From positions 1 through 64,000 of the forward strand of contig BTVV01000019.1 in assembly GCA_045863855.1 (NCBI GenBank): 64,000 nucleotides of DNA, in the 5' to 3' direction. How positions within the stretch are numbered: position 1 is the stretch's first letter; each line of letters begins with the position of its first letter. Below are positions 1 through 64,000 of the stretch, one piece after another. This stretch comes from Planctomycetota bacterium. GTDB taxonomy: Bacteria > Planctomycetota > SZUA-567 > H5-PLA8. The notes beneath the pieces are model-generated. The model saw only the letters and a program-made list of their open reading frames with translations. It was not told where the DNA came from and made no database searches. The translations under genes and the position numbers were made by a program.

Positions 1-1
1 C

Positions 2-406
2 GGAGGCTGGTGCCCGTTCTGCACGCGGCATTTGGCGGCGCTGCAGAAGATCGAGCCGCAACTGGCCGAACAGGGCTTGAAGCTGATCGCGATCACGCCG
101 GACGATGTATCGAAGCTCGCGCCGACGGCCGAGAAACACGGCGTGTCGTTTACGCTCCTGAGCGATCCACAGAACGCGGCGGCGAAGGCGTACAAGCTCG
201 CGTTCCGTATGGATGAAGGGACGATCGCGAAGTATCGCGAATACAAACTGAACCTGGATGCGCAGGACTGGACGCTTCCGGTGCCGGCGGTGTACGTGGT
301 CGGGCGCGACGGGAAGATTCTGTTCGCGCACGCGAACCCGGACTACAAGGCCCGGCTGGCGCCGGAGGACGTGGTGAAGGCGGCATCGGCGGCGGCGAAA
401 CCGTAA
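2..406 (+). CDS. AhpC/TSA peroxiredoxin-like protein, 5'-truncated by window edge
   Basis: Frame from nt 2 reads GGWCPFCTRHLAALQ (CxxC). Later LLSDP and PVPAVYVVGRDGKILFAHANPDYKAR are typical of PRX-like thioredoxin-fold proteins. Confidence 0.9.
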   Translation, partial: GGWCPFCTRHLAALQKIEPQLAEQGLKLIAITPDDVSKLAPTAEKHGVSFTLLSDPQNAAAKAYKLAFRMDEGTIAKYREYKLNLDAQDWTLPVPAVYVVGRDGKILFAHANPDYKARLAPEDVVKAASAAAKP

Positions 407-446
407 TAGACTGAAGGGATGAGCGCAGGCCGAGCCATCGTCGAAC

Positions 447-489
447 GCGGAACCCGGCGCGCGAAGCGTCCGCGGTTCCGTTTTCATTT
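447..489 (+). terminator. Probable intrinsic terminator
   Basis: CGGAACC (448-454) pairs with GGTTCCG (474-480), followed by TTTTCATTT, 40 nt after the stop codon. Confidence 0.55.
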
Positions 490-659
490 GAGGGGGCTTG
501 GTCTATTGCACTGGTGAACATCAACGCACGCCGTGGTTAAGGCGCTTGGGATACGCTTCGCTTTAGGTTCCGGTAAAATGATAGCATTTTTATTCAACAG
601 GGGCGCGCGGACGGGGTTGTACCGATGTAGCCGTTTTGCATCCTTATAAGGAGTCGACG

Positions 660-2063
660 ATGCCGCGTGCGCTCAGGACTTGGGGCCGGTTGGGGCTGGC
701 GGCGCTGCTGGCGGCTCCGCTGGGGTGCGGATCGGGCGCGCCGAAAGACTCGGCGGCGGCTCCCGTTCAGCCTGCGGCGGAAGCGGTGAAATCGGCCGAG
801 CCCGCGCCCGTGGCGGCGATCGAGCCTGCATCGCCTGCGCCGGAGGCGGCAACGGTGGTGCAAGGTCCGACGGTGACGAAAGTCGAGACGCCGGCGCCGG
901 CGGTGACGGGCAGCTATCCGGAGTTGATCGAGAAGCTGAAGACGCAGATCGCGTCGGGAGAGTTCGGCCCCGCGCACCGGTTGTGCTCGGAGATGCTGCG
1001 CACGTTCTACGAGCCCGAGCAACAGAATCAGCTCAGGGAATTGAGCGAACAGCTTCGCGATTACCGCGCGAGCGCGGGGCGGGCGCTGGCGGCGATTCAG
1101 TCGTTGAAGGCGACGGGCGACGCGCGCAAGCACGCTCGCGTACAGTTGCTCTCGATGGGCGAAGTCGCGCACATCCTGCTGGCTCAGGCGTTGAAGGATG
1201 CGGACGCCGACTTGGCGGCTCAGGCGGCGGAGCTTTTGGGCAAGCGGCGCGATCCGCGGGCCGTGGAGGCGCTGTTGCAGCGCCTGAACGGCGAGCCGCC
1301 TCCCGTGCTGCGCGGCGCGCTGCTGACGGCGCTCTCGAGCTTCGGGCGCGCGATCCCGGCGGATCAGATTCCCAAGCTGTACGAGCAGACGAAGGGCGAA
1401 GATTCGAAGTTCGAGCACCGCGATCTGGTGGGGGTGCTGGCGACGGCTTGGGCGACGACGGCAGGCGGGGACGCCGAGCGCTTCGGGCGGATGGCCGGCG
1501 ACGGGGAGGCGGGGCAGCGAGTGAAGGCGTACGTCGAGCGCGCGTATGCTTCGGGTTTGCCGGAGGTCGTGGCGTGGGCCGAATCGCACCTGGGCGACGT
1601 GGGGATTTATCAGCCCGGACTGTGGGGCCAGTTCTTCGAGGGGCGCAATTTCGAGAAGCAGCTTCACGAGAAGCTCTGCGAAGCGGTGAACCACATGGAG
1701 AACAACTTTCCGTTCCCGGACGGGCGGCAGGAGGAATTCAGCGCGCGCTGGACGGGGTTCCTGAAGGTCGATGCGGCGGGGACGTACACGTTCTTCTCGA
1801 CGACGGACGACGGTTCGCGGCTGTACTTGGGCGAGAAGCTGGTGCTGGACGACTGGAATCTGCACGGAACCGAAGAGCGGCAGGTTCAGGTGGAGCTGCA
1901 GCCGGGGATGCACGCGCTGAAGTACGAATATTTTCAGGGCGGCGGCGGCGCGGTGGCGAAGCTGGAGTGGCAGCGCCCCGGCGGCGCGCGGGAGTTGGTG
2001 GGCGTGAAGGACGTACGGTGCCCGCCGAAGAAGGAGCAGGGCCAGGAGGAGGGGGAGTTTTAA
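660..2063 (+). CDS. Lipoprotein with HEAT-like repeats and C-terminal PA14 domain
   Basis: RBS AAGGAG at 648-653 and ATG 660; lipobox-like APLGC; Pro/Ala linker; AAELLGKRRDPRAVEALL HEAT repeat; FSARWTGFL...YTF...TDDGSRLYL...EYFQGGG PA14 signature. Confidence 0.8.
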   Translation: MPRALRTWGRLGLAALLAAPLGCGSGAPKDSAAAPVQPAAEAVKSAEPAPVAAIEPASPAPEAATVVQGPTVTKVETPAPAVTGSYPELIEKLKTQIASGEFGPAHRLCSEMLRTFYEPEQQNQLRELSEQLRDYRASAGRALAAIQSLKATGDARKHARVQLLSMGEVAHILLAQALKDADADLAAQAAELLGKRRDPRAVEALLQRLNGEPPPVLRGALLTALSSFGRAIPADQIPKLYEQTKGEDSKFEHRDLVGVLATAWATTAGGDAERFGRMAGDGEAGQRVKAYVERAYASGLPEVVAWAESHLGDVGIYQPGLWGQFFEGRNFEKQLHEKLCEAVNHMENNFPFPDGRQEEFSARWTGFLKVDAAGTYTFFSTTDDGSRLYLGEKLVLDDWNLHGTEERQVQVELQPGMHALKYEYFQGGGGAVAKLEWQRPGGARELVGVKDVRCPPKKEQGQEEGEF

Positions 2064-2070
2064 AGGGCGG

Positions 2071-2098
2071 GTAAACAGTACACGGTGAACGGTTAGGG
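2071..2098 (+). repeat. Degenerate heptamer tandem array (GTRAACG-like), copy 1
   Basis: GTAAACA GTACACG GTGAACG GTTAGGG. Confidence 0.6.
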
Positions 2099-2298
2099 CA
2101 ACGCACGACTTAACGACAAGGCATGGGTCGGTATATTGTCCGTGATTGCAAATGACGGTGCGGGTTACTGAATTCCGAATGGCGCTAAACGCGTACGGAT
2201 TGCCAAATCCAGAACCCTGAATTTCGGTTGGTTTAGTTCGTCCTTGCCCCTAAAAGGGAGCCGCGTCCGCGATCACGGCTAATCAAGGAGGGCTGAGC

Positions 2299-3870
2299 AT
2301 GCCCAGCAATGCGATGCGTATGGCGGTGTGGGTTCTGGCGAGCTTGACCGGGCTGGGGCTTCACGCGGGCGAAGGCGAGCTGGTCAATACGTGGCTCTTC
2401 GTCGAGGGCGGTAAATTCTGGCAGCTTACGCTGACGGCGGACCGGCAGTATGCGATCACGTCCCCGGGCGGCCAGAAGGTACAGGGGCTTTATGCCGCGA
2501 CGGGCACGGATTTGGCGCTGACGTATCCCGACGCGGTGAAGGCGCGGCGGCATTTCCGCTACACGGTGGCGGCCGATGCGCTGAGTTTGACGCAGTCCGA
2601 TAAGGACCAGCCTTCGCGCGATGCGCACACGCTGAACGATCTGCCGCCGAAGACGGGGCGGTCGGACTGGCAGAGCCGCGCGGCGTACGAAAAGGCGTAC
2701 CAGGAGCAGCAGGCGCGCGAAGCGGCGGAACGGGCCGCGAAGGCCGAAGCGGAACGGAAAGCGAAGGAGGAAGCGGAGCGGCTGGCACGCGAAGAAGCGG
2801 CACGACGCGAAGCTGAAGCTCGGGCCGCGCAAACGCAGGCGCCCGCGGTTCAGACGGCGGTCCGGCCCGTGCATCCTCCGGTTCCCGCCGACGCGGTCAA
2901 GCCTCCGGCCGATTATCCCGAACCGCTGCTGGCGCTGTGGGAAGAAGCGCGCAGCGACCAGGCGTACCGGCAACACCGCGAGCTCGCGGACCTGGCGTTC
3001 TTGAAGGGCGATTGGGAAGCGGCGCACGCGCACTACGAAGCGGCGCTGCATCACGAGCCGGAAGACGCGGAAGCGCGGACGCGGGCTTCGGCGGCGGCGG
3101 GCTGGCTGGCGGTGCTGCGCGGCGACGCCGCGCGCGAGCGGCGCGACTGGAAGACGGCGAAAGAAGAATATCACCGGGCAGGCGTGGCGTATCCGCCGCT
3201 GCGGGAGTTGTACGGCGCGCGGATGTCGCGGATGAACCGCTCGCGGACCGGGCAGGGCCAAGGGCGCCCGGGCGTTCCGGCCGGCGATGCCAACGCCGCC
3301 GCTCAAGAAGCGCGCATTCTCGACTTCGTCCGGAAGGAACAGTTCGACGAAGCGGAGAAGATCGCCGACGCGGCGACGGTGCTGCACCCCGAAAACGCGG
3401 ACCTGCTGCGGCTTGAAGACGGCCTGGCCGACCTGCGCACGACGCGCGAACGCGCCGTGCTGGTGGGCGCGTCGCGGGTAAAAGCGCTGGAACTTCAGCA
3501 GCAGGCGGTGGCGATCGACGCGCGCGACGCGTACGCGGCGAAGCTGCTGCCGCAACTGGAGGCGCTCGACCAGCGCCTGGGCTCCTCTGTGCGCGCGGCG
3601 CGCGACTTGCTGCTGGCCAAGCGCTACGCGGAACTTAAGGATCAGCCGGCGGTGGTTCGCACCAGCGCTCGGGAGCTGAGCGAATGGTCGATCGCCGCAC
3701 GCGACCACTACGAGGCGCAAGCTCGCGCGGCGCGGGAAGCCGGCGGATTCGACTTTGGCGTCTTCCGGGTCGGGAACAAGGAAGCGGGCGAGAAGAGCAA
3801 GAAGCTCGCCGCGTTGTCGGCGGCGTATGGAGAACTGGCTCGCAGCGCGGACGAGTTGAGCCGGAACTAG
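2299..3870 (+). CDS. Secreted hypothetical protein with beta-rich N-domain, E/A/K coiled coil and TPR-like repeats
   Basis: RBS AAGGAGG; signal peptide; EAAERAAKAEAERKAKEE stretch; GDWEAAHAHYEAALHHEPED TPR-like repeat. Confidence 0.7.
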   Translation: MPSNAMRMAVWVLASLTGLGLHAGEGELVNTWLFVEGGKFWQLTLTADRQYAITSPGGQKVQGLYAATGTDLALTYPDAVKARRHFRYTVAADALSLTQSDKDQPSRDAHTLNDLPPKTGRSDWQSRAAYEKAYQEQQAREAAERAAKAEAERKAKEEAERLAREEAARREAEARAAQTQAPAVQTAVRPVHPPVPADAVKPPADYPEPLLALWEEARSDQAYRQHRELADLAFLKGDWEAAHAHYEAALHHEPEDAEARTRASAAAGWLAVLRGDAARERRDWKTAKEEYHRAGVAYPPLRELYGARMSRMNRSRTGQGQGRPGVPAGDANAAAQEARILDFVRKEQFDEAEKIADAATVLHPENADLLRLEDGLADLRTTRERAVLVGASRVKALELQQQAVAIDARDAYAAKLLPQLEALDQRLGSSVRAARDLLLAKRYAELKDQPAVVRTSARELSEWSIAARDHYEAQARAAREAGGFDFGVFRVGNKEAGEKSKKLAALSAAYGELARSADELSRN

Positions 3871-3992
3871 GCACTGTCCCGAAACCCTTCTTCGGCGTCT
3901 GCTTGCGGGGACCTGCGCAGCGCTTCGTCGGCCTCGCTCTGCTTGGTCCGCGCGGCGCATCCGCCTTCGATGCGTTTCGAGACAGAGCCTAG
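3867..3992. mobile_element. MITE-like element, 126 bp, CTAG at both ends
   Basis: CTAGGCACTGTCCCGAAAC (3867-3885) and GTTTCGAGACAGAGCCTAG (3974-3992) are inverted repeats matching 17/19; no coding capacity. Confidence 0.7.
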
Positions 3993-4033
3993 CAGATTTC
4001 GGATGCCGATTTTGAATATTGGCTGGCTGCGTT

Positions 4034-4072
4034 GGGGATGCGGGGGCGTGCTTCCCGCATCCCCGCCCTTTT
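4034..4072 (+). terminator. GC-rich hairpin, possible terminator or REP
   Basis: GGGGATGCGGG (4034-4044) pairs with CCCGCATCCCC (4054-4064), then GCCCTTTT. Confidence 0.5.
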
Positions 4073-4148
4073 CCTAGAGGGAGAAGGGAACGGCTTGAGT
4101 ATGAAGCCGGCGCGGCGCGGCCACTTTCGCTTCCCCCTTATTTCGCAT

Positions 4149-4165
4149 GCGGGCGAGACGCCCGC
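4149..4165. repeat. REP-like short palindrome
   Basis: GCGGGCG-AGA-CGCCCGC perfect hairpin in an intergenic region. Confidence 0.45.
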
Positions 4166-4174
4166 GATACCTGA

Positions 4175-6328
<2,154 letters not shown>

Positions 6329-6341
6329 GCTCCCGCGCCCT

Positions 6342-6722
6342 TCAGGCGTACCCGAGTTCGTCCAGACGGTCCTCGTCGAGGCCGAAATGGTGCCCGATCT
6401 CGTGGAGCACCGTGGTCTGGATCTCGCGCTTAAGTTCCTCCTCCGAGTCGCAGTCTTCGAGCAGCGGTTCGTAAAAGATCGAGATGCGCGGCGGCAGGCC
6501 GGGCGGGTCGTCGACGTGGCGCTCGGTCAGCGCATGACCCTCATAGAGCCCGTAGACTTCCTCGTCCGGTTGAAGCTCCAGCTCGCGGCGCTGGGCGGCG
6601 CTGGCGCGGGGTTGAAGGCTCAAAACGCATTCGGCGACGGCTTCGCGGAACTCTTCCGGCAGCGTGGCGAGGGCCTCTTCGGCGAGGCGGCGGATACGCT
6701 TCGGGGGCAGGTCAAGCGGCAT
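6342..6722 (-). CDS. Minimal zincin-fold metallopeptidase family protein
   Basis: YGLYEG...PPRISIF...TVLHEIGHHFGLDEDRL; RBS GGAGG before ATG 6722. Confidence 0.9.
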   Translation of the reverse strand: MPLDLPPKRIRRLAEEALATLPEEFREAVAECVLSLQPRASAAQRRELELQPDEEVYGLYEGHALTERHVDDPPGLPPRISIFYEPLLEDCDSEEELKREIQTTVLHEIGHHFGLDEDRLDELGYA

Positions 6723-6990
6723 GTCCGAACCTCCGGTGCAGCGCGGCGCGGTCAGAAGTAAGCGGCCCATAGGGGAGCTCGCGCCTCGCGCTGACTCTAC
6801 CGCGCGCCGGGAATGAATTCATTCCATCCCGGATTGAATGCCTCCGGCGCGAGCGCGGTTCAGCACCCAAGACGGGCCACACAAGCGCTTCAAGCAGCCG
6901 GAAACCCGAGTTCGATAAATCCGCTTATAACCCTGGCGGACTCAAGGAATACGGAGTATATAGACTTAGGTACATAAGATAGGAGTAGGC

Positions 6991-8133
6991 ATGGCCGACC
7001 CCCTTTCGCATAGCCGCTACTGGAAGCTTCCGACGCAATCGGATCAGCCGCTGTATCAGCAGATCCGCGAATTGATTCTGCGTCACTTGGAGGCCGGGCG
7101 CGCCAAGCCGGGCGATCTGCTGCCGTCGTACCCGTGGCTTTCGAAGACGCTGGGCGTCGCGGACAAGACGGTGCGGCAGGCGTATGCGGAGTTGGAACGC
7201 GCGGGGGTGCTGGAGATTCGGCGCGGCAAGGGGACATTCGTCGCGCACCGCGGGACGGAAACGGGCGCGGACTTGGCCAAGACGGGTGTTATAGGCATCC
7301 TGCCTCCGCCCCTCCCCGTGGACCTCTCGGACGAGACCTTTTTCTGGCGCGTCATGCGCGGGATGCAGGAGGCGGCGTTCGCGGAGCACCTGGACACGCT
7401 GGTGCTGGCCCGAGCGGGCGATCTGCGCAACCCGGGGTCGGCCGAACGGCTGGCCGACCGGCGGCGCATGGACGGCCTGGCGCTGCTGGGGCAGGCGGCC
7501 GAGGACTTCCTGAAACGGCTGCACGCGCTGCACTTCCCGGCGGTGCTGGTGGACGCGCATTTCGAGCAGGCTCCGGTGGACTGCGTGGTGCTGGACAACG
7601 CGGGCGCGGGGCGGGATCTGACCTACCGGCTGATCGGGCTGGGGCACCGCAAAATCGGCTTTCTGGGCATTCCGCGCGGGCAGAGCAGCAAAGAGCGCGA
7701 GGCGGGCTACCGGCACGCGATGGGCGCGGCGGGGTTGCCGGTGTCGCCGGACTGGGTTGCGCGCGCGGACGTGGACCTGGGCGAGTCGGGGCAAGCGGCG
7801 GCCGATGCGCTGCTGGACCGGGGCCTGACGGCCGTGGTGGCCTTCAACGGCGGGCTGGCTCAGGGTGTCGCGGAGGTAGCGGCCAAGCGCGGGCTGCGCG
7901 TGCCGCGGGATTTGTCGATCGTGGCGACCGCGGCTTCGGGGCTGTGGATGCTTCCCGGCGGCATCCCGCTGGAGCATCTGGCGTTCGATCCGCAGGAATT
8001 GGGCACGCGCGCGGTGAAACTCTTGGCCGAACGGATCGCGGGTTCGGACGAACTGCCCCGCAAATCGGTGGTGCCGGCGCGGCCGGTGGCGGGCGGCAGC
8101 CTTGCGCCGCCGGGCACGACGGGTTCCCGGTAA
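6991..8133 (+). CDS. GntR-HTH plus LacI-type sugar-binding domain regulator (AraR-like architecture)
   Basis: PLYQQIRE...PGDLLPS...TVRQAY...RRGKGTFV, followed by a periplasmic-binding-fold domain (GHRKIGFL, RVPRDLSIV). Confidence 0.92.
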   Translation: MADPLSHSRYWKLPTQSDQPLYQQIRELILRHLEAGRAKPGDLLPSYPWLSKTLGVADKTVRQAYAELERAGVLEIRRGKGTFVAHRGTETGADLAKTGVIGILPPPLPVDLSDETFFWRVMRGMQEAAFAEHLDTLVLARAGDLRNPGSAERLADRRRMDGLALLGQAAEDFLKRLHALHFPAVLVDAHFEQAPVDCVVLDNAGAGRDLTYRLIGLGHRKIGFLGIPRGQSSKEREAGYRHAMGAAGLPVSPDWVARADVDLGESGQAAADALLDRGLTAVVAFNGGLAQGVAEVAAKRGLRVPRDLSIVATAASGLWMLPGGIPLEHLAFDPQELGTRAVKLLAERIAGSDELPRKSVVPARPVAGGSLAPPGTTGSR

Positions 8134-8206
8134 GTCGCATTCGTTCAACGGGCATGCGAAGCAGGGCATGGGCGGCGTCACGCTCGCATGTATAGGAGAA
8201 TCGAAG

Positions 8207-9340
8207 ATGTCGACCGGATATGCGGTGTGGGTGGCGGTGCTGGCGGGAAGCATGGCGCTGGGCGTGTACGGCTCGGAAGCGCCCGAAGCCCCGAAGCGAT
8301 TCGTGTACGGCTGGTTCCCGAAGAACATGAAGGATTGGAGCACGCAGGCGCTGGACTGGCCGGCGATCACGCATCTTTGTTTCCGTTCGGTGGTGGTGCA
8401 GCCGGACGGGACGATCAAGATCGGCGGCGCGTGCAGTCCGGAGCAGATCCGTGCGCTGCGCAAGGAATCCAAGGAGCACGGCGTCAAACTGTGCGTGCTG
8501 GTGTGGGGCACGAACAAGGCGAACAGCGATGCGTATCTGGCGCGGCATACGGGCGTCTTCGCGGAGCAGATCGCGGCCTTCGTGAAAGAGTACGAATTGG
8601 ACGGCGTGAATTTAGACGACGAGACCTGGCACGAAAAGAATTCGGTGACAGGAGAAAGCAACCGCGAAGCGGTGACGGCGCTTTTCAAGCAGACGCGGGA
8701 GCAATTGGACAAGATCCGGCCGGGCCTGCATCTCTCGTACGCGTCGCCTCCCGTGATCAGCGCGGAAGACAAATTCGGACAAGCCTGGATGGACTACCGG
8801 GCCATCGCGGCGCAGATCGACCACTTCACGATCATGAGCTACTGCATGACGCCGCCGACGATCGGCTGGACGGGGAGCGCTCAGGCGGTGCGCGGGGGCG
8901 GTAAGGTAGGCGAGCATCCGCGCGACTACGCGACGCTGATGGAGGATTACTTAAAGGCGACCGGCGGCGCCAAGGAGAAGCTGATGCTGGGGATCGACTT
9001 GGGTCGCGGCGGGACGGAATGGACGGCCGCGGGGCCGGGCCGGGGGGCGAGCATCGTAGGCAAACCAAGGGCGCTCTCGGCGGCCGAGGCGCGCGCGAAC
9101 GCCGAGAAGCATGGCCGGAAGTTCGATCCGGAGCAGCAGGCGCCATACTACGAATATCGCGATGGCGAGCACTGGATTCAAGGCTGGTACGAAGACGAGG
9201 AATCGTTCGCGGCAAAGTTGAAGCTCGCACGCGACCTGCAATTACCGGGCGTCTGTCTGTGGGTACTCGACGGCGTGGCGGAGCCGGAGAGCACGTGGAA
9301 GGGACTAAAGCATTATCTAACGCCCATGGCCGCGAAATAG
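8207..9340 (+). CDS. Secreted glycoside hydrolase family 18-like protein
   Basis: RBS AGGAGA; signal peptide; LDGVNLDDE (DxxDxDxE variant), IMSY, WYEDEESFAAKLKLA...GVCLW. Confidence 0.85.
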   Translation: MSTGYAVWVAVLAGSMALGVYGSEAPEAPKRFVYGWFPKNMKDWSTQALDWPAITHLCFRSVVVQPDGTIKIGGACSPEQIRALRKESKEHGVKLCVLVWGTNKANSDAYLARHTGVFAEQIAAFVKEYELDGVNLDDETWHEKNSVTGESNREAVTALFKQTREQLDKIRPGLHLSYASPPVISAEDKFGQAWMDYRAIAAQIDHFTIMSYCMTPPTIGWTGSAQAVRGGGKVGEHPRDYATLMEDYLKATGGAKEKLMLGIDLGRGGTEWTAAGPGRGASIVGKPRALSAAEARANAEKHGRKFDPEQQAPYYEYRDGEHWIQGWYEDEESFAAKLKLARDLQLPGVCLWVLDGVAEPESTWKGLKHYLTPMAAK

Positions 9341-9367
9341 CTTCGGAACGTCAGAATCTGCTTCAGG

Positions 9368-10993
9368 CTACTTCTCCCCCGTGGAAGTGCCCACATCGAG
9401 AGCATTGACCAAGGGCCGGTCGGAGACGATGGCGCGCGGGTTCTGGGTGCGGAAATAGCGTTCGGACCAGTCGCTGCTGAAGAGGACCACGGGCTGGCCG
9501 GCCGCATCGAGGACTTTGACGCTGTCGGTGGGCAGGATCAGATCGTCCAAATCGGTGGCTCCAGGCGCGGGACCGACCCAGCGCAAGACCGTCCAGGGGC
9601 ATTTTTCGAGGCGCGACTGGACCCCGTATTCGCTCTCCAGGCGGTACTGCACCACTTCAAATTGCAGCGGCCCCACGGCGCCCAATAGCGGCACGCGCAG
9701 CGCCGCGTCGGGCATTTCGAACGTCTGGATGACGCCTTCCTGCAGGAGCTGTTCGACGCCGGCGCGGAAGCGTTTGTACATGGACGGCTGCGGGCAGTGC
9801 AGGAACGCGAAGCATTCGGACGGAAAGCGCGGAATCTCGTCGAAGACGATGGAGGTGTCTTCGGTGAGGGTATCGCCGACGCGAAAGTCGGCGTGTCCGA
9901 CGACGCCCACGATATCGCCGGGAAACGCCTCGTCGACGGTGTCGCGGTCCTGCCCGAAGAGGCGGTGCGAAGCGGCGAGGCGGAGCTTCTTTCCGGAGCG
10001 CGCGTGGGTAACGGTCATGCCGCGCGTGAACTGGCCGGAACAAATGCGGACAAAAGCCAGACGGTCGCGGTGGTGGGGGTCCATATTGGCTTGGATTTTA
10101 AAGATAAATCCCGAGAAAGCCTCGGTCTCAGGCGCGACAACGCCGCCGCGCGCGATGCGCGGCGCCGGCGGAGGCGCGTAAGATAGGAAGCCGTCGAGCA
10201 GCAATTGCACGCCGAAATTATTGAGCGCGCTTCCGAAGAATACGGGGGTCAATTCTCCGTCCAAGACCGCTTCGAGGTCGAAGGGCGCGCCGGCGCCTTC
10301 GAGCATTTCCAGTTCCTCGGTGACCTGCTTATGGGTTTCCGGCGGGATCTGCTGGACGACGAAGGGGTCCGCGAAGCCCGCCGTCTCGACGGGAGCGCGG
10401 TACGCGCCTCCGGGGGTGCGTTCGAAGAGATGGACCTTGCGGTCCAGGCGGTCGTAGACGCCCTGGAATTGATTGCCCGAACCGACCGGCCAATTCACGG
10501 CGAAGGCGTGAATGCCGAGCACCTTTTCGATTTCGTCCATCAGCGAGAGGGGTTCCCGCGCGGATCGGTCGAGCTTGTTGACGAAAGTGAAGATCGGGAT
10601 TTTACGGCGGCGGCAGACCTCGAATAGTTTGCGCGTCTGGCTCTCGATACCTTTGCCGGCGTCGACGACCATCACCGCGGCGTCGACGGCGGTAAGCACA
10701 CGGTAGGTGTCTTCGGAGAAGTCGTTGTGTCCCGGCGTATCGAGGAGGTTGACCGAAAAGCCCCCGTACTCGAAATGGAGCACCGTCGAACTGACGGAGA
10801 TGCCGCGCTTCTTCTCGAGTTCCATCCAGTCGGAGACGGTCGCTCGCTGGTTGCGCCGCGCCTTGACCGAACCGGCCAATTGTAGCGCGCCGCCGTAGAG
10901 CAAGAATTTCTCGGTGAGCGTGGTTTTTCCGGCGTCGGGGTGCGAGATGATCGCAAAGGTCCGGCGTTTGGCGATTTCGGCGATGGCGCGCAT
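9368..10993 (-). CDS. prfC: Peptide chain release factor 3
   Basis: RRTFAIISHPDAGKTTLTEK, SDWMELEKKRGISV, LDTPGHNDFSEDTYR, GAVGPLQFEV. Confidence 0.97.
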   Translation of the reverse strand: MRAIAEIAKRRTFAIISHPDAGKTTLTEKFLLYGGALQLAGSVKARRNQRATVSDWMELEKKRGISVSSTVLHFEYGGFSVNLLDTPGHNDFSEDTYRVLTAVDAAVMVVDAGKGIESQTRKLFEVCRRRKIPIFTFVNKLDRSAREPLSLMDEIEKVLGIHAFAVNWPVGSGNQFQGVYDRLDRKVHLFERTPGGAYRAPVETAGFADPFVVQQIPPETHKQVTEELEMLEGAGAPFDLEAVLDGELTPVFFGSALNNFGVQLLLDGFLSYAPPPAPRIARGGVVAPETEAFSGFIFKIQANMDPHHRDRLAFVRICSGQFTRGMTVTHARSGKKLRLAASHRLFGQDRDTVDEAFPGDIVGVVGHADFRVGDTLTEDTSIVFDEIPRFPSECFAFLHCPQPSMYKRFRAGVEQLLQEGVIQTFEMPDAALRVPLLGAVGPLQFEVVQYRLESEYGVQSRLEKCPWTVLRWVGPAPGATDLDDLILPTDSVKVLDAAGQPVVLFSSDWSERYFRTQNPRAIVSDRPLVNALDVGTSTGEK

Positions 10994-11177
10994 GGTTCGT
11001 TCTGGTTTCGAGAAATAAAAAAGGGAGAGCGCGGAGCCGCCGCGTGCGGGGCTCGGATCAGGGCGGCGTACAGCCGGCGGCGCAAAGCATGCGGGCGCTA
11101 TCCATAACCTTCTTATAAAATGCGGGCGTGGAACTGGCAACGCCGAGAATGAGCGGATGCCGCGCGGAGATACGAAG

Positions 11178-11909
11178 ATGACGGTCTACGCCATGGCGGG
11201 CGCGGCGCTGGGGTTTCTGGGCTGGGCGGCCTACCTGCCGGTGCTGCGCGTGCCTGCGTGGCGCAAGTCGATGTGGCCGGTCTGGAGCCTGACGCTATTG
11301 GGCGCCGCGCTGGGCGGCGGCGCGTGGCTGGCGGCGAGCGAACGGAGCGCGGCGCTGCATCTCGCCGCCGCGGCGGCGTTGGGCGAATGCGCGCTGTGGG
11401 CGCTGCTGTTTTTCACTTCGATGCGCGTACCCGCTCGAAGCGGACGGCCCGCGGCCGGACAACCGTTTCCGCCGCTGGCGGTGCTTTCGGAGCACGGCGA
11501 GACGCTGCATACCGAAGCGTGGCGCGGGCGCGGGCCGCTGCTGCTCGTCTTTTTCCGCGGCTTCTGGTGACCGTCGTGCGTTTTGGAGCTCCGAGGTCTC
11601 GGAGCCGTCGCGCAGGAACTGGAACGCCAGAGCGGACAACTCTGGTCGATCGCGTTGCACACGCCGGACGAGTTACGCGCGGGGCGCGCTTCGTATCCGG
11701 AGATTCCCGGCGTGCTCGGGACCGTGGAAGACGTAAAGGCGCTCGAAGCGCTTCACCTGCTGCATCGTTCGGCCTTCAAGACGATGGCCGATGCGTCGAA
11801 CATTCTGATCGATCACGACGGCATCGTGCGTTGGACGTACTACAGCGCGCGGAATACGGACCGCGCGACGCCGGAGGAGGTTCTCAGGGCCGTACGCGGT
11901 AAATCCTAA
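11178..11909 (+). CDS. Membrane-anchored peroxiredoxin-like (AhpC/TSA) selenoprotein; TGA 11568-11570 read as Sec
   Basis: ORFs 11157-11570 and 11583-11909 are in frame and read LLVFFRGFW-[TGA]-PSCVLEL, i.e. UxxC at the WCPxC position; SECIS-like hairpin follows; three N-terminal hydrophobic helices. Confidence 0.88.
11588..11605 (+). promoter_or_regulatory. Bacterial SECIS-like hairpin
   Basis: GCTCCGA-GGTC-TCGGAGC perfect 7-bp stem; loop starts 24 nt after the TGA; AGGTCT apex as in the E. coli fdhF SECIS. Confidence 0.8.
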
Positions 11910-11928
11910 GCCAATCCGTAGCGCATCC

Positions 11929-13581
11929 TTATTTAGCTTGAATCAGGGCGATGATTTCCTCGCGGGCGCGGTCCCAGGCGTCTTCTTCGTAGCTCCACAT
12001 GGGCTTCTTGGGATCGTAGGCTTCGGGCGCCCAGGTTCGGCGGCCCATGGCGGTATACACTTTATCGACTATCGCCTGCACCTTGGCGCGGCCAGCCTTG
12101 GCTTCGGCGAGCTTGAGCAGCTCCCATTCCTCTAGCCCTTCGCGGAGGAGCTTCAAGCGCCGGGAGACGACGGGCATTTTAAGATCCTTTAGCGCGGCAA
12201 ATGCGGGGGCACCCGGCATGCTGAGGTCGCCGGGATAAATCAACTGCCCGTCGCCAGGTGGAAACTTGGGGTGCGATTTCCATCCGTTTACGTACATCAA
12301 ATCCCAATAGAGGTGCCCATATGCTTTCTCGTACCACCACGCCCAACCCATGACTCGGGGCTCCCAGGCCGTCTTGACGGTCTGGATGTCGAAGGTGAAG
12401 TAGGGCCAGCCCTGCGCGTTGCTGACGTAGAACCAGAGTTCCTTGCCCTCGGGGCGAGCGCGGTCCCATTCTTCTCGTCCGCGGGGAAGCTTATTCTGCG
12501 CGTACCAGGGGCCGTACACTTTCAGCGCTCGGGAATAGTGCGTAAGCACTTCCTCCAGCACGGATCCGTCGCGGTTGAGGGTGCAGAGAAGCTTTCCTTT
12601 CCATTCGGGAACTTCGCGCAAAACAATCTTCGCCGTCTCCAGGGCGCCCTGTATGGCGCTCTCGTCGGGCTCGTCTTTCAGGTAGACGAAGCTTTTTTCA
12701 AAGAGATTTTTCTCCTTCAAATGAGCGGCGATGCGCTTGAGCTGATCGGCCAATTCCTTTTCCCGTTCGGGCGTGGGCTTCACGGCGTCGGGAATGTAGA
12801 CGCTCACCCACCCTTTCCCATCCGGGTTGAAGCGGTCGAGAAACTCGAGTCCGAAATCGGCTCGTCCGGCCAGCGCCAGGTAGTGGTACGACGTCGCCTG
12901 GATGCGGTGGCGCTGCATTTCGCGCGCATAGGCATCGATGTTCGCTTTGACGTGCGGATGCGCGCGCAAATTGTAGAGCGAAGGAATGGTGGAATCGACC
13001 GGGATCGCGGCATCGAGCACGGTGAGGGCGATGGGGACGGCGACGAGGGTCTTGTCTCCTTCGCGCAATTCGACGCGCCCTGAATAGGCGCCGGGCTTCG
13101 TATTGGCCGGAATGTACATATCGAGCCAGAAGGCGATGGTCTTCTGCGGTTCCGGGCGAACGGCGTTGGCCACGTTCGTCCCGTCCGCGAGTTTCAGGGG
13201 AATCAACGCGTCGGGAAAGGCGCCGAGCTTCCGGACACGATTCGGATCCTTCGCTTCGTCCACCTGCGTTCCGTGATCCACCACGATTTCGGCGGCCCGG
13301 TATAACGTCAGGTGCTGCTTCGCCAGTTCAGTTCCGTCCGGCCCTTTTAGCGCGGTCCATTCGATGCTTACATCGGCTCCGGGGACGGCGCCGACCCTCA
13401 ACGCGAGCTGCGCGGTGACGAACTCGCCGCGCACGCCGCTTCGAATAATGCGCTCTTCGGAGCCCTTGACGCGTTCGGGGAGGATCATCTCGCCCGAGGA
13501 TTCGGGCCAGAAGGAAACTTCCGCGCGCACCGAAAGCGCGGCCAAGGCGGCTACGAGGGCCGCCAGCAGGAACCTGGTCAT
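11929..13581 (-). CDS. Secreted DUF4091 / GH123-like glycoside hydrolase
   Basis: Signal peptide MTRFLLAALVAALAALSVRA; FWLDMYIPANTKPGAYSG; LKDEP; GDGQLIYPG...SRRLKLLREGLEEWE C-terminal signature. Confidence 0.8.
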   Translation of the reverse strand: MTRFLLAALVAALAALSVRAEVSFWPESSGEMILPERVKGSEERIIRSGVRGEFVTAQLALRVGAVPGADVSIEWTALKGPDGTELAKQHLTLYRAAEIVVDHGTQVDEAKDPNRVRKLGAFPDALIPLKLADGTNVANAVRPEPQKTIAFWLDMYIPANTKPGAYSGRVELREGDKTLVAVPIALTVLDAAIPVDSTIPSLYNLRAHPHVKANIDAYAREMQRHRIQATSYHYLALAGRADFGLEFLDRFNPDGKGWVSVYIPDAVKPTPEREKELADQLKRIAAHLKEKNLFEKSFVYLKDEPDESAIQGALETAKIVLREVPEWKGKLLCTLNRDGSVLEEVLTHYSRALKVYGPWYAQNKLPRGREEWDRARPEGKELWFYVSNAQGWPYFTFDIQTVKTAWEPRVMGWAWWYEKAYGHLYWDLMYVNGWKSHPKFPPGDGQLIYPGDLSMPGAPAFAALKDLKMPVVSRRLKLLREGLEEWELLKLAEAKAGRAKVQAIVDKVYTAMGRRTWAPEAYDPKKPMWSYEEDAWDRAREEIIALIQAK

Positions 13582-13603
13582 CGCGTATCTCCGTTGGGGC
13601 GCT

Positions 13604-14590
13604 TTACCACTGCCCGTGCAGCGCGGCTTTGTATTCGTCGCGAATCTTTTCGATCGCGGCAACGACGTCGGGGGTCAGGACGAGATCGGCGGCGGCCAGG
13701 TTATCCGCGAGCTGCGCGGCGTTGCTCACACCAAGAATCGCGGCGTTCACCGCGGGCCGCTGGATGACCCACGCGAGCGCAAGCCGGCCGAGGGGAATTT
13801 CCACTCGTTTGGAAAGTTCGGCGAGCTTCTCGACGGCCGCGACGCGTTCGGGCTTGAGGAGGCGGTCTTTCCAGCTCGGATGATCCTTCACATGAACGTC
13901 GAGCCGACTTCCGGCCGGGATGCCGTTGGCGTACTTTCCGGTCAGCATGCCGCCGCAGAGGGGGCTGTAGACGACAAGCCCATAGCCGAATTCCTGGCCC
14001 AGCGAGGCGAGCCCCACGTACTTGCCGTGATCTTCAACGAGCCCCGGCTGGAGCATGCTGTATTCGGGCTGGTGCGAGACGGGGTATTCGACCTTCAGCT
14101 CGTCGCAAGCTTTGAGCATTTTCAGGGTAAAAGTGGAGTTAAAATTCGAGAGCCCCCAGTACAGAATTTTGCCCTGCTTGAGCAGGCGGTCGATGGTGGC
14201 GGCGATCTCTTCCAACGGCGTGACGCCGTCGTAGCCGTGGAGCTGGTACAGGTCGATGAACTCCACGCCCAAGCGCTTCAGGCTGGCGTCGCACGCATGC
14301 ACCATATGCTTGCGGCTCAGTCCGCGGCGATTGGGACCTTGCGCGCCGTAGCCCCAGCGGCATTTCGTCGCGAGAACCACCTCGTCGCGGGGCAGTTCGC
14401 GCAGACGCTTGCCGAGCAGCGATTCGACTTCGCCCTTTTCGCCGTAGGAGTCGGCGGTGTCTATGAAGTTGATCCCCGCATCGAAGGCTTGCCGAAGCAA
14501 AGTTGCGTCCGCGACCTTGTGTTCGAGCATGGTTCCGTATGCGAATGCGGAAACTTGCATGCCACTGCGGCCCAATTTCCGGAATTGCAT
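13604..14590 (-). CDS. Aldo/keto reductase
   Basis: RKLGRSG, GINFIDTADSYG, SLKRLG...IDLYQLH, GLSN, YSPLCGGMLTGKY. Confidence 0.95.
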   Translation of the reverse strand: MQFRKLGRSGMQVSAFAYGTMLEHKVADATLLRQAFDAGINFIDTADSYGEKGEVESLLGKRLRELPRDEVVLATKCRWGYGAQGPNRRGLSRKHMVHACDASLKRLGVEFIDLYQLHGYDGVTPLEEIAATIDRLLKQGKILYWGLSNFNSTFTLKMLKACDELKVEYPVSHQPEYSMLQPGLVEDHGKYVGLASLGQEFGYGLVVYSPLCGGMLTGKYANGIPAGSRLDVHVKDHPSWKDRLLKPERVAAVEKLAELSKRVEIPLGRLALAWVIQRPAVNAAILGVSNAAQLADNLAAADLVLTPDVVAAIEKIRDEYKAALHGQW

Positions 14591-14661
14591 GGTTCACACC
14601 CTTTCGTGCTCGCGCGCGTTCTCTTGGCCGTGCGTCGTTCGCAGGGCCTCCCCTGCTCCCT

Positions 14662-15354
14662 TCAGGTCAACTTCAACAGCGCGCCGGCCAGTACGCTCGG
14701 CGCGGTAATCATCGGGTCATGCCCGGCCGTAAGTTCAAGGCGTTCAAAATTCAGCGGCGCTTCTTCCACCTTTTCTTGGGGCCAACGGCACTGAATGAAC
14801 GTGCGGCCCATGGCGCCGTCGCTCCAGTTTGCATCCAACCGCGCGGGCTCCAGAAAGCTGCGCAGCGGATGCGGCGTCAATCGCGCGCGGAGCCAAGCAC
14901 GGTCGCCGGCGTCCTCAACGCCGAAGAGATCGTTATCGGGCGGCGGGACCAGCCAGTCGCACCCACCGCGCTTGGCCCTGTCCCGCGAGCGCGCCACGAA
15001 ATCCGGACCCTTCTGGTCGGCCAACGAGCGGCCATCTTCGGCGACGAATCCGTCCAGGATCACCACGCGGGCCATCCGTTGGGGCGCGCGCGAGGCGGCG
15101 GCGCATGCGACGATGCCCGCGTAACTATGCCCCACCAGCACGACCTCGCGAAGGTCCTCCCATTCGAGCAGCCCCAGCACGTCGCGGACATGCGTCTCCA
15201 AGCCCACCTCCGGCGCGGCCAGATGGGAGCGTTCGCCCAACCCGGTCAGCGTGAAGCCGTAAGCCGCATGCCCGGCCGCGCGCAAAAGCGGGATGAGTCT
15301 CTGCCAGCACCAGCCGCCGTGCCACGCGCCGGGTACAAGCACGAATGCGGCCAC
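14662..15354 (-). CDS. Alpha/beta hydrolase (esterase)
   Basis: VLVPGAWHGGWCW, GHSYAG nucleophile elbow, GHDPM; probable GTG start at 15354. Confidence 0.92.
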   Translation of the reverse strand: MAAFVLVPGAWHGGWCWQRLIPLLRAAGHAAYGFTLTGLGERSHLAAPEVGLETHVRDVLGLLEWEDLREVVLVGHSYAGIVACAAASRAPQRMARVVILDGFVAEDGRSLADQKGPDFVARSRDRAKRGGCDWLVPPPDNDLFGVEDAGDRAWLRARLTPHPLRSFLEPARLDANWSDGAMGRTFIQCRWPQEKVEEAPLNFERLELTAGHDPMITAPSVLAGALLKLT

Positions 15355-15383
15355 GCGATTCCCGCCTTCCCGCGCGATGCGCG

Positions 15384-16970
15384 CTACTTCAGGACCTCGG
15401 GCTTTCCACCGGGTACGAGCGTGTACTTGCTTCCGGAAGCGACGCCCTTGCATTCGGTGCGCACGGGTTCTTTGCCGGGGAAGGTCACGCGCAGGTCGAA
15501 GGTCTCGAGCGTTCCGAGGCCGACGTGCACGGCCTGCCCGTCGGGACGGGCCTTTTCCGACCAGATCGGTTTGGCGTTCGGCTGTTCCATTTCACCGGGT
15601 TTGAAGACTTCTACCAGCGCGCCTACTGCGAACGGATTGGGCTTCGCCATGCGCGGGAAAATGCGCGTAAAGCGCCCGGGCTTCACCGCGGACGACAGGT
15701 AGATCTGAATCTGCTCCCCGCGGCCGCCGATGCAGACATCGAGCGTCCCGTTGTCGTCGATATCGCAGACGACCACCGGATTGGCATCCCAGCCCCCGGT
15801 GCTCAACACCTGTTCGAAGGTGCCGCCCACATTTTCATACACTTCTTCCACTCCATTCCGCGGATTGGAGACGACCAGATCCAGATCCCCGTCGTTGTCG
15901 AGATCGTTGGGCCATGCTCGGAGCATGTAGGGTCCGGTTTTTTCGAGGAAGCTCTTGAGTTTACCGGCCTGAATGGCGAACTTTCCTTTTCCGTCGCCGA
16001 GGTAAAGACCGGCTTCCGTACCAAAGGCCACGATGACGTCCAAATGGCCGTCGCCCGTGAGGTCGCGGACCAGGATCGGAGTGCCGTTCTTCGGCAGGCC
16101 CAGTTCAGCGGTCCGATCGGCGAGGGCGCCGTCTTCGGCGGCAATGAGGTAGCGGCCCGCCGAGGTCGCGCCGTAGCCTCCGGAGAGAGCCACATAAGCA
16201 TCGTCGCGACCGTCTCCGTTCAGATCGCCTGGGATGCGCACGTCCCAGCCAAGGAAGCGGTTGTTTTTCTGCTGCTTGAGCGCCGCGAATTCCTCAAGCA
16301 AGGCCGCGGGAATGCGCTCTTCGGGAATGACTCGGATTTTCGGTTCCGATTTCGCCTGAAAACTCTTCACGGACGGATCGAAGTGGTAGTTCAACCTCGT
16401 TTCCCTGTGGTTGCCCCAGAGGTCCGGAATGCCGTCACCGTTCAGGTCGATCACTTCCGCGGCATGCGAGAGCGGATGAAAGCTGAAGGGCGCTTCGACA
16501 AACTTTTTACCTTCGAGATTGAAGAAGCTCTTGGCCTTGGCCTCGTCCGAAAATCCCGCCAAGTCCAGCCAGCCGTCGCCGTCGAAATCCCAAGCCCAAG
16601 GGCGGTCGTCGGCGCCGCTAAGCTTTGGGACGCCTAAATCCTTAATTACATCCACGAAGGTGAGCTTTCCCGACTCCTTCAGCATGTTCTTAAACAATCG
16701 GCCGCCCGGCTGGCCGTGGTGCGCGGCCACCAGATCGAGGTCGCCGTCGTTGTCGTAGTCGAACGCGGTGAGCCCCCACGGCCACCAACCGTGGCTGCCG
16801 AACTTGCCGCCCTGGCTTTCGAGTTCCTCGGCCTTCCACTTCTCCATGATGGCTTTGAGCCCGGTCTCTTCATCCTTGGCGGGCGTGAGGACGAGGTTCT
16901 CGGCGCGGCAAAACCCCGCGGCGAGCAAGACGGAGGCGAGGACGACAAGCCTTCGATCTCGAATGCGCAT
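15384..16970 (-). CDS. Secreted FG-GAP/VCBS-repeat protein (CRTAC1/ASPIC-UnbV-like), paralog A
   Basis: Signal peptide; repeated DxDxDGxxD loops (DYDNDGDLD, DFDGDGWLD, DLNGDGIPD); C-terminal NPFAVGA...VHVGLG...LRVTFP. Confidence 0.85.
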   Translation of the reverse strand: MRIRDRRLVVLASVLLAAGFCRAENLVLTPAKDEETGLKAIMEKWKAEELESQGGKFGSHGWWPWGLTAFDYDNDGDLDLVAAHHGQPGGRLFKNMLKESGKLTFVDVIKDLGVPKLSGADDRPWAWDFDGDGWLDLAGFSDEAKAKSFFNLEGKKFVEAPFSFHPLSHAAEVIDLNGDGIPDLWGNHRETRLNYHFDPSVKSFQAKSEPKIRVIPEERIPAALLEEFAALKQQKNNRFLGWDVRIPGDLNGDGRDDAYVALSGGYGATSAGRYLIAAEDGALADRTAELGLPKNGTPILVRDLTGDGHLDVIVAFGTEAGLYLGDGKGKFAIQAGKLKSFLEKTGPYMLRAWPNDLDNDGDLDLVVSNPRNGVEEVYENVGGTFEQVLSTGGWDANPVVVCDIDDNGTLDVCIGGRGEQIQIYLSSAVKPGRFTRIFPRMAKPNPFAVGALVEVFKPGEMEQPNAKPIWSEKARPDGQAVHVGLGTLETFDLRVTFPGKEPVRTECKGVASGSKYTLVPGGKPEVLK

Positions 16971-16991
16971 GATTTTCTCCTTAAAGACTGC

Positions 16992-18359
16992 CTACTTAAC
17001 GATGGCCGAGAAACCCTTGACCGTCACGGCGCCGCGCCCGGCGACGCCTACACCAAAGCTTTCGGTGTCCCTGAATCCCGCGCCGGTACGATAGCGGAAT
17101 GCGGAGAGGACCTTGCCTTGCAGGTCCAGCACGCGCCAGGTTTGAATATGCGAGCGCTGCGTGACCAGATTGAACCATTCGTCATTCCTGTACGCGGCGC
17201 GGAGTACATCGCCGGTATGGCTTGGACTGCCCTCCAGGACCGCGGCGACGCCTTCGCGCCAAGCCGGATCGAGGTAAGCGAATTCCGGCGCGCCCGTGCG
17301 GCGCAGGCCCAGCAGCGCGCGGCCTCCCGGCGCGGCCTTAGCCTGGAGCATGGCGAAGCTCGCTCGCTTGGCCGGAGGCATCCAGAGAAATGCGGGCGCG
17401 CCGTCCGTAGACTTGAGCACCAAGCCTTCGGAGCCGGACTCGAAGGTCAAGTTGGCGGTCTTTTCCCAGCCTTCGGCGGCTTTGGCATCGAGCGCGGGAA
17501 GCGGCTTGGCCATTTCTTCCTTGCTCTTGGCGGTCAAGGCTTCGGTTTCGCCCACGTCCCCGCCGTAATCCGGTCCGGTGGCCGGATCGAAGGAGACTTC
17601 TGCCTTGACCTCTTCGGGAGTAAGCGGCCGGAACTTGATGTTCCTGTATTCGTGGCTGGCGGTGTCGAAGACGCGCGCGCCGGAGAAGCCGAAGGCGATG
17701 CGCCCTTGGCGGAAATCGGCGCCCGCGGCGGCGCTCCAGTCGTCGAAGGCTTCGGTGGTCCAGCGTTCGGGCTCGGGCGTGCCGGCCTTCCAGACCTTGG
17801 CCTTGAGTTGCGGCCCGGCGCAGCGCACGCGGAGCGAGAGCCAACCTGGATGAATGTAACCCTTATACCGGCCGCGGCCGACGAAGACCGTCCGGTCGCC
17901 TTTGATGCGCTGGATCTGCAGCGGTGCGCTGTAGCCGTGCAAACCAATCGAATACCCTTCGCCCTTCTCGTTCAGGCGGAAGCCGACGAGCATGAACGGG
18001 CAGTCGGCGAAACCCTTGTCGGGCATGACCCACTGAAAGTCCCAGCTCATCTCGAAGTCGCCGAGGTCGCGAGGCCAGTCCTTACGAGCCGCCCACACGG
18101 TGCCGATACCTTGGAGCGCTTCGATCTTCTTGCCTTCGAAAAAGGGTTTGCCGAGATTCATTTTTCCGGCCAGTACGCCGTCGGAAAAGGTGAAATGCTT
18201 CTCGAGGGTGGGCGTATGTTCCTTGAGCAGCGACGCTTCCAGGCGGTCGGTATCGGTGGTGGGCACGAGTTCCCAACCTTCGGGTCCGTCGGCGGCGCCG
18301 AGCGAGGCAGCGAAACACCACGCGGCGCAAACAAAAGCGATTCGGAAACGGGCAGTCAC
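16992..18359 (-). CDS. Secreted hypothetical protein (possible beta-sandwich/lectin-like domains)
   Basis: GTG start overlaps the upstream TGA (GTGA) with RBS GGAGG; signal peptide; WLSLRVRCAGPQLKAKVWKAGTPEPERW. Confidence 0.7.
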   Translation of the reverse strand: MTARFRIAFVCAAWCFAASLGAADGPEGWELVPTTDTDRLEASLLKEHTPTLEKHFTFSDGVLAGKMNLGKPFFEGKKIEALQGIGTVWAARKDWPRDLGDFEMSWDFQWVMPDKGFADCPFMLVGFRLNEKGEGYSIGLHGYSAPLQIQRIKGDRTVFVGRGRYKGYIHPGWLSLRVRCAGPQLKAKVWKAGTPEPERWTTEAFDDWSAAAGADFRQGRIAFGFSGARVFDTASHEYRNIKFRPLTPEEVKAEVSFDPATGPDYGGDVGETEALTAKSKEEMAKPLPALDAKAAEGWEKTANLTFESGSEGLVLKSTDGAPAFLWMPPAKRASFAMLQAKAAPGGRALLGLRRTGAPEFAYLDPAWREGVAAVLEGSPSHTGDVLRAAYRNDEWFNLVTQRSHIQTWRVLDLQGKVLSAFRYRTGAGFRDTESFGVGVAGRGAVTVKGFSAIVK

Positions 18360-19912
18360 TTGGAATCCTCCTGCAAGCCGGTGGGGGTAATGGTGGCACG
18401 GGAGCGTGCTTCGACGGCGGAGAGCGTCAGGATTTTGGGTTCCTTGCCGGGAAAGGTGACGCGCAGGTCGCACGCTTTCTCGGCGCCGAGCCCAATCGCG
18501 ATCGCGATCCCGTTCGAGGGGGCCGCCACGCGCCGGATAGGACGAGCGCCGGGTTTGTTCAATTCGCCCGCTTTAAAGCACTCGAGTTTGGCGCCGACCG
18601 CAAACGGATTGGGTTTGTCCATGCGCAGGCAGACGTTCAAGCGCAGGCCCGGTGTGGTGGAACGATTGAGGAACACGGAGACCGTCTTACCGGGTCCGCC
18701 GACGCAGACATCCTCCGCGCCGTCGCCGTCGAGGTCGCAGACGACCACGGGATCGGCGTCCCACGCTCCGGTGCGGGCGACTTCGCGGAACGCGCCTTCG
18801 CCGGCATTGGCGTAGATCACCGCGGCCCCGCCGCGCGCGTTGGAGACCACGAAATCAGGGCGTCCGTCGGCATCGAAATCCGCCGGGTAGATTTTGTGCG
18901 GGTAGTTTCCGCGCGCCTTTAGGAATTCGGTGAGCGGGCCGGGCTTCAGAACAAAGCGTCCGCCCTCGGCGCTCGCGTAGAGCCCCGCACCGATCGCAAA
19001 AATATCGTCGCGACCGTCGCCGTTCACGTCGGCGAGGTAAACGGGCGTGGCGTCGAGCGGCAGCCCAAGGGACTCGGTGGCGTCGGCATAGGTACCGTCG
19101 GCGGCGGCCAGCAGGTAGCGCCCGAAGGTCGCGCCGCCGTAGGCGGCGAAACCGTTGACCACCAGGTCCGGAAGCCCGTCGCCGTTCAAGTCGCCGTTAT
19201 CGATAAGGAACGCTTTCAGGAAGCGGTTTTTAGCGTCCTTTTTCAGCTCGGAAATATACTCTTTGACCGTGGCCGGCAGCTTCTCGAAGCGCGCATCGGC
19301 CATGTCCTCGCGCTTGAACTTTCGCGTGGCCGGATCGTACAGGTGTTTGGAGCCCGACTTCGGCGAGGCCGCGTCGAGATATCCGTCGCCGTTCAGATCG
19401 CCGATCTGATTCACGCCTTCGAGCTGCCCGAAGGCGTAGCCCATCGCTTCGAACGACTTGCCGCTTTTGTTGAACCAGAGGGTATTGGGTTCCGCGCTGT
19501 TGTAGCCGAGGTCCAGGAACCCGTCGCCGTCGATGTCCCAAACGACCGGCCGAAACGTACCGCTCAAGGCTTCCGCGGGCAGCCCGAGTTCGGGGTTGGC
19601 GTTGACGAACGCGAGCTTACCCGTCTCTTTCTGCGTATTCTTAAGGATCATCGACCTCGGCGCGCCGTGGTGCTGCGCGACCAAATCCAGATCGCCATCG
19701 TTGTCGTAATCGAAGGCCTCCAGACCCCATGGCCACCAGCCGTGGCTGCCAAACTTGCCACCCTGACGCTGAAGTTCGTCGGCATGCCATTTTTCGATGA
19801 TCGCCTTGAGTCCGGTATCGGGTTCCGGCGCAGGCGCAAAGGCCACCGACTCGGCCTGCACCGAGCCTAAAAGCGCGGTGGCGAGCAGGATGGATAAGGC
19901 CAGTTTCGACAT
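18356..19912 (-). CDS. Secreted FG-GAP/VCBS-repeat protein, paralog B
   Basis: Signal peptide MSKLALSILL; same GGKFGSHGWWPWGL and DYDNDGDLDLVA motifs as paralog A. Confidence 0.85.
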   Translation of the reverse strand: MSKLALSILLATALLGSVQAESVAFAPAPEPDTGLKAIIEKWHADELQRQGGKFGSHGWWPWGLEAFDYDNDGDLDLVAQHHGAPRSMILKNTQKETGKLAFVNANPELGLPAEALSGTFRPVVWDIDGDGFLDLGYNSAEPNTLWFNKSGKSFEAMGYAFGQLEGVNQIGDLNGDGYLDAASPKSGSKHLYDPATRKFKREDMADARFEKLPATVKEYISELKKDAKNRFLKAFLIDNGDLNGDGLPDLVVNGFAAYGGATFGRYLLAAADGTYADATESLGLPLDATPVYLADVNGDGRDDIFAIGAGLYASAEGGRFVLKPGPLTEFLKARGNYPHKIYPADFDADGRPDFVVSNARGGAAVIYANAGEGAFREVARTGAWDADPVVVCDLDGDGAEDVCVGGPGKTVSVFLNRSTTPGLRLNVCLRMDKPNPFAVGAKLECFKAGELNKPGARPIRRVAAPSNGIAIAIGLGAEKACDLRVTFPGKEPKILTLSAVEARSRATITPTGLQEDSK

Positions 19913-20021
19913 AAGCAGCCCCTTCCCGATTAGATCGTAATGCTTTCGAGGCCAATCCTTTAGAGCTTCGATCAGGCTCAAGTATCGAGGCTCGTTGCCC
20001 TGTATCGGTTGTGGATTCCGA

Positions 20022-20056
20022 TTGACTAAACATCTTTAGTTCATTAGTGTATACAC
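20022..20056 (+). promoter_or_regulatory. Sigma70-like promoter with overlapping palindromic operator(s)
   Basis: TTGACT (20022-20027)-N17-TAGTGT (20045-20050); inverted repeat ACTAAA-catc-TTTAGT (20025-20040); perfect palindrome GTGTATACAC (20047-20056). Confidence 0.55.
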
Positions 20057-20141
20057 CGGGATTTCAAAGAGTCTCTGAAAAAGGGGACGATTCCTAAGGC
20101 GGCAGGATTGCGCGAAACACGTGTGCATGGAACCGGGCGAA

Positions 20142-21206
20142 ATGGCGAAACGCACTGCTAAGCAGGAACGACCGCTACCTAAAGGATGCTCGCTGACGGC
20201 CGTGGCCAAACGTGCGGGCGTATCGATCACGACGGTCTCGTTCGTGCTGAACGGTAAATCGGCCTCGATCAAGATCGCCGAGGCGACACGGCGCAAGGTG
20301 ATCGAGGTGGCTCGCGAATTGAATTACCGTCCGCGCGTGCCGCGGCTGTACGACGCGCAGATCGCGCCGCTCTTCCGGCACATCGGGCTGGCGTTCGTGA
20401 ACGCGCTGGGTCAGGAGGTCCACGAGTTTTTCGGTCCGGCGGTTTACGAGATCCTAAACCGCTCGGGCAAGGAAGGCGTGCTGATCCACAGTTGCGACGG
20501 TCTGGCGCCCGCAGCAGTGGCGGAGTATTGCGCGGGCCTGCGGGAGCGCGATTGCGACGGGCTGATTCTGTTCACGTTTTCGACGGAGCGCGAGGCTTGG
20601 GTGGACGACGTGCGCGCTTCGGGGATGCCGTTCGTCTTTTTTAACCGCGATTTCGGGCCCGATATTCCGTGCGTGCTGATGGACCATGCGGGCGGCGCGG
20701 CGAGCCAGGCGGCTCTGCTGGCTCAATTCGGGCATCGCCGGATCGGGCTGTTCGAGACGGTGCTGCCGGGTCCGGCGTACGAGCGGCTGGACGGCGCGCG
20801 CGCAGGTCTGCGCAAAGCGGGCGTGTACGACGCGGCGCTGGAGTTTGCCGCGCCGTACGACCTGGATGCGGCGAGTAGCCAAGCTTGGGAATTCCTGAGC
20901 GCCCATCCCGAAGTGACCGCCGTATTGGGCACCACGGATATCGTTTCGATGGGCGTCTTGCGCGCCGCCGCTCGATTGGGCCGGCGCGTACCCGCGGACT
21001 TGTCGGTGGCTTCGCTGGACGGGTACGAGCCGGGGCGCTTCGCCGATCCTCCGCTGTGCTCGATCGAGTACCCGCGCGTACGGATGGGCCAGGAGGCACT
21101 GGAGTTGCTGCGCGAACGCGTCTTAAACGGCGCGGTATCGCCTGCCCGGCGGATCGTGAGCGGCGAGCGCTTGCCGGGGCGCAGCGTCGCGCCGCCGCGC
21201 AGGTAG
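20142..21206 (+). CDS. LacI-family transcriptional regulator
   Basis: SLTAVAKRAGVSITTVSFVLNG...TRRKV...ELNYRP; GHRRIG; VPADLSV. Start could be 20127. Confidence 0.93.
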   Translation: MAKRTAKQERPLPKGCSLTAVAKRAGVSITTVSFVLNGKSASIKIAEATRRKVIEVARELNYRPRVPRLYDAQIAPLFRHIGLAFVNALGQEVHEFFGPAVYEILNRSGKEGVLIHSCDGLAPAAVAEYCAGLRERDCDGLILFTFSTEREAWVDDVRASGMPFVFFNRDFGPDIPCVLMDHAGGAASQAALLAQFGHRRIGLFETVLPGPAYERLDGARAGLRKAGVYDAALEFAAPYDLDAASSQAWEFLSAHPEVTAVLGTTDIVSMGVLRAAARLGRRVPADLSVASLDGYEPGRFADPPLCSIEYPRVRMGQEALELLRERVLNGAVSPARRIVSGERLPGRSVAPPRR

Positions 21207-21208
21207 TG

Positions 21209-21961
21209 TCAATTCGCCGAACGATCGGCGCCGGTTTCGAATGCCTGCCGCGGGCGCACACGCCAAAGCAGGAACTGGCCGCCCGCCAGCGCCAGCGCAC
21301 CCCAAGCTCCGGCGTACCGGATGGGCGCGGTCTCGTACGAGAAAAGGCGATCCAGAAAAACCGGCCACGAAGTCAGCAGGGGTACGGCCAGGCAGTAGAA
21401 GACGAGCAACGATCCGCAGCCGGCCCCAATGTACGTGAGCGCGACGCCCAGCGCGTAGCACCAGCGCGGCGCAGCGCGCACATGTCCGCGGCGTGAAGCA
21501 TGCAGGAAACTCACCACCAGCGCGGCGCCACCGGCCAAGCCGCCCAGCACTCCGTACGGTACAAGTTCATCCGGAGATAGCGCTTGGTAGGCGGTAAAGT
21601 AAAGCGCAAGCAGGAACGAGACGCCGATCAGATCGGTGGTGTAGAGCAGCGGTTGCGCATCCTGTTCTTCGGCGCGGCGGCGTCGCTCCAGGACCCACAG
21701 GCGCCAGGCGGCCAGGACCATCGCCGATCCGGATAGGCTCAGCGAGAACCAGCCGGATTGCGGGCGCGCGCCCACGCCGTAGAGGAAAAAGTATCCGACC
21801 ATCACGAAGCCGGCCGAAGCGACGGACAGGATGCCCCACAGTACGGCGCGCTCGAAGTTTGGGTTCCAACCGATCCGCTTCGCCAAGACGCTCGCTCCCG
21901 GTACGCTTTGCTCATCGAGTCTTATACCTGATACGCTTGAACGCGGCGCGGGGTTTGGCAT
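21209..21961 (-). CDS. Hypothetical polytopic membrane protein (start uncertain)
   Basis: About six hydrophobic segments in the 3' part of ORF 21209-22192; the 5' part is antisense to the DUF167 gene. Confidence 0.6.
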   Translation of the reverse strand: MPNPAPRSSVSGIRLDEQSVPGASVLAKRIGWNPNFERAVLWGILSVASAGFVMVGYFFLYGVGARPQSGWFSLSLSGSAMVLAAWRLWVLERRRRAEEQDAQPLLYTTDLIGVSFLLALYFTAYQALSPDELVPYGVLGGLAGGAALVVSFLHASRRGHVRAAPRWCYALGVALTYIGAGCGSLLVFYCLAVPLLTSWPVFLDRLFSYETAPIRYAGAWGALALAGGQFLLWRVRPRQAFETGADRSAN

Positions 21962-21971
21962 GAGCAGCGCG

Positions 21972-22259
21972 ATGGAGTTTCCGATCAAGGCCGTCCCAGG
22001 CGGCGTGGAATTCGCCGTGCGCGCGACCCCCGGCAGCGCGAAATCCGGCGTGCGCGGATTGCACGGCGGCGCGCTGAAGGTCGCCGTGCAGGCTCCACCC
22101 GAAAAGGGCAAGGCGAACGAAGCCGTCGCCGAGGTGCTTGCCGCGTTTCTCGGCGTGCCGCCTCGAGCGGTAACCGTGGTGGCGGGGCACACGTCTCGCC
22201 AAAAACGGGTGCAGGTGCTGGGCGTAAATGCGGCGGCGGTGCGGCAACGGATGGCCTAA
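21972..22259 (+). CDS. DUF167 / YggU family protein
   Basis: VRATPGSAKS...LKVAVQAPPEKGKANEA...VVAGHTSRQKRV. Confidence 0.92.
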   Translation: MEFPIKAVPGGVEFAVRATPGSAKSGVRGLHGGALKVAVQAPPEKGKANEAVAEVLAAFLGVPPRAVTVVAGHTSRQKRVQVLGVNAAAVRQRMA

Positions 22260-22281
22260 CAGCCCAGCGTCCGGGAAGCGT

Positions 22282-23571
22282 CTAAGCGTACGTGAACGGT
22301 CCCCCGCCCTGCGCGGCGAGACGCTCGCGGACCTGGACGCCGCTCAAGGCCGCCACCGGCTGCTTCGAACGGACACTCAGCGCCGCCGCGCAACCGGCGG
22401 CTTCGCCCAGGGCCATGGCGGTGACGGTTACGCGGGTGCTGCTGGCGGCCACGCGGTCGGCGGAGTGGCAGCGCCCTGCGACGAGGAGATTCTCCACGCC
22501 GCGCGCGACGAGGGAGCGGTACGGAATGTCGTAAGGCTGCGGCGGGACCACCTTCTCTTCCTTGGGATGCGCAGAGCCTTCGGTGGCTTTGTTGGGATGC
22601 AAATCGGTGTACCAACTGCCCGTGGCGATGGCGTCGTCGAAGTCCGTGCGCGCCCGAATCTCCTCGCCGCTCAACACATGCGCTCCGGCGATTCGGCGCG
22701 TTTCGCGCACGCCGATGTACGGACCGCTGCCGATGAAGTAGCTCTCTTCGAAGCCCGGCACTTCGCGCTTCCATATCTGCCACATCGTCCACGCGTCGCG
22801 GCGGCCTTGCATTTCTGCGCGCGTGAGATCGAACGGATCGACCGCATCGCCGGGCACCCGCACGGCATGCACGTACGCCTCGTCCTTCGCAAAAGCATCG
22901 CAGAGTCCCGGGCCGTAGTAGTGGGGCAGTTCGCCCCGTGCGTGCGCGGACTTGACGGCCTCGCGGGCAAGCGTCCGCGTCTGCGGTTGATACCGGACGT
23001 TGCCGACCCGGAAGTGCATCGTCATCGGCATGCGCTGCGGGTTGGGATCCAGCGGACAGTTCGAAAAGGCCGCGACATCGGCATCGCCGCTGGCGTCGAT
23101 CACGACTTGGGGCTCGATGCGCAGGAGCCCCTGCTTGGTGGCGACGCGCACGGCTTCGATGCGTCCGGTGCGGACCTCGGTTTCGCAGGCCACCGCGTGA
23201 AAGAGCACGCGCACTCCGCCTTCGTTCAAGGCGTCGTCTGCGGCGAGCTTGAACTCGTCGATGTTGAAGAGCGCGATGCTGCCGTGGCGCGTCAGACCGC
23301 CGACGGCGGTCTTGATCTCTTCGATCTGCTTCGCGCCGGCATGAGCGAGGCCCAAGCGTTCGCACAACTCTAGTGCGATGCCTTTGACCACCAGCCGCCC
23401 GGTGTGCCAGCAGGCGAAGCCGTCCATGAACGGGAGGCCGACAGCGGTGACGATGCCTCCGGCAAAGGGCGCGCGCTCGACGATGAGCACCTGCGCGCCT
23501 TCCCGCGCCGCACCCAACGCCGCGCCGAGCCCGGCGCAACCGCCGCCGCAGACCAACACATCGATTTTCAT
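22282..23571 (-). CDS. FAD-dependent oxidoreductase (FAD_oxidored family)
   Basis: DVLVCGGGCAG, IDASGDADVA, GVRETRRI, YDIPYRSL...NLLVAGRC; RBS AAGGA before ATG 23571. Confidence 0.92.
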   Translation of the reverse strand: MKIDVLVCGGGCAGLGAALGAAREGAQVLIVERAPFAGGIVTAVGLPFMDGFACWHTGRLVVKGIALELCERLGLAHAGAKQIEEIKTAVGGLTRHGSIALFNIDEFKLAADDALNEGGVRVLFHAVACETEVRTGRIEAVRVATKQGLLRIEPQVVIDASGDADVAAFSNCPLDPNPQRMPMTMHFRVGNVRYQPQTRTLAREAVKSAHARGELPHYYGPGLCDAFAKDEAYVHAVRVPGDAVDPFDLTRAEMQGRRDAWTMWQIWKREVPGFEESYFIGSGPYIGVRETRRIAGAHVLSGEEIRARTDFDDAIATGSWYTDLHPNKATEGSAHPKEEKVVPPQPYDIPYRSLVARGVENLLVAGRCHSADRVAASSTRVTVTAMALGEAAGCAAALSVRSKQPVAALSGVQVRERLAAQGGGPFTYA

Positions 23572-23630
23572 GAGCGGTTCCTTGAAGCATACGGCCGGTC
23601 TGCCCAACGGATCGGCCATCCCCGTTCAGG

Positions 23631-24389
23631 TCAGGCTTGCGGCGGATGCGGGAGAAAATCGTTCAGGCCGAAGCGGTCTTCGCCGCTCAGGAGCACGCAC
23701 GAATGCCCGGGAAAGAGCGGCGGGCCGTCCTGGTAGACCTTCACGAAGGGCACCGAAAGGCGGATGGTCATGCCCATACGGCGGCGGTTCGAGACGTTCT
23801 TGTTGGACTGATGCAGCAGGCGCTCGTTGAATAGAAAGAACTCGCCGGGCTTGAGTTCCATGCTCACGGCTTTGGACTCGTCGATCAGCGACGCATCGGC
23901 GCTTTTGTCGAAGACTTGCTCGGCCGTGGTGGGGCGCTCGGGCAGTATCTTTTTGTGCGAGCCAGGGATGACGCGGACGCAACTGTTCTCGACGCTGACG
24001 GGATCGACGGCGATCCAGGCGGTGAGGTTCAGGGGGGGCTCGATGGGCCAGTATTGGAAGTCCTGATGCCACGGGATTTCCTTGCCCCCGGGTTCTTTGG
24101 TCCAGAAGTTGGTGCTCCAGCAGAGCAGATCCGGGCCGAGCAGGCTGCTGGCGCGCTCGACCAGGGCCGGCTTGTGGATCAGTTCATAGAGCCGGGCATC
24201 GTCGAGGTGCCGGCAATGACTGCGATTCTTGGGATTGAGGCCGTCACGGGTCAAGACGCGGGCGTCGATGTGCGCGCGAAGGCGATCCATCTCGTCCGGC
24301 GCGCAGAGGGCAAAGGGCCCCAGGAAACCTTGCTCGTGGTAGCGGAGCACCTCGGCCTTGGACAGTCCTTCCGCGGTACAGGTGGGCAT
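23631..24389 (-). CDS. Phytanoyl-CoA dioxygenase (PhyH) family Fe(II)/2OG dioxygenase
   Basis: KEPGGKEIPWHQD (HxD), LTAWIA, VIPGSH, LLHQS..N.S.RRR. Confidence 0.92.
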   Translation of the reverse strand: MPTCTAEGLSKAEVLRYHEQGFLGPFALCAPDEMDRLRAHIDARVLTRDGLNPKNRSHCRHLDDARLYELIHKPALVERASSLLGPDLLCWSTNFWTKEPGGKEIPWHQDFQYWPIEPPLNLTAWIAVDPVSVENSCVRVIPGSHKKILPERPTTAEQVFDKSADASLIDESKAVSMELKPGEFFLFNERLLHQSNKNVSNRRRMGMTIRLSVPFVKVYQDGPPLFPGHSCVLLSGEDRFGLNDFLPHPPQA

Positions 24390-24505
24390 GCGTGATCCTT
24401 TCGTTCATGAACGGCGCCATTCGAATGGGTTCAATTTATCTCTAATCGGTTATAGACTTCCATGGAGCCAAGCCGATAGTATTTGCACTTAAACGGAGAT
24501 TATTT

Positions 24506-25357
24506 GTGCCTAGTGTAGGCCGCATCAAAACGCGCGTACTGGACCCCGTCGCCTTCTTGGCGGCGCTCGCCGCGCCCCGCCACACGCTGGAGTTCTCCAC
24601 CCACGGCTATTCCACCATCCCCAAAGAATGGATCGTGATGCCGCGCGCGATTCAGGAGCACCTCATCTATATGGTGGACGAACACGCGCTAGAAGGGCGC
24701 GTGGCGAACCGCCGCCTGCGTCTGGAAGCGGGCGACTTCGTCTGGATCAGCCCCGGCGTCCTGCACGAATTCGGGATCCCCCGCGGCGCGCCGCCGCCGC
24801 GCATGTACCACATGAAGATGACGATTCGGCCGCGCGGCGGGCGCATCAGCCTGCGCTTGAAGCGCGACTGCATCCATCTGAAGCAGTCCGAAGCCTTGCA
24901 GCAGCCGCTCAAGGAGTTGCTTGAGGAAGCGCGGGGCGACCTGCCTTACGCCGATGCGCGGCGGAGGGCGGCGGCCGTGATGATGGCCACGCGGATGCTG
25001 CGCTTAGCCGGTGCGCGGCCGGCCGACGGACCGGCGCTGGACCTGCGCCAGCGCCGTCTGCTGGCGGAGTATGTAGAAGTGCGCGCAGCGCAGCGCCCGG
25101 CTCCCTCCGATCTGGCGGAGGTGCTGCGGCTGAATCCCGACTACTTCGCCCGGCTCTTCAAGCGGACCTACGGGATCGCGCCGCGCGAATGGCTGGTGCG
25201 TGAGCGGCTGCATGTGGCGGCGCGCCGGCTGCAATCCAGCGCGCTCTCGATCGGCGAAGTGGCCTATGCGCTGGGCTACCGTGATCTGTACCTGTTCAGC
25301 CGGCAGTTCAAGCAGGTCTTCGGGCGCAGTCCGCGGGCATTTCGGCGGGAGACGTAG
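24506..25357 (+). CDS. AraC-family regulator
   Basis: Cupin-like N-domain; LNPDYFARLFKRTYG...IGEVAYALGY...FSRQFKQVFGRSP. Confidence 0.92.
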   Translation: MPSVGRIKTRVLDPVAFLAALAAPRHTLEFSTHGYSTIPKEWIVMPRAIQEHLIYMVDEHALEGRVANRRLRLEAGDFVWISPGVLHEFGIPRGAPPPRMYHMKMTIRPRGGRISLRLKRDCIHLKQSEALQQPLKELLEEARGDLPYADARRRAAAVMMATRMLRLAGARPADGPALDLRQRRLLAEYVEVRAAQRPAPSDLAEVLRLNPDYFARLFKRTYGIAPREWLVRERLHVAARRLQSSALSIGEVAYALGYRDLYLFSRQFKQVFGRSPRAFRRET

Positions 25358-25375
25358 CGTATCGCCGCCCGCCGC

Positions 25376-26062
25376 TCAGGCCCCGCGATCCGGTTCGGCA
25401 TCGATCAGCAGATCGACGGCATCGGCGGCGGACCGGTACAAACTCGAGCGGGCGTGTTCGTACAGCGCATCGGCGACGCGGGAGACCCAGGGACGCAGAT
25501 GCCGCTGTGCGAAGGAGGTGCAGCGCACCCGGCAGCGTTCGCGCTGCGTCTCGTCCCGGGCTTCGGCCAGATCGTTCCATTGCCGGGCGGCGACTTCGAG
25601 CGCGGCGCTGACGTGGTCGCAAGGCGCGCCCAATCGATCCACGCAATAGGTATCGCCGAAGGGGCACGGTTTGCCGGCCTCGTAGGGGCAGACGTCGTCG
25701 CAGACGTGGGCAAGGGCCGCTTCGTCGCATTGCGCGTGCGCATACGGAAGGGTGACGCGTTGCGCAGCGGCTTCGTCGAGGAAGAGGCGAAAGTCGGTCC
25801 AGGCGGCTTCCTGATGGCAACGCGATACGGACGCCACACGGGCTTCCTGCGCCAGCATGCGAGCGGCGGCGCGAAGCACGTCCGGGCCGTGCGGAAGCTG
25901 GCCCAGCCGGTCGGCGATCGTATCGAGCATTTCGGGCTTCGGGGGCTGGCGAAAGAGTTCGGCCGCTGCGCCGTACAACGCAGCCCGACAGGCGGCATCG
26001 GGGCAGCGCGGCGCCGCCTCCTGCACGGCTTTGAGCGAAACGGCGGCGGGCGTGAGGTGCAT
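25376..26062 (-). CDS. TorD/DmsD-like redox-enzyme maturation chaperone, Cys-rich
   Basis: RBS AGGAGG; RAALYGAAAELF, LPYA, PCDHVSAALE, FAQRHLRPWV...LYRSAA resemble TorD/DmsD motifs. Confidence 0.6.
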   Translation of the reverse strand: MHLTPAAVSLKAVQEAAPRCPDAACRAALYGAAAELFRQPPKPEMLDTIADRLGQLPHGPDVLRAAARMLAQEARVASVSRCHQEAAWTDFRLFLDEAAAQRVTLPYAHAQCDEAALAHVCDDVCPYEAGKPCPFGDTYCVDRLGAPCDHVSAALEVAARQWNDLAEARDETQRERCRVRCTSFAQRHLRPWVSRVADALYEHARSSLYRSAADAVDLLIDAEPDRGA

Positions 26063-26301
26063 GATGCTTCCTCCTATGAGGTTCACGTCCCGTACCGTTG
26101 AACCCGAAGCGCCTTCTCACCTTTAATAAACCCCATCTTTACGCACTTATCAAGATTTACGGATGTTCTTATGTGCTATAGAATTGGCGTAGCGGGCCAA
26201 GGGGAAATCGCAACGGCCCTGGGATGAAGCGATGCCGCGACGCGCTACGCCAAGGGTGGCGCCATGCAAGGCCGATGCAACTCACGTGAGGCGCTGTGGC
26301 G

Positions 26302-27627
26302 TCAGCGGTCTTTGCGGCGCAGCACCGCGGCAAAGAAGCCGTCGGCCCCGTGGCGGTGAGGTTGCACCTTCAAGAATTGCCCTTGGGGATCGGCCAGTTT
26401 ACGGGCTCGCGCGCCGCCCAAAATTTCGGCGATGGGCACCAGGCTGAAGCGTTCGTCGCGGAGCAGTCTTTCGACGACGCGTTCGTTCTCGTCGGGCAGC
26501 ATGGAGCAAGTGGCGTAGATCATGCGGCCGTTGGGTTTGACCCAAGCCATCGCAGCGCGGGCGATGGCTTCCTGTTCGGGCGGCAGGCGGGTGAGCGCTT
26601 CGTCGTCGAAGCCCAGGCGCAACTCGGGATTGCGGCGGATGGCGCCGGTGCCGGTGCACGGCGCATCGACAAGGACGCGGGCGGCTTTGCCTTCCAAGTC
26701 GACCAGTTCTTTGGGCCATGGCCGGGCGAGGAGATCGGCCTTAATCGCGCGGTGGCAGAAGAGTCCGGCGCGGCGGGCGCGGCGTTTGAATTCGGTGAGC
26801 CGCCCGCTGTGGCGGTCGACGGCGACGAGCATGCCCTTATTGCGCATCCAGGCGCCCAAGGCGAGCGTCTTGCCGCCGGCTCCGGCGCAGGCATCGACAA
26901 CGAGCGTGCCCGACGCGGGCGCGACGAGTTCGGCGACGAGCTGGCTGGCTTCGTCTTGAAATTCGACGCGGCCTTCGCGGTAGGCGGCGGTGGCGAACGG
27001 ATCGCCGGGTCCTTCGAGGATCAGGGCGGTGGACGAGTGCTCCCCCGGTCTGACTTTGAGACCGGCGGCTTCGAGTTCGGCGGCGGCGGCTTCGCGGGTG
27101 GCCATCAAGGTGTTGACGCGCAGCGTGCGCGGCGCGGGCAGCGCCAAGCTTTCGGCGAGCGCTTCGGCCTCGTCGCCAAAAGCATCGAGGAACGCTTCGG
27201 CCAGCGGATCGGGAAAGCCGTACGTGAGGCCGAAGCGGCGCGCGGGATCGGCTTCTTCGGCGATGCGTTCGTCCACGGCGGCGACGGCGTCCCAGGCGAC
27301 GCGGGGGAATTCGGCGGCGGCGGCTTCGGGGGTCAGCTTGCCGGTGACCACGCGCGAAGCGAGTAGCCAGGCGCGCTCGCGCAGCGGTCCGGCGTGCGGC
27401 GCTCCGGAGCCTTCCAGCGCGAACTCCACTCGCCGGGCGTTACGGATCAAGGCGTAGAGTTCCTGCGTCACGCGGCCCTTGAAGGCCGGTGACGTGGGGC
27501 CGGCGGCGCGAAAGGCTTCGGCGAGCGCCTCGCTGGCCAAGCCGCCCCGCGCGACGGAATCCCAGAGTTCGAGCAGGATGGGATCGAGGTCGACGGGGCC
27601 TTTGGGGGGAGGGGTACGTGGCGGCAT
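26302..27627 (-). CDS. RsmB/NOP2-family RNA m5C methyltransferase
   Basis: QDEASQL, VDACAGAGGKT, VLVDAPCTGTG, YATCS, DGFFAA. Confidence 0.93.
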   Translation of the reverse strand: MPPRTPPPKGPVDLDPILLELWDSVARGGLASEALAEAFRAAGPTSPAFKGRVTQELYALIRNARRVEFALEGSGAPHAGPLRERAWLLASRVVTGKLTPEAAAAEFPRVAWDAVAAVDERIAEEADPARRFGLTYGFPDPLAEAFLDAFGDEAEALAESLALPAPRTLRVNTLMATREAAAAELEAAGLKVRPGEHSSTALILEGPGDPFATAAYREGRVEFQDEASQLVAELVAPASGTLVVDACAGAGGKTLALGAWMRNKGMLVAVDRHSGRLTEFKRRARRAGLFCHRAIKADLLARPWPKELVDLEGKAARVLVDAPCTGTGAIRRNPELRLGFDDEALTRLPPEQEAIARAAMAWVKPNGRMIYATCSMLPDENERVVERLLRDERFSLVPIAEILGGARARKLADPQGQFLKVQPHRHGADGFFAAVLRRKDR

Positions 27628-27734
27628 CGGGGCATTGTGCCGGGAGGTTGGGATTGCGAAAGCGAAGGAACGTCAGGGGCTTAGCACCACGGAGACCGCA
27701 GAGAATGCGGAGAACGGCGGAACGGGGGAAAGGC

Positions 27735-28013
27735 TTATAGACCCCAGGCAATAGCCAGAGTGCACAGGGCGAGGCAACCGATCGCCGCCCAACCGAAATA
27801 CCAAGCCGTGCGGCGCAACTTCTGACCATCCTTTGAAAACTCGTTCATCCCCTTCCAGAGGTAGGGATGCTTCCAGAATCCGTCCTTATGCTCAAATCGC
27901 GCGGCCAAAATCAAGCAGGCCATCACGACCAGGCACACAAAGGCGAGCGATCCGGCTGCTACGGACCACATGGGAATTGCTCCATGCCCTGTCAGCTTTT
28001 CCCGTTGGCCCAT
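27735..28013 (-). CDS. Small two-TM hypothetical protein
   Basis: Two hydrophobic helices flanking FSKDGQKLRRTA; AT-richer DNA. Confidence 0.55.
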   Translation of the reverse strand: MGQREKLTGHGAIPMWSVAAGSLAFVCLVVMACLILAARFEHKDGFWKHPYLWKGMNEFSKDGQKLRRTAWYFGWAAIGCLALCTLAIAWGL

Positions 28014-28080
28014 GATTCATTTCGAGTAAGCAACACGTTTATTCTGAATTGAAGAGGCGATCCTAAATTCATCGAAAATT

Positions 28081-28335
28081 TCAATGGCTCGATAGCATAT
28101 CCCATAGCCTGAACAATTGGCCTGCAACGGCAATCAATAGGAAAAAACCCGCGGCGCGGCGATACCGGACACCTAGCCGTGAACAGTCGCTGTCTTTTGA
28201 GAAAAAGGTACGCAATAAAGGAACATTATGATGCCTCTCGCGTTGTTCCTGACCTGCGAGGTAGAACGAAAATATTGCTATGCCTAACGCTGCACCAGAA
28301 ATAATTGCACCTGTGACTGCCATCGGTCTGTTCAA
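28081..28335 (-). CDS. Small two-TM hypothetical protein
   Basis: Two hydrophobic helices flanking CSRLGVRYRRAA; AT-richer DNA. Confidence 0.55.
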   Translation of the reverse strand: MNRPMAVTGAIISGAALGIAIFSFYLAGQEQRERHHNVPLLRTFFSKDSDCSRLGVRYRRAAGFFLLIAVAGQLFRLWDMLSSH

Positions 28336-28502
28336 ATCACGTCTACTTGAATGCTCACTCCAATTTAAGCATAGCCCTTCGTATTCCTACGTTCCACTCT
28401 GCATGTCTGCCGATAGCATCCACGCACTCATTGTTTGAATCTGGTTATTGAGCCTTCCTCGAGCCCGTCGAGCCGTGCACCGCGTCTCGGCGGTGAAAGA
28501 GC

Positions 28503-29240
28503 CTACGAGTCGTGCCCGGTGGGCCAGGCGTCTTGCGGTTCATAGCCCAGATATTGCTTGGCCGAGGCGATGCAGAAGCGGGTGCTGTGCAGCGGCTTGC
28601 TGGTGCCGAAGCAGACGACGTGGTCGAACGAGACCGTGGTCTCCACGGCGCAGGCAAATAGGCGGCCGGCGTCGCCGGGGCTGAGATAGATATCCTGACC
28701 GAAATCCCACTTCTTGATTTGGCTGATGTGTTCGGGCGTGCGCGGACACCAGCCCAGGCGGAGCGAGACGTTCTTCATCTTGTACTGGTGGGCGTAGGTC
28801 TGCGCGGCGGCTTCGCCCAGAAGTTTGCCGCTGGCGTACCAGTTCCGCGGCGTGGGCGGCATCTCGGGCGTGACGGGCCAGGGGCCGGGGTGGCCGGAGA
28901 CGGTCTGTCCGGTGCTTGCAAAGATGAAGCGTTTGACGCCGTTGAGGCGGCAGGCTTCGAGCACGTGGTAAAGACCCACGATGTTGTTGGGGAGGAGTTT
29001 GGAGAGAAAGTCATCCTCGTCGGGAACGGCGGCCAAGTGGCAGACGGCTTCGATCCCGCGCGTGGCGCGTTGGAGCGCCTGGAAGTCGGACAGATCGCCG
29101 GTCAGCGAATCTTCGACCCCGGGCGTAGGACGGATATCGAAGCCGCGGACCTTGTGTCCGCGTTCGAGCAACGTGCGGCAGACGGCTTGGCCGACGCGTC
29201 CGCCGGATCCGGTGACCAGGACGGCAAGGGGGCTGGGCAT
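28503..29240 (-). CDS. NAD-dependent epimerase/dehydratase (uronate dehydrogenase-like extended SDR)
   Basis: VLVTGSGGRVG, HLAAVP, NIVGLYHVLEA, FAST, YASGK (YxxxK). Confidence 0.9.
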   Translation of the reverse strand: MPSPLAVLVTGSGGRVGQAVCRTLLERGHKVRGFDIRPTPGVEDSLTGDLSDFQALQRATRGIEAVCHLAAVPDEDDFLSKLLPNNIVGLYHVLEACRLNGVKRFIFASTGQTVSGHPGPWPVTPEMPPTPRNWYASGKLLGEAAAQTYAHQYKMKNVSLRLGWCPRTPEHISQIKKWDFGQDIYLSPGDAGRLFACAVETTVSFDHVVCFGTSKPLHSTRFCIASAKQYLGYEPQDAWPTGHDS

Positions 29241-29289
29241 GGCGAACGCGCTCCTTCTATTTCACGGCTGCTGGTAACGCATGGGCGCG

Positions 29290-29324
29290 ATAAACGGTAA
29301 ACGGTGAAGGCTAAACGGTAAAGG
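29290..29324 (+). repeat. Degenerate heptamer tandem array, copy 3
   Basis: ATAAACG GTAAACG GTGAAGG CTAAACG GTAAAGG. Confidence 0.65.
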
Positions 29325-29499
29325 GGACGGCAATGGGGAAGGATGGAATTCGGAGGACCTTAAAGTCGAAAGGCATCAATCGTTGTTCTGCTTACGGCGT
29401 TTGCATTTAGCGCAAATTTGGGTAGCACTAGCGCCTTGTCCTAGCTTCCTCCTACGTTACGCCCAATTTAGGGCAGCCATTCCTATAAGGGGTCTAGCG

Positions 29500-30870
29500 A
29501 TGTTGGGTTACATGCGAAATTTGCGTTCGACGGGCTGGGTTTCGTGCGCCTTGGCGGGTGTGTTGTGCTTAAGCGCCGCAGGGGAGGAAAAGGCGGTTCC
29601 CGCGGCAGATCCGCCGCCCCGGCATACTCCAACGGATGCGCAAGCCGAACCGGCTGCCGCACCGACGCCGGCCCCTGCCCCCACTCCGGCTCCCGCGCCG
29701 GTGACGCCGCCTTTGGTGGCGGCGCCGAAGCCTCCGGCAGAACCCGCGGGCCGGAAGGTCCCGCCGCTCTCCAAGGAAATCACCGAACGGACGCACCCGC
29801 GCTATTTGATGGATCTGGCCGACGTGGAGCTGCGGTACAACTCGCTGGAGCGCGCGGAAGAACTGCTGAAGCGGGCGCTCGAGTTCAGCGCGCGAGAAGA
29901 GGACAAGTTGCTGGCGCAGAGCAAGCTGGCGGGGCTTTTGGAACGTCTCCAGGACTGGCCGGCGGCGATCGATCTGTACGAAAAGCTGGTGGAATCGGAA
30001 AAGAACGCGGGGCAAAAGGCCAATTATGCGATGCGCTTGGCGCAGATGTATATGCGCGGCGAACAGTACGATAAGGCCGAAGCGCTGCTGACGCCTCTGG
30101 CCGGGGCGGCTCCGGCGGGTGAACAGCCCGGGCAGAACGACTGGATCCCGCGTCTTGCGAACGAACGCTTGATGCAGGTTTGGAAGAATCAGCCTGGCCG
30201 CTTGGAAGCGATCGTCAAGGAGTGCGAAGATAAGCTGGCCCAGGATCCCAAGGACATCGCGACGCTGGAGAAGCTTTCGAATCTGTACGGCTCGGCCAAA
30301 CGCGACCCGGCGAAGTCGACGGAGATCCTGCAGAAGCTGGTGGAACTGAAGCCCGACGATCTGGATGCTCGCGACAAGCTCGCGGCGTCGTTGCAGGCCG
30401 CCGGAAATCTGGACGGCGCGCTGGTGCAGTACAAAAAGCTGCTGGAAGCCAAGCCCGGCCCGGAAGGCGCGCGCTTCTCGTACCGCGCGGGACAGATGCT
30501 TCTACAAGCCAACCGCAAGGACGAAGCGGTGGCGCTGGTGAAAGAGCATCTCGACCAGCCCGACGCGCCGGTGGGGAACTTAAACATGCTGGCGGCCTTC
30601 TACACGCAGGCGCAGATGACGGAACAGGCCGAAGGCGTGTACCTGAAGCTCGCCGAAAAGGCGACGCAGCCGGCGCAGCGCGCGGACTTCCTGCTGCGCG
30701 TGGCCGACATGGCGCGGCAGGCGAAGAACTACGACCGCAGCGAACAGCAGCTGCGCGCGATCCTCGAGCAGTTCAAAGACAATCCCTCGGTCAAAGCGCG
30801 GGCGAACCGGTCGCTGGTGCAGCTCTACGAAGAACAAGGGAAGGTCGGCGAGTTGAAGATCGAAAAGTAG
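29500..30870 (+). CDS. Exported TPR-repeat protein
   Basis: Signal peptide, PAPT linker, multiple TPR-like repeats (DWPAAIDLYEKLV, LVELKPDDLDAR). Confidence 0.8.
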   Translation: MLGYMRNLRSTGWVSCALAGVLCLSAAGEEKAVPAADPPPRHTPTDAQAEPAAAPTPAPAPTPAPAPVTPPLVAAPKPPAEPAGRKVPPLSKEITERTHPRYLMDLADVELRYNSLERAEELLKRALEFSAREEDKLLAQSKLAGLLERLQDWPAAIDLYEKLVESEKNAGQKANYAMRLAQMYMRGEQYDKAEALLTPLAGAAPAGEQPGQNDWIPRLANERLMQVWKNQPGRLEAIVKECEDKLAQDPKDIATLEKLSNLYGSAKRDPAKSTEILQKLVELKPDDLDARDKLAASLQAAGNLDGALVQYKKLLEAKPGPEGARFSYRAGQMLLQANRKDEAVALVKEHLDQPDAPVGNLNMLAAFYTQAQMTEQAEGVYLKLAEKATQPAQRADFLLRVADMARQAKNYDRSEQQLRAILEQFKDNPSVKARANRSLVQLYEEQGKVGELKIEK

Positions 30871-30921
30871 TTCGATTACGGTGTACGGCAAACCGATTGC
30901 CGCCGTGGACGGGGAGTCTGC

Positions 30922-31725
30922 ATGGCAGGCTGGTTTTTTTCGATTCGAGGCAAGGCGCCGCGTGCGACGGGCGTGCTGCTGGGTTTGGTCCCGGTAGCGG
31001 CGCTCCTGGGTTTGTGGTTCGTGCTGACACACGGCGAAGTGGAAGAGCGCTCGATCAGCCCGACGATCCTGCCAAGCCCCTCGGAAGTCTGGTCGCAGAT
31101 CCCGGCCTTACGCGACCGCGAGCTGATCAAGCACACGCTGGCAAGCTTGAAGCGCGTGGGCTTGGGCTACCTGCTGGCGCTGGCGGTCACCTTTCCGCTG
31201 GGCGTGCTGATTGGGTCCTTCGGCAGCGCGCGCGCCCTCTTCAACCCGGCCATGACCGCCAGCGGGTACATTCCCATCGCGACCCTGGTGCCGCTGACGA
31301 TGAGCTGGTTCGGGACCGGCGAGCAGATGAAGATCATCTTCCTGGCGCTGGCCTTCGCGATCTACATGCTGCCCCTGTTCGTGAACGCCATCGACGCGGT
31401 GCCGGACGTGTATTTGCGCACGGCGGCGACGCTGGGCGCGAGCCGCTGGGACCAGGTCTGGAGCGTGCTGATTCCGGTGGCGCTGCCGGATATCTGGAAC
31501 GCGATGCGCCTGGCCTTCGGCGTGGGCTGGACGTACTTGGTGCTGGCCGAAGTGGTAGTGCTGGACGACGGGCTGGGCTACTTGGTCGAATTCTCGCGCC
31601 GGCGCGGCCCGCGAGAGCACATCTACCTGATCATTGTGGTGATCACGCTGATTGCCTGGGTGGTGGACTTGGCCTGGGCGAACTTAGGCAAGGTCCTGTT
31701 CCCCTATCGGAGCGATCGGCGATGA
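30922..31725 (+). CDS. ABC transporter permease (NitT/TauT/SsuC type)
   Basis: ILPSPSEV, SLKRVGLGY, AATLGASRW (EAA-like loop), GVGWTYLVLAE. Confidence 0.93.
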   Translation: MAGWFFSIRGKAPRATGVLLGLVPVAALLGLWFVLTHGEVEERSISPTILPSPSEVWSQIPALRDRELIKHTLASLKRVGLGYLLALAVTFPLGVLIGSFGSARALFNPAMTASGYIPIATLVPLTMSWFGTGEQMKIIFLALAFAIYMLPLFVNAIDAVPDVYLRTAATLGASRWDQVWSVLIPVALPDIWNAMRLAFGVGWTYLVLAEVVVLDDGLGYLVEFSRRRGPREHIYLIIVVITLIAWVVDLAWANLGKVLFPYRSDRR

Positions 31726-32573
31726 GCGAGATCAAGGCTCCGCGCACCGGACTTCCGGGATCGGTTGCGACGCCGATCGTCGAATGCCGCAACGTTACCT
31801 TAAGCTTCGGAACCTTTACCGCGCTTCTGGATTTGAACCTGAAGGTTGAAGATCACCTTGGCAAGGGTGAGTTCATCACCATCGTGGGGCCTTCGGGCTG
31901 CGGTAAATCGACGTATCTGAACCTCGTGGCGGGTTTCCTGAAGCCGACCGCAGGCGAAGTGCTGGTGCGCGGCGAGCCGGTCAAGAGCCCCGGGCGCGAC
32001 CGAGGCTTCATCTTCCAGCAGTACAGTTCCTTCCCGCACCTGACGGTGCGCCAAAACGTCCAGTTCGGCCTGAATCTGAACTGGAGCGAGATGGGGATGA
32101 CGGCGGCCGAGCAGCGCGACCGCGTGGAAGACTTGATCGCGACGGTTGGCTTGGCCGATCACGCGAAGAAGTATCCGCACCAATTGAGCGGCGGGCAGCA
32201 ACAGCGGGTGGCCATCGCGCGTTCGCTGGCCATGGAACCGCGCATCTTGCTGATGGACGAGCCGTTCTCGGCGCTGGACGAACCGACGCGCCTGGACATG
32301 CAGGAACTGGTGCTGAAACTCTGGTCGCGCATTCACCCGACGGTCTTCTGCATCACGCACAGCATCACGGAAGCGGTGTACCTGGGCGAACATGTCTGGA
32401 TCTTCAGCAACGCGCCAGGGCAGATCGCGTACGACATTCGCGAAGGCATCCCGGCCACGCTGGACGTTCCGCCACTGGAAGCGCAGGAAAAGCCGGCCTT
32501 TAAGGAAGCGGTACGAGCGGTCACGGAGGCGTTTCGGCGGGTGAGCGAAGGCGCGCACCCGAAACGGGCCTAA
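31722..32573 (+). CDS. ABC transporter ATP-binding protein (NitT/TauT type)
   Basis: ATGA overlap with the permease stop; GPSGCGKST, LSGGQQQRV, LLMDEPFSALD, ITHS. Confidence 0.95.
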   Translation: MSEIKAPRTGLPGSVATPIVECRNVTLSFGTFTALLDLNLKVEDHLGKGEFITIVGPSGCGKSTYLNLVAGFLKPTAGEVLVRGEPVKSPGRDRGFIFQQYSSFPHLTVRQNVQFGLNLNWSEMGMTAAEQRDRVEDLIATVGLADHAKKYPHQLSGGQQQRVAIARSLAMEPRILLMDEPFSALDEPTRLDMQELVLKLWSRIHPTVFCITHSITEAVYLGEHVWIFSNAPGQIAYDIREGIPATLDVPPLEAQEKPAFKEAVRAVTEAFRRVSEGAHPKRA

Positions 32574-32626
32574 CCCCGGTTTCCCTGCACGTGGCAATAG
32601 CCGGTCCGGGCCTTAGAATGCAGCGC

Positions 32627-33481
32627 ATGAAACCGGGCTTCTGGGATTACGTCAAAGCGGCCTTCAACGCGCGCCCCGCGGGCATGTTTGTGCCGCCAAA
32701 CTGGGTGGGCTTGGGAGCCTTCGGACTGTTGGGCTTGGTCAATCCGGGTTTCTGGGTCATCGGCGCCGGCCTGGAACTGGGCTACCTCTACACCCTTGGG
32801 ACGAACAAACGCTTCCAGCGCGTGGTGGACGCGAATGCGCTTAAAAAGAGCCAGAAGTCCTGGATCGACCGCAAAAACGATCTGCTCGGGCGGCTCGACG
32901 GCGAAAGCCGGGCATTGTACCGGCGGCTGGAAGAGCGCTGCCAGACGATCCTGAGCCAGTCGTACGGCGGGACGGCGGCGCCCTCGACAAGCTTGAAAGC
33001 TCAGAGCGACGGGCTGGCCCGGCTGCTCTGGATCTACCTCAAATTGCTGTTCACGCGGCAGCAGATCCGGCACGGCGTGCTGAACGAATCCTCGGGCGAC
33101 CGCGACGAGATCAAGCAGCGCATCGCGGACTTGGAGACAAAGCTGAAAGACGAAAATCTCGCCGATAATCTCAAGAAAAGCCTGAGCGGCCAGATGGAAA
33201 TTCTGCAGCAGCGCCTGACCAAACGCGAAGAAGCGCAGGAGAAGCTGGACTTTCTGGACGCCGAACTAACCCGCATCGAAGAACAGGCGGAACTGATTCG
33301 CGAACAGGCGGTGCTGAGCACCGATCCGGACTCGGTCTCGAACCGGATCGACGAAGTCACGGCGGCGCTGGACGGCACGGCGAGTTGGATTCAACAGCAG
33401 CAGAAACTGTACGGCGCGGTGGAAGACCTGATGGTGGATGCGCCCCCGATCTCGGTCGGCCCGGTGGCGGAGGAAGCCTGA
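32627..33481 (+). CDS. Membrane-anchored coiled-coil hypothetical protein
   Basis: N-terminal hydrophobic hairpin then a long heptad-rich helical region; TGATG coupling to the AAA gene. Start could be 32618. Confidence 0.8.
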   Translation: MKPGFWDYVKAAFNARPAGMFVPPNWVGLGAFGLLGLVNPGFWVIGAGLELGYLYTLGTNKRFQRVVDANALKKSQKSWIDRKNDLLGRLDGESRALYRRLEERCQTILSQSYGGTAAPSTSLKAQSDGLARLLWIYLKLLFTRQQIRHGVLNESSGDRDEIKQRIADLETKLKDENLADNLKKSLSGQMEILQQRLTKREEAQEKLDFLDAELTRIEEQAELIREQAVLSTDPDSVSNRIDEVTAALDGTASWIQQQQKLYGAVEDLMVDAPPISVGPVAEEA

Positions 33482-35214
33482 TGAGCGGCGAACTGGCGGG
33501 CTGGGCGGAGGAGATGCGTTCGCTGTTCCGTTCGGGGAGCGTGGCGCAGTTCATCCTGCACGGCAACATCTTCGACCTCTTCCCCGCCCCGGGCGGCGCC
33601 AAGCGCACACTCTCCTTGAAGCAATACCTCCAGGAAGTGATGTTCGGCGGCTACGATACGATCCTGACCTACGACCGCGGCAAGGGCGTGCGGGCGGTGA
33701 AGGGCGGCGAGGACTGGGGCGAGTGGCTGGAGCAGTTGACCGGCGAGGAAGACAAGCTCTCGGTGGCGCAGCTTCGTGACAGCTACCGCGCACTGGAGCT
33801 GATCGACCGCTATCTGCTGCGAACCATGAACCTGCAGGCGCTGACCAAGGGCAAAGCGCAGAAGGTGCCCACTAAAATCGCGGTCCTGATCGAATTCGCG
33901 GAGTTCGTCGCGCCGCGCGGCGATCCGTTGCAGCTTTCGGGCAACTTCAGCACCAACATCGTCAAGATCTTGGGCTGGGCGAACGATCCGGCAATCCTGC
34001 AGTGCAACATCGCGACGGTGCTGCTCACCGAGGGTTTGCACGATCTGAACGAGCTGCTGGTGGAGAACCCGCACGCCTCGAAACTGCACGTACCCCTGCC
34101 CGACGAACGGGAGATGAAGGAATACCTCGAGGTCATGACCGAGACCCAGTTCCCGGCGCTGCCCTCGAAATGCGAAGTCCCCATGGATGCGCTGGCGCAG
34201 CGGATGACCGGCTTGAGCCGCGTCGGGGCGCGCACGGTCCTGGCCACCGCGCTGAACAACGACAAGCCGATCACCGCAAAGTGGCTCTCGAACATGAAGA
34301 AGGAGATGATCGAGCGCGAATGTGCGGGGCTTCTGGAGTTCATCGAGTCGGATTGGACGCTGGAGCACGTGGCGGGGCTGGACGCGGCGAAGCAGTGGCT
34401 GCGCGAGGACGGCGAACTGCTGCGTAAGCAGAAACTCCATGCGCTGCCGATGGGCTACCTCATCGCGGGGCGAATCGGGACCGGCAAAACGTTTCTGGTG
34501 CGCTGCTGGGCGGGCGAACTGGGCATCCCGTGCGTGGTCTTCAAAAACTTCCGCGACCGCTGGGTGGGTGCGACGGAATCGAACCTCGAGAAGATTTTCG
34601 GCATTCTGCGTGCGCTGGGGCAGGTGCTGGTCTTCGTCGACGAAGCCGACCAGGCCGCGGGCAAGCGCGAGGGCGGCAGCGGCGACAGCGGCCTGTCGGG
34701 CCGCGTGTATTCGATGCTCGCGAAAGAGATGTCGGACACCGCCAATCGCGGCAAGATCGTCTGGATCTTCGCCACCAGCCGTCCGGACCTGCTGGAAGTG
34801 GACCTGAAGCGTCAGGGCCGCCTGGACGTCCATATCCCGCTCTTCGCGCCGCAGACGGCCGACGAGATGAAAGTGCTTCTGAGCGCGGTGGCGAAGAAGC
34901 TCAAGTTCCCGCTCAAGACCGAAGACCTGCCGGATCTGCCAGAAGGCCTGCAGTTGGGCGGCAACGAGCTGGAAGGCATACTGGTCCGTGCGCTGCGCGT
35001 GTACGAACTGTCGGAGCCCAAGAAGCCGCTGAAAGAAATCCTGGGCGACGTGATCAAGGAAGTGCGTCCCAGCGCGCATTCGCGCAAACTGGAATACATG
35101 GATCTGGTGGCGGTCAAAGAATGCACGGACTCGCGATTCCTCCCCGAGCGCTTCCAGAAACTCTCTCCGGAAGAATTGGAATTCCGAATCGACGAACTGC
35201 GCCGATTTGTATAA
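33481..35214 (+). CDS. AAA+ ATPase (classical clade; degenerate N-terminal module plus active C-terminal module)
   Basis: Walker A GRIGTGKT, pore loop DRWVGATE, Walker B VFVDEAD, sensor 1 ATSRP, Arg finger RQGRLD. Confidence 0.92.
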   Translation: MSGELAGWAEEMRSLFRSGSVAQFILHGNIFDLFPAPGGAKRTLSLKQYLQEVMFGGYDTILTYDRGKGVRAVKGGEDWGEWLEQLTGEEDKLSVAQLRDSYRALELIDRYLLRTMNLQALTKGKAQKVPTKIAVLIEFAEFVAPRGDPLQLSGNFSTNIVKILGWANDPAILQCNIATVLLTEGLHDLNELLVENPHASKLHVPLPDEREMKEYLEVMTETQFPALPSKCEVPMDALAQRMTGLSRVGARTVLATALNNDKPITAKWLSNMKKEMIERECAGLLEFIESDWTLEHVAGLDAAKQWLREDGELLRKQKLHALPMGYLIAGRIGTGKTFLVRCWAGELGIPCVVFKNFRDRWVGATESNLEKIFGILRALGQVLVFVDEADQAAGKREGGSGDSGLSGRVYSMLAKEMSDTANRGKIVWIFATSRPDLLEVDLKRQGRLDVHIPLFAPQTADEMKVLLSAVAKKLKFPLKTEDLPDLPEGLQLGGNELEGILVRALRVYELSEPKKPLKEILGDVIKEVRPSAHSRKLEYMDLVAVKECTDSRFLPERFQKLSPEELEFRIDELRRFV

Positions 35215-35300
35215 CGAAATGCGCGGGCGGGGGCCGCCGGCGGTGTAATCCGGGTAGCGCGGCGTAACGGCTGAATCGAGAACCCCGGGAAGCCCATGCT

Positions 35301-38123
35301 ATGAAGCCGATGACCTGCTGGACGTTGATATGCGCGTTGCCCGCCTTGGCGCTGGCCGCACATGAAGAGGCTTCGCTGATCGATGGCGCTCAGCCCTTGG
35401 GCGGGTGGAGTTTCCTGAACGGCCCCGAATTCCCGGGCGCCAAGGGCGAACTGGCGCTGCTGCCGGACGCCGCGGGGGACGGGCAACCCGGATTGAAGCT
35501 TTCCGGCGATTTCACCGGCGGCGGAAATTACGTGCAAGCCACCCGGGAGTTCAAGAGCGCCGGGGCGGAGCGGCTTTCCTTCAAGCTCAAGGCGCCGGGC
35601 ACCACGAAGCTGACCATCCGGCTGATCGACGACAGCCAGCAATGCCACCAGATCGATCTGAAGTTCGAGCCGCGCGACGACTGGCGCGAGATCGATTTCC
35701 CCTTGGCTGAATTCTTCAAACGCATGGGCACTTCGGCCGCGGTGCCGAACGTTTCGCGCTACGAGAAATGGGGCGGCAAAAACGATGGCAAATTCCACGC
35801 TCCGGCCCGCGCGATGGGCATTCTGGTGAGCAAACATACGAAGCCCAACGACCTGAAGCCCGTGATAGAACTGAGCGGCATCCGCATCCTGGGCGCGGCT
35901 TCGGCGTATGCGGAGAATTTCGAATCGGCCGCGGCGCTGCCGCAAGGCTGGTCGGCCAAGGGCGCAGTCTCGGTTGAGGCAGTAGGCGCACCCCAAGGCA
36001 AGCATGCGCTCAAGTTGAGCCGCGCGCTCGAAAATTTGCAGGACGAGACCGGCGCCGTCGCCGCGGCCTTCACGGCCGCACCAGGCTTTTGGGCGATTCG
36101 CGGAACAACCCGGACGGAACTGAATTCGCCGGACAGTTCGTACAACCTGACGGTCGGTGTGGAGGCGCTCAAAACCGGGGGCGGCGTGATCGAGACGCTG
36201 GCGGTGCACGAGCCCTTCGGCAGGACGAGTTGGACGGCGTTCGAGAAGAAAGTCGAATTGCCCGCGGGTACCGCGGCGGCACGCCTGACCGTGCGCTTGA
36301 ACAAGGCCGATGGCGCGGCGTGGATCGACGAACTGTCGGTTGCGCCGATCGCGCAGGATTACGAAAAGCGAGTGGAGCGGATCGTGATCTCTTCAGGGCG
36401 GCTTGGACACCTTTTTCTGCCCGACGACAAGCCGGTATTCCAAGTGCAGGTGGAGACCGTACGCGCGTTGCGCGAGCCCGAAGCGCGGCTGTCGTTCGCG
36501 GTGCTGGATTATTGGGGCGCTGAGCAGGCCGCTTCCGCAGAAACGAAACTCATCGAAAAGCAAAAGACGGGGCAGAACGTGACGTACTCCGCCGAGGTGG
36601 ACCTTTCCGGATTACCGCTGGAAGTAGGCCGCTACTACGAATTGCACCTCGGCGTGCCGCGCGAAAAGGGGCCGGAAGAAACCGAATACGCCGGCTTCGC
36701 GAAGCTGCCTGAGGCCGTTACGGCAAAGCACAAACCGGAGGATCTGCCGTTCACGATCCGCAACTGGGACAATCGCGTGCCAGACTATCTGCGCCTTTCG
36801 GCGCGTTTGGGCATCCGAACCATCGGGCTCTGGTGCGGCTGGGACTCGAAGGCGCCGTACAAGCCGAACGCGCCCTGCCTGGACTTGTGCCAGGAACTCG
36901 GTGCACGCTGGATCTCCACGACTCCGGCGGCTTCGGTGGAGCGCGTGGGGTTCAAGGAGTACGACGAGACGGCGTTGCGCGAAGGGATGCGGAATTTCCT
37001 TAAGACGTTCGGCGACAAAAAACCGTACCTTATCGCGCTGGGCAACGAACCCCATGGCAAACTGGAGAAGGTAAAGGAGAATGTCCGCGCCTATCGGATT
37101 CTCTACGAAGCGATCAAGGCGCACGATCCGGAAATCTTCGTGATCGGCACCTCGGTGGAACCGAACGAAGACTACTTCAATCTCGGCTACTACAAATACC
37201 TCGACGCCTACGATTTCCACATTTACGAGCATCACACCAACGTGCGCAAGACGATGCAGGCCTACAAAAATTTGATGGAGCGACATAACGCGGTGAAACC
37301 GCTGTACTCGACGGAACTGGGCCTAAACAGCCAGGGTCAGCCGCGCCACGACGTGGCGGTAAGCCTGGTGAAAAAGCTGACGGTCTTCTTCGCGGAGGGC
37401 GGCGCGAACGTCTCCTGGTTCACGATCAATTACCCCGATCCGAAAGGCAAAGCGCGCGGCTCGTCGGGCGACTCGCACTGCGTATTCGACTGCAAGTACA
37501 GCAAATACAATCCGCGCCTCGACGCGGTGATGTACTACTGGATGGTGAACGGGATCGAGGTCAAGAAATTCGTGCAAGAGCGCGTGTACGCGGACGGAAC
37601 CGAAGCCTACCTGTTTCGAGATGCGGAAGGCCAGTGCCTGCAGATTCTATGGAACGAGAAAGCTGCGCCGGTCGTGGCGCTGGGGCTGCCCGGGGTGGCC
37701 CGTGCCGAACTGATTCGCATCGACGGCAGCCGCGCCGAGTTAAAGCCTTTGGACGGAAAGCTGAATGTAGGCGTGTCGAACGAGCCGGTTTTGCTGCGCT
37801 ACATCCAGAAGGACGGAGCGCTGGCCGAGACTTTGGGCGAGCCGGCGTTTAAAGCGGTTCCGCCGCCCAAGGCGCTGGCGAAGGGACAAACGCATGCGTT
37901 CGTACTGGAAGGCGCGAAGCTCGCGCCGGCGCAATTCCGGGCCATCGCGCCGCCGCTTTGGAAAACGGAGCTGAACGCGAAGGAAGGCGGCGGTGTCGAA
38001 TGCCGCTTGGAGATTCCGGCGGATACCCGGGCGCGCGAAGCGCGAATCACGCTTCAGTACGTCCCGTCCGATGCCGCGATGGCGGGCGAAGCCACGCTAA
38101 CGTTGCCTTTGGGCGGTCCGTGA
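35301..38123 (+). CDS. Large secreted clan GH-A-like glycoside hydrolase with CBM-like domains
   Basis: Signal peptide; two beta-sandwich regions; LGNEP acid/base, DFHIY, YSTELG nucleophile-like motif. Confidence 0.7.
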   Translation: MKPMTCWTLICALPALALAAHEEASLIDGAQPLGGWSFLNGPEFPGAKGELALLPDAAGDGQPGLKLSGDFTGGGNYVQATREFKSAGAERLSFKLKAPGTTKLTIRLIDDSQQCHQIDLKFEPRDDWREIDFPLAEFFKRMGTSAAVPNVSRYEKWGGKNDGKFHAPARAMGILVSKHTKPNDLKPVIELSGIRILGAASAYAENFESAAALPQGWSAKGAVSVEAVGAPQGKHALKLSRALENLQDETGAVAAAFTAAPGFWAIRGTTRTELNSPDSSYNLTVGVEALKTGGGVIETLAVHEPFGRTSWTAFEKKVELPAGTAAARLTVRLNKADGAAWIDELSVAPIAQDYEKRVERIVISSGRLGHLFLPDDKPVFQVQVETVRALREPEARLSFAVLDYWGAEQAASAETKLIEKQKTGQNVTYSAEVDLSGLPLEVGRYYELHLGVPREKGPEETEYAGFAKLPEAVTAKHKPEDLPFTIRNWDNRVPDYLRLSARLGIRTIGLWCGWDSKAPYKPNAPCLDLCQELGARWISTTPAASVERVGFKEYDETALREGMRNFLKTFGDKKPYLIALGNEPHGKLEKVKENVRAYRILYEAIKAHDPEIFVIGTSVEPNEDYFNLGYYKYLDAYDFHIYEHHTNVRKTMQAYKNLMERHNAVKPLYSTELGLNSQGQPRHDVAVSLVKKLTVFFAEGGANVSWFTINYPDPKGKARGSSGDSHCVFDCKYSKYNPRLDAVMYYWMVNGIEVKKFVQERVYADGTEAYLFRDAEGQCLQILWNEKAAPVVALGLPGVARAELIRIDGSRAELKPLDGKLNVGVSNEPVLLRYIQKDGALAETLGEPAFKAVPPPKALAKGQTHAFVLEGAKLAPAQFRAIAPPLWKTELNAKEGGGVECRLEIPADTRAREARITLQYVPSDAAMAGEATLTLPLGGP

Positions 38124-38198
38124 AACACCGATCGGTTCTTGGCCAACGGCCGCGCACGGCATAGGGTTTAGGGCCAAATCGCATCGAGGAGCTTCGCC

Positions 38199-38861
38199 AT
38201 GTCCTTGTCCGACAAGCTTTTTGCCTTGGGCGGAAAGCTCGGCATTTTAAAAGTATCGGCTCCCAAAGTAGCCGCTGCGCAGCAAGCGGGCCCCGTGAAG
38301 TTGCAGATGCGTACCATCACGCTGGCGGAGTTGTCGCGCGAAGTGAATGCTCCGGGCTTGCAACACTTGGCCCAGCAGCCCGATTTCCTCGCCGCGCCGC
38401 TATCCGATATCTACGTGGCGGCGGGGCTGCATCCGCCTGAAAACGGATGGGGCGTGGAGCGCCTGACCGAACATCTGAAAAGCCCGGCTTTGAATGGACT
38501 TTCGCGCGCCGAGGTTCAGGCCGAACTGTCGGGCATGTTCGTCTCTCCGGCGTCGGTGGAGGACGTGCTGCGCGAAGCCTTGGGGCGCGACCAGGCGCTG
38601 GACCGCTTCGAGGCCGTGGCCAAGCAGAAGCTCGAAGAACGCGCGGCTCGGCGCGCAAAGGAAGTAGCCGACCTGGAGCAGCGCATCGTCGAGTTGCAGG
38701 CGGCGCTGGGCAAACTCAAGCAGGAAGCCGCTGCGGCGGCGGCGCTCGATGCCGAACACTGGAACGCTTGGTTGGCGGCTAAAGATGCGGCTGAGGCGGA
38801 ACTGGAGTGGACCGTTAGCTTCCTGACCGAAAAGCCCATTGTCACGAGAAACGGCTCTTGA
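38199..38861 (+). CDS. Hypothetical helical/coiled-coil protein upstream of pspA-like gene
   Basis: RBS GAGGAG; amphipathic N-terminus; C-terminal heptads (EVADLEQRIVELQAALGKLKQE). Confidence 0.75.
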   Translation: MSLSDKLFALGGKLGILKVSAPKVAAAQQAGPVKLQMRTITLAELSREVNAPGLQHLAQQPDFLAAPLSDIYVAAGLHPPENGWGVERLTEHLKSPALNGLSRAEVQAELSGMFVSPASVEDVLREALGRDQALDRFEAVAKQKLEERAARRAKEVADLEQRIVELQAALGKLKQEAAAAAALDAEHWNAWLAAKDAAEAELEWTVSFLTEKPIVTRNGS

Positions 38862-38972
38862 CCGAACCGACCGGCCTTGGATTTCAGCCCGGGTTCGCCG
38901 AAAGCCTTAAATCTCTATTCTGATACATAGTGCGGACCCGCAGGACCGGCTAAAAGGTGGGGCCGGAAAGGC

Positions 38973-39001
38973 TTGTGAGCGGCGCACCGGCTGGCTACAA
39001 T
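38973..39001 (+). promoter_or_regulatory. Sigma70-like promoter for the pspA-like gene
   Basis: TTGTGA (38973-38978)-N17-TACAAT (38996-39001), 40 nt before ATG 39042. Confidence 0.5.
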
Positions 39002-39041
39002 GCCTGCATTGCTGCTTACTCGAAGAAGGAATACAAGCGCC

Positions 39042-39842
39042 ATGGCTTTCTTTGCGCGTATCGGACGTTTGTTCAAGGGCTTTCTGGGCCTCTTCGTCAG
39101 CGGCCTGGAAGAAGCCAACCCCGAAGCCTTGATGGAGGCTGCGCGGCAGGAATTCCGCGACAAGATGGCGCAATACAACATGGCGCTGGCGCGGATGGCC
39201 GGCATCGCCGAACGTCTCAAGACCCAAATCAAGACCAAAAGCACGAAGCTGAAGGATCTGGAGCGGCGGGTGCTGGCCAACCACCGTGCAGGGAACCTGC
39301 AACTCGCCGGTTCGTTGGCACGCGAGCTTCAAGAAACCCGCGCCGACCTCGAAAACGATACGGCCGAATTGAAGGATACCGAAGAGGCCTATACGGCCAA
39401 TCTGCGCCAGGCGAAGGTCGTCCAGAAAGAGTTCGAAGAAAAGGTCCGCCGCCTGGAGAAGCAGCTCTCGCAGGTGAAGATCAAGGAAGCGCAAGCCGAA
39501 GCGGCCGCGGCGCTGGGCAGCGTATCGTTCGAAATCGGCGACATGGGCGACACGATGAAGACGGTGGAGGAGGTTCTGAACAAGCGCTACGAAGTATCGG
39601 CGGGCAAAGCGCGAGTAGCCAAGGACATCGTGGACATGGAAAAACTGAACGCCAAGGAAAGCGAAGAGAAGGCGCTGGAGTCCGCGGCGCTGGCGGAATT
39701 CCTGGCCGAGCAAGGTATCCAGGCTCCGGGTTTGCCCGATGCGGCGCAGAAGGAGATGGGACCCGGCGCCACCGAAGCCGCTCCGGGCGTGAAAGAAATG
39801 GGACCGGCGAGTCAGTCGGAAAGCCCCCAAGCCGGTTCTTAG
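39042..39842 (+). CDS. PspA/IM30 (Vipp1, ESCRT-III superfamily) protein
   Basis: Amphipathic MAFFARIGRLFKGFLG, LEEANPEALME, long coiled-coil hairpin, ARVAKD, ALAEF, disordered tail. Confidence 0.88.
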   Translation: MAFFARIGRLFKGFLGLFVSGLEEANPEALMEAARQEFRDKMAQYNMALARMAGIAERLKTQIKTKSTKLKDLERRVLANHRAGNLQLAGSLARELQETRADLENDTAELKDTEEAYTANLRQAKVVQKEFEEKVRRLEKQLSQVKIKEAQAEAAAALGSVSFEIGDMGDTMKTVEEVLNKRYEVSAGKARVAKDIVDMEKLNAKESEEKALESAALAEFLAEQGIQAPGLPDAAQKEMGPGATEAAPGVKEMGPASQSESPQAGS

Positions 39843-39915
39843 CCCGTGCGCAAGACGGCTGTACTCAATGCATCTGCGATTTCGAATCGTCAAAACGTAA
39901 ACGCGAGGAACCATC

Positions 39916-41679
39916 ATGTCGGATGAAGCCGGAAGTTCTCTGACGCCGTTGGGCAAGCTGATCTCGATCGTCCTGATCCTCGGTTTGGTGGGTCTGGGCG
40001 TCTATATCGTGATGGGCAAGGGCGAAACCCCTAAGCCCTCCGGCTCCGGACCGGTCTCGAAGAAAACCGGAGATGGGCCGGCGCCCGACGGGCCCGAGAT
40101 TCCTCCGCCGCCCGGCGAGAGCTTGGAAGCGCCCGACCTGACGGGCATCACGACGGTAAAGGAGTACAAATACGTCCCGGCCGACAAACTGCCGCCGGTG
40201 AAGGGCGCGGCGGCGTACAAGTGGGATGAAAAGAACAAGACCTTCGTCTTCAGCTACAACGTCTGGGCTGGCTGGCTTCCGGTCATCGCCGCCAACCACG
40301 GCACCGAGCCGAACGAAGAAAGCGTCTTCTTCAAGAAGTACGGTTTCAATGTACAGATGAAGCTGATGGACGATCCGGTCGCGGCGCGCGATGCGTTCGC
40401 GGCGGGCGAAGTACATAGTATGTGGGGCACCGTGGACATGCTGGTGCTCTTCGCGGGCGAACTGCTGCGCGACAGCCGGACGAGTCCGCGCATCGTACAG
40501 CAGGTGGACTGGTCCAGCGGCGGCGATGGGATCGTGGTCAGGACGAAGTCCATCAAGAGTGTAAAGGACCTGGCCGGCAAGACGGTGACGCTGGCCCAGA
40601 ATGCGCCGAGCGAATACTACCTTACCTCGCTCCTGCTGAGCGCCGGGATGAAGCCGGCAGACATCAAGCCCAAGTACACCGCTACGGCTTTCGAGGCCGC
40701 GGCGGCGTTCGTGAGCGATCCCAGCGTGCACGCTTGCGTGACGTGGGCGCCGGACATCTACAACATTCCCGAACGCGTGGCGGGAACCAAGATCCTCAGC
40801 AGCACCGCCGACGCGAACAAGCTGATCGCCGACGTCTACGCGGTGCGCGCGGACTTCGTGCGCGACCACCCGGAGATCGTCGAGGGCCTCGTGGCGGGGA
40901 TCTTCGAAGGCATGGACATGGTCAAGGCCGATCCCGCGCCGGCGTGCGCATGGATGGCCGCGGCGTTCCAGATGACGCCGCAGGAAGTGGACGGCATGCG
41001 CGGCGACTTCCACACCACCAACTTCGCCGAAAACGTGCAGTTCTTCCTGAACCAGTCGAACCCGACCAACTTCGAGCGTACCTGGAGCAACGCGGGCTAC
41101 GTGTACCGCAAGCTGGGCCGCATGGATGCGCCGGTGAACTTCGACCAGGTGATGGACTTCGGCTTCGTGAAGAAGCTGCAGGAAAAAGGCACGTTCAAGC
41201 ACCACCAGGACGAGAACGTCGCGAGCTTCACGCCCGGCGCGGTTAAGCAGATCGCCGAGGCTCCCATTCTGACCCAGACGATCCGGATCAACTTTTTCCC
41301 GAACAGCGCCAACCCGTACGAGGGCGCGCGCGATCAGTTCGGCAATCTGGTGGCCGGAAAGCTGTACGACCCGAACGTCGACGCGACGCTGGAGCAGTGC
41401 GCGCGGCTCTCGGGCCAGTTCGACCGCGCCGTGGTCCTGATCGAAGGTCACACCGATTCGAGCATGCGCGGCAAAGTTCCCGAGGACGCGGTGAAGCGCC
41501 TCAGTCTCGACCGCGCCAACTCGATCAAGCAGGCGTTGATCGAGAAGTTCAAGTTCGACCCGAACAAGTTTATCGTGAAGGGCATCGGCTGGGAAAAAGC
41601 CTTCGATCCGAACCAGCCGGACAACCACACGCTCAACCGCCGCGTGGAGATCAGCATCTTCCCGCCGGAACAGCAATAG
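39916..41679 (+). CDS. Membrane-anchored NMT1/SsuA-like ABC substrate-binding protein fused to an OmpA-like domain
   Basis: N-terminal TM helix; WAGWLP, DWSSGGDGIV, SVKDLAGKTV, TWAP; C-terminal IEGHTD...LSLDRANSIK...NRRVEI. Confidence 0.88.
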   Translation: MSDEAGSSLTPLGKLISIVLILGLVGLGVYIVMGKGETPKPSGSGPVSKKTGDGPAPDGPEIPPPPGESLEAPDLTGITTVKEYKYVPADKLPPVKGAAAYKWDEKNKTFVFSYNVWAGWLPVIAANHGTEPNEESVFFKKYGFNVQMKLMDDPVAARDAFAAGEVHSMWGTVDMLVLFAGELLRDSRTSPRIVQQVDWSSGGDGIVVRTKSIKSVKDLAGKTVTLAQNAPSEYYLTSLLLSAGMKPADIKPKYTATAFEAAAAFVSDPSVHACVTWAPDIYNIPERVAGTKILSSTADANKLIADVYAVRADFVRDHPEIVEGLVAGIFEGMDMVKADPAPACAWMAAAFQMTPQEVDGMRGDFHTTNFAENVQFFLNQSNPTNFERTWSNAGYVYRKLGRMDAPVNFDQVMDFGFVKKLQEKGTFKHHQDENVASFTPGAVKQIAEAPILTQTIRINFFPNSANPYEGARDQFGNLVAGKLYDPNVDATLEQCARLSGQFDRAVVLIEGHTDSSMRGKVPEDAVKRLSLDRANSIKQALIEKFKFDPNKFIVKGIGWEKAFDPNQPDNHTLNRRVEISIFPPEQQ

Positions 41680-41705
41680 TCCGCATTCGGTCCGTCCGAG
41701 CACCG

Positions 41706-41743
41706 GAGGCCGGGGCGCGTAGCGCGTCCCGGCCTCTTCCTTT
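41706..41743 (+). terminator. Intrinsic terminator after the SBP-OmpA gene
   Basis: GAGGCCGGGGCGCG-TAG-CGCGTCCCGGCCTC 14-bp stem (one G-U), then TTCCTTT. Confidence 0.65.
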
Positions 41744-41808
41744 ATATGCGCCATCAGGCCGGACTTTCCGGTATACTGGCTGCGTACGTTCGAGGACGGA
41801 CCCGCCGC

Positions 41809-44511
41809 ATGAGCCACGCCCCCGCCCCATCGCCGTCGCTGCGCCCAAGCTGGCAGGGCTACGCCGTCGCTTCGCCTTTGCCCGCGGCGGAAGCCGCGCC
41901 CGAGCCGGAAGGCCCGCAGGGCGAATACAACCTCCAGGCGCCCGAAGCGCCGCTCTCGGTGCCGCTCCTGCCGGAGCAGGCGCCTGCCCGTCCCGCGGAG
42001 TTGCTCGCGCCGGCTGGCGGTTTCGACGCGGCGTGCGCCGCCTTCTATTACGGGGCCGACGCGATTTACCTGGGGCTTCAGAAGTTTTCGGCGCGCGCCG
42101 AAGCGCAAAATTTCACGCTCGAAGAACTGGACGTCATCACCGCCTTCGCGCACAGCCTGACCCCGCGGCGGCGCGTCTTCGTGACGCTGAACACGCTGAT
42201 CCTGCAGCACGAACTCCGTGAACTGGTGGATACCGTCGCGGCGCTGGAAGACATCGGCGTCGATGCGGTGATTCTGCAGGATCTCGGCGTGTACGGCCTG
42301 CTGCGCAAACATTTCCCTGCGATCGAACTCCACGGCAGCACGCAGATGGCGGTGCATAACCGCGCGGGCGCCGAAGCGCTGCGCGCTATGGGCTTCGCGC
42401 GCGTGGTCCTGGCGCGCGAGTTGACCTTCGAGGAAGTGAACGAGATCACGGCCACCTCTGGAGTGGAGACCGAAGTTTTTGTCCACGGAGCGTTGTGCTA
42501 CAGCTACAGCGGGCTGTGCCTGTTCAGCTCGCAGCAAGTGGGCCGCAGCGGCAACCGCGGCAAGTGCGCGTACACGTGCCGCGACAGCTACACCGTCGAA
42601 GGCGCGCCCGAGACCCTGCGCGACGGAGCGCCGACGAAGCGCGATCCGGGCAACGGATTCCCGTTCAGCATGAAGGATCTGGCGTTGCCCGACCATCTGC
42701 CCGCGTTGCGGGCCGCAGGCGTGAGCTGCTTCAAGATCGAAGGGCGCAAGAAAAGCCCGCTCTACGTCGCCACCACCACCGACTATTACCGCGGCCTGCT
42801 GGACGGTTCGATCGCGCCCGAAGATCGCGCAGCACGCGAAGCCGATCTCCAGACGGTTTTCAGCCGCCCGTGGACGCGCCTGTTCGTGCAGTCGCACCGC
42901 GACAAGGAAGTAGCCGACCGCGATACCGTGGGGCATCGCGGGACGCCGGTGGGCGAAGTCGATCGGGTGGTGAACGACCGCCACGGACAGCCGTGGCTGC
43001 GCTTTCGCTCCGATCGCGCACTCGAGCGGCACGACGGATTGCAGATCGATCTGCCGACGCTCGGCCGGCCGTTCGGCTTTGCCGTCGAAGAACTCCGCGT
43101 CATGGACGGCCGCGACAACTCCGAGCGCGCGTACGAAGCCCCGGCCGGAAGCCGCGTAGAGGTCAAGCTGCCCGAAGACCATCCGCCGCTTCCGCAAGGC
43201 GCGGCCGTCTACTGCTCCAGTTCGCAGGACGTGAAGCGCCGTTTTGCTTTCGACCGGCCCAATCCAAGCAAGTTCCGCTCCCGGCGCGACGTTAGCGTCG
43301 AGCTGACCCTGAATCGCGATGCACTGGCGGTGATGCTGCGAGTGCCGGCGCGGCACGAACGCGAGGAAGCCATCGAAGTCCGCGAGACGTTGCCCGGCCC
43401 GTTTGAGGCGGCGCGCGATGCGGCGGGCACCGAAAAAGCGGTGCGGCAGGCTTTCGAAAAGCTGGGCGAGACGCGCTTCGAGCTGGCGGCGTTGGATCTG
43501 CGCAATCCGGACGGGCTCTTCGTACCCGCATCGAAACTCAATGCGCTGCGCCGCGATCTCTGCGCGCGCGCCGAAGCGGAACTCCAAGCGCGCGGCAAGC
43601 GGCGCCTGGATACGCTGTGGGCCGAAACCGAGCCGCGCGCCAAAAAATCCTCGGGCGAGCGTTCCGCGTTCGTTTGGGCGCTGAAGACCGATCGCATCGG
43701 AGCGCTGGAAGCGCTGGAGGACGCGGACTTCGAAGGCCTCGACGAGATGGTGGTGGACATCGCCCGCGACGGACTGGCGGCGCTGGAGCCCCAACTGGAG
43801 GCGCTGTCCGCGCGCTTGGGCCGCGAACGCATCCGTCTGGCGCTGCCTGCCCTGACGCGAAAGTGGGAAGAACGGCAACTCGTACACAAGATCGAGAAGC
43901 TCCGCGCCGCCGGTTGGACGAAGTGGGAACTTGCCAACGTCTCGGGCTGGACGTTCCTGGGCGTGCCCCCGGAAGCCGCAGCCGTCCGCGCGGCGGGCTT
44001 GGATCTGGCCGCGGACTGGTCGCTGTACGCGATCAACCGGCTGGCCGTTCAGCAACTGGCCGAGATGGGCGCCGCGCGCTTTGTCTGTTCGCCCGAGGAC
44101 GGCTTGGAGAATCTGCGCTCGCTGCTGGGCGAATTCGCCGGGCAGGCCACCGTGATCGTGCATCAGGACACGCCGCTCTTTTTGGCGGAGAGCTGCGCAT
44201 ACGCCAATTTAATCGGCGGCTGCCCGGGCAAAGCCAATTGCCGCTTCGAGCAGATGGCGCTCACGAGCAGCTTTGGCGAACGCTTCCTGGCGCTGGATTA
44301 CCACTGCCGGACCATCGTGCTCAGCGAAGGCGCCTACTGTCTCTCGCCGCGATTGAAGGATCTGGCCGCCGCCGGCGCACGGAACCTGCGCGCGGAATTC
44401 GTATACCGCGCTTACGAGCCCGGCGAGTTGCGCGAGCGTTGGCGCCAGATCCGCGCCGGCAGGAATGTGCCTCAAGGCCACTGCGCCAACTTCGACCGCG
44501 GATTACTGTAG
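41809..44511 (+). CDS. U32 family Fe-S hydroxylase (RlhA-like long form)
   Basis: ELLAPAG, GADAIYLG, HGSTQM, HGALCYSYSGLC...SGNRGKCAYTCR, KIEGRKK; DUF3656-like middle; degenerate second U32-like region. Confidence 0.9.
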   Translation: MSHAPAPSPSLRPSWQGYAVASPLPAAEAAPEPEGPQGEYNLQAPEAPLSVPLLPEQAPARPAELLAPAGGFDAACAAFYYGADAIYLGLQKFSARAEAQNFTLEELDVITAFAHSLTPRRRVFVTLNTLILQHELRELVDTVAALEDIGVDAVILQDLGVYGLLRKHFPAIELHGSTQMAVHNRAGAEALRAMGFARVVLARELTFEEVNEITATSGVETEVFVHGALCYSYSGLCLFSSQQVGRSGNRGKCAYTCRDSYTVEGAPETLRDGAPTKRDPGNGFPFSMKDLALPDHLPALRAAGVSCFKIEGRKKSPLYVATTTDYYRGLLDGSIAPEDRAAREADLQTVFSRPWTRLFVQSHRDKEVADRDTVGHRGTPVGEVDRVVNDRHGQPWLRFRSDRALERHDGLQIDLPTLGRPFGFAVEELRVMDGRDNSERAYEAPAGSRVEVKLPEDHPPLPQGAAVYCSSSQDVKRRFAFDRPNPSKFRSRRDVSVELTLNRDALAVMLRVPARHEREEAIEVRETLPGPFEAARDAAGTEKAVRQAFEKLGETRFELAALDLRNPDGLFVPASKLNALRRDLCARAEAELQARGKRRLDTLWAETEPRAKKSSGERSAFVWALKTDRIGALEALEDADFEGLDEMVVDIARDGLAALEPQLEALSARLGRERIRLALPALTRKWEERQLVHKIEKLRAAGWTKWELANVSGWTFLGVPPEAAAVRAAGLDLAADWSLYAINRLAVQQLAEMGAARFVCSPEDGLENLRSLLGEFAGQATVIVHQDTPLFLAESCAYANLIGGCPGKANCRFEQMALTSSFGERFLALDYHCRTIVLSEGAYCLSPRLKDLAAAGARNLRAEFVYRAYEPGELRERWRQIRAGRNVPQGHCANFDRGLL

Positions 44512-44531
44512 TCGCCTTTGCTTCCCCGGGC

Positions 44532-46100
44532 TTACGCGAACGCCGCTTTCCGGAAACGCTCGAACGCAGTCATGCAGTCTTCCACCTTTACCGGAGCGGA
44601 AACCGCCGAAGACGCCGCCTTCTTGAGTGCGGCTTTATGCGCCGAGAAAATTTTAGCCAGAGGCTCATCCATGGCTTCGAACTGTACCTGCGGGTTGGGC
44701 ATGTAGAGCCCGGTGGGCCCCCGTTTCTTGATCAAGCGCTCCAGATCGTCCGCGAGTCCGGTCAGGATCCAGGTTCGATCCTCCAGTTCGCTGAGGAAGA
44801 TCAGATGAAAGACCCCTTCCCCCGCCCAGATCACGGCAAAGGCGTTGGAAAGTCCGGTGTAAAAGCGGACGCACGACTCCACCGTGAGCGCTCCGCGGCG
44901 TTCTTCCCAGCACCGGTCGCCTTGTGCCTGCAGCCCCATTTTGTCGAACTTCTTGTCCAGGCGCTTCAGCGCCGCGGGCAGCGGGAGTTCCTCGAGGTCC
45001 GCCACTTCCGGCAGGACCTCGGAAAGCACCATGCCCAAAAATCCCGCATCGTAATAGGTCTTCTTCTCGAGTTGTGCCGGCGCTAACTCCGGTCCCAAGC
45101 GTTCCTGCGGCCGAACGTCCAGCACCTCGACCACCGCCGGCAGCCACAGGTGGTGGTGTTCGTCTTCGACCCGCTTTTTGGTGGCGTCCCGTCGCCCAAA
45201 GAACGCTTCGGCGCCGTCCCATTCGCTCATTTTTGTAAGCGCCGCATAGCCGTACTCGTCCAACTCCATGCCGGCGGGAGGCGGCAGGCGGCGCGCATCG
45301 TCCCAGGAGGCGGCAAACGAACTGACGAGCGTGAGGCCCGCCGCCGGAACATGGGTCCGAACGTAACCGCCGGGCTTAAGGCCCAGTTTCTCGAGTGCGG
45401 GCGCATCCAAGTTCAAGATATAGGTATCCCAATAATCGTCGAACCAAGCGAGCGCTTCGGCGCGGCGGCCCTCGATCTTGTAGCGCCCCACCCAGCTGGT
45501 GTCGCGCCGATGCTGGAACGGCAACAACTCCGCGGCGGCATCTTTGGGGCTTCCGCCCGGTGTCAGGACAACGACTTCCTGCGGCCCTTCCCACGTCAGG
45601 CCTTCCCGGTCAAGCGCTTCGTGGTCGATGCGGTAGAGCGTGAGGCGGTAATCGCCGGGCGGCACCAGGACGCGCCCGCCTTCGGCGGCGTGCTCTTTCC
45701 GGTACTCCGGACCCACGCGGCTGGCGTCGTTGGATTCGATGCAAAGCGCACCGGACGGAAGGCGCAGAAACGCGGTCTGCGGCTCGAGCCAGCGCGCGGC
45801 GGAGAGCTCCTTTTCCGAAAACGGCTTGCCGACGAAAACGGCCAGATGGACCTCGTCGTCCTGATACAGGCTGTATCCGACGATCTGACCTTGCTGAGTC
45901 TTTGCTTCGAAACCCGGGGGCATGCCGCCAAAGCCCTGGTCGGAGCCCTTCGCGCCGCGAATCGACGCAAGGTTGGCGTCGTCGTAGAGCCAAACCTCCA
46001 GCCCGGAATTGGTGACTTGCACCGTAGTGCCGCCTTTGCGCACGGCAGCCAAGCTTGCGGTCTTGCGTGCGGTTGGCTTCTTTTTTCCCGATTTGGCCAT
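44532..46100 (-). CDS. Hypothetical protein
   Basis: 522-aa ORF with protein-like composition, RBS AAGGA, fills the gap between neighbouring genes; no motif recognised. Confidence 0.7.
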   Translation of the reverse strand: MAKSGKKKPTARKTASLAAVRKGGTTVQVTNSGLEVWLYDDANLASIRGAKGSDQGFGGMPPGFEAKTQQGQIVGYSLYQDDEVHLAVFVGKPFSEKELSAARWLEPQTAFLRLPSGALCIESNDASRVGPEYRKEHAAEGGRVLVPPGDYRLTLYRIDHEALDREGLTWEGPQEVVVLTPGGSPKDAAAELLPFQHRRDTSWVGRYKIEGRRAEALAWFDDYWDTYILNLDAPALEKLGLKPGGYVRTHVPAAGLTLVSSFAASWDDARRLPPPAGMELDEYGYAALTKMSEWDGAEAFFGRRDATKKRVEDEHHHLWLPAVVEVLDVRPQERLGPELAPAQLEKKTYYDAGFLGMVLSEVLPEVADLEELPLPAALKRLDKKFDKMGLQAQGDRCWEERRGALTVESCVRFYTGLSNAFAVIWAGEGVFHLIFLSELEDRTWILTGLADDLERLIKKRGPTGLYMPNPQVQFEAMDEPLAKIFSAHKAALKKAASSAVSAPVKVEDCMTAFERFRKAAFA

Positions 46101-46273
46101 GCAGAAACTTCCTTTCGCGGATGGAAATCAATTCCGAGTATGCTGGAGGCGTTCCGAATTTCCAGCGGCTGCCAGGCCCATGGCGCTCGCCCATTCCGCT
46201 AAAGTTTTCCGTTTTCTTGGTCCAAACCGGCCTCTCATCAGGGTATTAAGTATTAGCAATATTGGAGATGGAT

Positions 46274-47386
46274 ATGCCTCCGGTTTCGCGCCTCGACCCC
46301 GCACCCCAGAAGCCCAAGCGCATCACCATGACCCAGATCGCAAAGGAAGCCGGGGTTTCGCAGCCTACGGTTAGTCTCGTGCTATCTGGGCGTTCGGCGG
46401 AGTTTCGCATCCAGTCCGAGACCGCGCAGCGGGTCTGGGCGACGGCACAACGATTGGGCTACCGGCCGCGCGCGCGGCGCAAGCGGCTCCACCGCGGCGC
46501 ATCGCCTTCCACCGTGCGCGGTCCGATGGTCACCGCGCGTCCGGCCGTCTTCGGCACCCTCTTCATCGAATACAAGAGTCTGGCCGGCGACATCATGTAC
46601 AGCCCGGCGCTCATGGGTCTAAGCCGCGCGGCGACCAGCATCGTGGAAATCAAGCAATTCGGAGGCATCGGCATCGACGGCTTGCCGGACTTTGTGCGCA
46701 ATAACCAGGAAGTCCGCAGTTGCGGGGGCTTGGTGGTGATCACGCACCGCGACCACTCCGCCGAAAAGCTCGCGCCACTCGACGAACTGGGTATCCCGTG
46801 GGTGCTGGTGAATCGCGATCCCAACGGTTTGCGCGCGCCGCGCGTGCTGATGGACACCTACGGCATGGCGTACGGCCTGATGGAAGATCTCCTGCGCCGC
46901 GGGCACCGGCGCATCGCGGTGCTCGGCACGAACCGCTCGATTCCCAGCGCGACCGGACAGCGCCAGGGCTACCGCGAAGCGCTCACCGCCGCCGGATGCT
47001 ACGATCCGGCCCTCGAGTACCTGGACCTCAACGATGCCGGCGATGCGAGCAGCCGCGATCTGATGCAGCGCGTGCTGCGCGAGCACCCGGACGTGACGGC
47101 CGTTTATGTGTTCTTCGATCAAGGCGCGGCGGGCCTGTATGCCGGCGCGCGCGCGGCGGGGCGCCGCATTCCCGAAGACCTGTCCATTGTGGCCAACGGC
47201 GGGCAGGCGGCGGCGCAGCGCGTCGATCCGCCGCTCACCACCATGCGTTACCCGTTGCTGGAGATGGGCGAGGCCGCCTTCCGCATCCTCGACCGCATGT
47301 GGCGCGGCGAGCCGGTTCCCGAGCGCACTTTCTTGCCGGGCGAACTCTGGTCGGGCGGCAGCGTGGGGAATGCGCCCGTCCCATAA
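46274..47386 (+). CDS. LacI-family transcriptional regulator
   Basis: ITMTQIAKEAGVSQPTVSLVLSG...LGYRP; GHRRIAVL; IPEDLSIV; PPLTT. Confidence 0.93.
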   Translation: MPPVSRLDPAPQKPKRITMTQIAKEAGVSQPTVSLVLSGRSAEFRIQSETAQRVWATAQRLGYRPRARRKRLHRGASPSTVRGPMVTARPAVFGTLFIEYKSLAGDIMYSPALMGLSRAATSIVEIKQFGGIGIDGLPDFVRNNQEVRSCGGLVVITHRDHSAEKLAPLDELGIPWVLVNRDPNGLRAPRVLMDTYGMAYGLMEDLLRRGHRRIAVLGTNRSIPSATGQRQGYREALTAAGCYDPALEYLDLNDAGDASSRDLMQRVLREHPDVTAVYVFFDQGAAGLYAGARAAGRRIPEDLSIVANGGQAAAQRVDPPLTTMRYPLLEMGEAAFRILDRMWRGEPVPERTFLPGELWSGGSVGNAPVP

Positions 47387-47412
47387 CGGTCCCTAGCCTT
47401 GGGCGCGCGTAC

Positions 47413-49206
47413 TTACGGCTTAAGTAAAGTGCGCACTTCCAGACCTCGATACGCGATCTTCGTCTGCTTCGACGCGAATAAGTGCAGGTTCCAGCCTTTC
47501 GCGTCGCACTTTTCCGCCTCGTCGGTGCGCAGCACCAGCACCTCGCTCGTGTAGACCCGTACCGTCGTGCCGGCGACTTCGATGCGCCAAGCGTGCGGTT
47601 TGACCGGATCGGCGTTGACGGTTTCGTAAACCCGGTTGGGCTGTCCGGGCAGATAACGGTGCAACTCGACCGCCCCCTTCTGGCCGTGCTTCAAAAAGAC
47701 GCTGGGTGCCGTCGCCGAATTGAACGGTGACCATCCGAAATGATACGCCCCGCCCTGGTGATCGACCGATACGCGCAGCTCGAAACACTCCGGCAGGGCG
47801 CGGCGCGATTGCAAATAAGCGTTCTGCTCCGCGCCTTCCCCGACGATCGCGCCTTGCTCAACCCGCCAGCGCGGTACTTCGGTGCTCCAGCCGGACAAAT
47901 CCTGGCCGCTAAATATGGGGAGCAATGCCCCCACGCTGGATTGGCGCGTGACAATCGGCATGGAAACCGGCGGCTCATCGTCCTCCGCCTCATGCGTCTT
48001 GGCCGGCTGCCCGGCCGATGGGAGAATGGCCGTCTCGGCGGGCGTGGCCTGGTTGACCGGGGTGGGAGCCGGCGCAGCCGCCGCAACAGGACCGCCCGCC
48101 GGAGCCGGAAGCGGTTCGGGCTGAACTTTGGACGGGCCGGGATTGCGCTGAATGATCACCCACGCCACACCCACGGCCAGCACCGCGAAAGCGGCGATGA
48201 AAATCGGAAGCACGCTGAAAGCCGCGCGGACGGCCGGTCCAGGCCGCGTCGTATCGCCGATGCGCCGATCGCGCCGGATCGGTCCGCGCGTGCGCTTCGC
48301 TTGCGCCGGCAGCAACCCGAAGCTGCTCTTGCCCACCGCCAAGGCCTTCGAATCCACGCTCTGCCCCGCCGCCAGCGCCGCGAACTCGCGCGCGATCGTG
48401 CGCAGTTCCGCCGGCCGGTCGTCGCGTTCGCGCGCCGTAAGCTGTTCCAGCAGCGAGCAAAAACCGTCGCTCAATTCCGCGCGAACCGATTGCGGATGCG
48501 GCATCGTCTCGGTGAGGCGTTTGCTCATCACCACCGCCCCGGTGGGCCCCTCGAACGGGGTCCGCCCGGTGGCGGCGTGGTACAGCGTGCAGCCCAGCGC
48601 GTAGGCGTCGCAGCGCCCGTCCAGATCCTTCGCGCCGCGAGCCTGCTCGGGGGCCATGTAATGCGGCGTACCGACCGCCGTGCCCGTCTGCGTCAAATCC
48701 GAATCCTCGCCGCGCTCGATGCGCGAAAGCCCCAGGTCCAGCAGCTTTGGCACGCCGCTGGCATCGAGCAGGATATTCTCGGGCTTCACGTCGCGATGCA
48801 CGATCCCGTAGCGGTGCGCATGCGCCAGCGCATCGGCCATGGCCGCGCCGATGCGAGCGAGTTCCTTTTCCGGAAGCTTCTTGAAGCGCTCCATGAGCTG
48901 CCTGAGCGTCTGGCCTTCCACGAACTCCATCGCAAAAAAATGCATCCCCTCGTCGCAGCCGACGTCGATGCCGGCGACGATATGCGGGTGGCTCAAGCGC
49001 GCCGTCGCGCGCGCTTCGCGCTGGAAGCGGGCGACGAAAGCGGGGTCTCGAGCCAGTTCGGGCTTGAGGAGCTTCAACGCGACCAATCGGTCCAGCGAGG
49101 TCTGCCGGGCGCGGTACACCGCACCCATGGCGCCCGTGCCGATCAGGTCCAGCAGCTCGTAATCCCCGAGGCGGCGTCCCTGGAGTTGCGCATCCATTCC
49201 TGACAC
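47413..49206 (-). CDS. Membrane Ser/Thr protein kinase with C-terminal DUF1080-like beta-sandwich
   Basis: IGTGAMGAVY, VALK, HRDVKPEN, DLG, GTPHYMAPEQ; one TM helix; IFSGQDLSGW...WRVEQGAIVG. Start 49206 or 49197. Confidence 0.92.
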   Translation of the reverse strand: MSGMDAQLQGRRLGDYELLDLIGTGAMGAVYRARQTSLDRLVALKLLKPELARDPAFVARFQREARATARLSHPHIVAGIDVGCDEGMHFFAMEFVEGQTLRQLMERFKKLPEKELARIGAAMADALAHAHRYGIVHRDVKPENILLDASGVPKLLDLGLSRIERGEDSDLTQTGTAVGTPHYMAPEQARGAKDLDGRCDAYALGCTLYHAATGRTPFEGPTGAVVMSKRLTETMPHPQSVRAELSDGFCSLLEQLTARERDDRPAELRTIAREFAALAAGQSVDSKALAVGKSSFGLLPAQAKRTRGPIRRDRRIGDTTRPGPAVRAAFSVLPIFIAAFAVLAVGVAWVIIQRNPGPSKVQPEPLPAPAGGPVAAAAPAPTPVNQATPAETAILPSAGQPAKTHEAEDDEPPVSMPIVTRQSSVGALLPIFSGQDLSGWSTEVPRWRVEQGAIVGEGAEQNAYLQSRRALPECFELRVSVDHQGGAYHFGWSPFNSATAPSVFLKHGQKGAVELHRYLPGQPNRVYETVNADPVKPHAWRIEVAGTTVRVYTSEVLVLRTDEAEKCDAKGWNLHLFASKQTKIAYRGLEVRTLLKP

Positions 49207-49365
49207 TTTACCCCACGTTTATCTCGGTGCGCAGGCGGAAGTACACACGGAGTTAGGGAATGCGCCGCACGAGTGAAGCACCTGTGCGGACATTCCCGCC
49301 TTGCGGCCGCACCGCCGTAGCACGATCGCTAACTTAGGGTATGAATGCTGCGTGGAGCGAACCGT

Positions 49366-50307
49366 ATGTCCCAGCCCCTCATCGCGATTCTGCGCAACAA
49401 CCTGCTGCCCTCGATCGAAGGTTTGACGCGCACCGAGCTGATCCTCCCCGATCAAGCCGGTAAACCCGCCGTGGGGCCGTGGCCGCCCGAACCGGCCGCG
49501 GGAGCCGGCGAACCGGCGGGCGCCGATCTGCCCGACGCATCGTTCGGCTACGGCGGACATGCGACGCTGGAAGTGGTCTTTGGGTTTTCGGGCCGCGCCG
49601 AATTGGTGCTCGGCGGGCAGCGCTACATCTTGGCCGAAGGCGAAGCCGCCCTGGTCCCGCCCTACGTCCCGCACCTGGAACGCCTGGCCAGCTTGCACCA
49701 AGCCTACCACCTCATCTGGCTGCGCATCGCCACCGACCGCATCGCGATTCACGGGAGCAGCTACAGCCGCGGCAACCGCTTTCAGTTGGTGCGCGGAGCG
49801 ACGGTCGCGCCCAGCGGCGCCATTGCGCGTTTCTTCGAAGGCGCGGTCGAAGAGTCCATCTCGCGCGGACCGCTCTGGTTTACGCTCGTGCGAGCGCGCA
49901 TGGCCGAAGGCCTGGTCCGTATCATTCGGCACCTCGACACCCACGGCCTCGGCCAAAGCCCCGAAGACTCGCGCCGAAATGTCATCGATGTGGCCAAATC
50001 GTTCATCCAAAGCCATTTTTCGGAAGACCTCTCGCTGGAACAGATCGCCCGGGAAGTCTACTTGAGCCCCAATTACTTCAGCTCGTTGTTCACCCAGGCT
50101 TCCGGCGTCACGGTCTTCGAGTACCTCCAGCAGGTGCGGCTCGAAGAAGCGATGCGCCTCCTGCGCGAGAGCGAGCATTCCATATTGGGCATCGCGCGGC
50201 GCGTCGGGATTCATTCGGCTTCGTACTTCAGCCGCCTCTTCAAACGCCATACGGGGCTCTCGGCGCGGGATTACCGGCAAAAAGCCCAATCGGGCAGCCT
50301 CAAATAG
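49366..50307 (+). CDS. AraC-family regulator
   Basis: LSLEQIAREVYLSPNYFSSLF...RLEEAMRLL...SYFSRLFKRHTG; RBS GGAG. Confidence 0.93.
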   Translation: MSQPLIAILRNNLLPSIEGLTRTELILPDQAGKPAVGPWPPEPAAGAGEPAGADLPDASFGYGGHATLEVVFGFSGRAELVLGGQRYILAEGEAALVPPYVPHLERLASLHQAYHLIWLRIATDRIAIHGSSYSRGNRFQLVRGATVAPSGAIARFFEGAVEESISRGPLWFTLVRARMAEGLVRIIRHLDTHGLGQSPEDSRRNVIDVAKSFIQSHFSEDLSLEQIAREVYLSPNYFSSLFTQASGVTVFEYLQQVRLEEAMRLLRESEHSILGIARRVGIHSASYFSRLFKRHTGLSARDYRQKAQSGSLK

Positions 50308-50316
50308 ACCGGGGAA

Positions 50317-50335
50317 CCGTAAAATCGGTCAAGAG
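50317..50335 (+). promoter_or_regulatory. Candidate AraC-binding motif, copy 1
   Basis: CCGTAAAATCGGTCAAGAG, 16/19 identical to 56587-56605. Confidence 0.5.
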
Positions 50336-50423
50336 TTTACGATGGGCTCCGAATCCGGGGCCAATTCGGTGGGGTATCTACTGGTATAGGCACGCTTTGC
50401 CGGTTCCCGAGTGGAGGTTTCGC

Positions 50424-51674
50424 ATGTCCCGCTCCTCTTCCCCGCTCCAGGCCGGCGCCGCGATGCGGACGATCAACCCGCCCTTGGGCGCGCCGCTGAT
50501 CGGGTACCCCTCCGACCGCCCGAACACGGGCATCGGGCTGGACCTGTGCGTCCGCGCGGCGCTCTTCGGTCCCGCCGGTTCCGGGACGCCGGCCTCGGCC
50601 GTCGTAGTCCTGGATACGTTGGGCGTAAGCCCCGACCTCGTGGCCGAGATTCGCGCGCTCGCCTCCGCCGCGGCGCCGGGCTTGCCCCGCGAAGCGATCC
50701 TGGTGGCGGCCACGCACACCCATTCGGCTCCGACCTTGATGCCCTTTCGCAAAGGCAACATGGATGCGCAGCCCGACCGCGCCTACCGCGCGCACGTCTT
50801 GGCCCAGATCGAACCGCTGATCCGCGAAGCCTGGAGCAACCGCGCGGACGTGACGGCGCGCGTGGGACTCACCGAGGCCAAGTGGGGCATGAACCGCCGC
50901 GTCGTGGATAAAGCCGGAAAGGCCACGAACGTCTGGCGCGATCCGCAAGGCCGGCACCCCGGGTACTGCAATTCGAACCTCCGCTTCGCCGTTTTCGAAC
51001 GCGTCTCAGACGGCAAACCCCATGTGATCCTGAATACCTACGGCTGCCATCCGGTGGTGCTGGGCGGAGGAAACACACAAGTCAGCGCCGATTACCCCGG
51101 CTACCTCGTGCGCAAGCTGGAGGCGCAGACCGGAGCGGCCTGTCTCCACCTCACCAACGCGGCGGCGCAGATCAATCCCCGCGATCCGCTGTACGACGAT
51201 CCCGAACGCGCGCGGCCCATGGGCGAAGCGCTCGCCGCGGAAATTGCCGCCGCCTTGCCCTACGCGCGCCCCCTGGAAGGAACCGCCTTCGGACACGTGC
51301 GCGTCCCGCTGAACTTGAAGCTGGGGCCGGAGGCGCGCGCCAACTACAGCGCGCGGGCCAAGGACAGCAGCGACGGCCAGACCCTCGCCAGCGAAATCCA
51401 GGCGCTGAAGATCGGAGACCTCGCATTCGTCACGGCTCCGGGAGAACTCTTCGCCGAACTCGGCGTGGCCCTGGAGAATCAGAGCCCCTTCCGGCATACC
51501 TTCGTGGTCACCTACGCGAACGACAATCTGGGCTATCTCTTCACGGACAGCGCCTACCGCGAGGGTGGATACGAACCCAAGGGCGCGATCTCCGAAGATA
51601 TCGAAGCCCCGCTGCTGGCCGCCGGCCGCGCGGCCCTGGAAACCGCTTACTCGCACGCCGCACAAGGAGCCTGA
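50424..51674 (+). CDS. Neutral/alkaline ceramidase-like amidohydrolase
   Basis: RBS GGAGG; ATHTHSAP, NRR, YGCHP, SADYPG, PGELF, YAND..GY, GGYE. Confidence 0.85.
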   Translation: MSRSSSPLQAGAAMRTINPPLGAPLIGYPSDRPNTGIGLDLCVRAALFGPAGSGTPASAVVVLDTLGVSPDLVAEIRALASAAAPGLPREAILVAATHTHSAPTLMPFRKGNMDAQPDRAYRAHVLAQIEPLIREAWSNRADVTARVGLTEAKWGMNRRVVDKAGKATNVWRDPQGRHPGYCNSNLRFAVFERVSDGKPHVILNTYGCHPVVLGGGNTQVSADYPGYLVRKLEAQTGAACLHLTNAAAQINPRDPLYDDPERARPMGEALAAEIAAALPYARPLEGTAFGHVRVPLNLKLGPEARANYSARAKDSSDGQTLASEIQALKIGDLAFVTAPGELFAELGVALENQSPFRHTFVVTYANDNLGYLFTDSAYREGGYEPKGAISEDIEAPLLAAGRAALETAYSHAAQGA

Positions 51675-51677
51675 ACC

Positions 51678-53045
51678 ATGCGACCGCTCGCGCTGCTGCT
51701 GGCCTTCTCCCTTCCCGCGTTGCACGCCTACGACGCGCCGAAGATCGACGACGAGAAAGATCGCCAGGTGCTCGCCGGGTTCCTGCAGCACACGGCCAAG
51801 GTCACCGATACCCTCACGCCCGAATACGCCAAGACGCAAGCCGCCAAGGACCCCGAAAGCTACTGCTGGATTGTGCTCAAGTATCAGAAGATGCCGCTTA
51901 CGGCTTACCACCTCACCGGCGACGCGAAGTACCTCGACCAGTTCGTCGCCTGCTTCGCGAACCTGCAAACCGCACTGACCCAAGACGCCAAAGGGTTCAA
52001 AGGCTGGTACGGCAAGCCCCTCCCGATCTTCCAGAATCCCGATCAGCCGGACTTGATGCTGGATGTGATCATCACCAGCTTCAGCGCGGTCAAAATCCTG
52101 AGCGAGTTCATCGAAACGATCGACGCCGAACCCGCGCTCAAGGAAAAGTTCGCCAAGGAACGCGCGGCCTACCTCGACCTGATGGAAAACCACCTGGTCA
52201 AGAAGTGGGAATCGCGCGGCAGCTACGTGGACCTGGGCGCGACCGGCGCGATCTACCGCGGCAATCCGGAATTGCGGGCGACCAAGGCGCTGCTCACCAT
52301 GCCGCACAACAAGCACGAGATCATCGCCGCCGGGCTCTTGGCGCTGCACCGCGTCACCGGCAACGCCGAGTACCTCAAGAAGGCCATCAAGCTCGGCGTG
52401 CGCTTTAAGCACTGCCTCTCGATCAAGGACGGCGCGTACGCCTGGAACTACTGGGATCCGGCCGGCGCCTGGGACATCGACACCGCCGATGCGGCCAAGT
52501 GGAAGCACTGGATCGGCGTCGAACATAAGGGCGGCTACTACGCCGCTTCGCTCACCCTCGCTGTCCTCCTGCACCATCACGGCTTGGTCTTCGATGCCGA
52601 AGATATGAAGCGCTTCGTCAAGACGCAGACGGAGAAAGCCTGGAACGGCGACTTCGAGAATCCCAAGTGGGCCCGCTGCGACGGCACCACCTCCGAAAAA
52701 TACATGCAGGGCGCGTACATGTGCGGTTCCCTCGCCCCGTTCGACGAACGCATCGCGAAGTTCTGCTTCGAAGGCGCGCGCCAGGAAGAACGCGTCAAGA
52801 ACGCCAATCACGGCTGGCAAGGCGGCATCGTGGCCTCCGGCTACCTCGAAGGCAAGTACGTCACCCGCCCGCAGGCGCTGGGCGGCAAGCAGGTTCACAA
52901 GGAAGTCGGCGAGCGCTTCCGGGCGAACTCGGAGCACGCCGCGTGGCTGAAGGACCTGGAGTTCAGCGTCGAAGGCGCGGGCTATGTGCCGCCCAAGACG
53001 CCGCCCGAATTCAAAAATCTCCCCGCCGAACCGGCGGCGAAATAA
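51678..53045 (+). CDS. Secreted hypothetical protein (helical, possible alpha/alpha-toroid glycan enzyme)
   Basis: RBS AAGGAG; signal peptide; AYHLTGDAKYL and LHRVTGNAEYL repeats. Confidence 0.7.
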   Translation: MRPLALLLAFSLPALHAYDAPKIDDEKDRQVLAGFLQHTAKVTDTLTPEYAKTQAAKDPESYCWIVLKYQKMPLTAYHLTGDAKYLDQFVACFANLQTALTQDAKGFKGWYGKPLPIFQNPDQPDLMLDVIITSFSAVKILSEFIETIDAEPALKEKFAKERAAYLDLMENHLVKKWESRGSYVDLGATGAIYRGNPELRATKALLTMPHNKHEIIAAGLLALHRVTGNAEYLKKAIKLGVRFKHCLSIKDGAYAWNYWDPAGAWDIDTADAAKWKHWIGVEHKGGYYAASLTLAVLLHHHGLVFDAEDMKRFVKTQTEKAWNGDFENPKWARCDGTTSEKYMQGAYMCGSLAPFDERIAKFCFEGARQEERVKNANHGWQGGIVASGYLEGKYVTRPQALGGKQVHKEVGERFRANSEHAAWLKDLEFSVEGAGYVPPKTPPEFKNLPAEPAAK

Positions 53046-53090
53046 CCGGATAGTCGCGGTTCTAAATCCAAGCGAAAGGAAGGGCTTCGT

Positions 53091-54500
53091 ATGAATGCTC
53101 AGCGCACCGTATTGCCTTTGCTCCTGGCCCTGGCGTGGCCGGGACTGGGAAGCGCGTCCGATGCCGCTCCGGAGGCGCCCAAACTCGAAGCCCTGGAGCA
53201 ACGCGCTTCGATCGAAAAGGACGGGATCACCTGGACCTTCGAACAGCCCGCGCGCGTCGGGCGTTTCGTCACCGGCGACTGGTACGTCGTCGGAGCCGCG
53301 ACGGTCGTCAAGATTGATCCTGCGCCTACCGACGAACGCAACAACTCCGCGCTCAATCTACCGGCCGACGAATACAGCGCCGGCGCGAGCCCCTTCGACA
53401 GCCGCGTCGAACAGGGCCGCGGCCAGAAAGGCCTGAAGCTGCGCGCCAAGCTCCCCATTGCGCTCAAACCCGGCGATGCGCTCATCTCGTCCATCAGCAC
53501 CGAAATCCGCTCGCTGCCCAGCCCGCTGCGCGAAAGCGACAAGAACATCAGTCCCGTGGGCAGCGTCTCGATCCTCACGTGCCTCAAGGAACCCGCGCCC
53601 CCCGATGCCTTCCGGCCTTCGTACTGCGATCGCGGCCAGAAGCTGTATTTCGCGCGCGACCTGAAACGCGACCTCCTTCCCGCATTGGAGCGCACGCCCT
53701 CCGCGCCGAAGATCGAGGATTTCGCCAAGCTGTATGCGCGGCCGTGGCTGGACGTCTGCTTTTTCAGCTTCGATGCGCCCGCGCTTTACCAGCCGCAGTA
53801 CGGACGGGAACTCGGACGCGCCGCGGGCATGGGCGCGCTGCTGCTCTGCTCCAATTTCACCCCCGCCGAAAAGGAACCTCTCTTGATCGGCTTCGTCCAG
53901 CGCGGCATCGACCTGTGGGGCATCGCGCGCGCCGGATACGGCGGCTGGCAGGCCCACGGCGGGCACGGCAGCGGCCGAAAGCTCCCCCTCGTCCTCGCCG
54001 GCATCCTGCTGGGCGATACCGAGATGGCGCAGCCCAACAAGACGCTCCCCAATCTGCGCTTCGGCGAAGACATGCAGACCATGTACGACGAAGGTTGGAC
54101 CGGGGCGAAGGCCGTCTACGCCGGCCACGTCGGCAAGGACGGCGTGCCCGGCAAGCCCGACTGGGGGCGCTACGAGCACCTGCCTCCCGCACAGTGGCCC
54201 GGCGATCTGGGCGAAAGCTACCGGCGCTGCTGCACCAGCCTCGCCTGGGTCGGCCAGGCCCTGGCCCTGCGGCTTCTTAAGGCCCAGCCGCAATGGGGTC
54301 ACGACGCCTTCTTCGATTACGTCGACCGCTGGATGACCGAGGACGACACCCAGGCGCTGGAAGAAATCAAGAAAGGCCGCGGCAGGGACTACACCGCCGA
54401 CTGGTCGCGCCAGCGCCAATGCTGGGATAAATTTGTCGAAGAAATGTGGAGTAAATACCGCAACCTGAAGCCGGATGCTGCCGGCAAGGCGGGTGAATGA
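53091..54500 (+). CDS. Secreted hypothetical protein
   Basis: Signal peptide; GITWTF...VGRFVTGDWYVVG; YRRCCTS...HDAFFDYVDRWM. Confidence 0.7.
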   Translation: MNAQRTVLPLLLALAWPGLGSASDAAPEAPKLEALEQRASIEKDGITWTFEQPARVGRFVTGDWYVVGAATVVKIDPAPTDERNNSALNLPADEYSAGASPFDSRVEQGRGQKGLKLRAKLPIALKPGDALISSISTEIRSLPSPLRESDKNISPVGSVSILTCLKEPAPPDAFRPSYCDRGQKLYFARDLKRDLLPALERTPSAPKIEDFAKLYARPWLDVCFFSFDAPALYQPQYGRELGRAAGMGALLLCSNFTPAEKEPLLIGFVQRGIDLWGIARAGYGGWQAHGGHGSGRKLPLVLAGILLGDTEMAQPNKTLPNLRFGEDMQTMYDEGWTGAKAVYAGHVGKDGVPGKPDWGRYEHLPPAQWPGDLGESYRRCCTSLAWVGQALALRLLKAQPQWGHDAFFDYVDRWMTEDDTQALEEIKKGRGRDYTADWSRQRQCWDKFVEEMWSKYRNLKPDAAGKAGE

Positions 54501-55354
54501 TGAATTCGAGCGCCTCCAAGGAAACGCGCAAGCGCACGGTTCGCTTCGAGCCCGCGCCACGTACGCCCGAACAGAAGGCTTTCGTCTCCGCCTTCGAGTT
54601 CGAAGCCCCCGGCGCGCCGCGCTTGGCGCAGCTTCGCGAACGCTACGCGCTGGATGCCTTGATCTCGCCCGGTTGCGGCGAAATGGAAAAGCTGCGGCTC
54701 CTGAGCGACTGGACCTACGAACGCTTCCGCATGTTCGGCCGGCCCTCGGCGAAGACCGAAGACGCGCTGGAAATCCTCGAGCATTGCGCCGCCGGGCACA
54801 CCTTCTACTGCGCGCATTACGCCATCGTGATGTGCGCCGCGGCCACGGCCCTGGGCTGGCACGCCCGCGTGCTCAGTCTGCGCCGCGCCGACTATCCCGA
54901 CCGCGTGAGTAACCACAACATCGTCGAGCTTTGGTCGGCCGAACACGCCAAGTGGATACTCTGGGATCCCACGCTCAATTTCTCCCTCGAACGCCGCGGC
55001 GTTCCGCTCAATGCCTACGAAGCCGCGCGCGCCTGGTTCCGCGACGACGGCGCGGAGCTGGATATCCTCGTGGGTCCGCAGGCCAAACGCTGCGCCAAGG
55101 CGGATCTGCCCATCGAGTACCGCCACTATCCGAATTTCGGCTGGCAGAAGCTTTCGGAACGCGGCATGAACAGCTTCGCCTGCCTCGCGTATGTCCCCAC
55201 CAACCGGCTCCTGGGCGCTTACCCCGGTCGAACCATCGAGCATTGGGCCGACTGGCCCGGCATCCACGTGATCGAGACCGCGTTGCAGCCGGACTGGACG
55301 GAACAGGCCGAATTGTTGGCGCCCTACTACCCCGTGACCGGAAGAGAATCGTGA
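54497..55354 (+). CDS. Transglutaminase-like domain protein
   Basis: Cys-His-Asp triad pattern FYCAHY...NHNIVELW...WILWDPT; ATGA overlap with the upstream gene. Confidence 0.8.
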   Translation: MMNSSASKETRKRTVRFEPAPRTPEQKAFVSAFEFEAPGAPRLAQLRERYALDALISPGCGEMEKLRLLSDWTYERFRMFGRPSAKTEDALEILEHCAAGHTFYCAHYAIVMCAAATALGWHARVLSLRRADYPDRVSNHNIVELWSAEHAKWILWDPTLNFSLERRGVPLNAYEAARAWFRDDGAELDILVGPQAKRCAKADLPIEYRHYPNFGWQKLSERGMNSFACLAYVPTNRLLGAYPGRTIEHWADWPGIHVIETALQPDWTEQAELLAPYYPVTGRES

Positions 55355-55380
55355 ACCGCCACTCGCGAGGATCGTTCATC

Positions 55381-56577
55381 ATGCTCCGCTTCGTCTGGCT
55401 GCTGCCGCTGGTTCTCTGCGGCCTCTCGCACGCGCTCCTTTCCGCCGAGGCGGTCAGATCGGTGGAGATTGGAGCGCAGCGCGAACTGCGCGTGAACGGG
55501 CAGCCGTTTTTTCCGATCATGTCCTGGGCGCAGGCCACGTCCCGGTTCCAAAAGCTGAAAGATCTGGGCTTCAATACCTTTTGCGGCAGCGGCAAGACCG
55601 CGAAAGAAGCGCTGGATGCCGCGCAGGCCGCCGGCGGACTCGCGTTGGTCCATGCCAGCGCCTTCGATTCCGGCATCAAAGGCCACCCCGCCCTGCTGGG
55701 ATACGCCCTGCGCGACGAGCCCGACATGGGCATCGGCAAGGGTACGCCCAAAGTATCTGCAGAAGAGATCGCTAACTGGCGCAAGACCATTGGCGAACAG
55801 GATCCCAGCCGGCCGGTCTTTCTGAATTTTACCGCAGATTTCATGCAGGAATTCTTCGGTAAGAAGCCGGACGTCCAGGCCTACTACGCCGCCGCGGCAA
55901 AGTCCGCCGATATCCTCTGCTTCGACATCTATCCGATTTACCAGCAGAACCGCGACGACCGGCTGATCTGGGTGGCCGAAGGCGTCAGCGATTTGCGCAC
56001 GCTGGCCGGTCCCGCCAAGCCCGTCTGGGCTTGGATCGAAACCAGTAAGGGCAGCAAGTGGATCACCTACGAGCGCCAGAAGGACGTCACACCCGAGATC
56101 ACCCGCGCCGAAGTCTGGATGGCCGTCATCCGCGGCGCCACCGGCATCGGTTTCTTCACGCACGCATGGCGGCCGTCCTTCAGCGAGTTCGCCCCCGGCG
56201 AAGCCATGCAGGCCGAACTGAAGCGCACCAACGAACAGCTCGCCCGGCTGGGGCCGGTCCTTCTCGCGGCGCAGACCGCGCGCAAAGCCGCCGTCGCTTT
56301 CGATTCCAAGCAGCCCGGCGAGGTTTTGCTGCGCGAGCACGACGGTTGGGTCTACCTCTTCGCGAACAACCTGGATATGCAGGACCTCGGCGCGCGCAAG
56401 GACGACGTCAAAGCCACCTACCGCGGCGGCAGCGCCACCCTGAGCGTGGATGGTCTCACGGCCGGCACGGAGATCGAAGTCGTCGACGAGAACCGCTCGA
56501 TCCAGGCCCAGGCCGGATCCTTTAGGGACGACTTTAAGCCTTTAGAGGTGCATATTTACCGCTTCAAGCAGCCGTAA
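55381..56577 (+). CDS. Secreted TIM-barrel glycoside hydrolase-like protein
   Basis: Signal peptide; VNGQPFFPI, GFNT, HPALLGYALRDEPD, FDIYP, WAWIE, GATGIGFF. Confidence 0.72.
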   Translation: MLRFVWLLPLVLCGLSHALLSAEAVRSVEIGAQRELRVNGQPFFPIMSWAQATSRFQKLKDLGFNTFCGSGKTAKEALDAAQAAGGLALVHASAFDSGIKGHPALLGYALRDEPDMGIGKGTPKVSAEEIANWRKTIGEQDPSRPVFLNFTADFMQEFFGKKPDVQAYYAAAAKSADILCFDIYPIYQQNRDDRLIWVAEGVSDLRTLAGPAKPVWAWIETSKGSKWITYERQKDVTPEITRAEVWMAVIRGATGIGFFTHAWRPSFSEFAPGEAMQAELKRTNEQLARLGPVLLAAQTARKAAVAFDSKQPGEVLLREHDGWVYLFANNLDMQDLGARKDDVKATYRGGSATLSVDGLTAGTEIEVVDENRSIQAQAGSFRDDFKPLEVHIYRFKQP

Positions 56578-56586
56578 CCCGACAGT

Positions 56587-56605
56587 CCATAAAATCCGTC
56601 AAAAG
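56587..56605 (+). promoter_or_regulatory. Candidate AraC-binding motif, copy 2
   Basis: CCATAAAATCCGTCAAAAG, 16/19 identical to 50317-50335. Confidence 0.5.
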
Positions 56606-56693
56606 CGCCCCCTCTATTCCAAAGAAAGTGCAGCCGCTCCGGAGGTATCTTCCCTCAAGTGGAAGCTAGCCGTTCAACCCGGAGACCGCTCGC

Positions 56694-57980
56694 ATGCCCT
56701 GCCCCGCCGCCCCGCTCGTTCGCTCCAAGCCCGCCCTCCTCGGCGGCAAGCCCTTGGTCACGCCCGCCATGCGCGTCACTTGGCCTCCGCGCGGCGAGCC
56801 CGAACGCAAAGCGATCCTGGAAGTGCTTGAGAGCGGCCAATGGTGGCGCGGCGGAACGCGGCAGCAAATGGCGCAGAGCGTGACCGGCCGCTTCGAACGC
56901 GCCTTCGCCAAGTGGCAGGGCGCGAAGCACGCACTCTGCGTAAGCAACGGAACCGCCGCGCTGGAGCTGGCGCTGAAGGCCGGCGGTGTGGAAGCCGGCG
57001 ACGAAGTAATCGTTCCCGCACTCTCGTTTGTCGCCACCGCCACCGCCGTACCGCTCATCGGCGCGCGCGCGGTCTTCGCCGACGCCGATCCCGAAACCTA
57101 CCAGACCGATCCGGCCAGCGTCGAAGCCGCCATCACGCCGCGCACGAAGGCCATCGTCGTCGTCCACTACGGCGGCTACTGCGCCGACATGGACCGCTTC
57201 ACCAAGCTCGCGAAGAAGCATAAACTCCTGCTCATCGAAGACTGCGCGCACGCGCAAGGCAGCCAGTGGCGCGGCCGCGGCGCCGGTTCCTGGGGCGACG
57301 CCGGCTGCTTCAGCTTTCAGCAAAGCAAAGCGCTCACCGCCGGCGAAGGCGGCGCCGTCATCTCCAACAGCGACGTCCTCGCCGAAAAGCTCTACAGCTA
57401 CCATCACCTCGGCCGCCTCGAAGACCAGGGCTTCTACGACTTCCACCGCGTCGCCTGGAACCTCCGCCTCACCGAATGGCAAGGCGCGATCCTGAACGAA
57501 CAGCTCAAGCGCGTGAAGAAGCTGACCTTGATCAAGCAGCGCAACGGCGCCTGGTTGAGCAAACGGCTCGAACAGCTCGGCGGCCTGCTCCCGCTCAAGC
57601 GCGATCCGCGCATCACACGCCGCGGCTACTATTTCTATCTGATGCGTTACGACGCCCGCGCCTTCGGCGGACTCGCCAAAGCCCGGTTCGTCCAGGCGCT
57701 GCAAGCCGAAGGACTCCCGGTCAGCCAGGCATACGGCCGCGCAATCCAGCGCAATCCGGTCTTCGCGCAGATGAAAGACGAGCGCGGACGCCTGATCTAC
57801 GCCCGCACAAGCACCCCGAACGCCGACCGGATCTGCGCCGAAACGCAGCTCACGCTCGGACACACCGCTTTACTCTCCCGGCCGCTCTTGGAAGCGTTTG
57901 TCGCCTCGGTCGAACGCATCCGGGCGCATGCAAGCGAAATCAGGAATCAAGGCCAGGATGCCGCGCGCGCGGCGGGATGA
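56694..57980 (+). CDS. DegT/DnrJ/EryC1/StrS PLP aminotransferase
   Basis: SNGTAALE, PALSFVAT, IEDCAHAQG, FSFQQSKALTAGEGG. Confidence 0.95.
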   Translation: MPCPAAPLVRSKPALLGGKPLVTPAMRVTWPPRGEPERKAILEVLESGQWWRGGTRQQMAQSVTGRFERAFAKWQGAKHALCVSNGTAALELALKAGGVEAGDEVIVPALSFVATATAVPLIGARAVFADADPETYQTDPASVEAAITPRTKAIVVVHYGGYCADMDRFTKLAKKHKLLLIEDCAHAQGSQWRGRGAGSWGDAGCFSFQQSKALTAGEGGAVISNSDVLAEKLYSYHHLGRLEDQGFYDFHRVAWNLRLTEWQGAILNEQLKRVKKLTLIKQRNGAWLSKRLEQLGGLLPLKRDPRITRRGYYFYLMRYDARAFGGLAKARFVQALQAEGLPVSQAYGRAIQRNPVFAQMKDERGRLIYARTSTPNADRICAETQLTLGHTALLSRPLLEAFVASVERIRAHASEIRNQGQDAARAAG

Positions 57981-57986
57981 TGCCTG

Positions 57987-59282
57987 TCACGCTTCCGGCG
58001 GCGGCGGCACCGCGCCGCTGCCGCGCACGAAGACCAGCCCGCGCAGTCTGAAGAGCACCGCCGATACGCTGAACAGCGTGAAAACGCCCAGCGCCAGCAG
58101 GCATTGCTGGACATCCCAGCCCAGCTTCGAACGCATCAGCGCGTAGCATCCGCCGCCCGCGGCAATGAACAGGAAGTTCACGAAGTTGTAGGTGCCCAGA
58201 ATCCGCCCCACCAGCTTGTCCGGGCTGCGCGCCTGAATGATCGACTGGAACGGGATGATGAAGCAGCCCGCGAAACCGCCCAGCACCAGCAAAATGCCCT
58301 GAAGCTTCACGTAACTGGGATCGCCGAGGCCGCCGGGTTCCGCCGCCGCCGGAAGAGGCAGAAGCCCCATCGCCGCGTAGCACGCCGCCATGCCCGCAAC
58401 ACCCAGCGGAACCGAGTTCAAATTCCGTGCGGCGTCCTTGAACAAATACCCCGCCAGCACGCTCCCGACTCCGATCCCGATCATCAGCGGACCCACCAGC
58501 AGCGCCACCGCTTGATCGTCGATGAAAAGCGTCGCCTTGAAATCCGGCAGCGCGAGCACCGTCATCACCGCGATCTGGTAGAAAAGCCCGCCGCCCAGGC
58601 ACAGCCACAGCAGCACCCCGTCGCGACCCATGAACCCCAGTGCATTCCAGTACGGACCGACCGGCGTGCGCGAATAAGTAAGCCCGGGATCGCGAGCCGT
58701 CACGTGCGTCAGGAAAAAGCTGGAGATCATCCCCGCCAGAGCGAGCCCCACCATGATCAGCCCCGGCGCGTAGTCGTGCTCCGGGTAGCGTTTGCTCAAG
58801 AAGCCGCCCAGCAACTCGCCGCTCAGGATGCCGACATTGGTAAGCATGTTGATCGTCCCGTTCGCGCGCCCCAGCGCGTCGCGTTCGAGGATTTCCGGAA
58901 TCATCCCGTACTTGGCCGGCCCGAAGTAAGTCGCCTGCAGCGCCAGAACCATCAGCGAGGCCAGACCCAGCGAGAAGCTTTGCGTGGCGAGCGCCACGAG
59001 CGCCGCGAGCGAGATGGGAACTTCGAGGATCTTCATCCAGACGGCCACGCGCGTCTTGCTGTTGCGGTCGCCGAATTGCCCCGCCCAGCCGCTGAAGACG
59101 ATGAACGGTAGCGTGAAGAGCATCGTCACGATGCCCTGCCCGCCGTCGCCCAGCACCCCGGCCCAGACGCCGCCGGTCGTCACCTGCAGGATCAGGAACT
59201 GCTTCCACAGGTTGTCGTTGACCGCGCCGAAGAACTGCGTCACCAGCAACGCGTTGAATCCGCGGGTGAATACGCGCTGCAT
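57987..59282 (-). CDS. MFS transporter (LplT-like)
   Basis: TQFFGAVNDNLWK, LPFIVFSGWAGQFGDR, FGPAKYGMIPE; about 12 TM helices. Confidence 0.88.
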   Translation of the reverse strand: MQRVFTRGFNALLVTQFFGAVNDNLWKQFLILQVTTGGVWAGVLGDGGQGIVTMLFTLPFIVFSGWAGQFGDRNSKTRVAVWMKILEVPISLAALVALATQSFSLGLASLMVLALQATYFGPAKYGMIPEILERDALGRANGTINMLTNVGILSGELLGGFLSKRYPEHDYAPGLIMVGLALAGMISSFFLTHVTARDPGLTYSRTPVGPYWNALGFMGRDGVLLWLCLGGGLFYQIAVMTVLALPDFKATLFIDDQAVALLVGPLMIGIGVGSVLAGYLFKDAARNLNSVPLGVAGMAACYAAMGLLPLPAAAEPGGLGDPSYVKLQGILLVLGGFAGCFIIPFQSIIQARSPDKLVGRILGTYNFVNFLFIAAGGGCYALMRSKLGWDVQQCLLALGVFTLFSVSAVLFRLRGLVFVRGSGAVPPPPEA

Positions 59283-59365
59283 GCCGGCGCCTCGATCGAA
59301 GTGGACGGAGCGCCGTGAAGAATAGCCGCGTTCGCCGCGCCCGAAAGCGGCAAAGCCGGTATTTC

Positions 59366-59505
59366 GCTAAGCGGTCTCACCTAAGTCATTTGCCTTAGAC
59401 TGTGCCGTTTCCCCTCCTTGCCAAGGAAAGGTAGGGCAGGTGGACTCAACAAGCCGCGCGCAATGCGCTTCATTAAAGAAAGAAACTTTTGCGAGACCGC
59501 ATAGC
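59366..59505. mobile_element. MITE-like element, about 140 bp
   Basis: GCTAAGCGGTCTCACCTAAGT (59366-59386) versus the reverse complement of 59485-59505 (GCTATGCGGTCTCGCAAAAGT), 17/21 match. Confidence 0.55.
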
Positions 59506-59819
59506 TACGAGCGTTCGCCCTCCGGCAAGCTTCGCTCCATCCAAGATCGTGCGGGCGGCTCGCACTTGAACGTGCAGACCTCGCAGCGCGGACCGAACGC
59601 GAACGGCGCCGATTGACGCAGCTCGCGTTTTAGATCCGCGGCGGCCACGGGAACGCGCCCATAAAACGCGTTCCCTTCCGTAAAGCCCGAGACCCAGTAA
59701 TACCCGGTTTCCGGACTTGGTTCGATGATGACCAGATTCTCGCGCTGCCGTATCGCCACCGCATAACCAGGCAACGGCACGAATGCGTGCTCGGATTCTA
59801 GTTTCCGTTCCGGTTGCAT
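59505..59819 (-). CDS. Small hypothetical protein (104 aa)
   Basis: ATG 59819 after a GAGAGG purine run; C-terminal CEVC..KC; no recognised family. Confidence 0.45.
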   Translation of the reverse strand: MQPERKLESEHAFVPLPGYAVAIRQRENLVIIEPSPETGYYWVSGFTEGNAFYGRVPVAAADLKRELRQSAPFAFGPRCEVCTFKCEPPARSWMERSLPEGERS

Positions 59820-60033
59820 ATCGCCTGCCTCTCTACAACCACACATAGTGCAAGATACGCGATCAAATCGCAGACTGGCAAGTTTTTGAAACGCGGAGGT
59901 TTCAGACGTTGCAGATAAGAGCACGTAACGGTGTACAAGTGCGTACGAAAGGCGCTCTTCAGACCCTTCCAATGACCGGCAAGACCTTACGCATGAACAA
60001 GAGGCAGGACGCGGCAATCGTGGCCATCGCCTA

Positions 60034-62139
60034 TCAAGGCTTGAACGGCACACGCGTACCGGCCAAGCTCGCTTCGAGCAACTCCTGCGGACCCAGCACG
60101 AACACATCCTGCTCCGCGCCACGCGAAACCGTCACCGCGAAACCCTCGCCCCGCGTTTCCCACGCGACGCCGGTAACCGTGCGCGGCGCATCGCCTTTCA
60201 GCGGCTCCAGCACCGCCGCGAAACGCACCTGTTTCCCCGAGCGCGTCAGCGCCGCCAGCGGCACGCGCTCCTCCACCGATGCGCCTGCGCCATCGCCAAT
60301 CAGAACGCTCGTCTCGGGCTGCGCGTCGAAGAGTGCTTCGGTCGCCACCTCCGCGCCAGAGAAGCGAACCCGAAGCGCTTCGTTCGAACGGCCTGCCTTC
60401 ACCTTGCGCAGGTATTCGGCGCCCGTGTACCCCTTGGGCAGAGCGCCATCCTCCGCCGCCGCCGCGCACTCGGCCTGCGTGCCCCGATGGTGGAACCACC
60501 AGTCGAAGCGCCGCTCCCGGTCCGCGTCCAGCGCGTCAAAGACAAGCAGATACCGCGCCGTCAGCGCCAGCCAGCGCCGCTGCATCACGCCCTTGTACGC
60601 GCTCGCGCACCGCGCTCCGGCCACCGTCACGCCTTCTCCCGACCCGAAACCCAGCAGATCCCCCGCCGCGCCGTCCTGCGACTTTCCGTCCACCACCACG
60701 GCGTTGTGGCTCACCGTCGCGCGGTACCAGTTTCCGTGGATCGGCAGGCGGTAGGCCTGGCTCTTCGCGCGCCCGGGATCGACGCCCAATTCCGCGCCGT
60801 GCCCGAAGAAGACGAAACTCAGCTTATCGAAATGCCCGTGAAAGCCGCCGAACGGGCCGAAGGTCATCACGCCCGCCAACTCGCCCGAACGCAAGATGGC
60901 ATGCCCCGCGCCGGGAAAGACTGCGCTCTCCAGCGCCTGACGTTCGGCCGCTTGTTCCGTATCGCGCCCCAACTGCACCGAAAACCAGCGCGGCTCCTTC
61001 AGCAGCACCGCCAGGATCGCCGGATCGCGGTACGCGTGATACGCCGCCTCCATCCGCTCGTCGCCGTCGACGCGGGTGGTCACGTCGTCCCCGAAGCGCG
61101 GAAGCGTCCCGTCCGGCATCGTGTACCGCACCGGCAGCGTGAACATCTTGCGAAACGCCGGGTGGCTCCAGACATCCACCCCGATCCGACGCGCGCATTC
61201 GGCGATCTGCACCAGCGCCGAAAGCGTATAAAAGTGGTAGCCCCAACTGTTCTCGTACCACATCCCTTCCGCCGTCACCGAATGCTCCATCTGCCAGGCG
61301 AAGCCCTGCCCGTCCTGCGCCAGCGCCTTGCGCACCCACTCCGCGTCGTCCATGGCCGCGCCGCCGCAGATCATCGCGGCGTTGTGCCAGGTCTGCCAAT
61401 TGCTCTTGCCCGCTTTGTGCTTGTCGATGTTCTTCAGCATCGGCAGCAGCAGTCCGTCGCGAATCTGCCCGCGCTCTTCGGCGCTCAACGCGCCGTGCAT
61501 CAAATCGAAGGCCGGCGCGATCCGCGTCGCCATCCACGACGCTTCGCCCAGCGTCTGCTCGTTTAAATGACCGCCCGTCTTCGCCGCCGCCGCGCCTTCC
61601 TTGCAGGCGTTGTCGTGATACGGATAGGTCCGGTACCGTTCGGCGTAACCCAGCAGCACGCGCTTGGCGAACTCCGCGTACTTCGCCTCGCCCGTCACCG
61701 CGTGCGCCCACGCGGCGTCCAGCATCCCGCGCAGATTCGCCTCATGCACCCGGTAAAACACGACGTCGTCGTACGGCGCGCCCGTGTACACCTTCTTGCA
61801 GCGCGGGCACTGGTGGCCGTCCTTCACCTTCACGAGAAAGTGCTGGCACGGCTCGCATTGATACCATTGGTTGTGCTGAGCGCCGCGCGGAGGGAAAACC
61901 AGCTCCGCCGCCAGCGCCTTCTCGGCTTCGTTCACGCGCCAAAGCACCGCCTTGTGCGGCAGTCCCTCGCCCTTCCACGCCGCGCGCAGACGCTCCAGCT
62001 CCTCTGGCGTGCACGCCACGCACGGATGCCGCGGCGGATCGGGCAGCTTGATCTCCGGCATCTTCCACGCCTCCCCCGCTCCGCACGCGCCGGCCAGCAG
62101 CACCACGAACCACCACGCCCCGACCGCACGCCTCGCCAT
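60034..62139 (-). CDS. Heparinase II/III-family polysaccharide lyase (alginate-lyase-like N-domain, PL17-like)
   Basis: Signal peptide; SNWQTWHN, GMWYENSWGYHFY, PDGTLPRFGD, HGHFDKLS, DPG, SHNAVVVDG. Confidence 0.88.
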   Translation of the reverse strand: MARRAVGAWWFVVLLAGACGAGEAWKMPEIKLPDPPRHPCVACTPEELERLRAAWKGEGLPHKAVLWRVNEAEKALAAELVFPPRGAQHNQWYQCEPCQHFLVKVKDGHQCPRCKKVYTGAPYDDVVFYRVHEANLRGMLDAAWAHAVTGEAKYAEFAKRVLLGYAERYRTYPYHDNACKEGAAAAKTGGHLNEQTLGEASWMATRIAPAFDLMHGALSAEERGQIRDGLLLPMLKNIDKHKAGKSNWQTWHNAAMICGGAAMDDAEWVRKALAQDGQGFAWQMEHSVTAEGMWYENSWGYHFYTLSALVQIAECARRIGVDVWSHPAFRKMFTLPVRYTMPDGTLPRFGDDVTTRVDGDERMEAAYHAYRDPAILAVLLKEPRWFSVQLGRDTEQAAERQALESAVFPGAGHAILRSGELAGVMTFGPFGGFHGHFDKLSFVFFGHGAELGVDPGRAKSQAYRLPIHGNWYRATVSHNAVVVDGKSQDGAAGDLLGFGSGEGVTVAGARCASAYKGVMQRRWLALTARYLLVFDALDADRERRFDWWFHHRGTQAECAAAAEDGALPKGYTGAEYLRKVKAGRSNEALRVRFSGAEVATEALFDAQPETSVLIGDGAGASVEERVPLAALTRSGKQVRFAAVLEPLKGDAPRTVTGVAWETRGEGFAVTVSRGAEQDVFVLGPQELLEASLAGTRVPFKP

Positions 62140-62271
62140 AACGGTCCCTCGCCCAAGCGCGCTGCCCGATCCGGTATTGCCTACACCGTGATGGCCAGAC
62201 GATGGTCCGCGCAATGCCCGAACCTGGGCCACGCAACGGCCCGCCGTAAACGCCTCCCGCCCACGGCGAAG

Positions 62272-63333
62272 CTACTCCGACTTCAGCGACGCCATATCGA
62301 TCGAGAAGCGGTACTTCACGTCGGACTTCTCGATCCGCCTCCACGCTTCGTTGACCTTCTGAATGGGAATAACCTCCACATCCGACGTGATGTGGTGCTC
62401 GCCGCAAAAATCGAGCATCTCCTGCGTCTCGGGAAGGCCCCCGATCGGCGATCCCGAAAAGCTGCGCCGTCCGAAGATCAGGCCGAAGACCGCCACCGGC
62501 AGCGGCTTATCCGGTGCGCCGACCATCGTAAGATTTCCGTCGCGTGCCAGGAGGTTGATGTAAGCGTTGATGTCGTGCGGAGCGGCGACGCAGTCGAGAA
62601 TAAAATCGAAGCTGCTCGCGTGCTTCTTCATCGCGCCGGCGTCCTTGGAGATCACCACCTCGTTCGCGCCGAGACGCAAAGCGTCCTCCGTCTTGCCTGG
62701 AGACGTGGTGAAGACCACCGTGTGCGCCCCGAAGGCACGGGCGAACTTGACGCCCATATGACCAAGCCCGCCGAGACCGACGATCCCCACCTTCTTACCC
62801 TTGCCCACCTTCCAATGCCGCATCGGCGAGTAGGTCGTGATCCCCGCGCACAGCAGCGGAGCCGCCGCGGCCAGATTCAGGTTGGACGGGATGCGCAGCA
62901 CGAATCGCTCGTCCACGACGATGCTTTCGGAATAGCCCCCATACGTCACCGGCGCGGTCTGGTGCTTGTCCGGGAATCCGTAGGTAAGGATCTGGTTCGC
63001 GCAGAACTGTTCGAGCCCCGAGCGGCATTGGGGACAACTCTGGTCCGAATCCACCAGACAGCCCACGCCCACAAGATCCCCCGCCTTGAACTTCGTGACC
63101 GCCGAGCCCGCTTTCTGCACCCGGCCGACGATCTCGTGCCCCGGCACGCAGGGGTAAACCGCCGGCAAAAAATCCTTCCATTCGTTGCGCGCGTAATGCA
63201 GGTCGGAGTGGCAGATGCCGCAGAAGAGTATCTCGATCTGAACGTCGCGCTCCGTCGGATCGCGGCGCGGAATCTTCGCGGAAGCCAGCACCGATGTCGC
63301 GCTGGCGGCCGAATAAGCCCTCGTTTGGTACAT
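62272..63333 (-). CDS. Zn/NADPH-dependent alcohol (aldehyde) dehydrogenase, CAD family
   Basis: CGICHSD, PGHEIVG, structural Zn Cys cluster, APLLCAGIT, GLGGLGH, DVKYRF. Confidence 0.95.
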   Translation of the reverse strand: MYQTRAYSAASATSVLASAKIPRRDPTERDVQIEILFCGICHSDLHYARNEWKDFLPAVYPCVPGHEIVGRVQKAGSAVTKFKAGDLVGVGCLVDSDQSCPQCRSGLEQFCANQILTYGFPDKHQTAPVTYGGYSESIVVDERFVLRIPSNLNLAAAAPLLCAGITTYSPMRHWKVGKGKKVGIVGLGGLGHMGVKFARAFGAHTVVFTTSPGKTEDALRLGANEVVISKDAGAMKKHASSFDFILDCVAAPHDINAYINLLARDGNLTMVGAPDKPLPVAVFGLIFGRRSFSGSPIGGLPETQEMLDFCGEHHITSDVEVIPIQKVNEAWRRIEKSDVKYRFSIDMASLKSE

Positions 63334-63356
63334 GGCGATGCTCCTGGGGTTTGGGG

Positions 63357-63755
63357 TTAACGTGCTCCGTACTGCTCGTCCGTAACCTGCTCCAACCACT
63401 CGACGGCCTTGCCCTCGAGCTTCTCGTGAACCGCGAAATGCGTCATGCCCGTCGAAGACGTAGCGCCGTGCCAGTGCTTTTCGCCCGGCGCGAACCAGAT
63501 CACATCCCCCGGCCGGATCTCTTCCACCGGACCGCCCCAGCGCTGCGCCCAGCCGCATCCGGAAGTCACGATCAACGTCTGGCCCAACGGGTGCGTATGC
63601 CAGGCCGTCCGCGCGCCCGGCTCGAACGTAACGCTCGCGCCCGCCGTCCGCGCCGGAGCCGGAGCATCGAACAACCGGTCGATCCGCACCGATCCTTTGA
63701 AGTAAGCCTCCGGCCCCTTCTCCGATGGCTTGGAACCGCAGCGGCTGATCTCCAT
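63357..63755 (-). CDS. Cupin domain protein
   Basis: [20 protein letters not shown]...[18 protein letters not shown]. Confidence 0.93.
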
Positions 63756-63907
63756 GTATCGTCTCCTTAAAGTGCCGGGAAGCTGGCGCGGTCCGATTGT
63801 ACCGAAAGGCAGGCCGTGAGGAACGGTCTGTCCGCGCAAAGCGTCGGATCGCGCTACGAATCGTTACGTGGCAAGAGGATCGGAAAGCGTCGCACGGTGA
63901 GGAAAAA

Positions 63908-63984
63908 TGGTGGGCGATACAGGATTCGAACCTGTGACCCCCAGCTTGTCGAGCTGGTGCTCTAGCCAGCTGAGCTAATCGCCC
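63908..63984 (-). tRNA. tRNA-Val(GAC)
   Basis: GGGCGAT acceptor stem, TAGCTCAGCTGG D arm, anticodon arm CCAGC-TCGACAA-GCTGG, GGTTCGAATCC T arm, A73 and encoded CCA. Confidence 0.93.
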
Positions 63985-64000
63985 GTGCGAAAGGGAGCCT

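Follow-up and report, generated by a model that had tools for sequence, protein, structure and literature searches.

Peroxiredoxin-like selenoproteins with a UxxC redox motif are an established kind, and the recoding on which they depend is standard. Among the 119 prokaryotic selenoprotein families listed in PMC13188914, Table 1 gives the Prx-like (PF00578) and Redoxin (PF08534) UxxC selenoproteins as 'predicted with high confidence', and hundreds of the 'Prx-like 1/3' type are reported from ocean samples, several of them fusions and none described as membrane-spanning in the accessible portion of PMC2398784. The gene described here shares with these its Pfam domains above cut-off, its UxxC motif, its Cys homologues and a canonical bSECIS, but it adds a conserved three-helix N-terminal membrane part, a form named neither in Table 1 of PMC13188914 nor in the accessible passages on fusions. 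What is new is this membrane domain, its breadth of occurrence and the absence of a family model. A second relation is PRX_like2 (cd02970), which we take to be defined by RGxW[C/U]xxC on a Prx fold that lacks the Prx triad; the same motif and fold in our protein also recall the SelL-related family NF040769, which is its best NCBIfam match (37.7 bits against a cut-off of 120) and that of most of its homologues (32-79 bits in 22 of them, best 79.3). The selenoproteins of cd02970 are UxxS, however, according to the accessible text of PMC13188914, whereas ours is UxxC and has three transmembrane (TM) helices.

Two further groups resemble the protein in part. The peroxiredoxins (BCP/PrxQ, AhpE, Prx6) provide the closest solved fold, with AhpE 5id2 as the best match (Z 21.0, rmsd 1.9 over 151 residues), but our protein has RGFWUPSC in place of PxxxTxxC (TxxU in the Sec form), Pro or Ala at the Arg column, and a membrane anchor. 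The ResA/TlpA/CcmG proteins likewise combine a CxxC-type site with a membrane anchor, and ResA is the second-best PDB sequence match (E 1.8e-13); unlike them, our protein has three helices rather than one, a Sec nucleophile and, in its clade, a domain predicted to face the cytoplasm, and it stays below the NCBIfam cut-offs (no hit in the protein itself, and at most 65.7 bits in homologues against 170 for ResA). A literature search, with most subscription papers outside its reach, returned no description of the three-helix form and no paper on selenoproteins in Planctomycetota. BSepDB, for which the accessible text gives 57,630 entries and 64,762 genomes (PMC13326102), may hold members under a generic name such as 'Prx-like'.

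The gene lies in a 64,000-nt stretch of a contig from a Planctomycetota bacterium (positions 1 to 64,000 of BTVV01000019.1, hereafter the window). Its frame, read from ATG 11178, contains a single in-frame TGA and is otherwise open to TAA 11907-11909, and the TGA falls within F-F-R-G-F-W-U131-P-S-C134 (W-U-x-x-C); both the position of the codon and the 243-aa frame with Sec131 are as the original prediction had placed them. The elements of this reading are as follows.

11166..11169, + strand: GGAG ribosome-binding-like site, 8 nt 5' of ATG 11178, from the sequence
11178..11909, + strand: coding sequence, 243 aa provided that UGA is decoded as Sec
11568..11570, + strand: in-frame TGA, predicted Sec131 and first position of UxxC, from the sequence and the homologue alignment
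11577..11579, + strand: Cys134, predicted resolving thiol, from the alignment
11588..11605, + strand: predicted SECIS, a 7-bp stem with GGUC tetraloop 24 nt after UGA, lying over codons E-L-R-G-L-G-A

In orthologues the U or C stands at residue 129-139 counted from the matching Met, and most have GGAG upstream. Standard gene calling splits the frame into an upstream ORF of 130 or 137 aa, the longer one starting at the upstream ATG 11157, and a downstream ORF of 108 aa. The original prediction had blamed the ORF caller for this split, and the error proves to be real and recurrent: 8 representatives in the protein library, 130-133 aa long and one of them the fragment of the window gene, terminate exactly at FFRGFW (the ends being seen at protein level), and separate C-terminal pieces are present as well. 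A close cluster member (90% cluster) is annotated 'hypothetical protein', and a direct protein search recovered one relative because the Sec forms are split in the database. The correction concerns a gene that databases carry as two parts, a 130-aa membrane stub and a C-terminal orphan, and a phylum in which selA was found in 289 of 401 sampled genomes.

The gene stands alone in the window, with a divergent prfC on one side and a convergent GH123-like gene on the other. Comparison of 1.5-3 kb flanks at 41 loci revealed no conserved neighbor and no recurrence of the prfC adjacency, and the larger neighbor clusters, judged from representatives, are antisense shadows or close kin. Neither a sigma-70-like promoter nor a terminator better than chance turned up at the gene. 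Two glycoside hydrolase genes near the locus, one GH18 (8102-9340, + strand) and one GH123-like (11929-13662, - strand), are not conserved beside orthologues.

Could the TGA simply be a stop? A nonsense mutation, a sequencing error, a boundary between two genes or a genome-wide reassignment of UGA are all scarcely credible here. The two separate halves given by gene callers would suit a true stop, as would a downstream hairpin of ordinary stability and the existence of one TGA carrier, G278, without detected selA or selB, but TGA recurs at the same active-site column in 30 homologues from many families and alternates there only with TGC, and the downstream half is conserved together with an RNA constraint specific to the TGA forms. 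A sequencing error is countered by contigs of two other studies, which are identical over 11050-11913 and 11050-11867, TGA included. Two of the four runs compared thus span the TGA; X5 has no coverage there, and a run labelled as possible RNA, probably DNA in fact, leaves the gene body uncovered. Nor is UGA generally reassigned, since TGA ends 364 of 1003 long ORFs in the source genome and is therefore an ordinary stop there.

The machinery for selenocysteine, for which the original prediction had proposed a search, is complete in the source genome: selA (534 bits), selB (336 bits), selD (360 bits) and tRNA-Sec (70.7 bits) all exceed their family cut-offs, and selD itself carries an in-frame TGA at CAG*AAK. 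The genes selA, selD and selC (tRNA-Sec) are clustered on a single contig; selB is on a different, short one.

G000:C231:1177-3793, - strand: selA-selD-selC cluster
G000:C192:806-2710, + strand: selB

A second tRNA with a TCA anticodon reported by ARAGORN (G000:C125:17730-17828, - strand) is likely false, as it is 78% GC, lacks a CCA end and has no match to RF01852. All six TGA-bearing genomes of the window's family have selA, selB and tRNA-Sec. Of the five genomes with a TGC form, G005, G011 and G014 have the complete trio, a partial selA at the end of a contig is all that G016 (79% complete) has, and none of the three was found in G012 (91% complete). The more distant carrier genomes have selA in 32 of 35 cases and selB in 34 of 35, and neither was found in G278 (90% complete). 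Because selA is so common in the phylum and neither gene was found in G278, co-occurrence with the Sec machinery lends only modest support. The TGA form of G278 (L086, on G278:C69) is followed by an 8-bp hairpin with a GAC loop. Six genome bins (G114, G416, G009, G010, G006 and G003) hold two copies of selA and/or selB, or two tRNA-Sec matches, which reflect either duplication or contamination.

How widespread is the protein, and how often does it use Cys instead? Full-length copies number 11 among 61 related genomes, all within the window's family, with TGA in 6 and TGC in 5 at the same column. A profile of these 11 sequences, searched against 401 genomes of the phylum with a cut-off of E 1e-28 or better, gave 42 full-length matches in 41 genomes, 38 of them with TGA. 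Loci were fetched for 30 of the 42 matches, 24 of these from outside the window's family, and 22 of the 24 could be parsed, with TGA at W-U-x-x-C, the exceptions being L088 and L094, the latter without a stop. Taking family, phylum and metagenome loci together, 37 homologues parsed, with TGA in 30 and TGC in 7 at the column where the original prediction had anticipated Cys. DNA-pattern scans that back-translate 'WC' are biased towards Cys, as in genomes they recovered TGC forms alone and in metagenomes 5 full-length loci. A quick tree of the 37 homologues nests each of the 7 Cys forms among Sec forms within the window's clade (support 100), and at least 4 label changes between Sec and Cys are needed; this suggests that Sec was lost to Cys repeatedly, on a tree that is midpoint-rooted and leaves out the library's many full-length Cys homologues. 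The genus shared by G004 and G012 offers a natural control for such a change: G004 has TGA and the hairpin, G012 has TGC and no hairpin, and the peptide at the hairpin site has drifted in G012 from ELRGLG to QLPNLT.

The hairpin itself was found as originally described, GCTCCGA (11588-11594), loop GGTC (11595-11598) and TCGGAGC (11599-11605), with the loop 24 nt downstream, and it forms the apex of the minimum free energy (MFE) and centroid folds, with -12.2 kcal/mol for 11580-11615. In the accessible text of PMC13188914, bSECIS elements are held to a loop of 3-9 nt, a stem of 4-16 bp, a spacing of 16-37 nt, and a G among the first two loop positions with an MFE at or below -7.5; the 4-nt GGUC loop, 7-bp stem, spacing of 24 and energy of -12.2 kcal/mol lie within all four of these constraints. 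The apex AGGUCU is identical to that of the E. coli fdhF SECIS, as the original prediction had stated and the annotated record confirms, but the fdhF apex starts at nt 21 (counting the U of UGA as 1) and ours at nt 27, so that the former is 6 nt closer, and the fdhF fold has a bulged U whereas ours is a perfect 7-bp stem without a bulge. The folding stability of the hairpin is ordinary (z -0.5 to -2.1), and a loose bSECIS rule is passed by 12,996 of 57,916 arbitrary TGAs (22%) of this 64% GC genome, and we therefore discarded stability as evidence. A tighter form, requiring a GGTN loop and at least 7 Watson-Crick pairs at 14-37 nt from TGA, was seen behind 4 of 75,057 TGAs, and two of these share one hairpin, which lies behind a gene for an HMA-domain protein with MTUGGC. 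By itself, then, the hairpin is weak evidence of Sec decoding, and the comparative evidence is decisive.

This comparative evidence is of two kinds. First, the codons under the hairpin are held fixed. In four TGA orthologues with ~36-39% identity to the window protein, the codons for L-R-G-L-G are identical in 30 of 30 pairwise comparisons, as against 167 of 399 for other shared 4-6-fold residues of the same orthologues, and in five Cys orthologues only 10 of 27 are identical at these codons, as against 294 of 696 elsewhere. The fixed five include rare codons (CGA 0.047, GGT 0.09 and GGA 0.109 in genome usage), and genome usage gives a joint expectation of 3e-5. In this series of orthologues, an RNA signal inside the coding sequence fixes five codons, and does so only while UGA is kept. 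Second, the stem is conserved as a structure, again as the original prediction had required of relatives. With two near-copies, L056 and L058, excluded, a G-apex stem of at least 6 bp follows the codon in 28 of 29 TGA forms and in 0 of 6 TGC forms. The stems occur in two registers, a tetraloop at 24 nt (17 sequences) and a triloop at 21 nt (11 sequences). In the former, 83% of cells are paired against 75% in shuffled alignments, with compensatory changes from G-C to A-U in 6 and from C-G to G-C in 2; in the latter, 96% are paired against 83%, with three pairs altered on both sides. None of 500 shuffles scored as high for covariation in either register, and slid control positions are 27-50% paired. 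The 28 sequences behind these figures were sorted into sets by eye after the hairpins had been seen, with the near-copies L058 and L078 left out, and the covarying changes come from few, non-independent lineages, so that covariation is to be read as support and not as a probability. Three metagenome Sec forms (L057, L058 and L059) have another hairpin, of 6 bp with an AGTTA loop 16 nt from TGA, and retain the ELRG peptide despite it. Taken with the alignments, these patterns make it nearly certain, in our view, that the UGA is decoded as selenocysteine.

What the selenocysteine does depends on the domain that carries it. Pfam places AhpC-TSA (PF00578, 36.7 bits against a cut-off of 26) and Redoxin (PF08534, 29.7 against 26.6) in the protein, and all NCBIfam models stay below their cut-offs, both for the window protein and for 25 homologues and fragments. 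An AlphaFold model built with 11 sequences (pLDDT 89, pTM 0.83) comprises three N-terminal helices and a thioredoxin-like domain, in which U131-P-S-C134 follows strand E121-125 and opens the active-site helix H132-139.

11442..11906, + strand: peroxiredoxin/thioredoxin-fold domain, residues 89-243, from Pfam and structure comparison
11793..11795, + strand: Ala206; at this column most homologues (33 of 37) have Pro, and peroxiredoxins their catalytic Arg
11862..11864, + strand: Arg229, invariant in 37 of 37 and aligned with the Arg of the Prx6 GR motif

The structural matches span residues 87-243 only. They are closer for peroxiredoxins (Z 18-21) than for ResA/TlpA (Z 12.6-16.7, ResA itself at 16.7), with BCP and Prx6 among the Foldseek matches, Tpx also among the best structural matches, and human prostamide/prostaglandin F synthase at Z 15.1. 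The catalytic residues tell otherwise: the description 'peroxiredoxin-like' in the original prediction holds for the fold and fails for membership. In the alignment to BCP and Prx6, both the PxxxT/SxxC(U) motif and the catalytic Arg of a later beta strand are absent: the Pro column of PxxxTxxC holds R127, the Thr column holds U131, the column of the peroxidatic Cys holds C134, and at that of the catalytic Arg 33 of the 37 homologues have Pro, whereas 4, the window protein included, have Ala. Cys134 is invariant in alignment A1 and in the wider set is part of the search motif. We take the Pro column at residue 206 to be the thioredoxin-type cis-Pro site, and the layout of CxxC plus Pro would then be that of disulfide oxidoreductases. 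Because the Pro, Thr and catalytic Arg of peroxiredoxins are all replaced, the alignments indicate a protein with a peroxiredoxin fold that is not a peroxiredoxin and is likely a selenol/disulfide oxidoreductase; judging by fold and residues, we consider this role the better bet over a peroxidase.

A membrane-tethered peroxidase is nonetheless an alternative to be weighed, albeit an unlikely one. In such an enzyme the selenol would reduce lipid or small hydroperoxides at the bilayer, C134 would resolve, and the invariant R127 and R229 would replace the missing Prx Arg. A selenol can reduce peroxides without the Prx triad, a membrane anchor would suit lipid substrates, and R229, invariant and aligned to the Prx6 motif, could serve as such an Arg; the best structural matches (AhpE, Tpx and BCP) and the overall closeness of the fold to peroxiredoxins point the same way, as does the lack of the presumed cis-Pro in the window protein, although that residue is present in 33 of 37 homologues. 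The position of the selenium speaks against it: here Sec takes the place of the Thr and the peroxidatic position is occupied by Cys, whereas the known Sec peroxiredoxins are PxxxTxxU according to the accessible text of PMC13188914. CxxC forms, moreover, replace the Sec form in several genomes.

The membrane part comprises the three N-terminal TM helices that the original prediction had proposed, all present in the AlphaFold model (H2-24, H33-52 and H58-82).

11181..11249, + strand: predicted membrane helix 1, residues 2-24, from AlphaFold and hydropathy
11274..11333, + strand: predicted membrane helix 2, residues 33-52, from AlphaFold, preceded by a loop with R24, R29 and K30
11349..11423, + strand: predicted membrane helix 3, residues 58-82, from AlphaFold and hydropathy, followed by R83, R87 and R90

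At a Kyte-Doolittle cut-off of 1.5, two of the three helices of the window protein pass and helix 2 falls below, and in each of 9 more distant orthologues all three lie above it; R29 is retained in 29 of 37 homologues. Membrane anchoring seems very probable. The architecture had been called a less usual one for this selenoprotein family, which is fair with respect to published selenoprotein lists but not in sequence space, where it recurs in 41 of 401 genomes and where 58 of 120 motif-bearing library proteins, retrieved with a query that contained the TM part, have at least 2 predicted TM helices. No Pfam or NCBIfam model matches the membrane part above cut-off. Cysteine is not conserved in the membrane part, where no column has it in more than 3 of 37 homologues, and for this reason we rejected a Cys-based electron conduit of the DsbD/CcdA/VKOR kind; the helices are more likely an anchor or a partner-binding element than electron carriers.

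On which side of the membrane does the redox domain lie? We applied the positive-inside rule (PMC3962082, accessible portion), scoring topology with a home-made count of K and R charges that is subject to uncertain protein starts in several rows. The window protein has K/R counts of 0 at the N-terminus, 3 in loop 1, 1 in loop 2 and 3 after helix 3, for a score of +5 in favor of the C-terminus inside. Scores in its clade average +3.6; of the 10 members, 7 are above zero, 1 is at zero and 2 are below it. Database fragments score above zero in 6 of 7 cases. For the 25 distant Sec homologues the mean is -1.1, with 19 below zero, 5 above and 1 at zero, and 56 full-length Cys proteins of the library divide into 28 positive, 25 negative and 3 zero. 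With loops fixed by the alignment, 8 of 10 clade members have more K/R in loop 1 than in loop 2, as against 2 of 25 distant ones, but with the N-terminus omitted the net bias of the distant group is only -0.84 to +0.04, so that its outside prediction is weak. The charge bias suggests that the domain faces the cytoplasm in the window protein, as we think probable, and, more weakly, the opposite orientation in distant homologues.

A periplasmic domain, with a ResA/TlpA-like role and electrons fed by DsbD/CcdA, strikes us as quite improbable for the window protein. It would accord with the general tendency of membrane-anchored CxxC proteins of this fold to be periplasmic, with the rank of ResA among the PDB sequence matches, and with the C-outside bias in 19 of 25 distant homologues, whose membrane part is homologous. 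The distribution of charges in the window protein, with three K/R in loop 1 and three after helix 3 against none at the N-terminus and one in loop 2, and the excess of loop 1 over loop 2 in most of its clade, run counter to it. That the two membrane parts are homologous is borne out by hhalign (probability 97%, E 3e-11) and by a profile search: a profile built on the distant membrane part puts the window gene at the top of the 61,115 frames in its genome (E 3.7e-5, the next at 0.024).

Homologues of opposite orientation are known among transporter subunits, according to the accessible portion of PMC3962082. We tentatively raise the possibility, doubtful as it is, of a phylum-wide three-helix selenoprotein subfamily, lacking a family model, in which the whole protein was flipped in the membrane during evolution. 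The UxxC site would then be cytoplasmic in the window's family and periplasmic in most other planctomycetes, and the SECIS would have slid one codon between registers; on the same reading Sec looks ancestral and lost to Cys several times, with the hairpin decaying each time. If the difference in orientation is true, homologous redox enzymes would work on opposite sides of the membrane, and if it arose by a flip, a redox site would have moved between compartments, leaving a natural series on the trade-off among compartment, Sec versus Cys, and SECIS spacing.

Returning to the window protein, we propose, with a probability of roughly 0.62 for the reading as a whole, that UGA is decoded as Sec via the GGUC hairpin and that the product is a three-helix protein whose cytoplasm-facing domain is a selenol/disulfide oxidoreductase acting at U131-x-x-C134. 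By analogy with established bacterial Sec decoding, SelB with GTP and Sec-tRNA would bind the G-rich apex of the hairpin and insert Sec at the UGA, when the three helices would already be out of the ribosome; were selenium absent, translation would end there and yield a 130-aa membrane stub. From its place at the head of the active-site helix, U131 would attack a disulfide or an oxidized thiol near the membrane; C134 would resolve the U131 adduct as a selenenylsulfide, to be re-reduced by the cytoplasmic thioredoxin system. The domain might in this way reduce or rearrange disulfides at the inner membrane face, while the helices would anchor it or bind a partner with no electron transport across the membrane. 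The prediction that this redox protein, very probably membrane-anchored, is a selenoprotein is well supported, with Sec machinery, Cys in orthologues, a conserved covarying SECIS and three N-terminal helices all found in line with the selenoprotein interpretation, and the recoding mechanism that it would use is the standard one. It adds a membrane-anchored form, captured by no NCBIfam model, to the Prx-like UxxC selenoproteins.

Other redox and predicted selenoprotein genes accompany it in the genome. A second AhpC/TSA-type protein, with the Cys motif GGWCPFC, is cut by the contig start at window positions 1-406 (+ strand). A genome-wide scan gave 5 selenoprotein candidates and is non-exhaustive, having missed the window gene and selD. 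A predicted HMA/MerP-like selenoprotein with MTUGGC (L099:366-707, + strand, equivalent to G000:C3 around 15006) opens with a hydrophobic leader; its TGA is followed at 20 nt by an 8-bp hairpin with a GGTC loop, and it reaches no NCBIfam cut-off. A predicted MsrA selenoprotein with GUFW (L098:330-1196, - strand, equivalent to G000:C24 around 45219) scores 116.4 bits with TIGR00401, above its cut-off; its N-terminus carries a hydrophobic segment, and the gene has a hairpin of 8 bp at 20 nt.

What the first reader, a model, noticed from the sequence alone, without database searches (positions are those of the whole stretch)
30922..41679. Candidate bacterial ESCRT-III/AAA+ envelope system: PspA-like protein, AAA ATPase, ABC transporter and SBP-OmpA fusion
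Seen: co-oriented genes for an ABC permease and ATPase (ATGA-coupled), a TM plus coiled-coil protein translationally coupled (TGATG) to an AAA+ ATPase, a second coiled-coil unknown, a PspA/IM30 protein and a TM-SBP-OmpA fusion, closed by a terminator at 41706. The ABC subunits and the only matching-class SBP bracket the whole block, 8 kb apart, which ties it together. No pspB/C/F or liaRS-like gene is in the window. Established: PspA/Vipp1 are ESCRT-III homologues, eukaryotic and archaeal ESCRT-III is recycled by the AAA ATPase Vps4, and E. coli PspA and cyanobacterial Vipp1 have no such established partner. Inference: a membrane repair/remodelling machine in which a peptidoglycan-tethered SBP and ABC unit senses or imports a signal and the AAA ATPase disassembles PspA polymers. 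Similar neighbourhoods may appear in comparative Psp surveys, but I know of no functional characterisation.
Basis: partly seen in the sequence, partly recalled or inferred. Interest (0 to 1): 0.85.

Follow-up and report, generated by a model that had tools for sequence, protein, structure and literature searches.

The report
PspA operon with dedicated AAA+ motor
This is a real, widely conserved bacterial gene cluster that pairs the membrane-repair protein PspA with its own ATP-driven unfolding-type motor; a 2024 genome survey already listed the layout, but the PspA tail carries a short conserved tag that may recruit the motor and gives a direct experimental test.

Summary
The gene set is in print: Ravi et al. 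2024 (PMC11237479, Table S3, OGG56892.1), with the same remodelling guess; I found no experiment. This scan already holds 22 such findings in at least 21 other genomes. Tested here: of 80 related loci, 75 carry the membrane-hairpin protein, 73 PspA, 69 the SBP-OmpA. The ABC transporter is dispensable: 0 of 33 full-flank subtype-B loci have it. The ATPase is not Vps4: no MIT, dead D1, intact D2, Cdc48/VAT-like. Not found in my searches: PspAs that go with this ATPase end in a K-x-[ILM]-G-P tail motif (33 of 34 distant ones, loose form, defined after seeing the data; 1 of 34 other PspAs), and a modelled ATPase-tail complex gave weak support (0.53 against 0.01). Best reading: a convergent Vps4 analogue that recycles PspA via this tail (0.5). 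New member of a known, untested kind.

The parts
30922..31725 (+). ABC importer permease, TauC/SsuC class (267 aa); accessory module, subtype A only
   Evidence: PF00528 E 9e-18; TauC model E 8e-34, under its cut-off; in 24 of 80 loci
31722..32573 (+). ABC ATPase, TauB/NtrCD class (283 aa), ATGA-coupled to the permease; Walker A, signature, Walker B and H-loop read intact in the sequence
   Evidence: 22 of 27 subtype-A loci, 0 of 43 subtype-B loci
32627..33481 (+). Membrane-hairpin plus cytoplasmic helical-bundle protein (284 aa from the probable ATG at 32627; the position Ravi et al. label SIG+TM+Snf7); probable membrane anchor or transducer; core
   Evidence: 75 of 80 loci; AlphaFold pLDDT 88.6; no Pfam family over cut-off in 43 members; present in 18 of 18 distant loci with the SBP
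33481..35214 (+). Two-domain classical AAA+ ATPase (577 aa): degenerate D1, intact D2 (Walker A G330-T337, pore-loop W361, Walker B D387/E388, R444/R447); no MIT or N domain; core
35301..38123 (+).
   Evidence: 1 of 80 loci; the same-genus genome G001 keeps its orthologue on another contig; no Pfam family; weak GH hits E 0.03
38199..38861 (+). Soluble helical/coiled-coil unknown (220 aa); accessory, confined mostly to the close subtype-A clade
   Evidence: 27 of 27 subtype-A, 0 of 43 subtype-B loci; only 2 of 15 distant ABC-bearing loci; alignment; no named family
39042..39842 (+). Divergent PspA/Vipp1 (ESCRT-III superfamily) protein, 266 aa, with N-terminal amphipathic helix and C-terminal tail; core
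   Evidence: 73 of 80 loci
39750..39806 (+). Two copies of the K-x-[ILM]-G-P tail motif (PspA residues 237-241 and 251-255); candidate ATPase-recruiting tag
   Evidence: complex model, weak support
39916..41679 (+). Single-pass TM (15-33) + NMT1/SsuA/TauA-class solute-binding domain + OmpA-like peptidoglycan-binding domain (587 aa); D514 and R533 conserved in both subtypes; core
   Evidence: 69 of 80 loci
41705..41737 (+). Intrinsic-terminator-like hairpin, 15 pairs (12 G-C), closing the block

Best explanation
An inner-membrane remodelling/repair system of two modules. Module 1 is a divergent PspA and a dedicated Cdc48/VAT-like ATPase: PspA polymerises on the inner face of the cytoplasmic membrane (inferred from family), leaves its flexible tail exposed, and the K-x-[ILM]-G-P tag docks on the ATPase, most likely on the catalytically dead D1 ring (site inferred, not shown); the intact D2 then pulls subunits through its aromatic pore loop and recycles or reshapes the polymer, doing the job of Vps4 by convergence (inferred). 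Module 2 is the TM-SBP-OmpA protein with the membrane-hairpin protein: it spans from membrane to peptidoglycan, binds a small solute, and marks or signals where PspA assembles (inferred). The ABC importer, the soluble helical protein, a TM-vWA protein and a flavin amine oxidase are exchangeable accessories. Shown here: anatomy, motifs, co-occurrence, modularity. Not shown: binding, disassembly, ligand, stress.
For: Core TMcc-AAA-PspA in 17 of 17 subtype-A and 33 of 33 subtype-B full-flank loci. Among 41 related genomes the ATPase orthologue (E<=5e-61) and PspA (E<=1e-10) occur in the same 17, even where unlinked; 15 of those 17 have the hairpin protein. In 201 phylum genomes: both 25, PspA only 27, ATPase only 11, neither 138; 9 of those 11 have a divergent PspA beside the ATPase. 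Of 43 distant ATPase loci, 11 keep PspA without hairpin protein or SBP, 2 keep the hairpin protein without PspA. Tail motif: K251, G254, P255 at 90% or more in 61 PspAs of 21-76% identity; 15 of 15 linked and 18 of 19 unlinked distant PspAs carry the loose form, against 1 of 28 PspAs from genomes without the ATPase and 0 of 6 canonical paralogues. A sister ATPase clade goes with a different ending, [LI]-P-E, in 9 of 9. D2 motifs invariant in 61 of 61, pore-loop W/Y in 61 of 61; D1 lacks the Walker A lysine and the Walker B glutamate. Complex model of ATPase plus PspA 205-262: score 0.53, best of 3 controls 0.01, runs agree in at least 85% of contacts, partner pLDDT 63-64; weak support. Ravi et al. 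propose the same general role.
Against: The complex pass is weak: the mark was reached by 116 of 157 solved complexes and 2 of 215 mismatches, but at 0.60 or under by only 18 solved complexes and by both mismatches; no interface was given; my own alignments were used, with close rows pre-filtered for the motif. The motif was defined after seeing the data, and the motif-bearing PspAs are kin, so its match to the ATPase tree may be shared descent; the tag could bind another partner or the polymer itself. The gene coupled to the ATPase start in this window and in 75 of 80 close loci is the hairpin protein, not PspA. 15 of 43 distant ATPase loci have none of the partners nearby. Sensor 1 is T-S/C-R instead of the usual T-N-R (usual form recalled). 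Synechocystis PspA hydrolyses ATP itself and remodels without a partner ATPase (PMC11746142 passages).
Confidence: 0.5

Rival explanations
1. The ATPase works on the membrane-hairpin protein or on the SBP-OmpA/ABC complex (assembly, extraction or reset), and the PspA tail motif docks PspA on the hairpin protein or on the ATPase only as a scaffold; PspA polymers are not its substrate.
For: TGATG coupling of hairpin gene and ATPase; adjacency in 75 of 80 close loci; a TM-vWA protein follows the SBP in 12 of 17 and 22 of 33 full-flank loci, and vWA proteins often serve AAA+ chaperones (recalled); 2 distant loci keep hairpin protein and ATPase without PspA.
Against: When the operon breaks, the hairpin gene stays with the SBP (18 of 18) while the ATPase is there in 10 of 18; PspA-ATPase pairs outnumber hairpin-ATPase pairs 11 to 2. 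The vWA proteins have an N-terminal membrane segment and may face the periplasm (sequence).
Confidence: 0.25
2. The unit is mainly a wall-tethered solute importer or sensor (sulfonate/taurine/amine class), and PspA plus ATPase are a protective or regulatory accessory that guards the membrane or relays the signal.
For: SBP resembles SsuA and TauA structures (E 3e-8 to 2e-5) and permease and ATPase are of the matching class; subtype-A SBPs lie with ABC genes in 15 of 16 distant loci; subtype B often has a flavin amine oxidase with a twin-arginine-like leader (22 of 33), hinting at an amine ligand.
Against: No ABC genes in 0 of 33 full-flank subtype-B loci; no permease orthologue in 21 subtype-B genomes (best E 1.9e-28, against 1e-98 or better in 4 of 4 subtype A; completeness not given); PspA-ATPase pairs exist without any SBP.
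Confidence: 0.2
3. A loose cluster of envelope genes with no shared mechanism.
For: A foreign-looking gene sits in the middle of this copy; in several genera of the same family the genes lie in three separate places.
Against: Conserved order across three phyla, genome-level co-occurrence when unlinked, start-stop overlaps.
Confidence: 0.05

Closest known systems
PspA + (inactive AAA + classical AAA) + SIG+TM+Snf7 + ABC ATPase + permease + PBPB-OmpA operon of Ravi et al. 2024 (PMC11237479; section 18, Text S2.2, Table S3 row OGG56892.1)
   Same: Same six gene types; their order PspA, PBPB+OmpA, TM, ABC ATPase, TM+Snf7, double AAA is a circular permutation of this block; same proposed role in ATP-dependent membrane remodelling.
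   Different: This copy adds a soluble helical protein and a passenger hydrolase. The passages and supplement parts I read do not mention a tail motif, an ABC-less OmpA-bearing subtype or split loci (they do list an Archangium PspA-PBPB-TM+Snf7 row with no ATPase or ABC in the operon). Their Snf7 label for the TM protein was not reproduced here.
ESCRT-III / Vps4 (CdvB / CdvC)
   Same: An ESCRT-III-superfamily polymer with a flexible C-terminal tail, and a classical-clade AAA+ with an aromatic pore loop.
   Different: No MIT or Vps4_C in 61 members; two AAA modules; CdvC model scores 35 bits against 70 for CDC48 and 71 for FtsH; the tail tag is not a helical MIM (MIM form recalled). Analogue at most.
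Cdc48 / p97 / VAT / Rix7 type II AAA+ unfoldases
   Same: Best sequence matches VAT E 1e-44, Cdc48 E 6e-44; full-length fold match to Cdc48 and Rix7 D1-D2, E 3e-20, TM about 0.5.
   Different: No N domain; D1 has lost its Walker A lysine and Walker B glutamate.
Classical Psp systems (E. coli pspFABC, Bacillus lia, mycobacterial clgR-pspA-pspM)
   Same: PspA with a membrane partner; the nearest named Atlas cluster of the hairpin protein is Rv2743c/PspM (0.87, 183 of 256 features, family on 40% of members; a lead only).
   Different: No PspC in the genome; the Rv2743c HMM does not hit this gene even at E 1; the ATPase is not an NtrC-type activator like PspF.
SsuABC / TauABC importers
   Same: Same SBP, permease and ATPase classes.
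   Different: SBP is membrane-anchored and fused to OmpA; all equivalog scores are below cut-off; ligand unknown; the SBP-OmpA also exists without the transporter.

Membership tests
Ravi 2024 PspA/double-AAA/ABC/PBPB-OmpA operon | PspA gene | tested here: met
Ravi 2024 PspA/double-AAA/ABC/PBPB-OmpA operon | Two AAA+ domains, N-terminal copy inactive | tested here: met
Ravi 2024 PspA/double-AAA/ABC/PBPB-OmpA operon | ABC ATPase, permease and PBPB+OmpA protein | tested here: met
Ravi 2024 PspA/double-AAA/ABC/PBPB-OmpA operon | Membrane protein before the ATPase carries a divergent Snf7 domain | tested here: inconclusive
   Membrane protein is in the same position; Snf7 HMM has no hit in the genome at E 1, PspA profile comparison probability 0.1%, fold searches list only generic helical bundles; OGG56892.1 itself was not compared
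PspA/Vipp1 (ESCRT-III superfamily) | Sequence homology over the helical core | tested here: met
   PF04012 over positions 3-218, E 1.1e-7 but 32.1 bits under the 33.9 cut-off; family profile to Vipp1 E 4e-14, PspA E 5e-4 to 9e-3
PspA/Vipp1 (ESCRT-III superfamily) | Membrane binding and polymer formation | not testable with these tools
   needs cryo-EM or liposome assays
Vps4/CdvC | N-terminal MIT domain | tested here: not met
   no MIT hit in 61 of 61 members at E 0.01; the model enters an alpha/beta AAA fold at residue 23
Vps4/CdvC | Single AAA module with Vps4_C | tested here: not met
   two modules, no Vps4_C
Vps4/CdvC | Recruited by a C-terminal motif of ESCRT-III | tested here: inconclusive
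   conserved tail motif and weak complex support, 0.53 against 0.01
Vps4/CdvC | ATP-dependent disassembly of the polymer | not testable with these tools
   needs reconstitution
Cdc48/p97/VAT | Tandem D1-D2 classical AAA modules | tested here: met
Cdc48/p97/VAT | N-terminal double-psi barrel domain and nucleotide-competent D1 | tested here: not met
Classical pspFABC system | PspC present | tested here: not met
   0 matches in the 94%-complete genome; rings in 7 of 14 controls
Classical pspFABC system | PspF or PspB elsewhere in the genome | not tested
   only the block's own genes were scanned
PspM/Rv2743c membrane anchor | Homology of the hairpin protein to Rv2743c | tested here: inconclusive
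   Atlas lead 0.87; HMM does not hit the gene
OmpA-like peptidoglycan-binding domain | Conserved Asp and Arg of the GHTD...LS..RA motif (role recalled) | tested here: met
   G511 H512 D514, L529 S530 R533 A534 at 90% or more in 23 subtype-A and 38 subtype-B proteins; PF00691 over cut-off
SsuABC/TauABC importer | Sulfonate or taurine ligand | not testable with these tools
   class similarity only

The most novel reading that the evidence does not exclude
Bacteria evolved their own Vps4 equivalent by convergence: a Cdc48-like ATPase whose dead D1 ring replaces the MIT domain and reads a K-x-[ILM]-G-P (or L-P-E) tail tag that replaces the MIM, recycling PspA polymers that a peptidoglycan-tethered solute sensor positions without any need for transport.
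Probability: 0.35. Interest if true: 0.8.

Novelty: new member of a known kind. Interest (0 to 1): 0.45.

Why it matters
A 2025 review states that a Vps4-like ATPase regulating PspA assembly appears absent in bacteria (PMC7619361, passage), and Ravi et al. only inferred a link from gene order. If this ATPase recycles PspA through a tail tag, motor-driven ESCRT-III turnover arose twice, and the two-protein pair gives a minimal system to test it. The tail motif turns a vague neighbourhood guess into a peptide-level experiment. The operon itself is not new, and this copy has no special feature except a doubled motif and a passenger gene.

Tried and rejected
Hairpin protein as ESCRT-III/Snf7: Foldseek gave no match at E<=0.001; VIA-align over 48,161 chains gave generic bundles, best Z 9.1, rmsd 5.0, 151 aligned, with no ESCRT-III entry in the 50 rows shown, which does not exclude it; PDB sequence profile only coiled-coil noise; hhalign to PspA 0.1% for it and 0.8% for the soluble helical protein. 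As PspM: HMM negative. 'Soluble helical protein occurs if and only if ABC': true in the close clade but only 2 of 15 distant ABC loci have it, so rejected as a general rule; 0 of 5 subtype-B genomes had it, in a call without a positive control. Subtype A against B as many independent events: within the close clade the tree needs only 1 change (support 60); B-type SBPs also occur beside two distant ATPases (L157, L177), so perhaps three contexts, no more. Expression: 7 of 10 listed runs held only 0.05-0.10 of the words; 4 were laid; contigs, mostly of a related strain, covered operon and flanking genes alike and one ran through the terminator, so nothing on transcription follows. TPR gene and U32 peptidase as members: 2 of 80 loci each, rejected. 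The 940-aa gene as a member: 1 of 80, rejected. The IQ-TREE run did not finish; the tree is FastTree. Literature: five full-text searches listed no experimental study of this operon or mention of the tail motif; subscription journals are mostly missing, so absence from print is not shown. The scan's own index had 0 findings for the tail-motif words and none near this place.
Full report
Observation. The window is G000:C19:1-64000; its nearest relative, 99% identical in the ATPase, is titled Planctomycetota. Domain calls are from Pfam and NCBIfam. PspA scores just under the Pfam cut-off (32.1 against 33.9 bits), but a 61-row family profile hits Vipp1 structures at E 4e-14. PspC was not found in the genome.

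Prior art. Ravi et al. 2024 (PMC11237479; I read the abstract, outline, matched passages including all of section 18, part 1 of 3 of the supplement and matched passages of Text S2.2) describe PspA with a two-AAA-domain protein whose N-terminal copy is inactive, a membrane-anchored 'divergent Snf7', an ABC ATPase, a permease and a PBPB+OmpA protein (Table S3, OGG56892.1), and suggest ATP-dependent membrane remodelling linked to solute transport. That is this gene set in permuted order. Passages of a 2025 review (PMC7619361), of the PspA structure paper (PMC11746142) and of Makarova 2024 (PMC10936438) show that no bacterial Vps4-like partner is established. Five searches listed no experimental work on the operon. 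The scan had already noted the system 22 times in at least 21 genomes; I saw those notes after forming my reading.

Conservation. The ATPase found 183 relatives in the genome collection, of which the best 80 were fetched. Of these 80, 75 have the hairpin protein, 73 PspA, 69 the SBP, 30 the helical unknown, 24 the permease, 1 the 940-aa gene. They fall into 27 subtype-A loci, 43 subtype-B loci (SBP about 27% identical to the window's) and 10 unassigned, mostly truncated. With at least 4 kb upstream and 7 kb downstream, 17 of 17 A loci have permease, ABC ATPase and helical unknown, and 0 of 33 B loci have any of them; a TM-vWA gene follows in 12 of 17 and 22 of 33, and a flavin amine oxidase in 22 of 33 B loci. 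A permease orthologue was found in 4 of 4 A genomes (E 1e-98 or better) and 0 of 21 B genomes (6 have weak class-level matches, best 1.9e-28; completeness not given). The B SBP keeps its OmpA domain and motif. So the core is hairpin protein, ATPase, PspA and SBP-OmpA; transport is optional. Within the close clade that split may be a single event, but B-type SBPs without ABC genes also sit beside two distant ATPases.

Modularity. In 41 related genomes the ATPase orthologue and a PspA match occur in the same 17, and the hairpin protein in 15 of them (one further genome has a marginal PspA hit at 2e-4, and three have more distant ATPases at about 1e-38 to 1e-42). In several genera the system is split into SBP-permease-ABC-hairpin, PspA alone and ATPase alone. 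In 201 phylum genomes PF04012 and the ATPase profile give both 25, PspA only 27, ATPase only 11, neither 138; kin are not independent. Of 43 distant ATPase loci, 15 have no partner nearby, 11 PspA only, 2 hairpin protein without PspA, 15 larger sets. Of 18 distant loci with a strong SBP match, 18 have the hairpin protein, 12 PspA and 10 the ATPase. This gives two modules: PspA with ATPase, and SBP-OmpA with hairpin protein.

The ATPase. The model (pLDDT 92.4) matches Cdc48 and Rix7 D1-D2 over its whole length, and VAT and Cdc48 lead the sequence matches. No MIT or Vps4_C appears in 61 members. D1 keeps the strands but has H-G-N-V-x-D for Walker A and D/E-F-A for Walker B; D2 has Walker A, D387/E388, R444/R447 in 61 of 61 and W or Y at pore loop 1 in 61 of 61. 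It is an unfoldase-type motor by anatomy and is not Vps4.

The PspA tail. Beyond helix 5 and a variable Ala/Pro-rich linker, K251, G254 and P255 are at least 90% conserved among 61 PspAs of 21-76% identity. The window's PspA has the motif twice. It is in the last 35 residues of 63 of 67 close ORFs; the 4 misses are ORFs that run on or are frameshifted, and 6 partial PspAs were not counted. With the loose form [KR]-x-[ILM]-G-[PEALT], fitted after inspection, it is in 15 of 15 distant linked and 18 of 19 unlinked PspAs (strict G-P: 12 and 13; shuffles expect under 0.5), 1 of 28 PspAs from 25 of the 27 genomes lacking the ATPase, and 0 of 6 canonical paralogues in ATPase-bearing genomes. Those canonical PspAs stop at the last helix. 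One sister ATPase clade goes with an [LI]-P-E ending (9 of 9) and another with a third ending (2 of 2); I assigned these labels by hand, and clustering on a tree does not show co-evolution. A complex prediction of the ATPase with PspA 205-262 scored 0.53 against 0.01 for the best of 3 controls, with at least 85% agreement and partner pLDDT 63-64; the tool rates this weak support, since at 0.60 or under only 18 of 157 solved complexes and both passing mismatches (2 of 215) fall. The alignments were mine: 36 close pairs kept after filters on length, motif and redundancy, plus 25 distant pairs of which 11 are unlinked and assumed cognate.

The other parts. The hairpin protein has about 1,570 relatives at 50% clustering and folds confidently into an amphipathic helix, a glycine-rich hydrophobic hairpin and a helical bundle. 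It matched no solved fold specifically, so the published Snf7 label is neither confirmed nor excluded; the Atlas points to PspM as a lead only. The SBP resembles SsuA and TauA, with a single anchor at 15-33. The 940-aa protein has no Pfam family and weak glycosidase hits; its orthologue lies elsewhere in the same-genus genome G001, and in 24 of 29 measurable loci the ATPase stop and the next start lie within about 6 bases (26 within 8), so it is an insertion into a normally coupled junction. RNA-library contigs were uninformative.

Mechanism and verdict. Most likely (0.5): the ATPase is a convergent Vps4 analogue that grips the PspA tail and recycles polymers that the SBP-OmpA and hairpin protein place at wall-tethered membrane sites. 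Rivals: the ATPase remodels the membrane module (0.25); the unit is mainly an importer or sensor with PspA as guard (0.2); a loose cluster (0.05). It works like ESCRT-III/Vps4 by hypothesis, is not a member of the Vps4 family, and is a member of the operon class of Ravi et al. Novelty: new member of a known, untested kind. Interest 0.45, carried by the tail motif and the dispensable transporter, which make an open question testable with two proteins and a peptide.

Noticed in passing
window 35301-38123 (+): 940-aa secreted protein with no Pfam family, a G-N-E-P and a T-E-L-G motif typical of clan GH-A glycosidases (recalled), inserted into the operon in this lineage only; matches in 9 of 41 related genomes.
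   Followed up: partly
L046:14422-16655 and other subtype-B loci: Flavin amine oxidase with a twin-arginine-like leader and a TM-vWA gene follow the ABC-less SBP-OmpA in Vicinamibacterales-type loci (24 of 43); L177 has an amine oxidase on the opposite strand next to a B-type locus. Suggests an amine ligand. The window's genome has a 55% homologue on C12, unlinked.
   Followed up: partly
L024:14941-15777: TM-vWA gene downstream of the SBP in 41 of 70 typed loci; not found in the window's locus or genome with these queries.
   Followed up: partly
L095-L097, L176, L181-L185: A sister system with a more distant ATPase, several SBP or SBP-OmpA genes, a vWA gene and a PspA ending in L-P-E; its PspA is mostly missed by PF04012.
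   Followed up: partly
L114:135-4006: A hairpin-protein homologue lies behind an SBP_bac_11-vWA fusion and a TM-SBP_bac_11 gene, with no ABC, PspA or ATPase in the stretch; recalls TelA/XpaC-type neighbourhoods (recalled, not tested).
   Followed up: no
L112, L113 with L083, L085 (G004, G012): These genomes keep a close hairpin + helical-unknown locus from which ATPase and PspA are gone, and a separate PspA-ATPase pair of a different (38%) clade: apparent replacement of one module.
   Followed up: partly
L099:8524-10089 (G000:C24): A second, distant ATPase with similar layout in the same genome, among genes that look like a mobile element; not part of this system.
   Followed up: no
window 41746-44511 (+): 921-aa U32 peptidase (TrhP-like) starts just behind the terminator; linked only within the genus (2 of 80 loci).
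   Followed up: partly
window 29383-30870 (+): TPR protein 51 bases upstream of the permease, co-oriented; linked only within the genus (2 of 80 loci).
   Followed up: partly
Atlas rank 1: The nearest cluster of the 220-aa helical unknown lists Uroviricota as its commonest phylum (28 members with a record); unexplained, may be unrelated.
   Followed up: no
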